A DNA stretch of 64,000 nt from Myxococcota bacterium (GCA_039028615.1 JBCCHT010000027.1:96001-160000); one strand, 5' to 3'; numbered from the stretch's first letter, positions 1 through 64,000 are shown. Translations and numbers: made by a program. The notes: generated from the letters alone by a model not told the origin.

Positions 1-419
1 ACGGTGGCCACCGCCTCGGTCACCAACATCCAGGCCACGTGTTCTTCGAGCGAGTCCTCGGTGATGGCGGCCGTACCTCGCAGCAGGCTCGAGTCGATGT
101 CGCGCAGCTCGTGGAGTGCCCAGATGTGCAAGTAGTCGTGCGCGAGGAAGGCCGCCTCGTTGGCGAGGTCGTCGTTCTCGTTGTGCTCGCGAACCTGGGC
201 CCGGGCCTGGCGACAGAAGCCGTCGAGGGCCGAGCCGACCCCGACGTAGACCTCGGAGCGAAACGGGTTCCACCCGGTCGTGCACCGACGGATGACCTTG
301 CGGTAGCGCCACGATTGATCGACGGCGAGCGTCACCACCGAGACGCGCTCATCTTTGACGAGCGCCTCGAGCAGCGGCACCGCACCTCCCAGCTCTCCAA
401 ATTCGAGTATCGCAGACAT
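1..419 (-). CDS. Hypothetical protein, 3'-truncated by window edge; possible zincin-like HDxxH motif
   Basis: Not in ORF track; hand translation from ATG at 419: MSAILEFGELGGAVPLLEAL...FLAHDYLHIWALHELRD...WMLVTEAVATV, open to position 1; co-oriented 50 bp downstream of ECF sigma gene. Confidence 0.7.
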   Translation of the reverse strand, partial: MSAILEFGELGGAVPLLEALVKDERVSVVTLAVDQSWRYRKVIRRCTTGWNPFRSEVYVGVGSALDGFCRQARAQVREHNENDDLANEAAFLAHDYLHIWALHELRDIDSSLLRGTAAITEDSLEEHVAWMLVTEAVAT

Positions 420-468
420 GATGTGGACTCATTAGCCACGTAGGACCGGCGGTGGATCACGGGGGACT

Positions 469-1149
469 TCAGGTTCGTGCTTCGACCGCGACGGGGTCGT
501 GACCCGCCGCCCATGCCTCGAAGCTCGGCGTCGCGGATCGGGCCGCCGAGGGAACCCGAGCCCCCGCGCGCACTTGGTCGAGCAGGCGTGCCCGGGCTCG
601 ACGCAAGCGGCTCTTCACCGTGCCCTGCGGGATGCCCAGACGCCGACTCATCTGCATCGTCGACAGGCCCTGCCAGTAGTGCAGCGCCACCATCAACTGG
701 AGCTCCCGAGGGATGCGGGGCAAGGCGCCCGCCAGCAGACGCAGCTGCTCGTGATCGGCCAGGACTCCGCTATAGGAGCAGGGCTCGTCGGTGGCTGGCA
801 TGCGGCTGGTGTCGAGGTCTTCGGTCTGCTTGCGCCGCTCGACGAAGTAGCGAAGCAGCTCGAAGCGAGCGATGCCGAACAAGAACGCCCGGAAGCTCGA
901 GGCCTCGCGCACGGCATCACGCTTCTCGATGCACGCGACGATGCTGCGCTGCAGCAGCTCTTGGTGGTCGCGCGCGGCATGACGCAGGAAATAGCGGTGC
1001 AGCGCGGCTTGGTGACGGCCGATCAGCGCCTGGCCGGCGTCGACCGCTCCACTGCGCCAGCGCTCGAGGAGCTCGGCATCGGTGGCCTGGCTACGGCTAC
1101 GGCGAGACTCGGTACAACCACGGGGACGAAGGGCGGATCTCATCGGCAA
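469..1149 (-). CDS. ECF-type RNA polymerase sigma-70 factor
   Basis: DAELLERWRSG, region 2 SFRAFLFGIARFEL, region 4 LGIPQGTVKSRLRRAR. Confidence 0.85.
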   Translation of the reverse strand: MPMRSALRPRGCTESRRSRSQATDAELLERWRSGAVDAGQALIGRHQAALHRYFLRHAARDHQELLQRSIVACIEKRDAVREASSFRAFLFGIARFELLRYFVERRKQTEDLDTSRMPATDEPCSYSGVLADHEQLRLLAGALPRIPRELQLMVALHYWQGLSTMQMSRRLGIPQGTVKSRLRRARARLLDQVRAGARVPSAARSATPSFEAWAAGHDPVAVEART

Positions 1150-1547
1150 ATACGGCTTTCACGTCCGCTCCTTCGGCGACCCAAGGTCGTCGCCGTAAGG
1201 AGCAGCACAGGTAGGGGGCCGACAAGAGGTGTCACGCTCGGTTTGCCGCGACAACCGGCGTAGCGGCGAATTAAGGCGGTACGAAAGGCTTAAGCGCGGC
1301 GCCTCGTTCGTGCGTCACCACGAACGTCGACCGGCGGGATTCGAAGGGGCCACGAAGTTAAGACCATGGTCATCGAGCATCGTCGCCGGCCCGGGAACCG
1401 AGCGGCGTATTCCCGCGACGCCGTGAGTTCCGGCCCGAAGACCGTCGAATTTCGATCGCGGGAATGGGACGACGAAGCTGCCGCGTCACCCGTGGCGGAG
1501 GTCGTGCGCCTGCGACTCGATCGCCGCGACGCGCCGCTCGGAACGAG

Positions 1548-2510
1548 TCAGATCAGCGACAGCTGAGTCGCGCGCCCTTGGACCTGCACCGTCGCTCCGA
1601 GCTCGCGCAGCCACGCCGCGCCCAACGACGACCACTGGCTATCGCCCCGCAGCAGGATTCGCGGCCGACCGCAGGTCTCCCAGAACGCAGCGAGCCGCGG
1701 GCGATCGATGCGATCGGGACATCCGACCTCGACCACGTGCATCCGCTCGCCCGCGTCACCCAACCCTTTGCGCCACGCCTCGACCCCCTCGCGCACGGGC
1801 TCGGGCGCACTGACGAGTACGGTGGCGACCACCGAGTGCCGGGCCAGCCCCGCACCACCGATGGCATCGTGAGGCCACAGCACCACCTTGCCCTCGGGAT
1901 CGAGGTTTTCGATGTAGGGCGAAAAGCGGGGGTGCGCCTGAAAGGTGACCTCGTCGCCGCAGGCCTGCACGACCTGCCGGGCCGCCACCGCGGTGTCGAC
2001 GAGCACGAGCACGCCGCCGCCCAGCGCGGTGAGGGTCTGCATGCCCTTGGCCGACAGCGGCTTGTGGGCGGGCTCGAGTGCCCACTCGGCCTGGGCCCGC
2101 AGCAACATCCAGTCGCACGGCGCCGAACCGGGCGCCATGCCCAACCCCCAGGTGTACAGCACCCGCAGCCCGCCTTTGCGGTGGGCCAGCCGCAGCGACG
2201 TGCCGCCCAGCGGTAGATCCGAAGCGACCGCGTCGACGGTCAGGCGCCCGACGCCGAACTGCCGCCCGTGCTCGATCAGCACCGCCCGCGCGAGGCTGGT
2301 GCGCTGCGCGGGCGAGAGATTGGCCAGCGCCATCGCGTAGACCAGGTCGCGATGCCCGATCCACGGCCCGGGCGCGAGTTTCGGCTGGGCGCCGACATGG
2401 GACAGGAAACAGGTGCGATCGGGCGAGGGCTCGTCGAGCGACAGGCGCTCGCGCGACACCATGTGCTGCACCTCGTGGAGCTCGTCTTCCACCGTGGATG
2501 ACTTGGCCAC
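1548..2510 (-). CDS. Hypothetical protein, probable degenerate metallo-beta-lactamase/beta-CASP fold
   Basis: LSLDEPSPDRTCFLSH, RVLYTW, APCDWMLLRA segments parallel beta-CASP exonucleases but HxHxDH is missing; 3 bp from tadA stop. Confidence 0.5.
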   Translation of the reverse strand: MAKSSTVEDELHEVQHMVSRERLSLDEPSPDRTCFLSHVGAQPKLAPGPWIGHRDLVYAMALANLSPAQRTSLARAVLIEHGRQFGVGRLTVDAVASDLPLGGTSLRLAHRKGGLRVLYTWGLGMAPGSAPCDWMLLRAQAEWALEPAHKPLSAKGMQTLTALGGGVLVLVDTAVAARQVVQACGDEVTFQAHPRFSPYIENLDPEGKVVLWPHDAIGGAGLARHSVVATVLVSAPEPVREGVEAWRKGLGDAGERMHVVEVGCPDRIDRPRLAAFWETCGRPRILLRGDSQWSSLGAAWLRELGATVQVQGRATQLSLI

Positions 2511-2513
2511 GAG

Positions 2514-3017
2514 TCAGCCCTTCCTCTTGGCGCGGACCCGCCGAAAGAACGTGCGCAGAAGCTCGGCCGAGGGCTCCGCGAGCACCCCGGGGCAAACCTC
2601 GACGCGATGGTTGAGCCGAGGGTCGGAACAGATCTCGTAGAGACTTCGCACTGCGCCCGCCTTGGGATCGTCCGCTCCGTAGACCAGACGCGCAACCCTG
2701 GAATTGACGATCGCCCCCGCACACATCGGGCAGGGCTCGAGGGTCACGTAGAGGGTCGCGCCGTCGACCCGCCACCGTCCGGCGCTTCGACAGGCGTCCC
2801 GCAATGCAACGATCTCCGCGTGTCCGGTGGGATCGGCTTCGACCTCGCGTCGGTTGTACCCGACCCCCACGATCTGCCCGTCGCGCACCACGACGGCGCC
2901 CACCGGCACGTCGCCCCGATCCGCGGCCGCCCGGGCCAGGGACAGGGCGTAGCCCATGAAGTGCTCGTCGTCGGCGCTCACGCGGCGGCGAGAGTCCCTC
3001 ACAACCCTGCCGCTCAC
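2514..3017 (-). CDS. tadA: tRNA adenosine(34) deaminase
   Basis: VPVGAVVV, HAE, TLEPCPMCAGAI, YGADDPKAGA, LNHRV, FF motifs. Confidence 0.92.
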   Translation of the reverse strand: MSGRVVRDSRRRVSADDEHFMGYALSLARAAADRGDVPVGAVVVRDGQIVGVGYNRREVEADPTGHAEIVALRDACRSAGRWRVDGATLYVTLEPCPMCAGAIVNSRVARLVYGADDPKAGAVRSLYEICSDPRLNHRVEVCPGVLAEPSAELLRTFFRRVRAKRKG

Positions 3018-3102
3018 AAGTCCTCGACGTTTTTGACGCGAAGAGAAATCCCGACGGCTCGTGAGGCGAGATCCTTCGCCCCACGAGCCGTCGGTGGAGA
3101 TC

Positions 3103-4395
3103 TCAAGCGGCCTGGGTCATGGCCCGGCGCATCCGCTGGAGCGCCAGGACCTGTAGCTGCCGGATCCGTTCGCGAGACAACGAGTACTGCTCGCCGATCT
3201 CGGCCAAGGTTCGTGGCTCACCGCCGTCGAGACCGAAGCGCTGGCGCAGGATGTCCCGCTCCATCGGCTCGAGCTCGAGCAACGCCGCCTGCATCTGCTC
3301 GCCCGCCCGCTGCATGTCGAGCACGTCGTTGGGGCTGTGCTCCTCGGGAGCCGACAACAGATCGGCGACCGAGCGCGGATCGTCGGTGGAGAGCCGAGCG
3401 TCGAGGCTCAGCGGCTGCGTGGCCAGGGCCCGGGTGGCGGCCACGACCTTTTCCACCGAGGTGCCGACCGCCTCGGCGAGCTCGGCATCACGGGGATCGC
3501 GGCCCATCTCGCCTCGCATGCGCCGACGGGTCTTCGACAGCTTCTGCGCGAGCGTATGGAGGTGCTGCGGCACGCGAACGGTACGACCGCGATTGACCAC
3601 CGCGCGCCGCATGGTGTGCCGGATCCACCAGCTCGCGTAGGTGGAGAACCGGAAGCCACGCGCGGGCTCGAAGCGATCGACCGCCTTGAGCAGACCGATG
3701 TTGCCCTCTTGGATGAGGTCGGTGAGCGAGAGGCCAGTGCCTCGCATGCGATTGGCCATGCGCACGACCAACCGAAGGTTGGCCTTGGCGAACTGGTTGC
3801 GAGCGATCCGCAACGACGCGGCGGCGCTGCGAATCTTGGCGAGGTGCTCGGCGTAGGGCCGGCTGCCGCGACGAGGCGGATGTACGGGGAGCCCCACGCC
3901 CCGCCGGCTACCCAACGCGAGCTGCTCGAGATCGGCCGCGATGCGATCGGCGAGCATGCACTCCATGTCGTGCTGGCCGAGAAGACGCGCCAGCTCGACC
4001 ACTGCGGCATCGAGGGCGTCGCGGGTGCCCTTGCGATCGCGCTCGCGGACCGCCACGGCCGCCCGAGCGGCCGTGACACAGCAGGCGTCGAGCTCGGCAT
4101 TGGCTTGCTCACCTTGGAACTCGCTGCGCACGGCTCCGGCGATCGCTTCGACGTAGGGCGGATAGCCCATCAGCAATCGCCAATAAGTTTCACGAAGCGT
4201 CCCAATTTCTTCGGCGCGCTGACGTTCCTCTTGGGGCGTCATCAGCGGATGGCGAGCGACATCCCGCATGTAGGTGCCGAGGGATGGTTCTGGACCCGAA
4301 GAGTCCCCGACCCCGGTGGCCGAAACCCGACGCGGACTGGTCGGCGGCGGCAGGGGTTGCAGGTTGGGGCGGGTTTGCGGACTGGTGTCGGACAT
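3103..4395 (-). CDS. Sigma-70 family RNA polymerase sigma factor (group 2, RpoS/SigB-like)
   Basis: YMRDVARHPLMT (1.2), [42 protein letters not shown]; no region 1.1. Confidence 0.9.
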   Translation of the reverse strand: MSDTSPQTRPNLQPLPPPTSPRRVSATGVGDSSGPEPSLGTYMRDVARHPLMTPQEERQRAEEIGTLRETYWRLLMGYPPYVEAIAGAVRSEFQGEQANAELDACCVTAARAAVAVRERDRKGTRDALDAAVVELARLLGQHDMECMLADRIAADLEQLALGSRRGVGLPVHPPRRGSRPYAEHLAKIRSAAASLRIARNQFAKANLRLVVRMANRMRGTGLSLTDLIQEGNIGLLKAVDRFEPARGFRFSTYASWWIRHTMRRAVVNRGRTVRVPQHLHTLAQKLSKTRRRMRGEMGRDPRDAELAEAVGTSVEKVVAATRALATQPLSLDARLSTDDPRSVADLLSAPEEHSPNDVLDMQRAGEQMQAALLELEPMERDILRQRFGLDGGEPRTLAEIGEQYSLSRERIRQLQVLALQRMRRAMTQAA

Positions 4396-4836
4396 GGCAA
4401 ATGCCTCCCTGGTCGTCTCCGTGAGACAGTACGGAGCGAAATCGGATTCCCACGAAGTACCGATGGCTTCGTTGGGACCGCGGAGCGTGGGTCGGGCCGG
4501 ACCCACCGCTTAGTTGAACGGAGCAGGACCCCCGGCGGTTTCCTCGAAACTGGGTCCATCGCTCGCTTTGCTCCACACAGGGGTGGATCAAAGGTGAGTT
4601 TCGGCGCGCAGTCCCGGCCACAGCACTGTAAGCACGCGATCACGGTCCGCAACCGCAACGCGTGGATAAATCGGAACAATCCCCCGTGGTGCGACGCTCG
4701 TCACAGAGGGGTTCATTTCCCGCCGTCTTGGCGCTGTATCCGCGAGCGTTTCGGCCCAGCAGAACGCACACAGAACGCCTACCTCGGCCCTGATGGCGGC
4801 AATGCGCCTACCTCGGGACGGTGTCCCGACTCGGGC

Positions 4837-5733
4837 TCAGGCGGACTCCGACACCGGCGCTTCGATTGCCACTGTGTCATGGAAGCGCAGGTAGTCGATC
4901 CGCAGGCGGCCGTCTTCGGTGTAGTCCACGATGTCCACGAAGCGCTGGCCCCAGCGGAAGTCCATGGTGTCGTAGACGTGCCGCGCGTGGACCGTTTGGG
5001 AGAAGGTCCCATCGATTCCGGTCATCGAGACGATGAGCCGAACCTCCTCTTCGGCCAGCTGCGCCTCGGTGTAGCCGTACAGCGGGCTGTTTTCGTCGAG
5101 TTCGTGGATCACGGTCCACGTCATCGCGAACATCGGGGTCGTGGACCGCAGCAGGGGCAGGTCCATGAGCCTCCGCATTTTCTCCCCTTCCATGGTGACT
5201 TCGGGGACGAGCGCCGCGACGCGCAGGGACGCCTCGATGATCTCGTTGCCCCGCGCATTGCCGACGCGAAACACGAGGGCGGGCTTTCCGTTGCGGAGCC
5301 CCACCGTGATCGGGGTGGAGAACAAGACCTTGGCGCGCGGGCGCGAGAACTTGGCAAAGACCAGGCCGGTGGCGATGGCGGTACCGATGAGGCCGGTCAT
5401 GGCCTCGAAGGTCACCAGCGTGTGCACCGTGCCGTTGGTCGGGGCGAGCGTGCCGTAGCCGATGGTCGACAAGGTCTGCACGCTGAAGGCGAAGGCATCG
5501 GTGAAGTCGCCGCCCTCGGCCGAGTTGATGCCGTCCTTGTTGAGCACGTACAGCGTCGCGAACAGCAGGTTGGTGACCAGATAGGCCAGGCCCAGCAAGC
5601 CCATGAGCAACCACCACGACCGCCGCATGAGGTGGTAGTAGAGGTCGGTGAGCGGGCTGAGGCGGAGTCCGACGCGTACGGCATGCGATGGGTCACCGAT
5701 GCGGGCAGGAGCCTTGGCCATGGTGCCAGCCAT
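4837..5733 (-). CDS. Inward-rectifier potassium channel (KirBac)
   Basis: FAFSVQTLSTIGYG filter, two TM helices, FAKFSRP, FRVGNARGN, WTVIHELDENSPL cytoplasmic domain. Confidence 0.93.
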   Translation of the reverse strand: MAGTMAKAPARIGDPSHAVRVGLRLSPLTDLYYHLMRRSWWLLMGLLGLAYLVTNLLFATLYVLNKDGINSAEGGDFTDAFAFSVQTLSTIGYGTLAPTNGTVHTLVTFEAMTGLIGTAIATGLVFAKFSRPRAKVLFSTPITVGLRNGKPALVFRVGNARGNEIIEASLRVAALVPEVTMEGEKMRRLMDLPLLRSTTPMFAMTWTVIHELDENSPLYGYTEAQLAEEEVRLIVSMTGIDGTFSQTVHARHVYDTMDFRWGQRFVDIVDYTEDGRLRIDYLRFHDTVAIEAPVSESA

Positions 5734-5895
5734 GCCCCAAAACCCCTGCTCGACCCAAGAAAACGGCCGAGACGAGGGGGGTGAATCGGCCCACGGGGTC
5801 GTACCGCGCGCTTCGCGAACGTCTGTCCCGCCAGCATCGTCGGCGTGAAACCGCCCGAGCGACCCGAGGGCAGCCGCGCTGATATCGTCGGCCCG

Positions 5896-6729
5896 ATGCG
5901 CGTGCGCTCGCCGTTGCCGTGGCTCGGGCTGAGCCTGCTCATCGCATGCGGCGACGAGTGCGGGGACGTGACCCCGGCCGACACCGACCTGCCGAGCACG
6001 GGCATGACCGCGGCGTCGGTGGAGACGACCGCGGCGACGGGATTGCAGTGCTCGACGCCTCCGCCCGACGACGGCCAGTACGGCGCCTGCCCCGAGGGGT
6101 GTGAGGGCGGCGGTCAGTGCCTCAGTGATGGATCGAGCTGGGGCGTCTGCACGCGGGGATGCTTCGACGACTGCGACTGCTGGCCCGCGACGGGATCGAG
6201 CGGGGCGCGAGCGAGGTGCAGCACGACCGTGCTGCCGTCGGCTGGGGTTTGCGTGCTCGATTGCTCGGCGGGGCCGGCCTGCCCCGAGGGAACCGCCTGC
6301 GTGGAAGGGCTCGGCCTGTGCGCGCACGACTTCGTGGCGGGGCTCGACTCTTCGGGAACGGGCACGGATACGGAAGGCACGTCGAGCGGATCGGACTCTT
6401 CGGGCGGCGATACGGACTCGGGGAGCACGACCGACGAGGGGGGCAGCTCGAGCTCGGACTCCAGCAGCTCGGGCTCGACGGGAGGCTCCGATTCGGGGAC
6501 CAGCGCTTCGGGTTCTTCGGGCTCGAGTTCGGGGGGTTCGGACTCCGGGAGCTCCGACTCGGGAGGCTCGGAGTCATCGGGAAGCTCCGGCTCGTCGGGC
6601 TCCGGCTCGGGGGGAACTTCGGGAAGCTCGGGCGCCAGCTCGTCCGATTCGGGCTCGACGGGCTCCGAGTCGTCGAGTTCCGACGGCGGCACCACGGGCA
6701 CCACGGGCGGGTCGTCGGGCGGGACCTGA
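5896..6729 (+). CDS. Cys-rich lipoprotein with Ser/Gly-rich low-complexity tail
   Basis: Lipobox LLIAC; Cys-rich C..C domain; about 120-residue S/G/T/D tail. Confidence 0.75.
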   Translation: MRVRSPLPWLGLSLLIACGDECGDVTPADTDLPSTGMTAASVETTAATGLQCSTPPPDDGQYGACPEGCEGGGQCLSDGSSWGVCTRGCFDDCDCWPATGSSGARARCSTTVLPSAGVCVLDCSAGPACPEGTACVEGLGLCAHDFVAGLDSSGTGTDTEGTSSGSDSSGGDTDSGSTTDEGGSSSSDSSSSGSTGGSDSGTSASGSSGSSSGGSDSGSSDSGGSESSGSSGSSGSGSGGTSGSSGASSSDSGSTGSESSSSDGGTTGTTGGSSGGT

Positions 6730-6771
6730 TCGCCGCTTGCATCGCGCAGCATCCCGAGCCAGCCTGCCCCC

Positions 6772-7899
6772 ATGCGAGGGTGGGCCCTGGGCGCGGCGAT
6801 GATGGTGAGCTGTGCCGAGCCTCGCACGGCCGAGCCACCCGCGGCTCCTTCACCCCCGGCCGCGGCGGCCGAACCCGAAACGCCCACGCCACCGCCGACT
6901 CCGGGCGGCTCCGCCGACGCATCGGCCCCCGAGGCTCCGGCCGACGTCGGCCACTCCCCCGCCGCTCCCGTCGAGCCATCGGTGCTCGAGCTTCCCGCAT
7001 CGCACTCGACCTCGCTGGGCAGCCCCACCGCGGGGCGCCTCGAGGGCGGCGTGGCGCTCCCCCTCGACGCGCCGGGCCTGCTTCGTTTGCCAAACAAAGA
7101 CCCGGAGTCCCGCTACGGCACGGTCGAGCTCGTCCAGGCGCTGGTGCGCGCGGCGGCGACGGTCGAGCACGACGACCCGGGCGCGCCCGTGTCCATCGGT
7201 GACCTGTCCCGGCCGCAGGGCGGTGACATCCGCGGGCACGCGTCGCACCGCAGCGGACGCGATGTCGACGTGCTGTTCTACCTGCTCCACGACGACGACA
7301 CGCCGTTCGTCCCCGCGAAGTTCATCCCGCTCGACCCCGAGGGCCGCGGCACCGACTACGGCGACCTGAGCGATCCCTCCGACGACGTGCCCGTGCACGT
7401 CGACGTGCCCCGAACTTGGCGCTTCGTGGCCGCCCTGCTCGCCGACGAAGCGGCGGCCGTGCAGCGCATCCTGATCGTCGAGCACCTCCGTAGCGCGCTG
7501 CTGGCCGAAGCCAAGCGCCAAGAGGCCCCCGCGAGCATCGTCCAGCGCTTCGCCGAGGTGACCTGCCAGCCTCGCTTTCCCCACGACGACCACATGCACA
7601 TCCGAGTGTTCTGCAGCGCCGAAGACATCCGCGCCGGCTGCGAAGACCCCAAGCCTCGGTTCCCGTGGCGCGTCTCCGCCCTCGCGGCAGAGGGCGTCGA
7701 GATGCTGGCCCCCGGCACGGGCAAGGCGATGGAGTCACCGACCGCGCCCGCCGAGAAGTCCAAATCCAAGCTCAAGCTCAAGACCATCGAGCAGGCGCGG
7801 GCCGAGGCCGGCCCCATGCACGAGGACGTGGTCGAGTTTCTCGATCGGCGCGAGGCGTGGGCACGCAAGCCGCATCCGGGGCGTCGGTGGTGTCGATGA
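6772..7899 (+). CDS. Penicillin-insensitive murein endopeptidase (MepA/M74-like) lipoprotein
   Basis: SLGSPTAGRL, YGT, IGDLSRPQGG, HASHRSGRDVD, HDDHMHIR; lipobox MVSC. Confidence 0.85.
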   Translation: MRGWALGAAMMVSCAEPRTAEPPAAPSPPAAAAEPETPTPPPTPGGSADASAPEAPADVGHSPAAPVEPSVLELPASHSTSLGSPTAGRLEGGVALPLDAPGLLRLPNKDPESRYGTVELVQALVRAAATVEHDDPGAPVSIGDLSRPQGGDIRGHASHRSGRDVDVLFYLLHDDDTPFVPAKFIPLDPEGRGTDYGDLSDPSDDVPVHVDVPRTWRFVAALLADEAAAVQRILIVEHLRSALLAEAKRQEAPASIVQRFAEVTCQPRFPHDDHMHIRVFCSAEDIRAGCEDPKPRFPWRVSALAAEGVEMLAPGTGKAMESPTAPAEKSKSKLKLKTIEQARAEAGPMHEDVVEFLDRREAWARKPHPGRRWCR

Positions 7900-10031
7900 T
7901 GAAGGCGCACGCAAAGGTCATCGCCCAGGCGCTGTCACGCAAGCCCCGGCAGGTCGAGGCCGTGCTCGAGCTGCTGGCGGGCGGCGCCACGGTGCCGTTC
8001 ATCGCCCGCTATCGCAAAGAAGCCACCGGTTCGCTCGATGAAGTCGCGGTGGCCGCGATTCGCGATCAACAGCAGGCGCTGGTCGAGCTCGACAAGCGTC
8101 GCGACGCGATCCTCTCGTCGTTGCGCGAACGAGGGCTGTGCACGCCCGCGCTCGAGCGACAGCTCGCCGCCGCGCAGACGCGAGCCGAGCTCGAAGACCT
8201 GTACCTCCCGCATCGACCCAAGCGACGGACCCGAGCCACCACGGCACGCGAGCGAGGCCTGCAACCCCTCGCCGATGCCATCCTGGCGCCAGATGGTCGC
8301 CGGATCGATGCCCGGCGCTTCGTCGACAAAACCAAAGGGGTCGACGATGTCGACGCCGCGCTCGCGGGCGCCCGGGACATCATCGCCGAGCGCATCAACG
8401 AAGACGCCGACGCCCGCGCTCAGTTGCGCACGATCTTCAGCCGCCAGGGCACGCTGCGTTCACGGGTGGTCAAGGCCAAGCAAGCGCAAGCCAGCAAGTT
8501 CCGCGACTACTTCCAATGGAGCGAGAGCCTGCGTCGGGCCCCCTCGCATCGGGTGCTCGCGGTCCTGCGCGGCAAGAACGAAGGGCTGCTCACCGTCACC
8601 GCGCGCCCGGAGGAACGCGACGCCATTGCTCGCCTGCGGCGACGCTTCGCCAGCGGGCAGGGCTTCGCGGGCAAGCAGGTCGACCTGGCGATCACCGACG
8701 CCTACAAGCGCCTGCTCATGCCTTCGCTGGAGCGCGAGGCGCTGTCGGAGGCCAAGGTCCGGGCCGATCGCCAGGCCATCGACGTCTTCGGCACCAACCT
8801 CCGCGAGGTCTTGATGGCCCCGCCGCTGGGGCCCAAGCCCGTGCTGGCCATCGACCCCGGCTTTCGTACCGGCTGCAAGGTGGCCGTGCTCGACGCCCAC
8901 GGGTCGTTGCTGCACCACACCACCGTGTTCGTGCATCAGTCGGGGCCGCGCCGCGAAGCCGCGGGACGTACGCTGGCCACCGCCTGCGAGCGCCACGGGG
9001 TGGAGGCCATCGCGGTCGGCAACGGCACCGCCGGGCGCGAGACCCAGCAGTTCGTCGAAGGCCTCGAGCTCGGCCTCCCGATCATCGCCGTCGACGAGAG
9101 CGGCGCCTCGATCTACAGCGCCAGCGAGGTCGCCCGCGAAGAACTCCCCGACCTCGATCTCACCGTGCGCGGGGCGATCTCGATCGGCCGCCGCCTGCAG
9201 GACCCGCTCGCCGAGCTGGTGAAGCTCGACCCCAAATCCATCGGCGTCGGTCAGTACCAGCACGATGTCGATCCCCGGGCCCTGGCCGAGCGCCTGGCCG
9301 ACACGATCCGCAGCGCCGTGAATGCGGTGGGCGTCGACCTCAACTCGGCCAGCGCGCAGCTGCTGGCCCACGTGGCCGGCCTGGGCGAGAAGCTGGCCGC
9401 GGCCATCGTGAAGCACCGCGCCAAGGCGGGGCCGTTTCGCGACCGCCGCTCGCTGACCGACGTGCCTCGGCTGGGCGCACGCGCGTTCGAGCAAGCGGCC
9501 GGGTTCCTGCGCATCCGCGATGCCGCCCACCCGCTCGACGGCAGCGCGGTGCACCCCGAGCGCTATGCCCTCGTGGAGCGCATGGCCCGGGATCAGAAGT
9601 GCTCGCTGAAGCAGTTGCTCGACGACCCGAGGCGGCGGGCCGCGATCGACATCGCAGCCTATGTCGACGACGAGGTCGGGCGCCCTACCCTCGAGGACAT
9701 CATGGCCGAGCTGGGCAAACCGGGGCGAGACCCACGGCCCGCATTCGAGGCGTTCAGCTTCGCCGACGTCCACGAGATCGGCGACCTGCGCCCGGGCATG
9801 GTGCTCCCGGGCATCGTCACCAACGTCACCAACTTCGGCGCCTTCGTGGACATCGGGGTGCACGACGACGGCTTGGTCCACATCAGCCAGCTCGCCGATC
9901 GCTTCGTGCGGGACCCCAACGAGGTGGTGCGGGTGCGTCAGCAGGTCATGGTGACGGTGGTCGACATCGACCTCGATCGCCGCCGGATCGGCCTGTCGAT
10001 GCGCTCGGACGCGGCCCCCAAAGCCGGCTGA
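7896..10031 (+). CDS. tex: Tex family RNA-binding transcriptional accessory protein
   Basis: GATVPFIARYRKEATGSLDE, IDPGFRTGCK, SIYSAS, RRLQDPLAELVK, C-terminal S1 (NFGAFVDIG); ATG overlaps upstream TGA. Confidence 0.95.
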   Translation: MMKAHAKVIAQALSRKPRQVEAVLELLAGGATVPFIARYRKEATGSLDEVAVAAIRDQQQALVELDKRRDAILSSLRERGLCTPALERQLAAAQTRAELEDLYLPHRPKRRTRATTARERGLQPLADAILAPDGRRIDARRFVDKTKGVDDVDAALAGARDIIAERINEDADARAQLRTIFSRQGTLRSRVVKAKQAQASKFRDYFQWSESLRRAPSHRVLAVLRGKNEGLLTVTARPEERDAIARLRRRFASGQGFAGKQVDLAITDAYKRLLMPSLEREALSEAKVRADRQAIDVFGTNLREVLMAPPLGPKPVLAIDPGFRTGCKVAVLDAHGSLLHHTTVFVHQSGPRREAAGRTLATACERHGVEAIAVGNGTAGRETQQFVEGLELGLPIIAVDESGASIYSASEVAREELPDLDLTVRGAISIGRRLQDPLAELVKLDPKSIGVGQYQHDVDPRALAERLADTIRSAVNAVGVDLNSASAQLLAHVAGLGEKLAAAIVKHRAKAGPFRDRRSLTDVPRLGARAFEQAAGFLRIRDAAHPLDGSAVHPERYALVERMARDQKCSLKQLLDDPRRRAAIDIAAYVDDEVGRPTLEDIMAELGKPGRDPRPAFEAFSFADVHEIGDLRPGMVLPGIVTNVTNFGAFVDIGVHDDGLVHISQLADRFVRDPNEVVRVRQQVMVTVVDIDLDRRRIGLSMRSDAAPKAG

Positions 10032-10035
10032 GCGC

Positions 10036-10965
10036 TCAGCTCTCGTTCTCGAGGCCGGTCTCGAAGATCCGCCGCACGCTGACGTGCAGGCGACTTTGCA
10101 GGTCGCCCATCAGGCTGTCGAGCTCGTTCCCGCTGAGCTTGAGCCGGGCCATCATCAGATCACGGGTGCGCTCGAACAGCTGCCGCCGCGCGCCCTCGAC
10201 CCACCGAAACGCCGTCGCCCGGTGCACGTTGTAGAGCTTCGCCAGGTGGTCGGTGCTCAGGCCGTGGAGGTAGCGTTGACGCAGCAGGTTGCGCTGCCGC
10301 GGCGTCAGCCCCTCGAAGGCTTCCTTCATCGCATCGGGAAGCTGGGCACCGTGGATCCGCCGGATGTAGTCGAGCTCGGGGTCGGGGCCCGCCTGCGGCA
10401 TCGCGTCGAACACGTCGCTGCCCGAGCTCGCTTCGGCCGGGTCTTCACGCTGCCGCGCCAGGTCGAGCACCATGCGGACCGAGGTCACCCGGACCCAGCT
10501 CCGCAGCGCCCCACGACCGTTGTACGCATCGATCCGTGGCTGCTGCTCCGCCGTGCCGACGAATAGTTTTTCGCGCACGCGCTGGCGGAACTCGTCGCGG
10601 CTCGTCACCGCTCGCCCGCCTCGGGTCGCCGCCAGATCGAGATCGCCACCGAAACGCCGATCGAACACGGCCAGCGCCACCGACTGGCCCGCACCACATG
10701 CGCACGCGAGGTACAGATCGTCCACCCGCAGCTGATCGAGCATGTCGTCGGGCTCGAGTTCGGAATCGATTCGCGCCCCGAGGTAGGCCGCGAAACGCTC
10801 GGGCGGAACAGTGAAGCCCTCGGCCGAGTCTTCCGCCGCGGCGACCATGCTCTCGAGTCGCTCGCTCAAGCCGTCGAGGGCCTGGTAGCGCGCGTGCAGC
10901 GTGGGCGAGAGCGCCTCGATGAACGCTGCGCTGACCACGGAAGAGGGACTCACGGCGTCGACCAT
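10036..10965 (-). CDS. Myxobacterial sigma-70/ECF-like transcription factor
   Basis: DLYLACAC, YNGRGALRSWVRV, DPELDY, LTPRQRNLLR, YNVHRATAFRW pattern typical of the Myxococcales sigma-70 family. Confidence 0.8.
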   Translation of the reverse strand: MVDAVSPSSVVSAAFIEALSPTLHARYQALDGLSERLESMVAAAEDSAEGFTVPPERFAAYLGARIDSELEPDDMLDQLRVDDLYLACACGAGQSVALAVFDRRFGGDLDLAATRGGRAVTSRDEFRQRVREKLFVGTAEQQPRIDAYNGRGALRSWVRVTSVRMVLDLARQREDPAEASSGSDVFDAMPQAGPDPELDYIRRIHGAQLPDAMKEAFEGLTPRQRNLLRQRYLHGLSTDHLAKLYNVHRATAFRWVEGARRQLFERTRDLMMARLKLSGNELDSLMGDLQSRLHVSVRRIFETGLENES

Positions 10966-11171
10966 ATCCGCGGGATGCGGTGGGATTGAAGAGCCATCGC
11001 ACCGGCCAGACGGTGACCGCGCCGAGCGTTCGCTACGCATGCGGTCGACTGGCCGATCCTTCAATGAGCCCCAGCAATCCGATAACAGCGTTTCAAACGA
11101 CCAGTGTAGTCCTTAGTGAGTTTAGCTCCGATATGTATGGAAACGTGTCCATGTGCGGTGTCCAATGATCG

Positions 11172-12254
11172 ATGATGGCCCGCCTCTCCGAGAAACCGAT
11201 GGCTCGCGCTCAGGCCCACCTCGCCGCAGGACGGTACGCGGAGGCGGTGGGCGGTTTCCGCGCGACACTGTGGATCGACCCCACGTTGGTGGGGGCCCAC
11301 GTCGGCCTGGCCCATGCGCTGGCGGGCCGAGGTCGACGTGGTGAAGCGGTCACCGGACTCGTGGCGGCGGCGGAGGCTTGTGCGGGGAGCCGGCGTCCGA
11401 CCGACGCGCTGTGCCTGTACGCGACAGCCTTGTCGCTCGAGCCCACGCGAGACGATCTGCACCTCGACATCGCGACGGTCGAGGAATCGATGGGTCGACA
11501 CGACGCGGCGGTCGAGCGCATCGAGGCCCTGGCGGAGCGCTACTTCGACGCGGGGCGCACCGAGGAGGCCATCGAGGTGCTGCGGTTCATGAGCAGCTGG
11601 ACCGCGGCAGAACCGTCGCGACCGATCGCGACGGCCGTGGAAGCTCCGGCCGCCAGCAGCGAAACGGTGATCTGCGCGACGGTCCTGCTGCGCCCGGACG
11701 GAACGCTGATGAAGGCCGCCCCCGCTCCGTCGCCCGAGCCCACCTGCGACGACCCCACGCTTCGGCGACGGCCTCCCGCTCGCCCCATGGCCCGCCGCCC
11801 TGCCCCGCAACCGCGGCGGGCCGCCACTCCGCCGCCCGTGCCCTCGTCCCGCCCGAAGGTCGGCGCGCGCCTGCCCGCCGCGCCGTCGCGGCCGATCTCG
11901 GCATCGCGGAGTGCGAGCGGACCCTTGCGACTGCCTTCCCGGACGCGCGCCGCATCCCGGGTGGCGAGTGGACCTTCGCGCGCAGCAAAGGGGCCGAGCG
12001 CACCGCGACGCGACGTCGGCTCGAGCGCAGTGACGCGCCGCCCCACGGCCCGCGTGGCGACCCCCGCCAAGCCCAGCGCATTGGCCGAGCGCCTCCGCCA
12101 GCGCGCCTCCATGGAACCCGGGGCAAAACGCCGCGCTCGTCCGGTCGAGGCGCGAGTGCGACCCGCGTACCCCGATGCCCAGGCGCCCATCGACGAGGAC
12201 GCGATCACGCTGTGCTTTCGGCGGTCGGATCTGATAAAGACCGCCGCCGTCTGA
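11172..12254 (+). CDS. TPR-containing hypothetical protein with Pro/Arg/Ala-rich C-terminus
   Basis: TPR-like helices (GRYAEAV...DPTLVGAHVGLA; ALSLEPTRDDLHLDIA). Confidence 0.65.
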   Translation: MMARLSEKPMARAQAHLAAGRYAEAVGGFRATLWIDPTLVGAHVGLAHALAGRGRRGEAVTGLVAAAEACAGSRRPTDALCLYATALSLEPTRDDLHLDIATVEESMGRHDAAVERIEALAERYFDAGRTEEAIEVLRFMSSWTAAEPSRPIATAVEAPAASSETVICATVLLRPDGTLMKAAPAPSPEPTCDDPTLRRRPPARPMARRPAPQPRRAATPPPVPSSRPKVGARLPAAPSRPISASRSASGPLRLPSRTRAASRVASGPSRAAKGPSAPRRDVGSSAVTRRPTARVATPAKPSALAERLRQRASMEPGAKRRARPVEARVRPAYPDAQAPIDEDAITLCFRRSDLIKTAAV

Positions 12255-12256
12255 TC

Positions 12257-12850
12257 ATGCCCACTTGGACCTTCGTTCGTCACGGTCAGAGCGTCTCCAA
12301 CGTCGAAGGCTGGCTCGCCGGCCAATACGACAGCCCGCTGACCCGCCACGGGGAAGCGCAGGCCGTGGCCGCGCGAGACTCCTTGCCCCAGCCCGTACCC
12401 CCGCGCGCGTTTTGTTCGGATCTCACCCGAGCGCATCACACAGCGAAGCTCTTGCTGCAGGGACATGCGACGCCGTTGGTCGTGACGCCGAAACTGCGTG
12501 AACGCGGTCTGGGTGCATGGAGACGACGTACCGTGGCCGGACTGCGCGAGCAGGAACTCGACCACCTCAAGTCGTGGCGGGGCCAGCCTCCGGGCGGCGA
12601 GAGCTTGTTCGACGTCGCGCAGCGCGTGGCGGCCTGGGCCACGAGCGTCGACGACTCTTCGCAGCCGACGCTCGTCGTCGCCCACGGCGGGCTGATGAAG
12701 GCGATCTTTGCCGCGCTCGATGGACTGCCGCGCGACCAACTCGATCGGGGTCACCCGGACAACTGCCAGGCGGTGCAGCGCGACATCCCTGTGGGGCGCT
12801 GGGCCGAGGTGCTCGACGAGCTGCGACGCGAAGCGACCCAACCCGCCTAG
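12257..12850 (+). CDS. Histidine phosphatase (phosphoglycerate mutase family)
   Basis: FVRHGQS, SDLTRA, LRERGLG, GGES, VVAHGG, DNC. Confidence 0.9.
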   Translation: MPTWTFVRHGQSVSNVEGWLAGQYDSPLTRHGEAQAVAARDSLPQPVPPRAFCSDLTRAHHTAKLLLQGHATPLVVTPKLRERGLGAWRRRTVAGLREQELDHLKSWRGQPPGGESLFDVAQRVAAWATSVDDSSQPTLVVAHGGLMKAIFAALDGLPRDQLDRGHPDNCQAVQRDIPVGRWAEVLDELRREATQPA

Positions 12851-13007
12851 TGTGATGGGCGCGAGTGCGATGAGTCAGCAATCAGACTCACCACGACCGA
12901 GCGCGACGCTTCACCCTTCGGCGACCGGGTGCGGTACAACCGAAGGGTTATTCGTTCGCGCCGGATCGAGTTCGGCGTGCGCGGCACTTACGAAAGTTGA
13001 TCGAGCC

Positions 13008-14060
13008 ATGGCCCACTCTTTGCGTTGCTTCTGGTCGTTGTGTGCGACCGCGACCTTGTTCACCGCGTGCGGCGACGATGTACCGCCCGAAGTCACCGAG
13101 GTCACCACCCAGTCCACGCCCGACACCAGCGGCTCGACGACGGCAGGGTCCGGCGTCGACCTGCCCGACACCACCAGCGGGGGCATGACGCAAGGCGCCG
13201 AGGGGGACACCACCACCACGAGCGGGCCCTTCGACGACACCACCACCACCGACGTCGACCCCGACTCCAGCACCACCGATGGGCTGGACCCGGACACCGG
13301 CTCGAGCACCGACGAGGGGAGCACCTCGTCGTCGAGCAGCGAGGGCGAGACGGGCTCGGCCTGCGGCAGCATCGACCTCGGCTCGATGGTCCCCCACACC
13401 GAGCCCGGCACCACCGTCGGGGCGGGCGACGACTCCATGGCCAGCTGCGCGATCAAGGGCGGCAACGACGAAGACGTCATCTTCGAGTGGACCGCGCCCG
13501 ACGACGGTACCTACTCGTTCGACACCTTCGGCTCCTCGATCGACACCATCCTCACCCTGCACGAAATCTGCGACGGGCCCGAGCTCGACTGCAACGACGA
13601 CGCCCCCGAGGGCGGCATCCAGTCCTATCTCGAGCGCGAGATGCTGATGGGCGAGACGGTGTACATCATCGTCGACGGCTGGAACGAGGCGGGCGACTTC
13701 CTGCTCAACATCGACGTGATCGGGGGCGGCGCCACCAGCACCAGCACGGGCGGCGGCATGGCGGACCCGGGCTTCGGAGACTGCGCGACCATGGACCCGG
13801 GGGTCGTGTGCCTGCCCGACGAGGTCTGCCTCGTCGACGGCGCCGGACCGGCCGCAACCCTGGGCGTGTGCACGTCGACGAACTGCAACAGCGTGGCGGA
13901 CTGCCCCTCGGCCCCGGCGGGAGGGGACGCCCCCGTCGTCTGCGAGAACATCGACACCGATCCGAGCGAGGACGAGTGTGCGCTCGATTGTTCCGGGGGT
14001 CAGACCTGCCCGACGGGCATGAACTGCTTCGTGAACTTCATCTGCGTGTGGCCGGTCTGA
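13008..14060 (+). CDS. Lipoprotein with Thr/Ser linker, PPC-like domain and Cys-rich C-terminal domain
   Basis: Lipobox FTAC; WTAPDDGTYSFDTFGSSIDTIL...CNDD...YIIVDG; terminal Cys repeats. Confidence 0.75.
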   Translation: MAHSLRCFWSLCATATLFTACGDDVPPEVTEVTTQSTPDTSGSTTAGSGVDLPDTTSGGMTQGAEGDTTTTSGPFDDTTTTDVDPDSSTTDGLDPDTGSSTDEGSTSSSSSEGETGSACGSIDLGSMVPHTEPGTTVGAGDDSMASCAIKGGNDEDVIFEWTAPDDGTYSFDTFGSSIDTILTLHEICDGPELDCNDDAPEGGIQSYLEREMLMGETVYIIVDGWNEAGDFLLNIDVIGGGATSTSTGGGMADPGFGDCATMDPGVVCLPDEVCLVDGAGPAATLGVCTSTNCNSVADCPSAPAGGDAPVVCENIDTDPSEDECALDCSGGQTCPTGMNCFVNFICVWPV

Positions 14061-14076
14061 GCCGGACCCGGGCGTC

Positions 14077-15309
14077 TCAGCCGACGACCTGCTCGAGATA
14101 CTCGAGGTAACGCAGCGCGAGCGCGTCGCGGTCGTAGTGCTCGCGGGCGAACTTCATGCCTGCCTGACCCCGCCGCCGACGCTCTTCGGGATTGGCCTTG
14201 GCCTCGCGGATCGCCGCCGCGAGGGCGGCCGGCTCCTCGGGGGGTACGACCCAGCCCGCGCCCGCGTCGCGCAGCAACGCCTCGGCCTCCCCGGCCACGC
14301 CGAGCACGATGGGCCGCGCGCAGCCCATGATCTCGAACATCTTCGAGGGGATGACCTTCTCGAACAGCTCGGCCCGACGCAGGATCACCGCGACCAGATC
14401 GGAGGCCGCCATGAGCCCCGGGATCGAGTCGCGAGGCTGCTGCCCGAGGAAGCTGACGTTCTTCAGGCCCCGCGCCTTCGCATCGGCCACGAGGCGCTCT
14501 CGCTCCGCCCCCTCGCCCACCAGCAGCACGTGGATCTCCGGGTCGTCTTGCAGCAGCGCCGCCGCATCGACCAGCGTCTGGAGTCGCTGCGCCATGCCGT
14601 GGGTGCCCACGTACGAGACGATGAACTTCTCTTCCAGGCCGAGCGAGCGCCGGGTCTCGCCGTCGCGGGGGCCCGGCTGGAAGCGCCGCAGATCGACCCC
14701 GTTCTTGATGACGCGCATCTTGGCCGGGTCGACGCCCTGCTCCCGCCAGACCTCGCAGAACGAGTCGGTGACGCTGACCAGCATGTCCGCCTGCTGATAG
14801 AGGAACTGCTCGACCTGCTCGAGGCCCAGGACCAAGGGGTGCCGAGCCGACAGCGCGCCCACCTCGACCACCGACTGCGGCCACAGGTCGCGGATCTCGA
14901 GCACGAAGGGCACCCGCAGCACCCGACTGAGGACCCAGCCCGAGACCGCACACAAAAACTGTGGCGAGGTGGCGATGACCACGTCGGCCTTTCGCACCTC
15001 GCGATCGAGGGACCCCAAGAGCATCGAGGACGCGGCGAACGACAGGAACGCCACCGAGCGCCGCGCGACGCCCTTGTTCGGCGTGGCGTAGATGAAGGTG
15101 CGCAGGATGTCGACCGGGCCCCAGCGCTCGTGCTGCCGCACGCGCCCGCGATACTCCGGCGGCACGACCCCCGTGGGGTGGTTGGGAAAACCGGTGAGCA
15201 CCCGGACCTGATGGCCACGCTCGGCCCAGGCCCGTGCGAGCTCCGAGACCCGAGCCGCGGGGGCTCCCATCTCCGGGGGGAAGTACTGCGAGACGTAGAG
15301 GATCTTCAC
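14077..15309 (-). CDS. Glycosyltransferase family 4 (WbuB-like)
   Basis: SQYFPPEMGA, FPNHP, EIRDLWP, NGVD, YVGTHGMAQ, IPSKMFEIMG. Confidence 0.92.
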   Translation of the reverse strand: MKILYVSQYFPPEMGAPAARVSELARAWAERGHQVRVLTGFPNHPTGVVPPEYRGRVRQHERWGPVDILRTFIYATPNKGVARRSVAFLSFAASSMLLGSLDREVRKADVVIATSPQFLCAVSGWVLSRVLRVPFVLEIRDLWPQSVVEVGALSARHPLVLGLEQVEQFLYQQADMLVSVTDSFCEVWREQGVDPAKMRVIKNGVDLRRFQPGPRDGETRRSLGLEEKFIVSYVGTHGMAQRLQTLVDAAALLQDDPEIHVLLVGEGAERERLVADAKARGLKNVSFLGQQPRDSIPGLMAASDLVAVILRRAELFEKVIPSKMFEIMGCARPIVLGVAGEAEALLRDAGAGWVVPPEEPAALAAAIREAKANPEERRRRGQAGMKFAREHYDRDALALRYLEYLEQVVG

Positions 15310-15418
15310 GGGGCGCGAGGCGCCAGATTACCCCCAAAGCGGGCCCCGGGTGGCCGCGCGACGCGATGAGGTCGCGCGACCCCGTGCTCGGGCCAATGCG
15401 CCCTCGGAGGACCGAAGG

Positions 15419-15742
15419 CTAGGCGCTGGCGTGGCGCGATGCCTGCGGCCGTGACAGCTGACGGTTCAGCCGCCGCACCACCCGGTGCGCCGCTTCGTCG
15501 ATGGCATCACGCAGGCTCTCGGCCATGCTGTGGGCCCGTACCTGGCCGCCGCGACTGAGCGTCACGTCGACCTGACAGCGCTTGTCCACGCCCCCGCGCG
15601 GACCATTGACGTCGTCGAACTTGACGTCGATGCGGCGTATTCGGGATGCGAAGCGACCCAAGGCGAAGTCGAGTCGTCGGCGCACCAAGTGTTCGAGTTG
15701 ATCCGAGAGAAAAAGATTGTGACCGCGTACGGCGAGCTCCAT
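15419..15742 (-). CDS. HPF/RaiA family ribosome-associated protein
   Basis: RRRLDFALGRF...DVNGPRGGVDKRC motif. Confidence 0.85.
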   Translation of the reverse strand: MELAVRGHNLFLSDQLEHLVRRRLDFALGRFASRIRRIDVKFDDVNGPRGGVDKRCQVDVTLSRGGQVRAHSMAESLRDAIDEAAHRVVRRLNRQLSRPQASRHASA

Positions 15743-15952
15743 GCACTCTCCTATCGGGATGGGCCCTGTGTGTTGGGAGGCCCATCTTCAGCATGGCTCA
15801 ACCTGCGCCGATGTCTGCCATTCCGGGACGAGAATTTGCTCGAAACGCAAAAAATTATGGCAGGCGTCCCAACCCGCGACACGATGTCATGGAGGGTGGG
15901 GGCGGGCCTGCCACCGTGTCGGAAATTACGGCAATCGTAGGGGGAACAAATC

Positions 15953-15977
15953 GAGCCCCGGGAGGTTCCCGGGGCTC
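15953..15977 (-). terminator. Putative intrinsic terminator after CglF-like gene
   Basis: GAGCCCCGGGA-3nt-TCCCGGGGCTC 11-bp hairpin followed on minus strand by GATTTGTT. Confidence 0.65.
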
Positions 15978-15992
15978 CGCTCCTGGTTCCCG

Positions 15993-16268
15993 CTACACGT
16001 CGCGCGCGAGCGTGATCAGCTCGGGGAGGAAGTGTCCCCGCAGGCTGATCAAGCTGACGTGACGCGGCGGCTGCCTCCAGGGGATCAGATCGCCGTCGGG
16101 GGTGAGGTGCTCGCCGGTCAGCTCCTCGTCGGCGAACTCGTACACGGAGGTCTCCCCCTCGGTACCGACCCGGGCCGCCGCATCGGCGTCCTCGTTGTTG
16201 TCGGCGGGGGCTTCGGCGGGGGGAGCCACCATGAAGGTGGCGGACAGCAGCAAGGATAGGGTGCTCAT
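15993..16268 (-). CDS. CglF/GltF-like small exported gliding-motility protein
   Basis: Signal peptide then YEFADEELTGEHLTPDGDLI...RHVSLISLRGHFLPEL, matching the CglF pattern F-x-D-x3-G-x4-PDG...H-x2-LI-x2-R-x2-F (recalled). Confidence 0.7.
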   Translation of the reverse strand: MSTLSLLLSATFMVAPPAEAPADNNEDADAAARVGTEGETSVYEFADEELTGEHLTPDGDLIPWRQPPRHVSLISLRGHFLPELITLARDV

Positions 16269-16431
16269 CGGTTCGTGCCTCTCGTGGGTTCGGGTGCCAG
16301 GGGCGGAGGGCGAGACCGGCAAGCCTCCTGCTCACCGTGTCGCCCGCCGCTTCACCTTGGTCCTTGGCCAGCTCCCCGAGTTTCCGTGAACTGATGACGA
16401 ACTTTTTCAGCACGCGCCGATTTTGGCCTAG

Positions 16432-17559
16432 CTAGATCAAGATGCCTGCGTCCGTCACCACGGGACCCGCCACCGCACACAGCTCCATGGGCTTGAGCAC
16501 CGCGAACACCCGGGACGTGCTGCGGCCCGGAATGGTGTCGTCGGGGTCGGCTGTCGTCGCGGGACCGAGGTGACCGGCCGCGTCCTCCTGAGCGTAGAGC
16601 CGCTGCTCGGCGTGATCGATGTCGACGAGGCCCTCGGCGGTCAGCGGATAACGACGGCGTCGGACGCTCTGCGCAACGTTCCCGCCAATGGCCACTGCGC
16701 CCCCCGAGTCGACCTCGACGACGATGTCGCCATGGGTGCAACCAGGTCGCCCCCGGAGCCCAGCCAACCCGCGAACGCTGGCGGGAGTGAGCCCCGCCTC
16801 GTAGCAATCGGCACTCGGCCTGATTCGTTGTCGTCGATCCTGGATGATGATGTCCCCGACCTCCACCGTTGCGGTCTCCGGCGGAAACGCGTGATAGGTG
16901 CCGCGAATGCCTGCCAGGGTTCGAGCATACGCGACCTGACCGTAGTGGCCGTGGGACGCAGCCAAGGCGAGCACGGAGCCCGTGTTGAGCGTTCTCGTGC
17001 CGTCGAACCACTCGATACCGAGGTCGAGCGCAGCCCTGCGCACGCAGTAGGTCACGAACACGGCGCTCCACGGGAAGCTGCCGCTCGCGGCCGTCTTCGC
17101 CTGGTTGATCGACTGTGCGATCCTCGAGCGTACGCGTGATTCACCACCGACCGTGCGATGGATGGCGGTGGCCACGGTCGAGGCGTTGCTGGTTCGTCGA
17201 AGTCCGGAGTACGCGAGCAGCTCGCGTCGGACATCCAGGAACCGCTGGGGCGTCATTGCGTCGCCGCGAAACAGATAGCTGAGGCTGTATACGCACAGGT
17301 ACTTGAAGGCCGCCGCTTGGCCTTCGCTGTGCGCCCCCTCGATCTCCCCGAGTCCTCCGAACTCGAACCAACGGTTGTTCTCCTCCTGCGCACGCTGTTG
17401 GATCTGGTCGACCAGCTCCGCCTTGCTCACCGGTTCGTCCCCCGCGCCCCAGAACCCACAACGCATGGCCGGGGGATCGTCCAGGTTGGCGAGAAGATCG
17501 GCTCTCGCCGACGACGGCGCCGGCCCTCCTGCCGTGCTGACCTTCTCTCCGATCTGCAT
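16432..17559 (-). CDS. DUF2272-like (CHAP/NlpC-P60-related) protein
   Basis: PWSAVFV, GDIII, HGDIVV, IGGNVAQSV motifs. Confidence 0.7.
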   Translation of the reverse strand: MQIGEKVSTAGGPAPSSARADLLANLDDPPAMRCGFWGAGDEPVSKAELVDQIQQRAQEENNRWFEFGGLGEIEGAHSEGQAAAFKYLCVYSLSYLFRGDAMTPQRFLDVRRELLAYSGLRRTSNASTVATAIHRTVGGESRVRSRIAQSINQAKTAASGSFPWSAVFVTYCVRRAALDLGIEWFDGTRTLNTGSVLALAASHGHYGQVAYARTLAGIRGTYHAFPPETATVEVGDIIIQDRRQRIRPSADCYEAGLTPASVRGLAGLRGRPGCTHGDIVVEVDSGGAVAIGGNVAQSVRRRRYPLTAEGLVDIDHAEQRLYAQEDAAGHLGPATTADPDDTIPGRSTSRVFAVLKPMELCAVAGPVVTDAGILI

Positions 17560-17683
17560 GGGAAGCCGGATGATAGACAACCATGCGAGGCACGGAAGTG
17601 CAGAGGGGTCGCGCGACGAGCCGTCGACGCAATCCCAAAGGGCCTGCACGCTCGATAGCGCCCGCGCCCTCCTCGGATCGGCT

Positions 17684-18730
17684 CTAGGTGCGCGAGACGA
17701 GGGCGAGGAAGTCTTCGATGAAGTTGGTGCGGGGCGTGACCAGCTCGGGGTGTCGAACCCGGGGCTGCACTTGAATGCGGCTGACCCACGGCGCGGCCAA
17801 GGGTGGCGAGACGACCTCGAACACTTCGGCTTCGGGCTCGGCCGCGACCTCGACGGCCGGCGGGGTCGCGACGGCTGTCGACCGAGCATGCCCCCGCCTG
17901 CGAATGGGCTCGGCGGTGACGAACTCGACTTCGATGTCGTCGTCGAGCTCGGGCTCGGGGGCCAGCGCAGGCGCGGGGCGACGAGCCCGGGTTCGCTTCA
18001 CGGCGGGAATGACCTGGGTCTCGAGCTGGGGCACCGCGGCGACGGCCACCGTCTCGGCGGGGGGCGTGACCGGCTCGGGCGGGGGCGAGACGACCGGGTG
18101 CACCACGAGCAAGGCCGCGACCGCACTGACCACGAGCGCGGGCTTGCCGAGCCCCATGGACCACGGCAGCCACGCGGCGAACAGGGGTCGCGCCGAAGGA
18201 GTGCGGTGCCGCTCCATGGCCACGGAGAAGTGACGGCGTGCCGCCCGAAGCCGTGCGTAGACGGTGTTGATGTTGACGTCGAGCTTGGCCGCGATCTCGG
18301 CCCCGGTGTGGCCCTCGACGTCGGCGAGCATGAACACCGCACACTTGTCGGCGTCGAGCGAGCCGAGGAACTCGTCGAGGATGACCCCGGCCTGGTGCCG
18401 GGCGAGGCCACGGTCGGCCGGAGTGTCGAGCTCGGGGCTCGGCAGCTCGGCGTGCAGACGACGACGGCGACGCTCGCCGCGGCGGTAGCCGGAGGCCACC
18501 CCTCGCGCGATGCCCCAGACCCAGTTGGTGAGGCTGCGGCCGTGCTCGTAGTCGTCGATGCGGCGATGGAGCACCACGAAGACGTCCTGCACCGCGTCGT
18601 CGAGGTTGGAGGCGGGCACGCCCAACTGGCGCAAGGCTCCGCGCACCATGGGTGCGTGCTGGTGGTACAGCGAGTCGAACGCGAGTCGGAGGTCGATCCG
18701 TGGTGCGGTTTTGGGCGAGCCGTCCGCCAT
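17684..18730 (-). CDS. ECF sigma factor with C-terminal TM helix and extension
   Basis: LDDAVQDVFVVLHRR, WVWGIARGV, EIAAKLDVNINTVYARLRAAR; hydrophobic ALVVSAVAALLVV; Pro-rich linker. Confidence 0.85.
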   Translation of the reverse strand: MADGSPKTAPRIDLRLAFDSLYHQHAPMVRGALRQLGVPASNLDDAVQDVFVVLHRRIDDYEHGRSLTNWVWGIARGVASGYRRGERRRRRLHAELPSPELDTPADRGLARHQAGVILDEFLGSLDADKCAVFMLADVEGHTGAEIAAKLDVNINTVYARLRAARRHFSVAMERHRTPSARPLFAAWLPWSMGLGKPALVVSAVAALLVVHPVVSPPPEPVTPPAETVAVAAVPQLETQVIPAVKRTRARRPAPALAPEPELDDDIEVEFVTAEPIRRRGHARSTAVATPPAVEVAAEPEAEVFEVVSPPLAAPWVSRIQVQPRVRHPELVTPRTNFIEDFLALVSRT

Positions 18731-18903
18731 CGAAGGGGTCCTTGGCCGGATACCAGCCAAATTGTGAACGCGTCGGGACAGAAATCGAGTCCAAGTTGCT
18801 CGGGCGCCGCGTACATCGTTCCACGGGCGCCGCTGGCGTCGGTTCCCACGCGTTCCCCGCGGCGGACCTAGAGCCTGTATCGTGCGCGCCACCTCGATTC
18901 GCC

Positions 18904-20571
18904 ATGTCTTACGGTCCGATCGTCGATCTCCCCACCCATCGCGTCACCAACCAACCGCGGCCCCTGATCGACTACGACGTGATGGCCGGCGACGCGGCGC
19001 TGCGCGAGGCGATCACCCGGGAGGGCGCCGGATGGGCGGAGGTTCCCCTACATCAGCTTGGGCGCGCGGCGGGCAGCGCCCGGATCATCGAAGCGGGCTT
19101 CGCCGCCAACGAAAACCCGCCCGAGCTGCGCTCCTTCGATCGCTACGGGCAGCGCATCGACGAGGTGAAGTTCCACCCCGCGTACCACGAGCTGATGGCC
19201 CTGGGGATCGAGCATCGCCTGCCCAGCCTGCCCTGGGCCGAGGCCAAGGCGGGCGCCCACGTGACGCATGCCGCGATGGTCTACCTGCTGACGCAGGCGG
19301 AGCCGGGCGTGCTGTGCCCGATGGTCATGACCTACGCATCGGTGCCCGCCCTGCGGCACCAGCCCGAGGTCGCCGAGGACTGGCTGCCGCAGATCCTCGA
19401 CGGCCAATACGACGCGCGCTGCGTCCCGGCCCCGAACAAGACCGGGGTCACCATCGGCATGGCGATGACCGAGAAGCAGGGCGGCTCCGACGTCCGGGCC
19501 AACACCACGCGCGCCACCGCGGTGGGCAAGGGCGGACCGGGGGCGGAGTATCGGCTCTCGGGGCACAAATGGTTCTGCTCGGCGCCCATGTCCGATGCGT
19601 TCCTGACCCTGGCCCACACCAACGAGGGGCTGTCGTGCTTCCTGGTGCCGCGCTTTTGCCCCGACGGCACGCGTAACCGGCTGTTCATTCAGCGGCTCAA
19701 GAACAAGCTCGGCAATCGCTCCAATGCCTCGAGCGAGATCGAGTACGACGACACCTGGGCGGTCATGGTCGGGCCTCCGGGGCGCGGCGTTCGGACGATC
19801 ATCGAGATGGTCCACCACACCCGGCTCGACGCCGCGGTGGCCCCCGTCGGCCTGATGCGCCAGGCGCTGAGCCAGGCCATCCACCACGCGAAGCATCGCT
19901 CGGCCTTCGGTCGGCCGCTCATCGAGCAGCCGCTGATGCGCGCGGTGCTGGCCGACCTCGCCCTCGAGGTGGAAGCCGGCGTCGCGTTGGTGATGCGAGT
20001 CGCCCGGACCTTCGACGAGGCGCAGCACGATCCGCGCGCCGCTCAGCTGTCCCGGCTCGCCACCGCGTTCACCAAGTTCTGGACCAACAAGCGCTGCCCC
20101 GGGCACGTCTACGAGGCGCTCGAGTGCCACGGCGGCGCGGGCTACATCGAGGAGTCGATGATGCCGCGGCTCTATCGAGAGGCCCCGCTCAACAGCATCT
20201 GGGAGGGCTCGGGCAACGTCATCTGCCTCGACGTGCTGCGGGCCATCCAGCGCGACCCCCAGGGCCTGAGCATCCTGCTCGAGGAGCTCCAGCCCGCGGC
20301 CGAGGTCGAGCCGCGCGTGGCCGACCTCATCGCGGACGCGGGGGCCATCCTGTCCAACCGCGCGCTGCTCGAGTCACGCGCCCGACAGCTGACCGAGAAC
20401 CTGGCGCTCGCCACCCAGGCGGCCCTGCTCATGGAGCACGCCCCCACCGGGGTGGCGGATGCGTTCATCGCCGCCCGCCTCGGCGGCGGGCACCAGACCT
20501 ACGGAGCGCTGCCCGCCGGGGTCGACGTGGACCTGTTGATCGAGCGCGCCAGCCCGGTCACGCAGGGCTGA
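18904..20571 (+). CDS. aidB: Acyl-CoA dehydrogenase, AidB-like
   Basis: THRVTNQP, FHPAYHELM, MTEKQGGSDVRAN, HKWFCSAP, KLGNRSNASSE, REAPLNSIWEGSGN. Confidence 0.9.
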   Translation: MSYGPIVDLPTHRVTNQPRPLIDYDVMAGDAALREAITREGAGWAEVPLHQLGRAAGSARIIEAGFAANENPPELRSFDRYGQRIDEVKFHPAYHELMALGIEHRLPSLPWAEAKAGAHVTHAAMVYLLTQAEPGVLCPMVMTYASVPALRHQPEVAEDWLPQILDGQYDARCVPAPNKTGVTIGMAMTEKQGGSDVRANTTRATAVGKGGPGAEYRLSGHKWFCSAPMSDAFLTLAHTNEGLSCFLVPRFCPDGTRNRLFIQRLKNKLGNRSNASSEIEYDDTWAVMVGPPGRGVRTIIEMVHHTRLDAAVAPVGLMRQALSQAIHHAKHRSAFGRPLIEQPLMRAVLADLALEVEAGVALVMRVARTFDEAQHDPRAAQLSRLATAFTKFWTNKRCPGHVYEALECHGGAGYIEESMMPRLYREAPLNSIWEGSGNVICLDVLRAIQRDPQGLSILLEELQPAAEVEPRVADLIADAGAILSNRALLESRARQLTENLALATQAALLMEHAPTGVADAFIAARLGGGHQTYGALPAGVDVDLLIERASPVTQG

Positions 20572-21670
20572 CCCGGCGCCGTCGCAGCCCCAGCGCGAGC
20601 AGCAGCAGGGCCAACCCCGACAGAGGCGTGGAGCCGCGGCTGTTGCAGCCGCAGCCGCCCAGCTCCTCGATGGACCCTGCGGACGAGCCGTCGGCGTCCG
20701 TCTCGCCCTCGGTCCCGCCCTCGTCGGCGCCGCCCATGGTCCCATCGCCCATGCCGTCGTCGACGCCCTCGTCACCGCCATCGCCGGACTCGTCGAGCGA
20801 ACCGGTGTCGTCGCCGGGCACGGGCTCGGGCGCGTCGAAGAGCATCATCTCGGGGTCGAATACGATCTCGTCGTCGGTCTCGGGCAGCGGGATGGGGATG
20901 TCGATGCCGAAGATGTCGAACTCCTGGCCGATGATCGACATCACCAGGTGCGGCCGCACGATCAGCACGGGCGCGGTGCCGAGCTGGGCGACCATCACCC
21001 CTTCGACCATCATCGGATCCGCCTCGGCGTCGGCCATCAGCGGCGAGGCCACCAGGCTCGCGTCCACCACCGCGGCATCGGAGTCGTTGCTGACCTCGAT
21101 CCGCGTGCCGGAGAGCTCCGCGGTGATGTCGGCCGCCACGTCGACGTCGAGGTTGCCCGACGCCACGATGATGTCCGGGATGATCGGGACCGAGACCACG
21201 GGCACGCCATCGGTCTGGTCGTTGATGATGACCGGGCTCTCGGGGTGGCCGGGCAGCAAGTAGGGCGTGAAGATCGCGTCGCTGGTGATCGCGTAGTCCC
21301 AGGGGCCCAGGATGTCGGACTCCCACTGGATGCCGGGGCCCAGGTCGAAGCGCACGCTGGCCTGGAGCTCGAGCCCGACGTCGAGCAGGAAGTAGCCGCC
21401 CATCTCGGTGCCCTCGAACGAGAGGGTCTCGGTGTCCCAGTCGTACAGGCCGTCGCCGATCATCTCGATCTGAATCGAGTCGGCCGCGTGCGCATAGAAT
21501 CGGAACTGCACGGGCGAGTCGGCCGGCAGCCAGCCGGAGTCGAAGTCGACATCCTCCAGGCCGACCAGGTCCTGCGAGTGCCGCGGCTCGAAGGCGTCGC
21601 TCGCCGTCCCGGCGGGGATTCCTCCGTGCGCGAGCCAGAGCATCGAGGTGAGCAGGCCAGACGTAACCAT
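20558..21670 (-). CDS. MYXO-CTERM surface protein
   Basis: C-terminus GGCGC...LSGLALLLLALGLRRRR; N-terminal signal; acidic linker. Confidence 0.85.
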   Translation of the reverse strand: MVTSGLLTSMLWLAHGGIPAGTASDAFEPRHSQDLVGLEDVDFDSGWLPADSPVQFRFYAHAADSIQIEMIGDGLYDWDTETLSFEGTEMGGYFLLDVGLELQASVRFDLGPGIQWESDILGPWDYAITSDAIFTPYLLPGHPESPVIINDQTDGVPVVSVPIIPDIIVASGNLDVDVAADITAELSGTRIEVSNDSDAAVVDASLVASPLMADAEADPMMVEGVMVAQLGTAPVLIVRPHLVMSIIGQEFDIFGIDIPIPLPETDDEIVFDPEMMLFDAPEPVPGDDTGSLDESGDGGDEGVDDGMGDGTMGGADEGGTEGETDADGSSAGSIEELGGCGCNSRGSTPLSGLALLLLALGLRRRRVSPA

Positions 21671-21963
21671 GGACGGGAGGCTACCAGGCTGGAATTGTCC
21701 GACCAAACCGCACCGACCGATCCGGCTTCCCCCCACCATGGTCGACGCCGCGCAACTGGCACATCCAATGGCAGCGCACTCCGGTCACCCATTCGATCCG
21801 AGTGTGATCGAGTGAGCCGTTTCCACACTCGCTTCGAAAGTCACGGCACATTCGGCCGGCACCCGGCCGCTACGCGGCGTTCGTTCCCTCTCACCGCACC
21901 CGCACGCGGATCTTTGGCCAGTGCCTTTTCGACGACGCCGGGCTCGGTTATGGTCGGGGAACG

Positions 21964-22371
21964 TTGCCCGACATCGCCACGACCTTTTCCCGGGCCGAGC
22001 GCGCCGCGGTGATCGACATCCTGCGCGCCAAACCCGATGTATCCATCGCCGACCTGCGCTTGCTGTGTCGGCGGGGGCGCTTTGGGGGAATCCTGGGCAC
22101 CCTGACCTTGCGCGAGTACTTCACTGGTTCGCCCGATGAGACGATCGATCCCATCACGGGAGAACCGGACAAGCTCGCTCGTCGCCAGCGCTACGATCAC
22201 GAGTTGCTCGAAGCATTGCGCAACGCCGGCGAGCCGTTGTCCGCCGACGAAGTCGCCGAGCGCATCGGCGGCTCGTCACAAGACGCTCGCATTGCGTTGC
22301 AACGACTGGCACGCGATCGAAGAGCGCGTCGAACCTTGGCCGGTCGCGCCACCAAGTACGTCGCCACTTGA
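21964..22371 (+). CDS. Small winged-helix DNA-binding protein
   Basis: YDHELLEALRNAGEPLSADEVAERIGGSSQDARIALQRL...GRATKY wHTH-like. Confidence 0.6.
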   Translation: MPDIATTFSRAERAAVIDILRAKPDVSIADLRLLCRRGRFGGILGTLTLREYFTGSPDETIDPITGEPDKLARRQRYDHELLEALRNAGEPLSADEVAERIGGSSQDARIALQRLARDRRARRTLAGRATKYVAT

Positions 22372-22761
22372 GCGTCGGCAGCGTCTGGCAGTGCGCCCCC
22401 AAAGCCACTCACACTTCGCATCAAATGTGGGCATAGAGGCCCAAAACACCGAATCTAGACCACGTGGTGGGCCTCACGAGGTGTGAGTACGGATCCGATC
22501 GTGCCAGTTAAGGGGTTCTCCTGCGGCGACGACGCACCGGCGGATCCGCGCCTCTCGCAAAGGCCGCCAGGTGGCTCCATAGCAGAATTCGGGTAGCAGT
22601 CGCGAATAGACGACCGAATTCGGCTCTGACACAAAAACCAGAAGTTCTCGCTGCGAAACCGTTGCCAGATGCTATAGCAGGCGCTCGTGGGTACCGACCG
22701 TTGGGGCTTCACCAACCCTGCGGACCACGGGCAACAACCGACTTTCCGAGGACGACCCCCG

Positions 22762-24561
<1,800 letters not shown>

Positions 24562-24815
24562 TCGCTCCGGCCTTCGTGGTCTTCACCGAGCCCGACCCTG
24601 CATTGCAGGCGTCGGGCTCGCTGCATTGAGACACCGCCCATCGTGCCAATGGAGGGTACGGAGCCAATGCGGGCCGCCCGAACCTCGCAAGTCGTGCCAT
24701 TGAAACGGTCCGCGGCGCCCCAATGTGAATGGGTCGGCCTTTTCCGCGGGGTGGCTCGCAACCTGCCGGTGCCGCCGCCGTCTTGTCGGGCGAACACCCC
24801 GACCGGTTGCCGATC

Positions 24816-26021
24816 ATGACCCGCCGCCCCGCCCTCCTCGTCACGTCGCTCGCCCTGCTCACCGTCGCTCCCGCCTGCTCCACCATCGTCAATGCGATCT
24901 CCGGGGCCAGCAAGAAGGCCACGCGGGTCAACATGGACAACTGGAACATCGAGGCGATGAAGGTCGACATCCGCCAGGACGGCAAGACGCTGTGCCCGGG
25001 GCAGTCGGTCCAGATGGTGGTGACCGCCGAGCTGAGCCACAAAAAGCGCGACAAGAAGAAGACGGTGCAGACCCCCGAGGGCGGCGCCAAGGTCAAGAAC
25101 ATCGGCTCGCTCGACTTCGACAGCTTCGAGTTCACCAGCGCCCAGGGCACCTTCGGCGAGCGCGGCACCTTCACCGCCAGCCCCGACGTGCTCGCCACCG
25201 CGGTCGACGGCTTCGTCATCGACACCAAGTACGTGCCGCAGCCCGAGCCGCACAGCTTCTCGAACTCGTACGCACCGAGCTACGAGTGCATCACCGGAGC
25301 CGGCGCCGCGGGGCCGGGCGGTTCCTCGGGCATGTCGGGCTCCATGGGCAGCAGCGGCGACTCGGGCAGCAGCGGCTCGTCCGAGAGCGCGGGCGGTGAC
25401 GGAGGCTCGGGCGGAGCCGGCGGCGACGGAACCCACGGCGGCAACGGGGACGCGGGCCCCACCCTCACCGCCTACGCCACGCTCGTTCGCACCCCGCACC
25501 ACGAGCACCTCGTGATGCTGCAGGTCACCGGCGATCACCAAGACGTTTTGCTCTTCGATCCCAAGGCGCCGATCGTGCTGAGTGCTCGCGGAGGCGCGGG
25601 TGGCTCGGGCGGTTCCGGAGGTTCGGGCGGCCGCGGTGGCTCCGGCGGTTCGGGGTATCCGGGGGGTAACGGAGGTCCCGGCGGAGCCGGCGGCATCGGG
25701 GGCAACGGCGGCAACGGGGGTCCTGGCGGACACCTCACGCTGATTTTCGACGAGAACTATCCCGAGCTCGCCAACGTGATCCAGCTCGACGCGTCGGGCG
25801 GACCCGGAGGCTACGCAGGCTCGGCCGGCAACGGCGGCGATGGTGGCTCGTACGGCAGCGGCAACGGCGAGGGAGCCCCCGATGGTGCGGCCGGAGCCGA
25901 AGGCCCCGATGGCCAGCAGGGCGGAAGCGGGCAGTCGGGCCCCGACGGCTTCGCCACCGCCCAGCCGGGCAACGTCGAGGCTTACTTCGCCCAGCTGCCC
26001 GAAGGCATCGAGCGCGTCTAG
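24816..26021 (+). CDS. Lipoprotein with Gly-rich (GGxG) repeats
   Basis: Lipobox VAPAC; three Gly-rich blocks separated by short beta segments. Confidence 0.75.
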   Translation: MTRRPALLVTSLALLTVAPACSTIVNAISGASKKATRVNMDNWNIEAMKVDIRQDGKTLCPGQSVQMVVTAELSHKKRDKKKTVQTPEGGAKVKNIGSLDFDSFEFTSAQGTFGERGTFTASPDVLATAVDGFVIDTKYVPQPEPHSFSNSYAPSYECITGAGAAGPGGSSGMSGSMGSSGDSGSSGSSESAGGDGGSGGAGGDGTHGGNGDAGPTLTAYATLVRTPHHEHLVMLQVTGDHQDVLLFDPKAPIVLSARGGAGGSGGSGGSGGRGGSGGSGYPGGNGGPGGAGGIGGNGGNGGPGGHLTLIFDENYPELANVIQLDASGGPGGYAGSAGNGGDGGSYGSGNGEGAPDGAAGAEGPDGQQGGSGQSGPDGFATAQPGNVEAYFAQLPEGIERV

Positions 26022-26316
26022 GACCCGGCGCCCACGCTCGCCAATCGCGGCTCCGAACCTCGCCGCATGGGACAAAACCCCATGCCGAGGATCGTGAGCC
26101 GCTTCGCGTTTGGAGGGGCCGACAGATTTCTGGGCCCGTTTTGAAAGACAAGCGCCGGGGTCGTCATACCCGATCTCGGCACAACGAGACTCGGCGTACG
26201 TCGCCGAGCCCATCGTCGCGCCACGAGCATTTTTTTGAAGACCGGTGAGCGTACGGAGCTCGGGTCGTTACTTCCTCGGCAACGCGTCACGACGCACATC
26301 AGCGAACGGGCGCTTC

Positions 26317-27324
26317 ATGAAGACGACTCCAATCATGCTCATCACCAAGATTCAATCCGTCACGTTCATCGCTGCTTGCATCGCCCTGGGAATCGGCTGC
26401 GCAGACATGGACGAGCTCGACCCTATGGATGGCTCCGATGCGCTCGTCGACGGCGAGGATTCGATCGATGACCTCCAGAGCATCGAGGACGACGGCGGCA
26501 TCGCCAGCTCGTCGTGTGCAGGCTGCATCACCTATGAAGGAACGATCTCGAGCGGCGACGGGCACGATTCCCATCCCGACGGCTCCTACTTCTACGCGCC
26601 CGCGGGCATGCATCAGGGCATCCTCAGCGGAGAGGCGGGCACCGACTTCGACCTCCATCTATGGAAGTGGAACGGGGGCGGCTGGACCAGCGTCGCGGAC
26701 TCGCAATCGCCCGATTCCAACGAAGAGATCAACTACGACGGCGAGAGCGGCTACTACGTGTGGCGCGTCTCCCCGTACTCCGGCTCGGGCAGCTATCAGC
26801 TCCAGCTCGGCATCCCGCCGCGCCCGGAGCTGTGTGGCGACGGCATCGACAACGACGGTGACGGTGCGGCCGACTGCGACGACTCCGATTGCGCCGACAG
26901 CCCCGCGTGTGCCCCCGCCGAGGACGACTTCTGCGGGAACTACGACGGCGAGTCCATCGCCCTGAGGACGGACCTCGATACCTACGTGCGGGCGGGTAGC
27001 GGCAACACGGGATACGTCGTCAACCAAGCCGCCACCGCCCGAGGCTGGGAGCACTTCACGGTGGAGTGCCAGGACGACGGCACGGTCGCGTTCGCGACGG
27101 CCCACAACCGCTACATCCGCGCGTATCCCCCCGGCCATCCCGGCCCCCACATCCGCCAGCAAACCTTCGTGGGGAGCCAGGAACGCTTCACGCCCATCTG
27201 GCAGGACGACGGCACCTGGGCCATCCAGACCGCCCACGGCTCCTACCTGCGGGCGCATCCCAACAACTCGATGATGCACCAGTTCGCCGTCGGCTCGCAG
27301 GAGCGCTTCATCGTCGAGCTGTAA
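26317..27324 (+). CDS. Lipoprotein with PPC-like domain, CGDGIDNDGDG motif and fascin-like beta-trefoil
   Basis: LGIGC lipobox; GTDFDLHLWKW...GYYVWRV (PPC); three IALRT/VAFATAHNRY...ERF repeats. Confidence 0.75.
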   Translation: MKTTPIMLITKIQSVTFIAACIALGIGCADMDELDPMDGSDALVDGEDSIDDLQSIEDDGGIASSSCAGCITYEGTISSGDGHDSHPDGSYFYAPAGMHQGILSGEAGTDFDLHLWKWNGGGWTSVADSQSPDSNEEINYDGESGYYVWRVSPYSGSGSYQLQLGIPPRPELCGDGIDNDGDGAADCDDSDCADSPACAPAEDDFCGNYDGESIALRTDLDTYVRAGSGNTGYVVNQAATARGWEHFTVECQDDGTVAFATAHNRYIRAYPPGHPGPHIRQQTFVGSQERFTPIWQDDGTWAIQTAHGSYLRAHPNNSMMHQFAVGSQERFIVEL

Positions 27325-27348
27325 CGAAGAGGAGTTCATTCGCACGCC

Positions 27349-28386
27349 ATGGACATCACGCCTACCGAACCTTTGTTGCCCGTGGCGATTCCACGGCGGC
27401 CCCGGTCTTTGCACCGGGCCGTCGCTCTACTGTTCGGGGTCCTCGGTCTCGGTGCCTGTACGAAGCCGGTCGAGGTCTTCGTCCACCCAGCCTCCAGCGC
27501 CAGCCGCCCCCCGGCCCGCGCCGTGCCACGGCGGCCGAACTCGAGTGCACCTGTGGCGACCTCGGTCGACACCGACCCGGACCAGCCCTACACCTACCTG
27601 TGCGACCGGGACCAGGTTGCGCCGATCGGCAGGTCTTCGTACTGCGCCTCGACCCAGCGACTGACGTGGGACGAAGGGCGCCGCTACTGCCGTCGGCAGG
27701 GCGCCCGCATGGCGCAATTCGAGACCTACGAGGAGTCGGAGGCCCTCCGTCACTTCGTGGAGCCCATCGTCGATCCGGGGGAAGTTTGGCTCGGCCTCGA
27801 ACGTAGCACCACGGGGTGGAGGTGGACCGACCGTCCGCACCACCGCATGGACGATCCCTCCGCCTGGCGCGAGGGCGAGCCCAACAACCTGCACGACAAC
27901 GAGCCCTGCGCGACGTTGGATTTCATGCGGGAGGGCTTCAACGACCTCGACTGCAACCAAGACCGAGGGATCGTCTGCCAGCTTCGGGAGCCCCGAAGCC
28001 AATGCCCGACCGAGCCATTCCGACTCGGGCACCACACCTACTGCGTGGTCCCGGGCTCCGTCGACCGGCACCGGGCTCGAGCGACCTGTGACGCCGTCGG
28101 AGGCTCGCTCCCCGTCCTGGAGACCCCCCGCGAGCGCCAGGCTCTGGCCCACGCGCTCAAAGCCCCGCTCAACGCCCGCGCGGTGTGGATGGGCCTTCGC
28201 GAGCGAGCCCGGGAAGGCGACTGGCGCTGGAACTCGGGCCAACCCTTCGCTCTCGAGTGGGACCCGGGGGAACCCAACGACTCCGGGGGTGAAGCCTGCG
28301 GCGAGTGGCGAATCCTCAGCGGCCGATTCAACGACTTCGGCTGCCATCGCGAGATTCCCGTGCTCTGCGAGTTCCCGGACGCCTGA
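27349..28386 (+). CDS. Lipoprotein with two C-type lectin domains
   Basis: WLGL/WMGL, W..GEPNN/GEPND, FND..C, VCQ/LCE. Confidence 0.85.
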   Translation: MDITPTEPLLPVAIPRRPRSLHRAVALLFGVLGLGACTKPVEVFVHPASSASRPPARAVPRRPNSSAPVATSVDTDPDQPYTYLCDRDQVAPIGRSSYCASTQRLTWDEGRRYCRRQGARMAQFETYEESEALRHFVEPIVDPGEVWLGLERSTTGWRWTDRPHHRMDDPSAWREGEPNNLHDNEPCATLDFMREGFNDLDCNQDRGIVCQLREPRSQCPTEPFRLGHHTYCVVPGSVDRHRARATCDAVGGSLPVLETPRERQALAHALKAPLNARAVWMGLRERAREGDWRWNSGQPFALEWDPGEPNDSGGEACGEWRILSGRFNDFGCHREIPVLCEFPDA

Positions 28387-28454
28387 TTTTTGCACGAAGC
28401 CCTGCCCCACCACTGGAAGCTCTCCGCATCTCGACTCGTTCCGCCCGTACCACC

Positions 28455-29477
28455 ATGCCCGTCTCTTCCCCGACGAAGTCCCTCGCCCGCTCTCTCCTGC
28501 CCCTGGCCGCGCTGGTGGTCAGCACGGTCGGGTGTCGCCCCACCGAGATCCACATCCTCGCCGCCCCCGGGACCGAGGTCGTCACCACGGGTCAGGGGGT
28601 CGAGATCATCGAGGTCGACCATGGCTTCGATACCTCGTCGCACGGCGAAGCCCCGCCGCCCGCGATGGCCAGCGGCTCGCGAAACTTCCTGTGTGACCGC
28701 AACCAAGTGCTCCGCGTCGACGGCTCCGCATACTGTGCCTCCGAAGGCAGCATGAACTGGGACAGCGCGCGCCACTACTGCGAGTCGCGAGGGGCCCGCC
28801 TCGCCGAGTTCGACTCGCCGCAGCACATCGAGCAGACCACGTCGTTGCTGTCGCACGGTCTGTCCATAGACTTCGTCTGGGTCGACCTGCAGCTTGGCGG
28901 CCGCGGTTGGGAGTGGAGCCGCACCCGGACCCCGCTCGGCGGCAACAACCACCGCTGGCTCCCCGGAGAGCCCAACAACTCGGGCGGCCAGGAGCACTGC
29001 GGCGCCCTGTCGACCGTCCGCGGCGGGCTCAACGACGCCCGCTGCCACAGCGAGCACTCGGTGCTCTGCGAGATTGGCCCGCGCTCGCGCGGGTGCTCGG
29101 GCCTCACCGTGCGCACCACGGGCGGCAACTACTGCATCCTCGAGCAGCGGGTCACCTTCGACGACGCCGCCGCGATGTGCCACGCCTCGGGCCACGAGCT
29201 CGCCGGTCTCGAGAGCGGCCACGAGTTCGACGCCGTCGTCGAGCACACCTCCTCCCCCATCCGCGCCAACAGCGTGTGGATCGGCCTGAACGATCTGCAC
29301 CAAGAGGGCAACTGGCGCTGGAACTCGGGGCGCACCAGCTTCGGCTGGCTTCCGAACGAGCCCAACGACTCCCACAACGACGAGGACTGCGCCGAGCTGC
29401 TCGTGCGGGCCAACGGGATCAACGACTCGCGCTGCCACGGCCGCAAGCCCGCGCTGTGCGAGTTCCGGGCGCGGTAG
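28455..29477 (+). CDS. Lipoprotein with two C-type lectin domains (paralog of upstream gene)
   Basis: WLPGEPNNSGGQEHC, WIGLND, EPNDSHNDEDC, LCEF. Confidence 0.85.
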   Translation: MPVSSPTKSLARSLLPLAALVVSTVGCRPTEIHILAAPGTEVVTTGQGVEIIEVDHGFDTSSHGEAPPPAMASGSRNFLCDRNQVLRVDGSAYCASEGSMNWDSARHYCESRGARLAEFDSPQHIEQTTSLLSHGLSIDFVWVDLQLGGRGWEWSRTRTPLGGNNHRWLPGEPNNSGGQEHCGALSTVRGGLNDARCHSEHSVLCEIGPRSRGCSGLTVRTTGGNYCILEQRVTFDDAAAMCHASGHELAGLESGHEFDAVVEHTSSPIRANSVWIGLNDLHQEGNWRWNSGRTSFGWLPNEPNDSHNDEDCAELLVRANGINDSRCHGRKPALCEFRAR

Positions 29478-29921
29478 CTACTCGTCGAAGCGCGTGGCAC
29501 CCATCCACGCCACCCACAGGATGACGACCACGATCGCGCCATAGAGCGCGACGAGCGGGCCCGCCTGGGGGTGGCGGTCGGGCATGCCGGCCGCGAGCCA
29601 CTGCTCGTAGCCACGCATGATGGATAGCGCGTCCACGTAGACGACGAAGCCGGCCCCCAGTACCCCCATCACGACCGCGAGTACGGCGGGCAGCCGCGCC
29701 CTCAAAAACCACAGCGCGAGGCCAGCGGCAGCGACGAGGCCGTGGAAGGGCAGCTGCGCCATGGGCTCGAAGCCGGAGTGGCCCGAGCCGTTGCTCAGGC
29801 AGTAGAGCGCGAACAGAGCCGTGACCGCCCCGCCCGTGAGCGCGGGGAGGAACATCCACCAATCGTCGCTACGGCGCGGCGGGGACACGAAGCGAAAGGG
29901 TCTCGGGGTATCCGCGGGCAT
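29478..29921 (-). CDS. Hypothetical membrane protein (about 4 TM)
   Basis: Four hydrophobic segments; convergent with lectin gene. Confidence 0.6.
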   Translation of the reverse strand: MPADTPRPFRFVSPPRRSDDWWMFLPALTGGAVTALFALYCLSNGSGHSGFEPMAQLPFHGLVAAAGLALWFLRARLPAVLAVVMGVLGAGFVVYVDALSIMRGYEQWLAAGMPDRHPQAGPLVALYGAIVVVILWVAWMGATRFDE

Positions 29922-30069
29922 GGATCGATCGACGCGAGCGTTTCGGGACCTACGCCCCAGCCGCCGCGCGGCTTCCAACCCCCAGCATGTTTCGAGGGCC
30001 CCGCGATCGCAACGGCGAAAATCGTACGCTGCGATGAAAGATTTTCCGGGGCCGCGTCATACCGTGGCC

Positions 30070-31041
30070 ATGCCGACCCGGATGGTTGTCTCCCTCTTGC
30101 TCCTCACGTCTGCGCTCGGGTGCGACCGAGCCAAAGAAGCGTCGAAGACCGAAGCGAAGACCGAGACGAGTGCCAAAGCCAAAGCCAAAGACGCGACCGC
30201 GGACGAATCGAAAGCCAAGGGCGAAGCCAAGACCGAGATCGTCCTCCATCGCCCCTTCAAGGTCGGGGACGAGTATGCCTTCGAGGGCAGCGGGAGAGAC
30301 GACAAGGTGCGGACCGTGCTCGTCGGCGGTGAGACGGTAGAGGGCAGCACGGAGTCCTTCACCGTGGCCCTGAAGGCCGACGCCATCGTGCACGAGGTCA
30401 ACGCCGAGGGGCAGCCCACCCGCACGGAGTTCAAGGTCCGAAGCTGTACGCCTGTCGACGATCCTTCGGTCACGCTGCTCGACGAGGGAGACGTGTTCAT
30501 GGTCCTGGCCACCGACGAACCGGGGGGCGGCAACATCGTGTTCCCCCCCGGCATCGGAGGCCCGGACATGGTGGAGCACATGGAGCTGCTCATCACCACC
30601 AACTTCGGCCCGACCGACGACGAGCTGTACGGAACGAAGGGAGCGGTATCGGTGGGCGACTCGTGGTCCATCAATCGCAAGGAGGCCGCGGCCGAGCTGT
30701 CGAGCGGGAGCAACACCGCCACCCCCGACCAGGTGAAGGGCGAGATGACCTTCAAGGGGACCGAAGACGTCGACGGAGAGGCCTGTCAGCGGTTCTCCTC
30801 GGAGATGACGGTCACCGACATGGACATGGGCACGCTACCGCCCGGGACCAAGGCCGACAGCGTCGTCCTGACGGCAAAGCAAGACCGCGTGCTGCCCGTC
30901 GACTCCAGCAAGCACTCGCGCGGCGGCTCGCAGGAGTTCTCGCTGAAGATGGTCCTGCAGATGCCAACGGAGAGCGGTCAGATGCAGACGGTGAAGATGG
31001 AGCGGACCTCCAAGGCGACGATCAAGCTCAGCCCCAAATAG
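30070..31041 (+). CDS. Hypothetical lipoprotein
   Basis: Lipobox ALGC, K/A/E-rich linker, beta-rich body; typical codon usage. Confidence 0.7.
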   Translation: MPTRMVVSLLLLTSALGCDRAKEASKTEAKTETSAKAKAKDATADESKAKGEAKTEIVLHRPFKVGDEYAFEGSGRDDKVRTVLVGGETVEGSTESFTVALKADAIVHEVNAEGQPTRTEFKVRSCTPVDDPSVTLLDEGDVFMVLATDEPGGGNIVFPPGIGGPDMVEHMELLITTNFGPTDDELYGTKGAVSVGDSWSINRKEAAAELSSGSNTATPDQVKGEMTFKGTEDVDGEACQRFSSEMTVTDMDMGTLPPGTKADSVVLTAKQDRVLPVDSSKHSRGGSQEFSLKMVLQMPTESGQMQTVKMERTSKATIKLSPK

Positions 31042-31045
31042 CGAA

Positions 31046-31085
31046 GAGCCCGCCTCCCGAGCGATTGACTCGAGACGGCGGGCTC
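31046..31085. terminator. Hairpin between convergent genes (putative bidirectional terminator)
   Basis: GAGCCCGCC...GGCGGGCTC inverted repeat. Confidence 0.55.
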
Positions 31086-31107
31086 GTTCAGCCCAGCGCG
31101 GGCGGGC

Positions 31108-31959
31108 TCAGCTCTGGGTGTTCATCCACAGTCGCTGGGTGTTGCCCGGGCGGTGCTCGACCCGATGCAACGTCAGCTTGGCGCCCTGCTCGATCTCGTC
31201 TTGCAGGGCTCGAATCGCGCCCGGGTTGTCCGAGTCGACGAAGCGATCACCGCCCTCGGTCGGCCGTCGCCAGCCCGGCATCAGCGGCGCCGAGACCCGG
31301 TCGTCGGCGGAGTCGATGCGGTACGTGAAGGTCTCCACGTGGGTGTGCGCGGGCGTGTAGGCGTTGAGCAGGTGCATCTCGCCGAGCGCCAGGTGCAGGT
31401 TGATGCTGGTGCTGGACCACTGGGTGGCCCCGTACTGCTTCTTCACCCGCGCCACCTGGGTGGCGTAGCTCTTGGTGATCGTACCGAGCCCCGAAAGCGG
31501 CTCCGTCTGGGCGACGTAGTTGCTGGAGCTGAGGTTGTGGCCGAACCACGCATCCTGCTCGCCGCAGCGGATCGCGACCCACATCGAAAGCGGCACGAAC
31601 ACCTCGTTGTTCGAGGGGCCGAGCACGTCGTAGGCCCGCCGCAGCTCGTCGCCCAGCTCCTTGGCCTTGCGCCCGAAGCCGAACACGATGCCCGGGAACT
31701 CGCCGCAGTCGAAGAGCACCCAGCGCGGCATGAGCATCTCTTGGCCGCCGAACGAGAAGGCGTCGAGGCGGTGCAGGCCGTCGATGACCTCGCGGCTGCG
31801 CATGCGGGTCGGGTCGTAGGTCCGCTCGTCGCTGATCTCGAGCCCGAAGGGTTTGAGGTTGAGCGCCCCGTGGTTGCCCGGGTACGTGACCAGGTACGGC
31901 TCGCAGGTCTCGAGGATCCGCTGGTACTTGGGCGCGAGGTCCTTGCGCGCTAGCTCCAC
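31108..31959 (-). CDS. Hypothetical protein translationally coupled to argF
   Basis: 283-aa ORF, strong codon bias, start overlaps argF end. Confidence 0.75.
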   Translation of the reverse strand: MELARKDLAPKYQRILETCEPYLVTYPGNHGALNLKPFGLEISDERTYDPTRMRSREVIDGLHRLDAFSFGGQEMLMPRWVLFDCGEFPGIVFGFGRKAKELGDELRRAYDVLGPSNNEVFVPLSMWVAIRCGEQDAWFGHNLSSSNYVAQTEPLSGLGTITKSYATQVARVKKQYGATQWSSTSINLHLALGEMHLLNAYTPAHTHVETFTYRIDSADDRVSAPLMPGWRRPTEGGDRFVDSDNPGAIRALQDEIEQGAKLTLHRVEHRPGNTQRLWMNTQS

Positions 31960-32891
31960 GATGCGCCCTCCATGAGCAGGAGCATCAGCGCCTTCTGGGC
32001 GTGCAGGCGGTTCTCGGCCTCGTCGAACACGACCGAGCGCGGCCCGTCCATGACCTCGGCGGTGACCTCGTCACCCCGGTGGGCGGGCAGGCAGTGCATG
32101 AAGATCGCGTCCTTCTTGCCCGTGGCCGCCATCAGCTCCTCGGTGATGGTGTAGCCGTCGAGGGTCTTCATCAGCGCCTTGGCTTCCTCTTCCTCGCCCA
32201 TGCTGACCCAGGTGTCGGTGTAGAGGATGTCGGCGCCCTTGACCGCCTCGCGCACGTCGGTGATGACGGCGCAGCGGGTGCCGGCCGACGCCGCATCGGC
32301 GCGCGCCCGGTCCAGCACGGTCTTGTTGGGGCGCAGCGACTCGGGGCACGAGACCACCACGTCCATGCCGGAGCGCGGCCCACAGAGCATCAGCGAGTGC
32401 GCGACGTTGTTGCCGGCGCCGATGTAGACGATCTTCTTGCCCTGGGTCGTGCCGAGGTGCTCGCGAATGGTGAGCAGATCGGCCAGCGCCTGGCAGGGGT
32501 GATACAGGTCGGTCAGCGCGTTCACGACGGGGATCGAGCCGTGCTCGGCCAGGCCGTCGACTTGGTCCTGACCGAAGGTGCGGATGACGATTGCGTGCAG
32601 GAATCGCGAGAGCACCTTGGCGGTGTCGGCCACCGTCTCGCCGCGTCCCATCTGCATGCCCGTGCCGCCCGAGGTGCTCAGCACGACCGGCTGGGCACCG
32701 AGCTGGTGCAGGCCGACCTCGAACGAGATGCGCGTGCGCGTGGACTGCTTGGCGAAGATCATCGCCACGGACTTGCCCGCGAGCGCCGTGCTGTACTCGG
32801 CCGGTTTGGCCTTGACCGCAGCCGCGAGGTCGACGACTCGGCTGGTCTCGGCGGGGGAAAGATCCAACAGGCTACGCAGGTGTCTCGTCAT
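31950..32891 (-). CDS. argF: Ornithine carbamoyltransferase
   Basis: STRTR, HPCQALAD, YTDTWVSMG, FMHCLP, FDEAENRLHAQKA. Confidence 0.95.
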   Translation of the reverse strand: MTRHLRSLLDLSPAETSRVVDLAAAVKAKPAEYSTALAGKSVAMIFAKQSTRTRISFEVGLHQLGAQPVVLSTSGGTGMQMGRGETVADTAKVLSRFLHAIVIRTFGQDQVDGLAEHGSIPVVNALTDLYHPCQALADLLTIREHLGTTQGKKIVYIGAGNNVAHSLMLCGPRSGMDVVVSCPESLRPNKTVLDRARADAASAGTRCAVITDVREAVKGADILYTDTWVSMGEEEEAKALMKTLDGYTITEELMAATGKKDAIFMHCLPAHRGDEVTAEVMDGPRSVVFDEAENRLHAQKALMLLLMEGASWS

Positions 32892-33025
32892 CGCGGACAA
32901 CGATATGCCGAATTGGCGGACGAGTGCCGTGCTGGAATTGTGTCGGTAAACACACGTCTGTTCGGCGCTCGTTTCGACGCCGAACCACGGTGAAAACGAG
33001 CCCGCGACAGCGCGGGCACCTGGGC

Positions 33026-33910
33026 CTACACCGGCGTCTCGACGCCCGTTTCCACCGGGGCCGGGGCAGGCACGGGCCCGGGGCGAGGCGCCTGCGGAAG
33101 CGGGGCCACCGGGTCGGATTTCGGCTCGACCGGTCGGTCGTCTCCGGGTGCCGTTTTGGAGCCCGGCAGCGGCGGTGCATCGGCGACCGGAGCCTCGTCC
33201 GTGGCCTCGGAAGGAGCCGCCGGAGCGTCGTTCGGCGGGCTCGAATCGGGCGACCCGGTCGTGGTCGTTTCCGCGGCCGGTTCGATCCCGGGCAGCGGCG
33301 CCGGGGCTGTCGTCGTCCCCTCGGTCGGCGCGGCATCCGGGGTCTCGGGGGCGGCCGGGAGTCGGTCGGAGAGCGGGACCGGTGGCGGGGCGGCGGGCGT
33401 CGTTCGGGGCTTGGGCGCAGCCTGCTTCACGGGCTCGGCCGGGGTCGACGGGCGAGCCGACTCGGGGGCCACGGGCTGCTCGGCGGTCACGTCCGGGGCC
33501 GGCGGCGTGGGCTCGGCCGGACGCCGGGGTGCGCTCTTCGCCGCGACCGCGGCATGGGCCACGATCCCCTCGTCGGTCGCGCGCACCGCCCCCGGGGACG
33601 GCTCGGACTCGGCCGCAGCCGGGGTCGGGTCCTGCGCCTTCGCGTCGGACTCGGTGACGTCGGGCGCCTTGCTGGCCGCGGTCGGAGCGGGCGGCTCCGC
33701 GTCGCTGCTCGCTCGCACCGCCATGATCCCGCCCGACACGAGCAGCGAGCTGGTGACGATCGCCGCCACCAACAACCCGGGGCCACGCGTGGGTTCTTCG
33801 GAGGAGACCTGGGGGCGCTCGGACGCGAGGTCCAGCTCGTAGCCCAGCTCGGGCGCCTCGGACTCGAGCCGTCGCTCGTGCTCATGAAGGGATTCGGGCA
33901 GATCGGTCAC
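33026..33910 (-). CDS. Single-TM Pro/Ala-rich hypothetical protein
   Basis: TM GLLVAAIVTSSLLVSGGIMAV then long P/A/E/T tail; start uncertain. Confidence 0.55.
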   Translation of the reverse strand: MTDLPESLHEHERRLESEAPELGYELDLASERPQVSSEEPTRGPGLLVAAIVTSSLLVSGGIMAVRASSDAEPPAPTAASKAPDVTESDAKAQDPTPAAAESEPSPGAVRATDEGIVAHAAVAAKSAPRRPAEPTPPAPDVTAEQPVAPESARPSTPAEPVKQAAPKPRTTPAAPPPVPLSDRLPAAPETPDAAPTEGTTTAPAPLPGIEPAAETTTTGSPDSSPPNDAPAAPSEATDEAPVADAPPLPGSKTAPGDDRPVEPKSDPVAPLPQAPRPGPVPAPAPVETGVETPV

Positions 33911-34139
33911 GGGCGTTGCGCTCCTCGAGGCGAGACCGACGAAACGCGCGACCGCGGCTGCAATGTTCCCGGGAGCAAAACCAAGGGCAGACGACGCACG
34001 AAGGCCGGTTTTTCTGGTGTAGCCAATCACTCGCCGATCCCAAAGAAACTGGGATCTCGCCGCTGAACATTCGCCTGCGACCGCTCGCACGATCGCCCGG
34101 TGGCGCACTCGGCTCGGGTGCTTCATTCCAGGAGTCGGC

Positions 34140-35282
34140 ATGCACCCCCGCGTTCGAATCGTATTGCTCGCCGCATTCGCTGCGCTGTCGGTCGCGGTCC
34201 TGCCCTCGGCCTGGCACGCCCGCGATGCCGACCGCCTGTGGTCCGACGACGCGCAGCTGCAGGGCGCCCTGGCCCGGGGCATCGACCACAGGCGCCACAC
34301 CGAGCTTTCCCCCCAGGACTTCCTGACCGGTCACGCCCGCTTCGATGGCGAGTGGCTCTTCGGCACGTACATGATGGCCGGGCTCGGCTACGCGCAGACC
34401 ATGCCGGCCACGTCGCCCGAGCGAACGGAGCAGCTGGCGGCGATCGAGGACTGCATCGAGCACGTACTCTCGCCCGCCGCTCGCGGCTTCGACCGTGCCG
34501 CCTGGGGTTCGGACCCCATCGACGATTTGGGTTCCGACCGGGGTCACGCCGCCTATCTCGGCTACCTGAATCTCCTGCTGTCGGTGCATCGCCACCTCGA
34601 CCCCGACTCGCGTTACGCCGAGCTCAACGACCGCATCTCCGCCCACCTCGAGCAGCGCCTGGCCCAAAGCCCCATCGGCTTGGTGCAGACCTATCCCGGG
34701 GAGACCTATCCCGTCGACAACACCGCCATCTTCGGCGCACTGGCGATGCACCAGCGCGTCAGCGGAATCGACCACGGCGCCGCGCTGCGAACCGCGGCGC
34801 AGACCTTCGCTCGAACCCGGGACGAGCGCGGCCTGCTGATCCAAAAGGTCGACTCCGACAGTGGACACACCGTCGATGGTCCCCGTGGCTCGGGCACCGC
34901 CCTGGCCACCTACTTCACCTCGTTTTGGAGCGAGGAGCACTCGCGCTCGCTCTACGACGCCATGCACGAGAACCTGCGCCGCGAAGTGCTCGGCTTCGGG
35001 GCCATCCGCGAGTACCCGCCCGGCGTCGACGGCCGCGGCGACATCGACTCCGGCGCGGTGGTGTTCGGCGTGAGCGTCTCCGCCTCCGGCTTCGCGCTGG
35101 CGGGCGCCCGCATCCACCATGACCAAGAGACCTTCACCGATCTACTCGCCACAGCCACCCTCTTCGGCGCCCCCGTCGACCGCGACGGCCGTCGCAACTT
35201 CGCGCTCGGCGGGCCCCTGGGCGACGCCTTGATGTTCGCCCTGCTCACCGCTCACCCCTCCTCGCACTGGAGCGCCCGATGA
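34140..35282 (+). CDS. Exported alpha/alpha-barrel-like protein (linalool dehydratase/isomerase-like family, tentative)
   Basis: Signal peptide; GEWLFGTY, YLGYLNL, TYPGETYPVDN, REYP, GDIDSG motifs. Confidence 0.55.
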   Translation: MHPRVRIVLLAAFAALSVAVLPSAWHARDADRLWSDDAQLQGALARGIDHRRHTELSPQDFLTGHARFDGEWLFGTYMMAGLGYAQTMPATSPERTEQLAAIEDCIEHVLSPAARGFDRAAWGSDPIDDLGSDRGHAAYLGYLNLLLSVHRHLDPDSRYAELNDRISAHLEQRLAQSPIGLVQTYPGETYPVDNTAIFGALAMHQRVSGIDHGAALRTAAQTFARTRDERGLLIQKVDSDSGHTVDGPRGSGTALATYFTSFWSEEHSRSLYDAMHENLRREVLGFGAIREYPPGVDGRGDIDSGAVVFGVSVSASGFALAGARIHHDQETFTDLLATATLFGAPVDRDGRRNFALGGPLGDALMFALLTAHPSSHWSAR

Positions 35283-35521
35283 CCCTTCGTCGCACGATGG
35301 CCCTCGCCACCGCCGGGCTGCTCGTCGCCTTCGGCCTGCACCACTGGGCGGCGGGGGCCCTCATCGATCACGGCATCGCCGGGGCCCTGCTCGCCGGGGG
35401 CGGCGGGCTCGGCTCCATCCTGCTCGCGGCGAGCTTCATGCTCCTGCGGGTCGTGGGCACGCTCGTGCTGGCGCTGCTGCCCGCCGCGATCCTGGCGATC
35501 CGCACCCGACGTGGGTCCTGA
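35279..35521 (+). CDS. Small membrane protein
   Basis: 80 aa, hydrophobic; ATGA overlap with upstream gene. Confidence 0.65.
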   Translation: MTLRRTMALATAGLLVAFGLHHWAAGALIDHGIAGALLAGGGGLGSILLAASFMLLRVVGTLVLALLPAAILAIRTRRGS

Positions 35522-35527
35522 GCGCGA

Positions 35528-37132
35528 TCAGGGCACCCACTCGTAGGCGCCGATGTCCGGCGCTCCGCTGCGAGGCTCCCCCCGCTGGTCGGTCTGCGGC
35601 GCCCCTTCGGCCACCCCTGCGTCGATCGCCGGGCTCCCCTCGAGTAGGGGCAGCACTGGGGTCGGGCCGCCGTGGTCGTCGAACTCACCGAGCATCGGGT
35701 CCTGCCGGATCACGCTCTCGGCCACGGATGCGTCCGAGTTTTCGTCGATGACCAGGTCGGGATCGAGGAACTGCATGTTGCCGCCGCCGTCCTGCAGCGG
35801 CCGGTTGGTGTGGAAGTTGGCCCAGCCGCCCTCGCGGTTCGAGGTGTTGTCGACGAACAGCGAGTTCCGCAGCGAGACGGTCGCCGTCTGCGACGCCTGG
35901 ATGCCGCCGCCGTGGAAGCGCGCGTAGTTGTCGGCGAAAGTGTTGTGCACCACGCTCACCGGCCCCTGCGCGGCCGTGAACGCCCCGCCCATGCCCATGT
36001 CGCCCCGCACCCGATTGTTGAACCAGGTGACGTTCTCGAGCACGAGCGAGCCGCCGCCCGTCCAGTACCACATGCCTCCGCCCTGCAGGTACGTCTCGTT
36101 GTCGAAGAAGGCGGTGTTGGTGACCGAGGCCCGGTTCTCCGCCGGGTTGGCCGGGACGGCGTGGGCACTGTCGTCCATCAAGAAGACCGCGCCCCCCTGC
36201 CCTTCTTCGTTGCTGGTGCTGACGTTGCCCTCGAATAGCGACTGGTCGATGGTGACCGCGGTGCCCGTCTGATGGTGGGTGACCAGGTAGATCGCGCCAC
36301 CACCGTTACGGGCGACGTTGCCCTCGAAGCGCGTGCCACAGATGTTGAGGTAGGCCGTCTGCTGGTTCTGCGAGACGGCATCCAGCGAGATGGCGCCGCC
36401 GTGCCCCTCGAGCGCCCCGCCCCCGCCGGGGCCGTTGGTCTCGTTGTTCACGAACACCGAGTCGACGATCGAGAAGCTCGTGCCCAAGCCACCGATGGCG
36501 CCGCCGTTGCTGCCGACGTTGCGCACGAAGGTCGAGCCCGAGATCGTGACGTCGGGCATGTTGAAGCCATACAGGGCGCCGCCCCGGATGTCCCCCGGGC
36601 CCGTGGCCTTGGTGAGGTTGTCCTCGAAGTCCACGTCGATGACCGTCAGCGAGCCCTGCCCGGGCTGACCGTCGGCGGTGAAGCCATTGGCCATGATCGC
36701 GGCGCCCGAGCGGCGGCTGAAGTGCTCGTCGTCGGAGACCTGGTTGTTGCCGTTGCGCAGCGTGACGTCCTGGATGGTCACGTCGACCGGTCCCGTGACG
36801 AACAGGTGCGTCCGACCGCCGCCGTCGATGATGTTGCCGTCACCATCGATCACCGCGGGCACGTCGACGGCAAACGGCGCGGTGGCTTCGATGTCCTCGG
36901 TGAGCAAGATGGAGCCGCCCGCCAGCAGTGCCTCACGCAACTCGTCTTCGTTGCTCACCAACGTGACGTCGTCACCGAGATCGACCTGCGGGGTGCTCTC
37001 GCAGCTCGCCGCCAGCGGATCGAGGTCGCCGGGATCGACCGTGGCCCCGTCGTCGCCGCCTTCGCTGCCGTTGCAGCCGATCGAAAGCGGCAGCACCACG
37101 ACCGCGATGCCCATCAAGCCTGCGCGTCTCAT
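35528..37132 (-). CDS. Right-handed beta-helix lipoprotein (GGAI/FxxN repeats, choice-of-anchor Q-like C-terminus)
   Basis: Repeated GGAI/GGAL and FxxN; GSPAIDAG...DQRG..R...DIGAYE. Confidence 0.85.
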   Translation of the reverse strand: MRRAGLMGIAVVVLPLSIGCNGSEGGDDGATVDPGDLDPLAASCESTPQVDLGDDVTLVSNEDELREALLAGGSILLTEDIEATAPFAVDVPAVIDGDGNIIDGGGRTHLFVTGPVDVTIQDVTLRNGNNQVSDDEHFSRRSGAAIMANGFTADGQPGQGSLTVIDVDFEDNLTKATGPGDIRGGALYGFNMPDVTISGSTFVRNVGSNGGAIGGLGTSFSIVDSVFVNNETNGPGGGGALEGHGGAISLDAVSQNQQTAYLNICGTRFEGNVARNGGGAIYLVTHHQTGTAVTIDQSLFEGNVSTSNEEGQGGAVFLMDDSAHAVPANPAENRASVTNTAFFDNETYLQGGGMWYWTGGGSLVLENVTWFNNRVRGDMGMGGAFTAAQGPVSVVHNTFADNYARFHGGGIQASQTATVSLRNSLFVDNTSNREGGWANFHTNRPLQDGGGNMQFLDPDLVIDENSDASVAESVIRQDPMLGEFDDHGGPTPVLPLLEGSPAIDAGVAEGAPQTDQRGEPRSGAPDIGAYEWVP

Positions 37133-37182
37133 CGGCCCCAGCCTACCAAGCGAGCCCGCCCCGTGCGCGTCGCGAGACGGGT

Positions 37183-37764
37183 ATGGTTCCGCCCGTGCCC
37201 CGGCCCTCCCCGCAATTGCTCCAACGGTGGATGTGGGTGTGGCTCGTCGCCGCCGGCTGCGGTGACGACTCCGCTCCCCCGTCATCGTCGGGCAGCGAGT
37301 CGTCGACCGGGATCGTAGGCGAGCCCACCACGACTACGAGCACGACCGGCGGCACTGGCTCCGCGGACTCGACCTCGGGCTCGGGCGCGACTTCGTCGTC
37401 GGGGTCTTCGAGCACCGGGCTGTCGGACTCGAGCTCGAGCTCGAGCGACTCGAGCGGATCCGAGTCCGGCTCCAGCAGCGACAGCGGCACCATGCCCGTC
37501 ATGCCCTGCCCCGACGGATGCGCGGTGGAGTTCGCCTGCGGCGACGAGTGGCGTTCCACCGAGGCCTGCGTCGCCGACTGCGAGGCCAACCTCATCGAGG
37601 CCGAGCGCTTCAACATCGCCTGTCGGGCCGCGTGGGAGGACCTCCACGCCTGCCTCGGCACCCTGAGCTGCGAACAGTTCGAGCAGTGGCTCAACCCGAC
37701 CGGCATCCCCTATCCCTGTCTGTCCGAAGACGAAGTGCTCACCTTCGAGTGCGCCGGGCAGTAA
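37183..37764 (+). CDS. Cys-rich lipoprotein with Ser/Thr linker
   Basis: AAGC lipobox, S/T/G tract, eight-Cys C-terminal domain. Confidence 0.7.
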   Translation: MVPPVPRPSPQLLQRWMWVWLVAAGCGDDSAPPSSSGSESSTGIVGEPTTTTSTTGGTGSADSTSGSGATSSSGSSSTGLSDSSSSSSDSSGSESGSSSDSGTMPVMPCPDGCAVEFACGDEWRSTEACVADCEANLIEAERFNIACRAAWEDLHACLGTLSCEQFEQWLNPTGIPYPCLSEDEVLTFECAGQ

Positions 37765-37771
37765 CGCGACG

Positions 37772-38701
37772 ATGGACGAGAGCCTCGGACAACTCGCAGG
37801 GCTGGGCACCGCCGCCTGCTGGGCGATGACCTCGCTGTTCTTCGCCGATGCGAGCACGCGCGTGGGCTCGCTGGTGGTCAACTTCGTGCGGCTCGTGCTC
37901 GCCCTGGCCATGCTGAGCCTGGTCACCAGCATCACCCGCGGCATGCCCTGGCCCACCGACGCCACCGGACACGCGTGGCTGTGGCTCAGCGTCTCCGGGC
38001 TGTTCGGCTTCACCCTCGGTGACCTGTGTCTGCTGCGGGCCCTGGTGGTCATCGGGCCGCGACTCGGGTCGCTGCTCATGTCCTTCGCCCCTCCCTTCAC
38101 CGCGCTCATCGGCTGGGCGATCCTCGGGGAGACCCTGCGCCTCGATCAGCTCCTGGGCATGACGCTGACCGTCGGCGGCGTGGGCTGGGCGCTGGCCGAT
38201 CGGCGGCGCGACGACGATGGCGATGGCGAGAAGAAGGACGAGTCCGCCCAAGCGCCGCTGGACCGCGGAGCGATGGTGCGCGGCGTGTTGCTCGGCATCG
38301 GAGCCGGGCTCGGGCAAGCCGCGGGCTTGGTGCTGTCCAAGTACGGCATGGGTGACTACGACGCGATGGCGGCCACCCAGATCCGCGTGGTCGCGGGCGG
38401 CCTCGGCTTCGCCGCGATCTTCACCGCGACGCGGTGGTGGCCGCGGGTTCGCTCGGCCTTGAGCAACCGTCGGGCCATGCGATCCACGACCATCGGTGCC
38501 GTCTTCGGCCCCTTCCTGGGCGTGTGGCTGTCGCTATTCGCGGTGCAGCACACCAACGCGGGCGTCGCCGCGAGCCTCATGGCCACGTCGCCGATCATCA
38601 TCATTCCCATGGTGGTACTCGTGCGGCGCGAAAAAGTGGGCTGGGGCGGCATCCTGGGCACGGTGCTGGCGGTGGCCGGAGTGGTCCTACTCGTGCGCTG
38701 A
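37772..38701 (+). CDS. DMT/EamA family transporter
   Basis: About 10 TM in two repeats; LGE, SPIII...REKV. Confidence 0.9.
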   Translation: MDESLGQLAGLGTAACWAMTSLFFADASTRVGSLVVNFVRLVLALAMLSLVTSITRGMPWPTDATGHAWLWLSVSGLFGFTLGDLCLLRALVVIGPRLGSLLMSFAPPFTALIGWAILGETLRLDQLLGMTLTVGGVGWALADRRRDDDGDGEKKDESAQAPLDRGAMVRGVLLGIGAGLGQAAGLVLSKYGMGDYDAMAATQIRVVAGGLGFAAIFTATRWWPRVRSALSNRRAMRSTTIGAVFGPFLGVWLSLFAVQHTNAGVAASLMATSPIIIIPMVVLVRREKVGWGGILGTVLAVAGVVLLVR

Positions 38702-38902
38702 ACGCCTCTCAGAGCACTTTCGCGTCGCTTGCGCGGCCTCGTTCGAGACGGACGCAAAAAAGTATCTCGGACCTAGATCGTCGGGTGGATCGGGCCGTTG
38801 AGTACCGCATCCAACGACGACCGAGCCCGGGTCTCCCGCCTGTCGAGGCGGCGCTCACCCGACCGGCTGGCGGTCGTCGAATGCACCGAAGAGACCACCG
38901 CC

Positions 38903-40798
38903 ATGCGTCACTCCACGATCATCGCCCTGCTCCCCACCGCTTTGTGCCTGAGCCTTTCGATCGGCTGCGACTCCCCCGTGAACGCGCCCGAGGCTGAGGC
39001 CGAGTCGAAGGTCACGCCCCCCACCGCCTCCACCCCCGAGTCGGGAGCTGCGTCCGCGGCCGATGGCACGGCCGCCGTGAAGCCGATGCCGACCACGGTG
39101 TCCACTCCCATGCAGGAGGTGGCCGAGGAGGAAGCCGACGATCGCGAAGCGCCGGCCGAGGACATGATCGCGGCGGCCGAGCCCGAGCCGAAGAAGGAAA
39201 TGGCCCCCGTGCCCCAGGCCGCAGCCAAGCCCGGCGGGCCACCCAAGAGCATGCCCAGCCGTTCGCGGGGCATGAAAAAGAAGCGCCCCTCCGTCGCCAA
39301 CAAGGGCTCCATGGGCCCGATGGGTGGCATGGGCGCCTGGGCTCCTCCTCCCCCGCCCGCCCCGGAGATCTCGGCCGAGGCCTACGACCACATCGCCGAG
39401 AACGAGTTCACCGCCGTCTCCGACGACCCGCGCTCCACCTTCTCCATCGACGTCGACACCGCGTCGTATAGCAACATGCGGCGCTTCCTCAACGACGGCA
39501 CCATGCCCCCCGCCGACGCGGTCCGCATCGAGGAGCTGGTCAACTACTTCAGCTACGACTACCGCAGCCCGGCCGGCGGTGACCCCTTCTCGCTCACGGC
39601 CGAGACCGGCGCCTGCCCCTGGAACGAGACCCACCGCCTCGTGCACGTGGGCATCCAGGGCAAGATCATCGACCAGAGCGACGTGCCCGCCCGCAACCTG
39701 GTGTTCCTGTTCGACGTGTCGGGCTCGATGAACAGCGCCGACAAGCTGCCCCTGCTCAAGCGCGCCTTCTCGCTGCTCGCCGACAACCTCCGCCCCCAGG
39801 ACAAGGTCTCCATCGCCGTCTACGCCGGGGCTTCCGGGGTCGTGCTCGAGCCCACCTCCGACAAGGCCGAGATCCTCTCCGCCCTGTCGCGGCTCGAAGC
39901 GGGCGGCTCGACCAACGGCGGCGCGGGCATCCACGCCGCGTACTCGCTGGCCAGCAAGGCCTTCATCCAGGACGGCATCAACCGCGTCATCCTGGCCACC
40001 GACGGCGACTTCAACGTCGGCACCACCTCCGAGGGCGAGCTGGTGCGGCTCATCGAGAAGAAACGCCAGTCCGGCGTGTTCCTGTCGGTGCTCGGCTTCG
40101 GTAGCGGCAACCTCAAGGACTCCACCATGGAGAAGCTGGCCGACAAGGGCAACGGCAACTACGCCTACATCGACTCCATCAACGAGGCCCGCAAGGTGCT
40201 CGTCGAAGAGGCCGGCGCCACCCTGGTCACCATCGCCAAGGACGTGAAGATCCAGGTCGAGTTCAATCCCGCCGAGGTCTCGAGCTACCGTCTCGTCGGC
40301 TACGAGAACCGCAAGCTCGCCCATGCCGACTTCAACGACGACACCAAGGACGCGGGTGAGATCGGGGCCGGCCACAGCGTGACCGCCATCTACGAGGTCG
40401 TGCCCGCCGGTCGCGGCGCCTCGCCCAAGGTCGACGAGCTCAAGTACCAGGACGAAGGCACACTCTCCACGGCCGCAGGCAGCGGCGAGCTGATGACGGT
40501 CAAGGTCCGCTACAAGAAGCCCTCGGGCAACAAGAGCAAGCTGCTGTCCTTCCCCGTCACCGACTCGGACACGCGCGTGGCCGACACCAGCCGTGACTTC
40601 CGGTTCTCGGCCGCCGTCGCCGGCTTCGGCATGCTGCTCCGCGACTCCGAGCACAAGGGCGACGCCACCTTCGACATGGTGCGCGAGCTGGCCAGCGACG
40701 CCCTGGGCACCGACCCCCACGGCCGCCGCGCCGAGTTCGTCGGACTCATCGACAAGGCCAAGTCACTGTCCTCGGGCGGCAAGGTCGCGAAACGCTAA
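38903..40798 (+). CDS. VWA-domain lipoprotein (YfbK-like)
   Basis: STFSIDVDTASY, DVSGSM MIDAS, LATDGDFNVG, IAKDVKIQVEFNP, YRLVGYENR. Confidence 0.92.
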   Translation: MRHSTIIALLPTALCLSLSIGCDSPVNAPEAEAESKVTPPTASTPESGAASAADGTAAVKPMPTTVSTPMQEVAEEEADDREAPAEDMIAAAEPEPKKEMAPVPQAAAKPGGPPKSMPSRSRGMKKKRPSVANKGSMGPMGGMGAWAPPPPPAPEISAEAYDHIAENEFTAVSDDPRSTFSIDVDTASYSNMRRFLNDGTMPPADAVRIEELVNYFSYDYRSPAGGDPFSLTAETGACPWNETHRLVHVGIQGKIIDQSDVPARNLVFLFDVSGSMNSADKLPLLKRAFSLLADNLRPQDKVSIAVYAGASGVVLEPTSDKAEILSALSRLEAGGSTNGGAGIHAAYSLASKAFIQDGINRVILATDGDFNVGTTSEGELVRLIEKKRQSGVFLSVLGFGSGNLKDSTMEKLADKGNGNYAYIDSINEARKVLVEEAGATLVTIAKDVKIQVEFNPAEVSSYRLVGYENRKLAHADFNDDTKDAGEIGAGHSVTAIYEVVPAGRGASPKVDELKYQDEGTLSTAAGSGELMTVKVRYKKPSGNKSKLLSFPVTDSDTRVADTSRDFRFSAAVAGFGMLLRDSEHKGDATFDMVRELASDALGTDPHGRRAEFVGLIDKAKSLSSGGKVAKR

Positions 40799-40829
40799 CG
40801 TCCGCCCCTCCTCCAACCCCGTCCCCCTC

Positions 40830-40874
40830 GCACCCGCATGGCTCTGCCCCGAGCCTTGCGGGTGCTTTTCGTTT
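40830..40874 (+). terminator. Intrinsic terminator
   Basis: GCACCCGCA...TGCGGGTGC stem followed by TTTTCGTTT. Confidence 0.75.
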
Positions 40875-40980
40875 CGAGACGCGGTCGTGAAATCGCTCGA
40901 TAGCGTCATTCGGTTCCACTATGGGTCGGTCGTCGTTTGCTCATGGATCGCAACCGACGGCGTCCCTACCATCCCGCGCC

Positions 40981-41610
40981 ATGGCGATCCGACTAGGCGA
41001 TACCGCTCCCGATTTCACGGCCGAGACCACCGAAGGCACGCTCAGCTTCCACGAATATCTCGGTGATTCGTGGGGCATCTTGTTTTCGCATCCCAAGGAC
41101 TTCACCCCCGTGTGCACCACCGAGCTGGGCCAGGTCGCCAAGCTCAAGGCCGAGTTCGAGAAGCGCAACGTCAAGGTCATGGGCCTGAGCGTCGACCCCG
41201 TGTCCGACCACAACAAGTGGGCCGCCGACATCGAGGAGACGCAGGGCACCGCCCTCAACTACCCGCTCATCGGTGACCCCGATCGTGCCGTCGCCACCGC
41301 CTACGACATGATCCACCCCAACGCCGACAACACGCTCACCGTGCGCTCGGTGTTCATCATCGGCCCCGACAAGAAGGTGAAGCTGACCATCACCTACCCG
41401 GCCAGCACCGGTCGCAACTTCGACGAGATCCTCCGGGTCGTCGACTCGCTGCAGCTCACCGCCAACCACAGCGTGGCGACCCCGGTGAACTGGAAGCACG
41501 GCGAGGACGTCATCATCGCGCCGAGCGTCTCCAACGAGCAGGCGGCCGAGCGCTTCCCCGGCTACCAAACGATCAAGCCGTACCTGCGCGTGACGAAGCA
41601 GCCGGAATAA
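40981..41610 (+). CDS. 1-Cys peroxiredoxin (Prx6)
   Basis: FSHPKDFTPVCTTE, YPASTGRNFDEILR, ATPVNW. Confidence 0.95.
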   Translation: MAIRLGDTAPDFTAETTEGTLSFHEYLGDSWGILFSHPKDFTPVCTTELGQVAKLKAEFEKRNVKVMGLSVDPVSDHNKWAADIEETQGTALNYPLIGDPDRAVATAYDMIHPNADNTLTVRSVFIIGPDKKVKLTITYPASTGRNFDEILRVVDSLQLTANHSVATPVNWKHGEDVIIAPSVSNEQAAERFPGYQTIKPYLRVTKQPE

Positions 41611-41628
41611 CCACACCCGGGCCAATCG

Positions 41629-41655
41629 GGGTCGGGTCGCGCGACGACCCGGCCC
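41629..41655 (+). terminator. Putative terminator hairpin after peroxiredoxin
   Basis: GGGTCGGGTCG...CGACCCGGCCC stem (one G.U); no U tract. Confidence 0.4.
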
Positions 41656-41770
41656 GCGGCCTCCAACCCCCAGCCCATTCGCGACTAATCTCTCGTCGCC
41701 CGACCGCTTTTGTCGCAGTCGCTGGCAGCGACCCCACGATCGCGGTAGTACCATTGTCCAAGCGCTCGTC

Positions 41771-42007
41771 ATGAGGAGCACCGCGGAAGTCGTAAAAATT
41801 CGTGAAGCGTTCGCGTGGATCGAAAACCAACGTGATTCGACCGATGCGCCGATGATGGCGCTGCGTTCGGTAACCCGCGACGGCAAGCCGGTCCTGCTCG
41901 ACGCGGCCGAGACTCGCCTGCTCGCGCAGCGCCTCGACAAGCTCGCCGACGTGCTCGAGAGCCTCTCCGAAGAGCAAAAAGGTCGCGTCCCGCCCGGCGA
42001 GGGCTGA
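41771..42007 (+). CDS. Small hypothetical protein
   Basis: 78-aa ORF filling the gap, plausible beta-beta-helix composition. Confidence 0.55.
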   Translation: MRSTAEVVKIREAFAWIENQRDSTDAPMMALRSVTRDGKPVLLDAAETRLLAQRLDKLADVLESLSEEQKGRVPPGEG

Positions 42008-42109
42008 GCGCTCACGGCCCCGGCGGCCAGCCGAGACAGCGGTCTTTGCGCCAGGGACGACGGCAAGCTCGTGACACCCGAGCGGGCCGCGGCTACAGTC
42101 CCCGACGCC

Positions 42110-43432
<1,323 letters not shown>

Positions 43433-43439
43433 CGAGACC

Positions 43440-43844
43440 GTGCTGCGCTGCGATGCCCAGTCCCCCACCGGACCCGGGCAGCGCACGCGCCCACGCAGCG
43501 ACGAGACCGACGACGGCACAGGGCCCGATGCCCTGTGCTGTTCCAATTGTGGCGCCGTCGTCACTCGCGAGCGCGCGCGCATCGAGATCGCGGGCGACCA
43601 CGCCCACACCTTCGTGAACCCGGCCGGGCTCGTTTTCGAGATCGGGTGTTTCCGATCGGCGCCAGGGTGCGAGGGGGTGGGAGCGAGAGAAGCGTTCTTC
43701 TCGTGGTTCCCGGGGTACGCGTGGCGGATCGAGCTGTGCCGAGGCTGCGGGAGCCACTTGGGGTGGAGCTACGGCGACCGCCCCGACTTCTACGGGCTCG
43801 TGCTCACCCGGCTCGTCGCCGGTGATGGCGACCACGGCGACTAA
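43440..43844 (+). CDS. Cereblon-like (CULT domain) protein
   Basis: CSNC, HTFVNPAG..F.IGCF, FSWFPGYAW, CRGC.SHLGW, FYGL. Confidence 0.9.
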   Translation: MLRCDAQSPTGPGQRTRPRSDETDDGTGPDALCCSNCGAVVTRERARIEIAGDHAHTFVNPAGLVFEIGCFRSAPGCEGVGAREAFFSWFPGYAWRIELCRGCGSHLGWSYGDRPDFYGLVLTRLVAGDGDHGD

Positions 43845-43940
43845 CGTTTCGGTCGGGATCCTCACGGCTTTCGGCGCGCCCGTAGGCTCGTCCCGGGTTC
43901 GGTCGGGAGTATCGTTGTGGGCCCGTTTACGGCCGAATCC

Positions 43941-45098
43941 ATGCGTGCATCCACCGCCCAGCCCGCCACGCGGCGACGTCTCGATCGCATCGTCGGCGTC
44001 TACGAAGGGGCCCGCCCCGGCAAGACGGTCATCGCGATCGGGGGCATGCACGGCAACGAACCGGCGGGCATCGAGGCCATTCGTTCCGTCTTGGGACAAC
44101 TGCGGGAACGCGGCACCGACGTGGCGGGCAAGCTGGTGGGCGTCGCCGGAAACCTGCAGGCCCTGCAAGCCGACCAGCGCTTTTTGACGCGCGACCTCAA
44201 CCGCGGCTGGACCGTCCGCGACTGCGAGCGCCTGGCCACACCGAGCGCCGCCGACACCCCCGAAGACCTCGAGCAACGCCAGCTGCTCGAAGTGTTCGGG
44301 CCGCTCGAGGCCGAGTCCGACGAGCCTCTGGTCTTCGTCGACCTGCACAGCACCTCGGGACCGGCCGCGCCCTTTTCGATCATCCCCGACGTCGAGCGCA
44401 ACCGTCGGCTCGCCTTGTCGCTGCCCATTCCCACCGTGCTCGGTCTCGAGGAGATCCTCGAAGGGGCGATGTTCGGCTACCTCTGCGACCGCGGCCACAT
44501 GGGCCTGGCCGTCGAGGGCGGACAGCACCGCGATCCCGAGACCGCCGCCCGACTCGAAGCCGTCGTGTGGTTGACCATGCTCGCCGCGGGCACCATCACC
44601 GCCCACGACGTGCCCGACCTACGGGGCCAACGAAAGTGTCTGCGGGATGCCACCGCCGGACTCCCCACCGCCGTCCGGGTGCGACACCGCCACGGCCTCG
44701 ACGACGAGCAGTCGTTCGAGATGGTGCCCGGCTTCGACAACTTCTCCCCCGTGCGTCGCGGCGAGCGACTCGCCCAAGACGAAGACGGACCCGTGCACGC
44801 CGACTTCGACGGGCTGGTCATGCTTCCCCGCTACCAGGGCCAGGGCAACGACGGGTTCTTCCTCGCCAGCCGAGTCACGCGACGCTGGCTGACGCTGTCG
44901 GCCGCGGCTCGCCGCGGGAAGATGGAGCGCTGGCTCGCGCTGTGGCCCGGCCTCGCGCGCGTGCCGTCCGAGCCCAACCGGCTCCGGTATCGAGGCACCG
45001 AGCCGCCGCCGCTCATGCTCCAGACCCTGCGCCTGCTCGGCTTCCACGGCATGAGGGCCAAGGCCGCCGGCCTCGAGTTCTTCCGCCGTCGTCCCTGA
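43941..45098 (+). CDS. Succinylglutamate desuccinylase/aspartoacylase (M14-like) family hydrolase
   Basis: GGMHGNEPAG, DLNR, VDLHSTS, EGGQH. Confidence 0.88.
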   Translation: MRASTAQPATRRRLDRIVGVYEGARPGKTVIAIGGMHGNEPAGIEAIRSVLGQLRERGTDVAGKLVGVAGNLQALQADQRFLTRDLNRGWTVRDCERLATPSAADTPEDLEQRQLLEVFGPLEAESDEPLVFVDLHSTSGPAAPFSIIPDVERNRRLALSLPIPTVLGLEEILEGAMFGYLCDRGHMGLAVEGGQHRDPETAARLEAVVWLTMLAAGTITAHDVPDLRGQRKCLRDATAGLPTAVRVRHRHGLDDEQSFEMVPGFDNFSPVRRGERLAQDEDGPVHADFDGLVMLPRYQGQGNDGFFLASRVTRRWLTLSAAARRGKMERWLALWPGLARVPSEPNRLRYRGTEPPPLMLQTLRLLGFHGMRAKAAGLEFFRRRP

Positions 45099-45161
45099 AA
45101 TTCCCCGACGTCCTCCTGGACAACTCAATCCGGCCTGCTACGTTTGTCGGCTCGTGCGGTC

Positions 45162-45593
45162 ATGGCCGATCAACTTCCCATCGCCGACGGGGTGTGCATC
45201 CCCGCGTCGGACCTCGAGTGGTCGGCCGCGCGTGCGGGTGGCCCCGGTGGGCAGAACGTAAACAAGGTCGCCACCAAGGTCGATCTTCGCTTCGATCTGC
45301 CCGGCACCCGGGCGCTCAGCGAAGCGGTCAAGGCCCGCCTGCGCGGTCTCGTTGCCAATCGGCTCGATGCCACCGGTCGCGTGGTCATCACCAGCCAGGC
45401 CGGTCGCTCGCAGGCCGACAACCTCGAGGATGCGCGTCGCAAGCTCGCCGCGCTCATCGAGCGCGCGCTGCATCCACCCAAGCGTCGTCGGGCCACCAAG
45501 CCCACCGCCGGGTCCAAGCGGCGGCGGCTCGAAGCCAAGCGTCAGCGTAGCGACACCAAGAACGGGCGCGCCCGCGTCCGAAATCACGACTGA
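45162..45593 (+). CDS. arfB: Alternative ribosome rescue peptidyl-tRNA hydrolase
   Basis: GPGGQNVNKV, RSQADN, basic tail RRATKPT...RRLEAK. Confidence 0.93.
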   Translation: MADQLPIADGVCIPASDLEWSAARAGGPGGQNVNKVATKVDLRFDLPGTRALSEAVKARLRGLVANRLDATGRVVITSQAGRSQADNLEDARRKLAALIERALHPPKRRRATKPTAGSKRRRLEAKRQRSDTKNGRARVRNHD

Positions 45594-45654
45594 GGTCGGC
45601 GGGGGCTGGTGACCCCGAGGTCGCTCGGCGACCGTTGCTAGGCTGGACCCCGCG

Positions 45655-48585
45655 ATGGGGGACCCGACCCAGCGGCGCCATGCGACCCGACCGCTCGAGG
45701 ATCCCCGAGCGAACGCCAGCGCCTCCGGGTCCCGGGCGATTCCCAGCCGGGTCGGTCGCTTCGTCGTGCTCGAAGCCGCGGGCGAAGGCGGCATGGGGCA
45801 GGTCCTCGCCGCGTACGATCCCGTGCTCGATAGGCGGGTCGCTCTCAAGCGTGTGCTCGCGCGGCAGGCCACCGCCGTCGCCCGAGCGCGCCTGCACCGA
45901 GAGGCGCGCGCGATGGCCCAGCTGTCGCATCCCGGGGTCGTCGCGGTCCACGACGTACTCGAGGTCGATGGTGATCTGTACGTGGCGATGGACTACGTCG
46001 AAGGGCGAACCCTGCGGGCGTGGCTCGCTCAGCGCCCGCGCCCCTGGTCCGAGCTGTTGCCCCTACTCGTCGCCGCCGGTCGGGGCCTCGCCGCCGCCCA
46101 CGACCAAGGCTTGGTGCATCGCGACTTCAAGCCGGACAACGTGCTCGTCGACGAGCAGCAGCGGGTTCGGGTCACCGACTTCGGGCTCGCCACCACCGTC
46201 GCCGACGAGCACGACGAGACACCGCGCGGTCCATCACCCGCCGAGGCCCTGGGCTCGATCACGCGTACGGGCGCGCTGCTCGGCACGCCTCGCTACATGG
46301 CCCCCGAGCTTCTGCGGGGCGAGCCGGCCGATCCCCGCTCCGATCAATTCGCGTTCTGCGTGACGCTGTACGAAGCGCTGTATGCCTGCGATCCCTTCGA
46401 TGGCGAAGCAACGGCCAGCGACCGTCCCACGCCCGCCCCTCGGGCCGGGGCCGCTCCCGAGTGGCTGGCCTCGGCCGTCCTGCGGGGGCTCGCGCTGGAG
46501 CCTCGGGATCGCTGGCCATCGATGGCCGACCTGCTCGCCGAGCTCGAGCGACCCCGTACCCGAGGACGACGCTTCATCGCCGCCTCGGCGCTGGTCGGCG
46601 CCACGTTGACCGGATGGTGGGCCCTGAGCGACCGCGAGTCCTGCGAAGGCGCCGAGCAAGCCCTGTCCCAGCACTGGAACGATCAACGACGCGCCACCCT
46701 TCGCGACGCCATGCTCGACACCGAGTTGCCGCTGGCATCCGAGTCCTGGTCGAGGGTGGAACGAGAACTCGACGACTGGGCACAGCGATGGCGAGCGGGC
46801 TACACCGCGGCCTGCGAATCCCATCGGCGATCCGAACAATCAGATGGCCTCTTCGATCGCCGGGTCGCCTGCCTGCACCAGCAGCGCTGGGCCCTGGCCG
46901 CCGCCACCCGCGTGCTCGAGGCCCCGGATGCCCGCGTCGTGCAGCGAGCGGCCCGAGCCGGAGGCGAGCTTCCTCCGCCCGAAGCGTGCGCGCGCGTCGA
47001 AGTGCTGCTGTCGGGCGCGGCCGTGCCCGAAGATCCCGAAGTCGCCCGAGCGACCCACGCCCTGCGCGAGCGCTTCATCGAGGCCCGCACGCGGGCGGAC
47101 TTTCGCGGACACCACGACGAAGCGGTCGCCGCCTACGACGAGCTGATCGCCGCGCTCGATACAGAAGCCCTGCAGGCGACCTCGCTGCACGCCGAGCTGC
47201 TGCATGCCCGGGGCAACGCCCGCTCGGGCACCAACGCGGTCGAAGCCGCCAAGGCCGATCTACTGGCGGCCTACACCGCCGCCGAGCGGGTCGACGACGA
47301 GGTCCTCAAGGCCCGAGCCGCCTCCACTCTGGTCGACTTGGTGGCGCGCCGTGGCCTCGCCCTCCCCGACGTCGAAGCCTGGGCGCAGCTCGCCGAGGTC
47401 ATCGTGCAGCGAGCCGAGCCCGAGGGGCGGACCCACGGCACCGTGATGTCCGTCCTCGCCAAGCTGCGGCTGCACCAAGGTCGCTACGACGACGCCATCG
47501 CCCTGGCTCGTCGCGCCCACACCCTGCTCGCGGCCAGCTACGGTCGCGAGCACGCGCGCGTCGTGGTGCCGCTGACCACCGAAGCCACCGCGCAGGCGGG
47601 CCTCGGCGACCTCGATCGCGCCCTGGCCCTGCACCGACGCGCCGCAGAGCAGCTCGCGGTCGCCCTCGGCCCTTCTCACCCCGAAGTCGCTGCCGCCGAG
47701 TTCAACCTCGGTAGCTTGGAGCTCGAGACCGGCCACCCCGAAGCCGCCATCGCCCGCTTCGAGCGAGCCCTGAGTCGATGGCGTGAGGTCTTGGGCGAAG
47801 ACCACACTCGCGTCGCGGGGGCGCTGTTCGGGCTCGGCTCCGTCTACGACGCCCAAGGCCGGCTCGACGACGCCAAGCGCCACTACGAGCAGGCCAGGGC
47901 CATCTGGGAGGCTCAGCCCGCGATCGAAAAGGGCAACCTCTCCGTCGTCTACAACAACCTCGCATCGCTCGAGGCTCGGCACGGTCGCTTCGAGCAGGCC
48001 TTGCCGCTATTCGAACGTTCGGCTGCCCTCGAGCAGGAGTTCCGTGGGCGCGAGCATCCGGCCTACGCCGAAGCACTCGGCTCCTTGGCGGCCATCCACC
48101 TCGACCTCGGACACCTGCCGCAAGCGGAGGCCCATGCCCGCGAGGCGATCGCGTTGCTGCGCAAGACGGTGGGCTCCGATCACCCGCGGCTCGTGTCCAT
48201 GCTCGCCAACCTCGCTCAGGCCCAGTCTGCACGTGGGGCGCACGTCGAGGCCCAGGCCAACGTCGAAGAGGCCATGGCTCTGGCCGAAGACGAGCCACGA
48301 CACCTCGATCTGTGGGGGCGCCTCGCCTCTTTGCGGCTGGACCAAGGAGACCCAGCCGGGGCCCGCGAGGCCCTCACTCAGCTCCAACAGCGCCTGCGTA
48401 GCGCCGACGTCGAGCTGCCCGCGGCCGAGCAGGCTCGCGTGCTCTTCGTGCAGGCTCGGCTCGCCGAAGATCCCAAGGCCGGCCGCGCCCTGGCCCAGCA
48501 AGCCCTCGATCGGCTGAGCGCCGACGACTCGGCCCCCACCGCCGCCCAAGACGAAATCCGAGCCTGGATGGCGGAGACCTTCTGA
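45655..48585 (+). CDS. Ser/Thr protein kinase with TM and TPR repeats
   Basis: GEGGMG, VALK, HRDFKPDN, DFG, GTPRYMAPE; TPR array. Confidence 0.93.
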   Translation: MGDPTQRRHATRPLEDPRANASASGSRAIPSRVGRFVVLEAAGEGGMGQVLAAYDPVLDRRVALKRVLARQATAVARARLHREARAMAQLSHPGVVAVHDVLEVDGDLYVAMDYVEGRTLRAWLAQRPRPWSELLPLLVAAGRGLAAAHDQGLVHRDFKPDNVLVDEQQRVRVTDFGLATTVADEHDETPRGPSPAEALGSITRTGALLGTPRYMAPELLRGEPADPRSDQFAFCVTLYEALYACDPFDGEATASDRPTPAPRAGAAPEWLASAVLRGLALEPRDRWPSMADLLAELERPRTRGRRFIAASALVGATLTGWWALSDRESCEGAEQALSQHWNDQRRATLRDAMLDTELPLASESWSRVERELDDWAQRWRAGYTAACESHRRSEQSDGLFDRRVACLHQQRWALAAATRVLEAPDARVVQRAARAGGELPPPEACARVEVLLSGAAVPEDPEVARATHALRERFIEARTRADFRGHHDEAVAAYDELIAALDTEALQATSLHAELLHARGNARSGTNAVEAAKADLLAAYTAAERVDDEVLKARAASTLVDLVARRGLALPDVEAWAQLAEVIVQRAEPEGRTHGTVMSVLAKLRLHQGRYDDAIALARRAHTLLAASYGREHARVVVPLTTEATAQAGLGDLDRALALHRRAAEQLAVALGPSHPEVAAAEFNLGSLELETGHPEAAIARFERALSRWREVLGEDHTRVAGALFGLGSVYDAQGRLDDAKRHYEQARAIWEAQPAIEKGNLSVVYNNLASLEARHGRFEQALPLFERSAALEQEFRGREHPAYAEALGSLAAIHLDLGHLPQAEAHAREAIALLRKTVGSDHPRLVSMLANLAQAQSARGAHVEAQANVEEAMALAEDEPRHLDLWGRLASLRLDQGDPAGAREALTQLQQRLRSADVELPAAEQARVLFVQARLAEDPKAGRALAQQALDRLSADDSAPTAAQDEIRAWMAETF

Positions 48586-48589
48586 TAGC

Positions 48590-49960
48590 GTGCCTTCGAC
48601 GATGGGCTCTCGATCCTCCGCTCCGCCGCCCGCCACCCGCCAGCTCGGTGAGCACGAACAGCTCCACCAGCGCTTGGGGCGAGGCCTCGTGCGGGTGCTC
48701 AGCGGGCCCGATCGCGGTGCCGAGGCCGAGTTCCGCGGTCGCCGGCTCACCGGAGGCCGAGCTTCCGTCAACGATCTGCGCCTTCGCGACGATGCGGTCA
48801 GCGGCGCGCACTTCGAGTTGGTACTGGGCGATCGCGGCGTCTGCCTGCGCGACCTCGGCAGCACCAACGGCACCTTCGTCGGCAACGCGCGACTCGGCGA
48901 GGCCTGGATCGAAGCCGGCGGCATCTTTCGTGTGGGCACCACCGAGATTCAGCTGGTCGCGGCCGAGCCCATCGACGTCGCGCTCTCCCCGGACGACCGC
49001 TTCGAAGACCTGCTCGGTCGCAGCCCGATCATGCGCGAGCTGTTCGCCCTGCTGTCGCGGATCGCCCCCACCCCCATGGACGTGTTGATCGGCGGCGAGA
49101 CCGGGACCGGCAAGGAGCTCGTCGCCCGTGCCCTGCATGCGCGCTCCGAACGAAGCGAAGGCCCGTGGGTCGTGCTCGACTGCGCCTCGCTGCCCCGCGA
49201 GCTGGCCGAAGCCGCAATCTTGGGGCATCGGCGCGGCAGCTTCACCGGAGCCATCGAGGACCGCGCCGGGTGCTTCGAGCGGGCCGACGGCGGCACCGTC
49301 TTTCTCGACGAAGTCGGCGAGCTGTCGCTCGAACTCCAGCCCAAGCTCCTGCGCGTGCTCGAGCAACGCCAGGTCCTCCGCATCGGGCACGACCAGCCCC
49401 GCTCGGTGGACGTGCGGGTCATCGCCGCCACCCACCGCGACCTACGGAAGATGGTCGCCGACGGGGAGTTCCGCGAAGACCTCTATTTCCGGCTCGCCGA
49501 CGTCACCGTGGAGCTGCCCCCGCTGCGCAACCGCGGGGACGATCCCGTGATGCTCGCCGAGCGCTTCATCGCCGAGCTCGCGGGTGACCGCGAGCTTCCG
49601 CTGTCGAGCGGGGCCAAGGCCGCCCTGCGCAGCGAAGCCTGGCCCGGCAACGTACGCGAGCTTCGCCGAGCCATCCGCCGTGCCGTGTTCCTCGCTCCCG
49701 GTCCGCAGATCGAGCGCAGCGACCTCTCGCCTGGCTTGCACGGCCCGCACGCCCAAGATCGAGGAGGCGCCGCCGACGAGCTGTTCGCCCTGCCCTTCCG
49801 CGAGGCCCGACAGGACTTCGAGCTGCGCTACTTCCGAGCGCTGCTCGCCCAGACCGACGGCAACCTCAGCGAAGCCGCCCGCCGCAGCGGATACTCGCGA
49901 CAAGGCCTGCGGGAGCTGTTGCGACGCCTGGGGCTGTACGAAGACCACGAAGACGCATGA
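48590..49960 (+). CDS. FHA-domain sigma54-dependent activator (EBP)
   Basis: FHA VSGAH...DLGSTNGT; GETGTGKE; GSFTGA; FLDEVGE; WPGNVREL; Fis-type HTH. Confidence 0.93.
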   Translation: MPSTMGSRSSAPPPATRQLGEHEQLHQRLGRGLVRVLSGPDRGAEAEFRGRRLTGGRASVNDLRLRDDAVSGAHFELVLGDRGVCLRDLGSTNGTFVGNARLGEAWIEAGGIFRVGTTEIQLVAAEPIDVALSPDDRFEDLLGRSPIMRELFALLSRIAPTPMDVLIGGETGTGKELVARALHARSERSEGPWVVLDCASLPRELAEAAILGHRRGSFTGAIEDRAGCFERADGGTVFLDEVGELSLELQPKLLRVLEQRQVLRIGHDQPRSVDVRVIAATHRDLRKMVADGEFREDLYFRLADVTVELPPLRNRGDDPVMLAERFIAELAGDRELPLSSGAKAALRSEAWPGNVRELRRAIRRAVFLAPGPQIERSDLSPGLHGPHAQDRGGAADELFALPFREARQDFELRYFRALLAQTDGNLSEAARRSGYSRQGLRELLRRLGLYEDHEDA

Positions 49961-50011
49961 GCCGCGGCCCGGGCGAGTGAGCCCGAGCCGCGACCGGATA
50001 CCCGCCGCCGC

Positions 50012-51271
50012 TCAGCAGCTGACGTTGTCGAAGTACGAGCTCTGGTTGTCCGGGTTGGTGACCACGTTGCACAGCACGTTGTAGCTGGCGGGCCGAATGC
50101 GATGGAAGAAGTGGTTGCCGCCCAGCGCTCCGCGAATCACTCCGAGCACCGTGCGCTCGCCCGTCGCCGCGTTCCATTTGTACAGCGGGCCGCCGCTCTG
50201 CCCGCCGCTACCGTCATGACACGACAGCAACGCGTCCGTGAAGCACTGCTGGACCGGCGCGTTCTCGGTGAACGCATAGCCGCCGCACTTGTCCCCGTCC
50301 TCGGGCCACGCATCCGCACAGTCGTTGTTCGGGCCCGGATAGCCACGAACGTTGACGTTGTCCCCCACGATGTCCGTGCAGGACTCGGTGGCGAACGAAG
50401 CCGGCGTAGGATCCCACTGCACCGGGCCCGTCGCATCGGGGGCCAGATCGCCGATGACCAGCAGTGCATAGTCGAAGCGCGCCGTCGTGGGCCCCGAACC
50501 GCTCCCGCCGTCCCACGGCACCGGCTTGATGTAGCGGATGATCTGCCGCGCGCCGAAGGGCGTGTCGTCGGAGTCCAGGATCGTGTCGTCCCCCGAGAAG
50601 GTCTTGCCGCGCACCGCCGGCATCACCACCTGGGGCAAGTTCGTCGACCAGTTCCCGTTGCCGTCGGTGACACAGTGCGCCGCCGTCAGGAACACCCGCG
50701 GAGAGATCATCGACGCCGAGCAAATGCCCCCGGTGGACGTTGCCGTGTTCGCCAAGCGCACCGTCACTTCCTGCTCGGACGCGCTGGTCACGATCGTACG
50801 GTCATCGGGCGTGCCCACCGATTGGCGAAAGCCCTGCTCCTTTGCCTCGCGGTCCGTATCCACCCCCAAGTCGAAGCCCGGGCGCGGCTCGCCCTCGATG
50901 TGACTACGTCGGCTCTCGTAGTGAACCGTGGTCCCCACGCGTTGGCGGAAGGTCCGACCGTCACGGGTCAGCACGTCCATGCGATCGTCCTCGGGTTCGG
51001 CCTCGGCCGTGAGCCGGAGCCCTCGCGTCGCCTCATGCCGCCACGCCGCGCTCTCGTCGTCGATGCGACCGGTGTATTCGAAGCGCTCCGGCGACGGCGT
51101 GTACTCCAGCGACTCGGCAATCGCCGCCTCGCGATCCGACTCGACCTGGTTTGGATCCAGAGCGTGAACCTCCTCCGCAACGTCGGAATGATCGCAGCCG
51201 GTCATCGTCGTGCATGCGACGAGAGCGAGTGAAGTGAGCGAGAAAAAAAGGGGGGCTTGGGGGGTCTTCAT
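50012..51271 (-). CDS. Trypsin-like (V8-type) serine protease, exported
   Basis: TAAHC, DYAL, GYP, GQSGGP; N-terminal signal/lipobox. Confidence 0.88.
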   Translation of the reverse strand: MKTPQAPLFFSLTSLALVACTTMTGCDHSDVAEEVHALDPNQVESDREAAIAESLEYTPSPERFEYTGRIDDESAAWRHEATRGLRLTAEAEPEDDRMDVLTRDGRTFRQRVGTTVHYESRRSHIEGEPRPGFDLGVDTDREAKEQGFRQSVGTPDDRTIVTSASEQEVTVRLANTATSTGGICSASMISPRVFLTAAHCVTDGNGNWSTNLPQVVMPAVRGKTFSGDDTILDSDDTPFGARQIIRYIKPVPWDGGSGSGPTTARFDYALLVIGDLAPDATGPVQWDPTPASFATESCTDIVGDNVNVRGYPGPNNDCADAWPEDGDKCGGYAFTENAPVQQCFTDALLSCHDGSGGQSGGPLYKWNAATGERTVLGVIRGALGGNHFFHRIRPASYNVLCNVVTNPDNQSSYFDNVSC

Positions 51272-51334
51272 CGATTCGGTGTCTTCCGTGGTCAGTGGCA
51301 GGACTGGTGTCGTCGTGCCTCGAAGCCCCCATTG

Positions 51335-51350
51335 AGCAAACCTCAGTCCG
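51335..51350 (-). promoter_or_regulatory. Candidate sigma54 -24/-12 promoter for the protease gene
   Basis: Minus strand CGGACTGAGGTTTGCT = GG-N10-GC, 64 bp before ATG; IHF-like TTTCAAACACTTG at 51368-51380. Confidence 0.45.
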
Positions 51351-51536
51351 GCCTTCCGCACTCATGATTTCAAACACTTGGCCGCTGGGCTGCCGCTCCC
51401 CTGCCAAGGCGACACGGACCAGCCCTGGTCCGTCCACTGTCCACCATCCGGCCACATCGACCTGCGACTACTGCCACCGAGGGATGGTTCCGTCGGTTTT
51501 TTTCGCCCGTGCAGCCGCCCCTATATCGTCCGCGAC

Positions 51537-52385
51537 ATGAGACGTGGATCTTGCCTCCTTGTCCCCGTCGTTGGTGCAACGGCGATGTTGGCCTTCACCG
51601 GGACCGCCTTTGGCGCCGAAGACGACCCCGCCACCCCGACGGAACGAGTCGCGGAGCCCGAGACCACCGTGTCCACCCAAGAGGGCACCAAGGTCGCCGG
51701 CACTCAAGTCGAAGGCGAAGCCAGCGTCTCGACCGACGGCGGATTCGCAGCCTCGGGTTCCGGCTCCGGCATGCAGGGCACCTTCGGTGTCGGTGCCATT
51801 CGGACCCTCAGCGGTCTCACCGGCGTCAACTTCCGCTACTTCATGCTCGAGAAGCTCGCCGTCGGCGTCAACGTCGGCGTCGGCACCTTCACCTTCAGCG
51901 AGAACGACCCCGCCTCCACCGACATGTGCCCGGGCGCGGACTGTACGTTCGAGAACACCCGCACCGTCGCCACCCTCGGCATGGGCTTCGAAGGACTCTA
52001 CTTCCTTCACCAGGGCAACCCCGCCGGTCAGCTCCCCTTCCGAGCCGACTTCGCCATCGGCGGCCGCTTCACCTACTTCCAGGTCGTCAACTCCGCCGAC
52101 GTCCCCGACAACCTCGACGACAACACCGAGTTCGACATCGAAATCCCCGCCGTCGTCCAACTCCGCTTCGGCGACCACTTCGTCCTGTCCCCCGAGTTCG
52201 GCGTGAACTTCATCATCGTCCCCGGCAACCGTGAAGAGGGCGATGTGAACCCGGGTACCTTCAAGCCGGACACCACGCTGGCGCCGGGTGATCCGAACGG
52301 ACCGTTGTCTGGACCTGGGTTTGGGTTTCAGATCACGAACGGGGTCGGGATCTTTGGTGGTGCGAGCATGCACTACTACTTCTAG
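51537..52385 (+). CDS. Outer-membrane beta-barrel protein
   Basis: Signal peptide, amphipathic strands, C-terminal HYYF beta-signal. Confidence 0.75.
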   Translation: MRRGSCLLVPVVGATAMLAFTGTAFGAEDDPATPTERVAEPETTVSTQEGTKVAGTQVEGEASVSTDGGFAASGSGSGMQGTFGVGAIRTLSGLTGVNFRYFMLEKLAVGVNVGVGTFTFSENDPASTDMCPGADCTFENTRTVATLGMGFEGLYFLHQGNPAGQLPFRADFAIGGRFTYFQVVNSADVPDNLDDNTEFDIEIPAVVQLRFGDHFVLSPEFGVNFIIVPGNREEGDVNPGTFKPDTTLAPGDPNGPLSGPGFGFQITNGVGIFGGASMHYYF

Positions 52386-52406
52386 CGGCGCGTAGCGCTG
52401 CTAGAA
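52380..52406 (+). terminator. Hairpin overlapping the stop codon
   Basis: TTCTAGCGGCGC-GTA-GCGCTGCTAGAA, 12-bp stem. Confidence 0.5.
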
Positions 52407-52650
52407 CTCGAGATCGCTGGAACTCGGCCACGCTTGCGTGGCCGTTTCCACGAGGTCTCCAAGTATGCGCTCACGCGAGACCCAATCGCTCGCCGCGGCG
52501 CCCTCTTGCAGCTCAACAGAGTCGCGAGGCCGGGAGCAGTAGCGCCATCAAACGCCGGACCGGCCGTCCCCGCCCCCTCTACGTCCTCTGGCCAACCGAA
52601 CTCCAGCTGCGGTGACGGACGCGCTCGGCGTCCGTGAGCACTCCTTTACG

Positions 52651-53859
52651 TCAGCGCCCCTGCGATGCAACCGGAACACTCGCATCGATCGTCGGCACGA
52701 TCTGCGTCATCACAGCCTCCGTGGCTGAGCGGGCGGGCGGCTCGAGGTTCCACGCTTGTAGCATCATCACGACGTCGAGTTCGGGAAGTACGATGGGGAA
52801 CTGGCCACCATAGCCGTTGCCGGCGAATAGGTACGGTTCGTCGGGCCTGTGTCCATCGATCCACCACTGGTAGCCGTACCCCGGACTGGTCGCGACTTCA
52901 GGGTCGATCCTGGGCACGACCGGGGACGTCGACCGCTCGACCCAGTGTTTGGACACGAGCTGTCGACCCTCCCACTGACCTCCCTGCAACATGAGCTGGG
53001 CGATGCGGGCCATGTCGAGGGGGCGAAGATAGAGGCCACCTTCGGTGTCCACTTCGCCCTTCGGGGTCCGTTTCCAGTAGAACTCGGTGATCCCCAGCGG
53101 GGCGAAGAGGCGAGCTTGCGCGAACTCGTCGGCGGGTTGTCCTGTCGCCTCGCGGACGATCTTGCCCAACAGAACGCTGGCGCCGGAGTTGTAGTCGAAG
53201 CGTTCACCGGGCGCTTCACGCATCGGGCGATCGACGACGAAGGAGATCCAGTCGTCACTGAGCTCGAGCTGAGTGCACGTGTTGTCCGGATCGCTGTACG
53301 GTAGAGACTCGTTCCAGTCGATGCCCGAGCGCATCGTGAGCAGGTCCTCGAGGGTCATGGCCGCGCGACGTGGATCGGTGGCGTCGGGATCGTAGTCGCC
53401 GAACCACGACATGGCGGGGGTGCTGACACCATCGGGGATCGATCCGTCGTCGATCGCCATGCCCACGAGAATGGAAGTCACCGACTTGGTCACCGACTGT
53501 TGGGTGTGAAGATCGCCAGCGCGATAGTACGGGTGCCAGCCTGGATCTTCGTAGTCGTACTGATGGTCGGCAGTGGCTTCGCGGGGCCCCTGCGGCGCCC
53601 CGACATCGAGCCGCTCGTCAACGAGGAGTCGCCCGTGCCGCATCAGGATGAAGTGGTCGAATCGTCCGAACGCACCCGCGCGCGCATCGTCGAGAAACCG
53701 TGTGACGGCGTTCGGATCGATCCCGGCGTCTCGCAAGGCGGTGGCTCGGTCCGCGCGCCTGGTTTCGGCCGGAGGGTCCGGGTCGTTGGGCGGGCCCGAG
53801 TGCCGACAGCCGGCAGCCGAGAACGCGAGGATGAGGAGGAGGGGGGACGTGCGGATCAT
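52651..53859 (-). CDS. Serine hydrolase, beta-lactamase class C-like family (lipoprotein)
   Basis: SVTKS (SxxK), LLTMRSG, FDYNS, LFAPLG, YGYQWW, GYGGQ. Confidence 0.9.
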   Translation of the reverse strand: MIRTSPLLLILAFSAAGCRHSGPPNDPDPPAETRRADRATALRDAGIDPNAVTRFLDDARAGAFGRFDHFILMRHGRLLVDERLDVGAPQGPREATADHQYDYEDPGWHPYYRAGDLHTQQSVTKSVTSILVGMAIDDGSIPDGVSTPAMSWFGDYDPDATDPRRAAMTLEDLLTMRSGIDWNESLPYSDPDNTCTQLELSDDWISFVVDRPMREAPGERFDYNSGASVLLGKIVREATGQPADEFAQARLFAPLGITEFYWKRTPKGEVDTEGGLYLRPLDMARIAQLMLQGGQWEGRQLVSKHWVERSTSPVVPRIDPEVATSPGYGYQWWIDGHRPDEPYLFAGNGYGGQFPIVLPELDVVMMLQAWNLEPPARSATEAVMTQIVPTIDASVPVASQGR

Positions 53860-54288
53860 CGTGGCGTGCGCGAGCGTGGCGGTCGTCGGGCGGTCGGCGG
53901 TGGGCTGCAAAATGGGGCCGCTGAGCGCCAGGTCCTTCCCGCGGACAGGCCGGTGCAATCGCCGCTCGTGAGCGCCCCCGGCTCCTTATATACGCCGCGC
54001 GTTCCAGGTCATAGACGACCCGCTCCGTGCCCACGATGCAGCGGTGGCCCGCGAACTCTTGGATGACTCGGCCGCGTGCGCCTCGCATGGCGAGCGACGA
54101 GCAGCCCGGCGGAGATTTTCGACCCGACGCGAAAATATTTCGATCCGAGCGGGCGCGTCGACCGACTTTGCAGATGCCGAGCCTCGGGCTGCCGTTGGCG
54201 CTTCATCGAGGGGGTGCGGGTTGCGGCCGGACCGGTTCTCCAGGCGAGACGCTCCGCTCATCCGCACGCGAACAAACAAGAACGAACC

Positions 54289-54888
54289 ATGCACCACCGC
54301 AGCTACATCCTTCGTGACCCCGTCGACACCGACGAGGTGTTCCTCGAGCTTGGCAAGCTCGTTCACGAGGTGAACCGAGTGACGCGCAAGGGCTTCTCCT
54401 ATTCTCACCCAGAAACACGCGGACCGATGCAGCTGTGGTACTGGCCCGATCACTTCGAGCAGCAGAGCGTGATCTCGCTGGTCCTCGACTCGATGACCCA
54501 GACCACCTACCTGCAAGTCGATGCCGTGAGTGCTTCCGAGGGCGAGCAGATCGTGGCCGAGCTCGGCAAGGGGCTCGACTTCCTGTCCCCAGACGAGGTT
54601 CGAGAAGAGGTGAGCGGGAACAATCCCCCGACGGGAGCGGGGCTGTCTCGCTTGGGGATGGTGACGAACCCAGAGGACTACGACGCTCGGACTAAGGACA
54701 TACTCGCGTCAGCGCTCGAGCACGACGATCCACAGGTCCGCAACGGGGCCTGCGCGGCAATTTTTCTGCTCAAGTGGCCGCAGTTCGTGCCCGCACTCGA
54801 GGACGCGCTCGCCAAGGAAACGGTCGTCCAGATCCGTCGCGTTCTCGATGCAACATTGCAGCTGTGCAATGGAACGCTGCGAATCTAG
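54289..54888 (+). CDS. Hypothetical protein with C-terminal HEAT repeat
   Basis: ALEHDDPQVRNGAC...VPALEDALAKE HEAT-like; visibly lower GC than neighbours. Confidence 0.65.
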   Translation: MHHRSYILRDPVDTDEVFLELGKLVHEVNRVTRKGFSYSHPETRGPMQLWYWPDHFEQQSVISLVLDSMTQTTYLQVDAVSASEGEQIVAELGKGLDFLSPDEVREEVSGNNPPTGAGLSRLGMVTNPEDYDARTKDILASALEHDDPQVRNGACAAIFLLKWPQFVPALEDALAKETVVQIRRVLDATLQLCNGTLRI

Positions 54889-55173
54889 CCCACGGGCGGA
54901 AAACCCGGGAAACTCGATCAACGCCGACGAGGTCGGCCGACTCCTCGATCTCGATGGCCACGGCGTAGTCTCCGGCGAGGAGCCAGCAGAACCCGTGCCG
55001 CAGGATATCTGGACCACAGGCAGTACGCCCCGTGAGACGACGCCTTCGCTGCGCCCGCCGGTCCTGAAACCGATGATGCGAGGGCGTGAACGGCCGCAGA
55101 TGCAATCGAATTGCGAAAAATGCAGCCGCGGGCTGGCGAACGCCCCCCGGCAAGCGCGATAGTTCGAGTGCCC

Positions 55174-58100
55174 ATGCGCCGGTTCATACATCTGCTGACC
55201 TGGTCGTTCTTTCTCTTGGTTGCCTGTGCGGCCACGAAACCCAATCGCAAGGGCCCGCAAGGTATCCAGGCGAAGGGGCCGATGTCCCCCGAGACCTTCG
55301 CGGGGCTGGCGTTGCGGAGCATCGGCCCGGCGTTCATGTCCGGTCGCATCGCGGACGTCGCCTTCGACCCGGACGACCCCAACGTCTGGTACGTGGGAGT
55401 CGGCTCGGGCGGAGTGTGGAAGACCGACAATGCGGGCACGACCTGGAGCCCGATCTTCGACGGCCAGGGGTCATACTCCATCGGCTGCATCACGATCGAT
55501 CCGTCGAACCCCCACGTGGTGTGGGTGGGCACGGGGGAGAACGTGGGCGGTCGACACGTTGCGTACGGTGACGGGGTGTACCGGTCCGGGGACGGCGGCA
55601 AGTCGTGGGACAACGTCGGCCTCGCTCGCAGCGAGCACATCTCCAAGATCATCGTGCACCCCGAGGACCCGAACACCGTGTGGGTCGCCGCGCAGGGGCC
55701 CCTGTGGTCGTCGGGCGGAGAGCGAGGCCTGTACAAGACGACCGATGGAGGAAAGATCTGGACGCAGGTGCTCAGCGCGGGACCATGGACCGGCGTGACG
55801 GACCTGGTCATCGACCCACGAGATCCGGACGTGCTGTATGCGGCAACGTGGCAACGTCACCGGACCGTTGCGGCCTACGTGGGCGGCGGACCCGAGTCCG
55901 GCATTCACAAGTCCGAAGACGGGGGCAAGACGTGGACTCGCCTGGTGCGAGGCCTGCCTGGCGACCCGAAGCGAAAGATCGAGCCGGATCCGGCGCGCAA
56001 GGACCAGCTGCGACCCCCCGCAAAGCCCATCGATGACGGCAACATGGGCAAGATCGGCCTGGCGATCTCACCGCAGAATCCCGACGTGCTCTACGCGGCG
56101 ATCGAGCTCGACCGGCGGACGGGGAGCGTGTTCAGGTCGACCGATCGGGGTGCATCCTGGGAGAAGCGCTCGGATACGGTCGCGGGCGGCACCGGGCCTC
56201 ACTACTACCAGGAGCTCTACGCGTCGCCCCACGCCGAGGGCCGCATCTACCTGGCCGATGTGCGCATGCGAGTCTCGGACGACGGCGGCAAGACGTTTCG
56301 CATCATGTCCGAGGAGTTCAAACACTCCGACAATCACGCGATGGTCTTCCGTGCCGACGATCCCGACTACATGATGGTCGGCACCGACGGTGGCCTGTAT
56401 GAGAGCTTCGACCTGGCCAAGAACTGGCGGTTCGTCGACAACCTCCCCATCACGCAGATTTACAAGGTGGCGCTCGACGATGCCGCGCCGTTTTACAACG
56501 TCTACGGCGGTACCCAGGACAACAACACGCAAGGTGGCCCCTCTCGTACGGACAGCGCCCACGGGATTCGCAACGCGGACTGGCGAGTGGTGCTGGGCGG
56601 CGATGGACACCAGCCCGCGACGGAGCCGGGCAACCCCGACATCATGTACGCCGAGTCGCAGCAGGGGCACCTGTACCGCGTGGACACGACGACGGGTGAG
56701 CGCGTATTCATCCAGCCCCAGGGCGCGCCGGGTGACCCCGCGGACCGCTTCAACTGGGACTCTCCCATTCTCGTCAGCCCCCACGAGTCCTCCCGCTTGT
56801 TCTTTGCATCCCAGCGCGTGTGGATGTCGGAGAACCGGGGCGACTCGTGGACGCCGGTCTCGGGCGACCTGACGAGGAACGAAGAGCGGCTGATGACGCC
56901 GCATATGGGCCGCAAGTGGAGCTACGACGCCCCCTGGGACCTGTATGCGATGTCCCAGTACAACACGATCACCTCGCTGGCCCAGTCTCCTCTCGAGTCC
57001 GGTCTGCTCTACGCGGGTACCGACGACGGTCTCATTCAAATCTCCGAAAACGGTGGAAAGAGCTGGCGAGAGATCGATGTCAGCTCGCTGCCGGGTGTCC
57101 CCGAGAGGGCCTTCGTCAACGACATCAAGGCCGATCTGTTCGACGCCGACACCGTGTACGTCGCGCTCGACAACCACAAAAGCGGTGACTTCAGGCCCTA
57201 TCTGGCGGTCAGTCGCGATCGCGGAAAGAGCTGGCGCTCGATCGTGGGTAACCTACCGGATCGCCACCTGGTGTGGCGAGTCGTGCAGGACCACGTCCGC
57301 AAGGACCTGTTGTTCGCGGGGACCGAGTTCGGGGTGTTCTTCACCGTGGATGGAGGCCGCACGTGGATCGAGCTCACGGGGGGGACGCCCACCATCTCGT
57401 TCCGGGATCTCGCCATTCAGCGGCGCGAGAGCGACTTGGTCGGCGCGACGTTCGGCCGTGGATTTTGGATCCTCGACGACTACTCCCCGCTTCGCCAGGT
57501 CGACGCCAAAGCACTGAGCAAGCCCGCGCTGCTGTTCTCTCCGCGGCGAGCGCTGTGGTACATCGAGCGGCAGAACATGGCTTCGCGGCGCGAGAAGAAG
57601 GCGTCGCAGGGTAACGGGTACTACGCGGCCGACAACCCGCCGTTCGGGGCCGCGCTCACGTACTACCTGGCGCAGGATCTGACGACCCGTAACCGCACTC
57701 GACGCACGAAGGAAATGGAACGTGCGGCGCAGGGCAAGGACACGCCGTTCGCGGGATGGGACGCGATCGATGGCGAGAAACGCGAGCGAGAGCCCGCCAT
57801 CATCCTGACCGTGCGTGACGCGAAGGGCGAGGTCGTGCGGCGCCTCTACGGTCCCACGACCGCTGGCATCCATCGCGTGACCTGGGATCTTCGTCTACCC
57901 GCCGAGGCCGCACTCGGGCTGAAGCCCTCCTACGCGTACGCGAAGCCGGAGAAGCCCGAGGGGTTCCTGGTCGGTCCAGGGCACTACACCGTGACCCTCT
58001 CGCAGCGACACGACGGCAAGACGGTGGAGCTCGCAGGCCCCGTCGACCTGGAGGTGGTGCCGATGCGCAAGGGCGGAGCGCTTCCGGGAGCCGATCCGAA

Positions 58101-58587
58101 GGTGGTCGCCGCGTTCTGGAAGCGCGTCGCGATGCTCTCGCGCAGCATGTCGGCAGCCTCCCAATCCATGAAGGACACCCACGAGCGCCTGCAGAAGCTC
58201 GAGCAGGCGCTCGATCGCTCGCTCGCCGAGTCGGGCCAGTTCGACGACGAACTCGACGCGCTGCGCACGACCCTCGAGGACCTTCGCGAGACCCTCTACG
58301 GCAGCCCGACGAAGGGAGAGCTACGCAAGCCGGAGCCTCCGACCGTCAGCAGCCGCCTGAGCTTCGCGGCGGAGGGCACCCGCGGCTCCACCTACGGACC
58401 GACCCCCGCCCACGAAGAAAACCTGCGGCTCGCCGAGCAGGGGTTCGAAGACGTACGCAAGCGGCTGAACCGGCTCACCCAGGAGCAGCTGCCTGCGTTC
58501 GAGAAGCGCCTGCAAGACGCCGGTGCCCCGTGGTCGAGCGGCCAGCCGATCCCCAGCCCCGGGCAGGTGCAGGGAACCCGTCGGTGA
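55174..58587 (+). CDS. VPS10/BNR-repeat glycosyl hydrolase-like protein
   Basis: RSIGPAFMSGRI; many S/T.DGG.T/SW Asp-boxes; GGTQDN; ATFGRGFWILDD. Confidence 0.9.
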   Translation: MRRFIHLLTWSFFLLVACAATKPNRKGPQGIQAKGPMSPETFAGLALRSIGPAFMSGRIADVAFDPDDPNVWYVGVGSGGVWKTDNAGTTWSPIFDGQGSYSIGCITIDPSNPHVVWVGTGENVGGRHVAYGDGVYRSGDGGKSWDNVGLARSEHISKIIVHPEDPNTVWVAAQGPLWSSGGERGLYKTTDGGKIWTQVLSAGPWTGVTDLVIDPRDPDVLYAATWQRHRTVAAYVGGGPESGIHKSEDGGKTWTRLVRGLPGDPKRKIEPDPARKDQLRPPAKPIDDGNMGKIGLAISPQNPDVLYAAIELDRRTGSVFRSTDRGASWEKRSDTVAGGTGPHYYQELYASPHAEGRIYLADVRMRVSDDGGKTFRIMSEEFKHSDNHAMVFRADDPDYMMVGTDGGLYESFDLAKNWRFVDNLPITQIYKVALDDAAPFYNVYGGTQDNNTQGGPSRTDSAHGIRNADWRVVLGGDGHQPATEPGNPDIMYAESQQGHLYRVDTTTGERVFIQPQGAPGDPADRFNWDSPILVSPHESSRLFFASQRVWMSENRGDSWTPVSGDLTRNEERLMTPHMGRKWSYDAPWDLYAMSQYNTITSLAQSPLESGLLYAGTDDGLIQISENGGKSWREIDVSSLPGVPERAFVNDIKADLFDADTVYVALDNHKSGDFRPYLAVSRDRGKSWRSIVGNLPDRHLVWRVVQDHVRKDLLFAGTEFGVFFTVDGGRTWIELTGGTPTISFRDLAIQRRESDLVGATFGRGFWILDDYSPLRQVDAKALSKPALLFSPRRALWYIERQNMASRREKKASQGNGYYAADNPPFGAALTYYLAQDLTTRNRTRRTKEMERAAQGKDTPFAGWDAIDGEKREREPAIILTVRDAKGEVVRRLYGPTTAGIHRVTWDLRLPAEAALGLKPSYAYAKPEKPEGFLVGPGHYTVTLSQRHDGKTVELAGPVDLEVVPMRKGGALPGADPKVVAAFWKRVAMLSRSMSAASQSMKDTHERLQKLEQALDRSLAESGQFDDELDALRTTLEDLRETLYGSPTKGELRKPEPPTVSSRLSFAAEGTRGSTYGPTPAHEENLRLAEQGFEDVRKRLNRLTQEQLPAFEKRLQDAGAPWSSGQPIPSPGQVQGTRR

Positions 58588-58622
58588 CGACGACTTGAGC
58601 CCGCGGGGCGGCCGGGGGCGGC

Positions 58623-58648
58623 TCACTGCCTGACGCGCCAGGCGGTGA
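58623..58648. terminator. Hairpin between convergent genes
   Basis: TCACTGCCTG-6nt-CAGGCGGTGA, 10-bp stem. Confidence 0.45.
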
Positions 58649-58773
58649 CGCCCCCCGGGCACGATCGCAGCGCCGACGGACTTGCCTCGCCGAGGATGTA
58701 GCGACGGACGTTCGACCGCAGGCGCGGGCATCGGGAGGGCAGCGACGGTGAGTCTCTCCGTGGCGGCCGCTCG

Positions 58774-59580
58774 TCAGCCCACGGGGGGAAAGCACGGGAA
58801 CTTGATCACCCCGTCGACCTCGCCCCAGTTGAGGCTGACGGGCAACGACCGCATTCCGAGCGGGGCCAGGATGCGATTGACGCTGTCGATGTCGGCGGGG
58901 GTGAGATAGCCGCCGCCCGGCGTCGCGTATTCGGAGCTCACCACCAAGCCTCCACCCGCGTCGGTGAACTCGAGCACGGTCTGCAGCTCGGCGTTGCTCG
59001 GCTGCTCGCCTCCGTCGAGGTAGGCCGACTCCTCGAAGTAGATGACCACGTCGTAGTCGTCGGCGAGGAGCGCGGGGGCGCCGACGTAGCGGGCCGGGAG
59101 GTGGATGGAGGCGGGGAACACGTGGTCGCCGAGCTCGATCTCGTCGGCCCAGCCGAAGGCGAGCAGCCGGGGCTCGGGCTCGTACCCACCCGCCAGCCAC
59201 GGAAGCAGGGGGCACTCGGTTACTTCTTGCAGAGGCAGCGAGCTGTCGGCGGCGGCGATGAAGCGGCCCCGGCCGAACGTGCCCATCGCATACACGACGC
59301 TTCCCTCGAGCTCCGCGGTGGCGAACACCTGCTCGCCCGTGACTTCGAGCTGCCCCGACTGCATGGAGTCGATTTGCACCGAGCAATCGACACACTCCCC
59401 CGGGCCCGCAGGGCCCACGTCGAGCACTGGCATGGAACCCGAACTCGAGGGGTCGTCCTCGCCGGTACTCTGCGACGGGGTCGCGGGGCCCGTGCTGGCG
59501 GCAGGGGGCAGCATGGGCTCGGAAGCGACCGTGCAGGCGACACTCGCGAGTAGCAGTGAACCGACGACGAGCCGCACCAT
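58774..59580 (-). CDS. Lipoprotein with class-I GATase-like (DUF4350-type) segment
   Basis: SVAC lipobox; YDVVI...ELQTVLEFTDAGGGLVV..E...NRILAPLG. Confidence 0.6.
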   Translation of the reverse strand: MVRLVVGSLLLASVACTVASEPMLPPAASTGPATPSQSTGEDDPSSSGSMPVLDVGPAGPGECVDCSVQIDSMQSGQLEVTGEQVFATAELEGSVVYAMGTFGRGRFIAAADSSLPLQEVTECPLLPWLAGGYEPEPRLLAFGWADEIELGDHVFPASIHLPARYVGAPALLADDYDVVIYFEESAYLDGGEQPSNAELQTVLEFTDAGGGLVVSSEYATPGGGYLTPADIDSVNRILAPLGMRSLPVSLNWGEVDGVIKFPCFPPVG

Positions 59581-59752
59581 CCCATTTCCTTGGTGTCGGG
59601 ACCGCTGCGGAAGGTTTCGCCGCCGATGCGACCAAGATGGTCACCCACTGCACCGAAAAATGGTTGATGATCGGAGTCGATCGAGTTGGCGGTCCGAACT
59701 ATGCGACGATGGCCATCGTACTGAAGTCACCACTTCACCCTCGTACGTCGAC

Positions 59753-62700
59753 ATGAACGACGACCTCAGCAACCAGAGCACGTTGGCGGGAGACCTCTCC
59801 ACCGAAGTCCCCGCCACGGAGCATTCCAAGGGGCACCGCGTCGAGGTCGAGAGCCCGGCGCAACTCGTCGGTCGACGCTACGGTCGCTACGTGGTGCTCA
59901 GCGTGCTCGGTCACGGTGGGATGGGCATCGTCCTCGAGGGCTATGACGAAGAGCTGGACCGTCGGGTCGCGCTCAAGCTCCTGCACGACCATCTGGGCAG
60001 GCGGCACCGGGACCGCCTGCGACGGGAAGCCCAGGCGATGGCGAAGCTCTCGCACCCCAACGTCGTGCAGGTCTACGAGGTCGGGGACGCCGACGGCCAG
60101 ACGTTCGTAGCAATGGAGCTGTTGCGGGGCCCGACGGTACGGTCGTGGATGGAACAGGAGCCACGGCCGGGCTGGCGAGCGAGTGTCGAAGTGTTCGTGC
60201 AGCTGGGAGCGGGCTTGGCCGCCGCGCACGAGCGAGACTTGGTGCATCGAGACTTCAAGCCGGACAACGCGATGCTCGACGAGGACGGGCGGGCTCGGGT
60301 GCTCGACTTCGGGCTGGTGCGGCAGTGGGGGGACGAGGATTTCGAGTCTTCGACCGCCGCGGACTCCAACGGCTCGGACTCGATGTCCGCTCGAGAAGGC
60401 TCGCTGACCAAGACGGGAGCGCTGCTGGGGACGCCCGCGTACATGTCCCCCGAGCAAATGAGCGGAGCCGCGGTCGATGCTCGAAGCGACCAGTTCAACT
60501 TCTGCGTGGCGCTATACGAGGCGGTGTACGGCGAGCGGCCCTACGAGGGGGACTCGGTGGCGCAATTGATCACGTCGATGGAGCGCGAGTCGTTGCGCGG
60601 GGCGCCCCCCAAGAGCAGCGTGCCCGCGCGGCTGCGCCGGGTGTTGAGCCGCGGGCTGGCCTACGATCCGGCGCAGCGCTGGCCATCGATGGAAGCCCTG
60701 CTCGCTGAGCTGCGGGTGCAGATTGCCCCACGAGGTCGGGCCCGTACCACGCTCGCGGTGGGAGTGCTGGCGCTCGGCCTGGGAGGAAGCTGGGCGTTTG
60801 CGGAATATGTGCAGGTCAAGGACCGGTGCACGGGCGCGGAGGCGAAGCTGGACGGGGTCTGGGACGATGAACGCCGGGCCACGGTGAAGACCGCGATCCT
60901 GAATACCGCGCTGCCCTATGCACCGGACACCGTGGAGCGAGTGGAGGCGCGGCTGGATGCCGTTGCCGCGGCGTGGGTGGACAAGCACACCGAGGTCTGC
61001 GAGGCGACCGCAGTGCGGCAGGAGCAATCGGCTCAGACGCTGGAGCTGCGGATGGGGTGCCTGCAACAGCAGGCCTCTGAAGTCCGCGCCGCGGTCGACG
61101 TGCTCGCCAATGCAGACGCCACCGTGGTGCCCAACGCGATCACCCTGGCGTCCGGGTTGCCCGATGCCAGCCGATGCGACGACGTCGAGGCGCTGCGGGC
61201 TACGGTTGCGCCGCCCGAGCCCGCGAAGCAGGCCGAGGTGGAGGCGCTGCGCGGGCGCCTACAAGAGCTACGCGCGGAGCAGGACGCGGGACGCTACGCG
61301 GTCGCATTGAAGCAGATCGAGCCGGTGGTGGCCGCAGCCACAGACCTGGACTATGCGCCGCTGGTGGCCGAGGTCATGCAGCGACGGGGATCGCTGCAGC
61401 GAAGCAACGGTCACCACGACGCCGCGGAGAAGGACCTGCGCAAGGCCTACGCACTCGCGATCGAGCATCAACACGACGCCGCCGCCCTCGACGCGGTCGC
61501 GGAGCTGACCTTCGTCGTCGGCAGTACGATGGCCCGGTTCTCCGAGGGCCGGGTTTGGGGCGAGACGGCGATGGCCCACGCCCGACGGAGTCGGGACGAC
61601 GAGGAGCTCGCATCCGCCTTCCACACGATGGGCGCCGTGCTCTACACCGAGGGCGACTATGAGGGCTCCATGCGCCACAACGAACGCGCAGTGGAACTCG
61701 TGGAGCGGGCACGGGGCCCCGAGCATTTCGAGGCCGCGCCCTTCGTCAGCAGCATCGGCAACGCGCTCACTGCGATCGGAAAGCACGAGGAAGCCACGCA
61801 GCAGTACGAGCGAGCGCTTCGCATTCTCGAGCAGGCACTGGGTCCAGATCATCCCACCGTCGCCGGAACTCTGAGCAACCTGGGGGTGGCGCTGCGCCGT
61901 CTCGGCGAACTCGACCGGGCCAAGGCGGTGACCGAACGCGCACTGAAAATCCGCGAGGATTCCCTCGGATCCGATCATGCTCTCACGGCCGGTACGTTGG
62001 CCAATTTGTGCGTGCTGCTCAATTTGCGGAATGACAACGAGCAAGCGCGGACCTGCCACGAGCGCGCGCTCCGGGCCACCGAGAACGCCCTGGGACCCAC
62101 GCACCCCGACGTCGCCCATTCCGCGACCAACCTGGCCATCACGCTGCAGCGGCTCGGTAAGGCCGAGCAAGCCGAGCCGCTGTTCGAGCGAGCATTGCGG
62201 GTCAAGGAGGAGGCACTGGGTCGCGAGCATCCCGATGTCGCCCTCGCCCTGGGCAACCTGGGCATGGTGCACTGGGGCCGCGGGGAGTATGCGAGTGCTC
62301 GGCCGCTATACGAACGAGCGCTGGCGATTCTCGAAGCAGAGCGGGGACCCGAACATCCGCAGGTTGCATCGACCGTGTCCACGCTCGGGGAGGTCTACCA
62401 ACGGCAAGGGGACGATGTGCGGGCACGGCAAATGCACGAGCGCGCGCTGGCGATCATGGAGAAGGCGCTCGGACCGGACGATCCGAAGCTGGCCAAATAC
62501 ATGCACAGCCTCGGGATGGTGCTGCTCGATCTGGGCGAGCGGGACGAGGCCAGGGCGTATTGGGAACGGGCGGTCGGGCTATCGCCGGAGCCGGAGAAAG
62601 ACCCCGTGGACCTGGCGTATCCGCTGGTGGAGCTGGCGAAGCTCGCGGTCGCCGACGGGCAGATGTCACAGGCGCGTGGGTACGCCGAGCGGGCAGTGGC

Positions 62701-62920
62701 GATTCGGGAGAAACACGAGGCGGACGCGATGCCGTTGGCGATCGCCCGGTTCACGCTGGCGCGAGCCCTGTGGGTAACCCCGGGGGAACGAGTGCGGGCG
62801 CGAGCGCTGGCGCGAGAGGCTCGGGAAGTGCTCGAGCCAAGCGAAGAGCATGACGAGCAGGTGCAGGAGATCGAGCGTTGGCTGCAGCGCCACGGCTCGC
62901 CGGCCAGAGCCCGAGGCTGA
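59753..62920 (+). CDS. Ser/Thr protein kinase with TM and TPR repeats
   Basis: GHGGMG, VALK, HRDFKPDN, DFG, GTPAYMSPE; about nine 42-aa TPRs (LGPDHP). Confidence 0.93.
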   Translation: MNDDLSNQSTLAGDLSTEVPATEHSKGHRVEVESPAQLVGRRYGRYVVLSVLGHGGMGIVLEGYDEELDRRVALKLLHDHLGRRHRDRLRREAQAMAKLSHPNVVQVYEVGDADGQTFVAMELLRGPTVRSWMEQEPRPGWRASVEVFVQLGAGLAAAHERDLVHRDFKPDNAMLDEDGRARVLDFGLVRQWGDEDFESSTAADSNGSDSMSAREGSLTKTGALLGTPAYMSPEQMSGAAVDARSDQFNFCVALYEAVYGERPYEGDSVAQLITSMERESLRGAPPKSSVPARLRRVLSRGLAYDPAQRWPSMEALLAELRVQIAPRGRARTTLAVGVLALGLGGSWAFAEYVQVKDRCTGAEAKLDGVWDDERRATVKTAILNTALPYAPDTVERVEARLDAVAAAWVDKHTEVCEATAVRQEQSAQTLELRMGCLQQQASEVRAAVDVLANADATVVPNAITLASGLPDASRCDDVEALRATVAPPEPAKQAEVEALRGRLQELRAEQDAGRYAVALKQIEPVVAAATDLDYAPLVAEVMQRRGSLQRSNGHHDAAEKDLRKAYALAIEHQHDAAALDAVAELTFVVGSTMARFSEGRVWGETAMAHARRSRDDEELASAFHTMGAVLYTEGDYEGSMRHNERAVELVERARGPEHFEAAPFVSSIGNALTAIGKHEEATQQYERALRILEQALGPDHPTVAGTLSNLGVALRRLGELDRAKAVTERALKIREDSLGSDHALTAGTLANLCVLLNLRNDNEQARTCHERALRATENALGPTHPDVAHSATNLAITLQRLGKAEQAEPLFERALRVKEEALGREHPDVALALGNLGMVHWGRGEYASARPLYERALAILEAERGPEHPQVASTVSTLGEVYQRQGDDVRARQMHERALAIMEKALGPDDPKLAKYMHSLGMVLLDLGERDEARAYWERAVGLSPEPEKDPVDLAYPLVELAKLAVADGQMSQARGYAERAVAIREKHEADAMPLAIARFTLARALWVTPGERVRARALAREAREVLEPSEEHDEQVQEIERWLQRHGSPARARG

Positions 62921-63050
62921 CACTCGAGGTCAACGGCACAGTCGCTCTCGAACGCTGCGGGGGCACGGCGGTGAACTTGGTCCGCCACACGAGCGCCTCG
63001 AAGCACGACCCAGTGCGACCGGAGCTCGAATTTATTTGTCACCGACTTGC

Positions 63051-63079
63051 TTGACGAGGCCCCGCTCGTGCCCTAAAGA
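63051..63079 (+). promoter_or_regulatory. Candidate sigma70 promoter of leader/tRNA unit
   Basis: TTGACG-17 bp-TAAAGA; AT-rich AATTTATTT upstream; -10 imperfect. Confidence 0.5.
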
Positions 63080-63114
63080 CAAAGAACCGCGTCACTTCGA
63101 CGCGTGCATTCGTC

Positions 63115-63192
63115 ATGAACCGCTCCGCGCAGACTCATCGCCACCATCATGTGGTGATCGTGCATTCGATGCACGATATCTGCCCGTGTTGA
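63115..63192 (+). CDS. Putative His-rich leader peptide MNRSAQTHRHHHVVIVHSMHDICPC
   Basis: ATG...TGA, 25 codons, 6 His; between candidate promoter and tRNA genes; overlaps hairpins; no clear SD. Confidence 0.45.
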   Translation: MNRSAQTHRHHHVVIVHSMHDICPC

Positions 63193-63313
63193 GCGGTTCC
63201 CGGCGTTTGTACCCAACTTGATGGACTTCGCCGGGCCTCTCGGCACGGGCGACCCCTCACCCATTCGTTGGCCATGTCGACCGAGCCCCATTTGGCTCGA
63301 AGACGGGGCCCAC

Positions 63314-63385
63314 GGGGTCGTGGCGCAGTGGTAGCGCACCCGGTTGTCAGCCGGAAGGTCGCGGGTTCGAATCCCGTCGGCCCCG
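63314..63385 (+). tRNA. tRNA-Asp (GTC)
   Basis: Cloverleaf: GGGGTCG/CGGCCCC, D GCGC/GCGC, anticodon GTC 63346-48, TTCGAAT loop, G73; CCA not encoded. Confidence 0.9.
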
Positions 63386-63500
63386 CCGAGTCGTTGTCTG
63401 TCGACTCTCACCATCTTCTTACTCAACCACTCAACGACAAACACATCATGAACAACATCGAGCAATCCAACGGCGAGGACGACTCGACCCATCATCCGAT

Positions 63501-63577
63501 GGCGGGTGTAGCTCAGTAGGTAGAGTGCCGGAATGTGACTCCGGTGGGCGCCGGTTCGAGCCCGGCCACTCGCCCCA
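63501..63577 (+). tRNA. tRNA-His (GTG)
   Basis: G-1, GCGGGTG/CACTCGC, C73, encoded CCA, anticodon GTG 63535-37, TTCGAGC loop. Confidence 0.92.
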
Positions 63578-63618
63578 CAAATTCCTCCCCATGCGGTCTC
63601 ATCGGCTGGCCACCTCGG

Positions 63619-64000
63619 CTAGATCCGAGGACCGCGAGACTTCGACCGGTCGTAGATGACCTCGGTCACCGCGTAGGTCGGCGTGTACTCCAGCACGTTC
63701 ACCACCGGGTTCTTCGCGCCCGAGAGGCCGTACACGGTCCTCAATCCCCGCAGCAATACATCGAGGTACAGGCGTTCGTAGAGGTTCTCGGGGTAGGTGA
63801 TCCGTCCGAGATTCCCGTTTTGGTTGCGCTCCAAGTGCTCGCGCTCGGTGCCGCGACGGAGCGCCCTCCAACGCTTCGATGCACCCCTGGACAGCCTACC
63901 GGGCGAAAGCACGGCAAAGATGACCCGATACAGCGGTCCTGAGAGCGTCGCGCGTAGGTTGCGTTCGCCCCAGTCGAGATAGTCCTCATCGCTCCCGAAG
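63619..64000 (-). CDS. Myxobacterial hypothetical protein (DUF2378-like), 5'-truncated
   Basis: Frame open from window end: FGSDEDYLDW...SGPLYRVIFAVLSPGRLSRGASKRWRALRRGT...YPENLY. Confidence 0.6.
   Translation of the reverse strand, partial: FGSDEDYLDWGERNLRATLSGPLYRVIFAVLSPGRLSRGASKRWRALRRGTEREHLERNQNGNLGRITYPENLYERLYLDVLLRGLRTVYGLSGAKNPVVNVLEYTPTYAVTEVIYDRSKSRGPRI

Follow-up and report, generated by a model that had tools for sequence, protein, structure and literature searches.

Why should a reading frame rich in His codons stand in front of tRNA genes? At one locus of a myxobacterial genome, a promoter-like motif is followed by a short open reading frame (ORF) with six His codons and then by genes for tRNA-Asp and tRNA-His. 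Leader-peptide attenuators control the his and trp operons and, with multivalent leaders, thr and ilv, and pheM-pheST is an example for an aminoacyl-tRNA synthetase. The principle of leader-peptide attenuation of amino-acid operons is set out in PMC1183508; for this and the other published systems, the comparisons made here draw on sections of the papers cited. Those leaders govern genes for biosynthesis or for synthetases, whereas the genes regulated here would be those of the tRNAs, the sensed molecule itself. In the open-access literature, as far as the sections covered go, tRNA genes are not described as being under the control of cognate-codon leaders or of mini-ORFs that overlap them.

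A first-pass annotation of this DNA had suggested that the His-rich leader regulates the two tRNA genes, with slow decoding of His codons or general ribosome stalling as the signal and Rho or RNA processing as the means of control. In this study, we analysed the window, a stretch of 64,000 nucleotides to which all window coordinates refer, together with the genome that contains it (G000) and its relatives. What the leader senses, and how the signal might reach the tRNAs, are the questions considered below.

Structure of the locus

The promoter-like motif TTGACG-17-TAAAGA occupies positions 63051-63079 of the + strand, with TTGACG at 63051-63056, a spacer of 17 nt and TAAAGA at 63074-63079. A strict sigma-70 scanner does not list this candidate, the -10 element of which is without the last T. 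The same motif class is found ahead of all eight spare-tRNA clusters of the genome (spacers 16-19, read by eye), and T[TA]GAC-N17-20-TA lies upstream of 26 of 26 related metagenome leaders in a set chosen with no regard to promoters; of 5000 random windows, 9 have it. Folding places a hairpin in the 5' UTR upstream of the leader start (63088-63104, +), similar to hairpins ahead of many sister leaders. The leader ORF (MNRSAQTHRHHHVVIVHSMHDICPC; 63115-63192, +) has 25 codons and is a class I leader, with the pattern M-[NKE]-R...C-stop. His occupies codons 8, 10, 11, 12, 17 and 20 (four CAT, two CAC), and the single Asp is codon 21, five codons ahead of the stop. At genome usage, the probability of at least six His in 24 codons is 1.7e-5 and that of at least four CAT among six is 0.013, CAT making up 18.6% of His codons genome-wide; the upstream kinase gene has 12 CAT versus 26 CAC. 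The region 63085-63313 folds with z = -5.6, and 0 of 200 shuffles are equally stable.

The unit downstream of the leader consists only of tRNA-Asp(GUC) (63314-63387, +; anticodon GTC in the DNA, CCA not encoded) and tRNA-His(GUG) (63502-63577, or from 63501 with G-1, +; anticodon GTG in the DNA, C73, CCA encoded), both identified by ARAGORN and Rfam; the long ORF that follows lies on the other strand. The unit contains no protein gene and so none with a ribosome-binding site to hide, as a translational attenuator of the ermC type would have. A hairpin of -25 kcal/mol follows tRNA-His (63593-63635, +), with two T in the next 8 nt and no U-tract. The only Rfam matches in 63051-63600, at E values up to 5, are the two tRNAs, with no T-box or other cis-element among them. 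The upstream gene (59105-62920, +) encodes an ordinary Ser/Thr kinase with TPR repeats that appears unrelated to the module. A convergent ORF (63619-63999, -), without a Pfam match, overlaps the 3' hairpin of the tRNA unit and runs off the window.

The promoter candidate, the leader ORF, its His and CAT counts, the two hairpins on the His codons and the long and nested stems of the first-pass annotation were all recovered base for base. It had missed helix A, an alternative hairpin at 63228-63252 and a mini-ORF at 63448-63519, each of which is described below.

Codon matching between leaders and tRNA sets

The genome of 12.3 Mb and 68% GC is that of a marine myxobacterium; named records that share the leaders of its relatives include Paraliomyxa miuraensis, and on this ground it is placed in the Nannocystaceae. 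It has eight spare-tRNA clusters, and a short ORF and a promoter-like motif accompany every one. These modules are Asp/His (MNRSAQTHRHHHVVIVHSMHDICPC, window 63115-63192, +), Met/Phe (MERFTTTTPMNTERMFGMGFMFGTC), Ser/Tyr (...SSSSYAYVLGSRSSSRC), Arg/Leu (...GGRLRLRLRVGGRRLLRVA), Cys/Gln (...GCQQQCACVCG) and, with their own leader ORFs, Thr/Phe/Asn/Lys, Ser/Ala/Trp/Cys/Val/Ile and Pro. Together they cover 18 of the 20 amino acids, Glu and Gly being absent. The tRNA-Asp and tRNA-His of the window are second copies, the housekeeping genes being located on contigs C85 (Asp) and C22 (His). Supernumerary copies alongside a full housekeeping set, a feature of L-arrays, are thereby present.

Leader content corresponds to the tRNAs that follow. 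When the leaders of G000 are assigned to tRNA sets in every possible way, the true assignment comes first of 40,320 and every leader fits its own set best; its rank is 1 of 720 in the same-genus genome G002, 1 of 6 in G031 and 2 of 24 in G005, a genome in which an overlapping wrong frame was once taken. Since the loci were chosen by similarity and are kin, not independent, the argument rests mainly on these within-genome tests. Among 61 clusters examined, a fixed rule gave a leader in 54 and none in seven. In the 54 rule-picked leaders, a cognate codon is found in 148 of 153 cases with the tRNA present versus 543 of 927 with it absent, and the rare U/A-ending form accounts for 92 of 144 cognate codons versus 50 of 213 non-cognate ones. 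Exchanges of tRNA genes are followed by exchanges of codons: the leaders of Ser/Trp clusters, which have tRNA-Trp in place of tRNA-Tyr, contain W and no Y; a Pro cluster without tRNA-Tyr has, unlike its sisters, a leader without Y; and one Tyr cluster has both W and Y. The dose of Asp varies likewise, with three Asp codons ahead of two tRNA-Asp genes in G002 and one codon ahead of one gene in G000. The leaders are thus codon-matched to the tRNAs of their own modules, and their content follows tRNA gain and loss across relatives. Enrichment in codons for the sensed amino acid is also a feature of classical attenuators.

The pattern HxHHH...H..H..CxC of the window peptide resembles metal-binding peptides, and the His/Cys-rich product could in principle be a metal sensor or act in trans, or the ORF could have arisen by chance. 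Sister leaders that begin and end with the same motifs abound in the amino acids of their own tRNAs, not in His, and His codons go with tRNA-His: among complete class I clusters, 5 of the 5 that have this gene contain them (mean 3.4), versus 8 of the 25 that do not have it (mean 0.4). These readings are largely refuted and hardly credible. The proposal that a His-rich leader regulates the tRNA genes is, on the other hand, strengthened by the His/Asp match, by the spare status of the tRNAs and by seven sister modules matched to other amino acids.

Conservation and range of the leader

Four of the eight leaders of G000, that of the window included, form one family (class I) that shares the M-[NKE]-R...C-stop pattern and a fixed DNA motif around the stop. 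The same-genus homologue in G002 (MNRSTTDSHHHMRDHVVFVHSMHDICPC) differs by a 9-nt in-frame indel and precedes tRNA genes for Asp, Asp and His, so that the leader is kept in frame in a relative, a check that the first-pass annotation had named. In 73 genomes of the family, the motif has 27 matches; 18 are in frame, 15 of these 18 lying ahead of tRNA clusters, and none of the nine out-of-frame matches does so. A species collection gave ten of 39 motif matches in frame with tRNAs. Among contigs from metagenomes and a viral collection, 42 of 43 in-frame matches lead tRNA arrays versus 0 of 3 out-of-frame matches (duplicates included), the one exception being at a contig edge. Seven distinct leader lengths occur, every one in frame; because the lengths vary and the frame is nevertheless kept, we argue that the leader is probably translated.

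Outside the family, the motif was matched 20 times in 400 further genomes of the phylum; 19 of these matches have no tRNA within 1.5 kb and one (L100) is near two tRNA-Ala genes. A class-wide DNA search, among the 30 loci fetched, found leader-led arrays inside the family only, and plasmid and phage collections returned generic tRNA matches only. The leader is carried by L090, labelled 'Gemmatimonadota', and by L283, L285 and L286 of the viral collection; transfer to another phylum or to phages is not claimed from these, L090 and L283 sharing flanking genes of myxobacterial look and L285 and L286 duplicating metagenome leaders. A genome-wide scan for leaders by promoter motif and composition was discarded as too noisy (121 candidates). 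Two unpublished genomes, G651 and G663, are the basis of no claim. A cultured strain with the system is P. miuraensis SMH-27-4 (L074 and L096), described as hard to culture in the section cited of PMC9960870.

Several modules in relatives have contents of their own. In genus g17, L184-L190 contain up to 13 alternating Leu/Tyr tRNAs and a Pro tRNA behind the leader ...LLLLPALLAPLPPYLRLPYLPR. L188 (G031:C45) has seven Glu and three Asn tRNAs with their own Glu/Asn leader, G000 having no Glu module. In L181 (G005:C101) and L182 (G003:C347), of the same genus, an EF-Tu gene lies between the leader ORF and spare tRNA-Pro genes, and the hairpin downstream of these leaders resembles that of the Arg/Leu class. 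In G000, a 538-residue ORF (C27, about 169508-171124, -; L199:3508-5124) directly follows the Ser/Ala/Trp/Cys/Val/Ile array; it has no Pfam match and falls near TROVE/Ro60-like clusters in a protein atlas (score 0.98), which hints at RNA repair.

Predicted RNA switch of the leader

The leader RNA can form alternative sets of predicted helices. Helix A pairs the start region (63118-63125) with the stop region (63191-63198; 63118-63198, +) and is the predicted untranslated state, with p = 1.0 in the absence of a ribosome. Two coding hairpins lie on the His codons (63137-63177, +): H1 at 63137-63158 (8 bp, one G.U) and H2 at 63157-63177 (8 bp). Helix B (63182-63193 with 63239-63250; 12 bp, two G.U) encloses helix C (63199-63205 with 63229-63235; 7 bp), and the pair (63182-63250, +) is the predicted stalled-ribosome state. 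The alternative hairpin D (63228-63252, +), after which there is no U-tract, is exclusive with B and C. In constrained folding, a ribosome on codons 2-11 gives B and C with p of about 0.96-1.0, and hairpin D has p of 0.89-0.95 when the RNA is untranslated or the ribosome is at the stop and is absent with a ribosome on His10. Helix A would thus compete with B and C, and a ribosome on His8-11 is predicted to flip the switch. With a lone ribosome on His17, His20 or Asp21, helix A is predicted to re-form, and B and C to persist only with the start occupied by a second ribosome. In 26 of 30 complete class I clusters, the fifth codon ahead of the stop is a cognate one, and a stall at this codon would, in the model, just leave the region of helix B free.

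The comparative evidence for these helices is uneven. Across 17 leaders, 85.5% of the cells of helix A are paired versus 19-54% in slid controls. Covariation, which the first-pass annotation had proposed as a test of its stems, exists in helix A, in which four pairs change on both sides, but is modest, as 61 of 500 shuffles reach the same count. Against codon-order shuffles, 31 of 43 class I leaders have a hairpin with z < -2 at the position of H2, over the last regulatory codons. Among 17 class I leaders, an early stall is predicted to yield helix B in 13 and helix C in 15; neither forms in any of the 17 when the ribosome sits at the stop. In untranslated RNA, helix A is dominant in only 9 of 17 leaders, so that equilibrium folding is not a clean switch everywhere, and hairpin D exceeds p = 0.5 in only 3-4 of 17. 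The mutually exclusive, ribosome-set helices of classical attenuators are therefore present here by prediction, and not cleanly in every leader. Leader runs that are not cognate (Val, Ile and Met at the window locus, Thr in a Met/Phe leader) may serve the pairing.

Any stall on codons 2-11 is predicted to give B and C, and the leaders might accordingly be general sensors of translation stress (ribosome antibiotics or any stall), with the codon match secondary, like the spare tRNA operon of Anabaena. Translation inhibitors induce the spare arrays of Anabaena, according to the sections cited of PMC8421152 and PMC10272220, and a spare EF-Tu lies under such a leader in relatives. For a sensor of this kind, eight leaders that track tRNA gain and loss, rare cognate codons and mini-ORFs for single tRNAs would all be needless, and we consider it improbable. 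Between the two signals offered by the first-pass annotation, codon-specific sensing is favoured, and general stalling is less likely as the main signal because leader content follows the tRNA set.

Mini-ORFs that enter tRNA genes

A second tier of ORFs is found between the tRNA genes. At the window locus, a mini-ORF (63448-63519, +) with a weak ribosome-binding site reads MNNIEQSNGEDDSTHHPM up to the tRNA boundary and then AGVAQ-stop, its frame entering tRNA-His. Its His-His pair (His15/16) ends 6 nt before position +1 of tRNA-His, two codons short. The homologue in G002 is of equal length and keeps the HHPM end, with synonymous His and Pro changes. A Shine-Dalgarno-like site with an ATG is present in 63 of 113 inter-tRNA spacers; the reverse strand has 23 and shuffled spacers 16 +/- 3, and any such start occurs at only 2 of 40 housekeeping tRNAs. 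Counting distinct stretches, an ORF that enters the tRNA with a cognate codon at most 9 nt before +1 precedes 8 of 9 His, 23 of 29 Asp and 14 of 19 Ile tRNAs, 45 of 57 in total, where shuffles of the same design gave 0.6, 1.5 and 0.8. The gap to +1 is mostly 6-7 nt. Such mini-ORFs are rich in the amino acid of the next tRNA, for example MNDDNDDDADDTY running up to tRNA-Asp and MEDNSESDIGPIIY up to tRNA-Ile. This second tier is absent or rare ahead of Thr, Leu, Pro, Ser and Lys tRNAs. It is not typical of four unrelated plasmid arrays, in which cognate mini-ORFs occupy 0 of 3, 2 of 12, 0 of 4 and 2 of 13 long spacers.

A possible counterpart ahead of the tRNA-Asp of the window (63221-63334, +; ...LEDGAH, then GVVAQW-stop past the boundary), called with low confidence, looks decayed from its sequence. 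The relative L074 has at this position a Shine-Dalgarno site and an ORF ending ...MSDDGDPH at the boundary; the window ORF has no Shine-Dalgarno site, and the equivalent frame of G002 has no ATG.

The second tier is more plausibly local and post-transcriptional, because internal termination would need all upstream sensors to be stalled together. Folding of tRNA-His was uninformative on this point, as the energy model produced no cloverleaf whether or not a ribosome was placed on the RNA.

Anticodon loops of the spare tRNAs

The spare tRNAs differ from their housekeeping counterparts where they are read. The anticodon loop is UUGUCAG in the spare tRNA-Asp versus CUGUCAC in the housekeeping copy, and AUGUGAC versus UUGUGGU in tRNA-His. 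In total, 19 of 27 spare tRNAs have an anticodon loop unlike the housekeeping one, with differences at positions 32, 37 and 38. G37 is replaced by A in 4 of 6 spare tRNAs (His, Leu-CAG, Arg-ACG and Gln-UUG), and A37 or A38 is missing from several spare copies. The genes trmD and miaA are present in the genome; by the usual determinants, the spare copies would need fewer modifications at position 37. Phage tRNAs with altered anticodon loops have been proposed to evade anticodon nucleases (PMC10264068, in the section cited), and they resemble the spare tRNAs in a loop that differs from the host set at positions 32, 37 and 38. The spare tRNAs, by contrast, are cellular and chromosomal-looking and have sensors attached.

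Other features of the tRNA complement were recorded. The spare tRNA-Pro(GGG) at G000:C1 247395-247471 has, as called, C for U at position 33. tRNAs with A at position 34 are rare in bacteria; ARAGORN calls such tRNAs in L071/L132 (tRNA-Thr AGT), L072 (tRNA-Ile AAT) and G000:C9 (tRNA-Leu AAG). L289 (G000:C23, about 145400-146834) contains one more class II synthetase gene, of Asp/Asn type, and the ORF upstream of it, MDHDDDGDDRRGRA, closely resembles the poly-Asp mini-ORFs ahead of tRNA-Asp. This extra synthetase might charge the spare tRNA-Asp, which has G38 and not C38, presumably an identity position in tRNA-Asp.

Terminators, Rho and RNases

How a stalled ribosome might act on the tRNAs depends on the machinery available. 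As the first-pass annotation had stated, no U-tract terminator follows the window leader on the + strand, which sets it apart from classical attenuators. Hairpin and U-tract lie together in 2 of the 54 spacers behind leaders versus 16 of 40 housekeeping tRNA 3' ends, and the 3' ends of the spare clusters in G000 have a U-tract in 0 of 8 cases.

Upstream-ORF attenuators that depend on Rho are exemplified by tnaC and mgtL. The topAI uORF is another, from the section cited of PMC12121999, and the leaders here are similar in that a uORF would sense stalling and no intrinsic terminator comes after it. They differ in that the family lacks Rho and the spacers show no C-richness. Rho is over the cut-off in 0 of 73 family genomes, near-complete assemblies of 12-13 Mb included. 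In G000, two Rho profiles are negative, PF07497 is absent and tblastn with two myxobacterial Rho proteins found weak matches only (best 26% identity, E 1e-6); Rho is present in 3 of 5 genomes of the same class. The C-rich, G-poor composition of a loading site is lacking, the median C-G skew being 0.02 over 54 spacers and 0.12 at the window locus. A Rho-dependent gate is rejected on both counts, and the Rho-based control that the first-pass annotation had allowed for falls with it. Such a family-wide apparent loss of Rho is unusual for large GC-rich genomes; one survey, in the section cited, counts Haliangium ochraceum as a Rho-less myxobacterium (PMC11347177).

Candidate gates based on RNases and on pairing were also considered. 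A torpedo mechanism by RNase J is rejected, as the genome has no RNase J match. RNase E/G is present. An RNase E cut is normally one step in tRNA maturation, and for this reason decay is not an obvious gate for a whole operon. Pairing of the leader with the acceptor strand of the first tRNA is rejected as a general gate (4.11 versus 4.07 for the null overall); it is enriched in 26 related Thr-first metagenome arrays only, with p of 0.11-0.63 at the window locus, and is a minor lead.

With neither Rho nor a U-tract, the gate would be either ribosome-controlled tRNA maturation or a transcription stop of an undescribed sort, and either would be new. In the second case, the codon-specific sensor would be the same and the first tier would be transcription attenuation, hairpin D terminating without a U-tract through NusG/NusA or a substitute for Rho, and B and C acting as antiterminator. 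The four-segment layout (A, B/C, D) follows the logic of a classical attenuator, a multivalent leader that must gate up to 20 tRNAs would do so most simply by transcription control, and the missing U-tracts at the 3' ends of all eight spare clusters imply that U-less stopping or trimming must happen somewhere. Against this, the RNA after hairpin D, CCCCUCACCC, would make a strong hybrid, ordinary U-tract terminators are in use elsewhere in the genome, at the housekeeping tRNA ends, D is well predicted in a small minority of the 17 leaders, and the second tier is left unexplained. We regard termination at D as an unlikely but serious alternative.

Discussion

On this analysis, the spare tRNA genes have a genuine sensor system that is conserved throughout the family; its second tier would, if confirmed, be a new kind of control. 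Leader-peptide attenuators share with it a short ORF of cognate and often slow codons, exclusive helices set by the ribosome and multivalent leaders, on the sections cited. They differ in that here there is no U-tract, eight modules serve 18 amino acids and mini-ORFs run into tRNA genes. In Anabaena PCC 7120, translational stress acts through the repressor TrcR to induce the cryptic trn operon (PMC8421152 and PMC10272220, sections cited); the sections cited of PMC8421152 make no mention of a leader or of attenuation for this array. L-arrays and the Anabaena operon resemble the present clusters in containing supernumerary tRNA genes, some beside genes of RNA-repair type, that are likely stress-induced. 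The Anabaena array is tightly packed and under a DNA-binding repressor, with cognate mini-ORFs in 0 of 3 long spacers, whereas the spare tRNAs here are distributed over widely spaced modules, each with ribosome sensors, rather than in a single packed array. Module size ranges from two genes at the window locus to up to 20 genes with wide spacers in relatives. At its sensing end, the system behaves as a multivalent leader-peptide attenuator does; on the output side it lacks what marks the classical, the Rho-dependent and the translational class, as described in the sections cited, and we file it under none of them.

Our preferred reading, which we judge slightly the better side of an even chance, is that a stall on cognate codons in the two ORFs raises the amount of spare tRNA that matures, probably because the precursor then escapes unfolding and decay and not because a terminator is lifted; both the rise in yield and the direction of control are what we infer. 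In the first tier, a leader that is untranslated or read to its stop would adopt helix A and/or hairpin D, and a ribosome held on His8-12 would free the stop region for B and C, which may be the permissive state of the whole precursor. The leader would then serve every tRNA of the module as an OR gate, probably at an RNase E/RNase P step. In the second tier, a ribosome that finds His-tRNA would read on into tRNA-His and unfold the precursor, and one stalled on His15/16 would halt at the 5' edge of the tRNA, which could fold and be cut out, giving specificity for single tRNAs. By the size of its footprint, a ribosome stalled there would abut the 5' end of the tRNA. To extend the post-transcriptional reading from the second tier to the first is about an even call, its main rival being U-less termination at D.

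The sign of the control could also be the opposite: a stalled ribosome might block RNase P at the 5' end of the tRNA, or B and C might be inhibitory, spare tRNA being withheld in starvation so that the charged fraction stays high. RNase P contacts a few leader bases, which are within the size of a ribosome footprint, and with a gap of 6-7 nt a ribosome on His15/16 would cover the bases that the enzyme needs. Spare arrays are silent in normal growth and stress-induced where tested (PMC8421152), altered anticodon loops suit replacement tRNAs, and the classical cognate-codon leaders are all switched on by stalling (PMC1183508), each as given in the sections cited, all of which makes this reversal highly improbable. 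In the preferred reading, the signal would be loss of working tRNA, by cleavage or under-modification, more than amino-acid famine, because extra tRNA cures only the former and the spare anticodon loops are altered.

At its broadest, the system would be a homeostat of the tRNA pool in the Nannocystaceae, of an undescribed kind: ribosomes would audit nearly every tRNA species, for 18 of the 20 amino acids, on codon-matched test ORFs, translation would destroy each pre-tRNA unless stalled two codons short of it by a shortage of the tRNA concerned, and maturation of each loop-altered spare tRNA on demand would proceed without terminator, Rho or repressor. We put this forward tentatively, as a proposition a little short of even. 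Synthetic tRNA sensors specific to a codon could be built directly on the 6-7 nt rule of the mini-ORFs. Should tRNA cleavage or lost modification be the trigger, the system would be a targeted defence against anticodon nucleases, as used in phage defence and among the toxins of rival cells. Its layout gives a direct test of why bacteria retain spare tRNA arrays. In these bacteria, the sensed molecule would switch on its own replacement, species by species and genome-wide.
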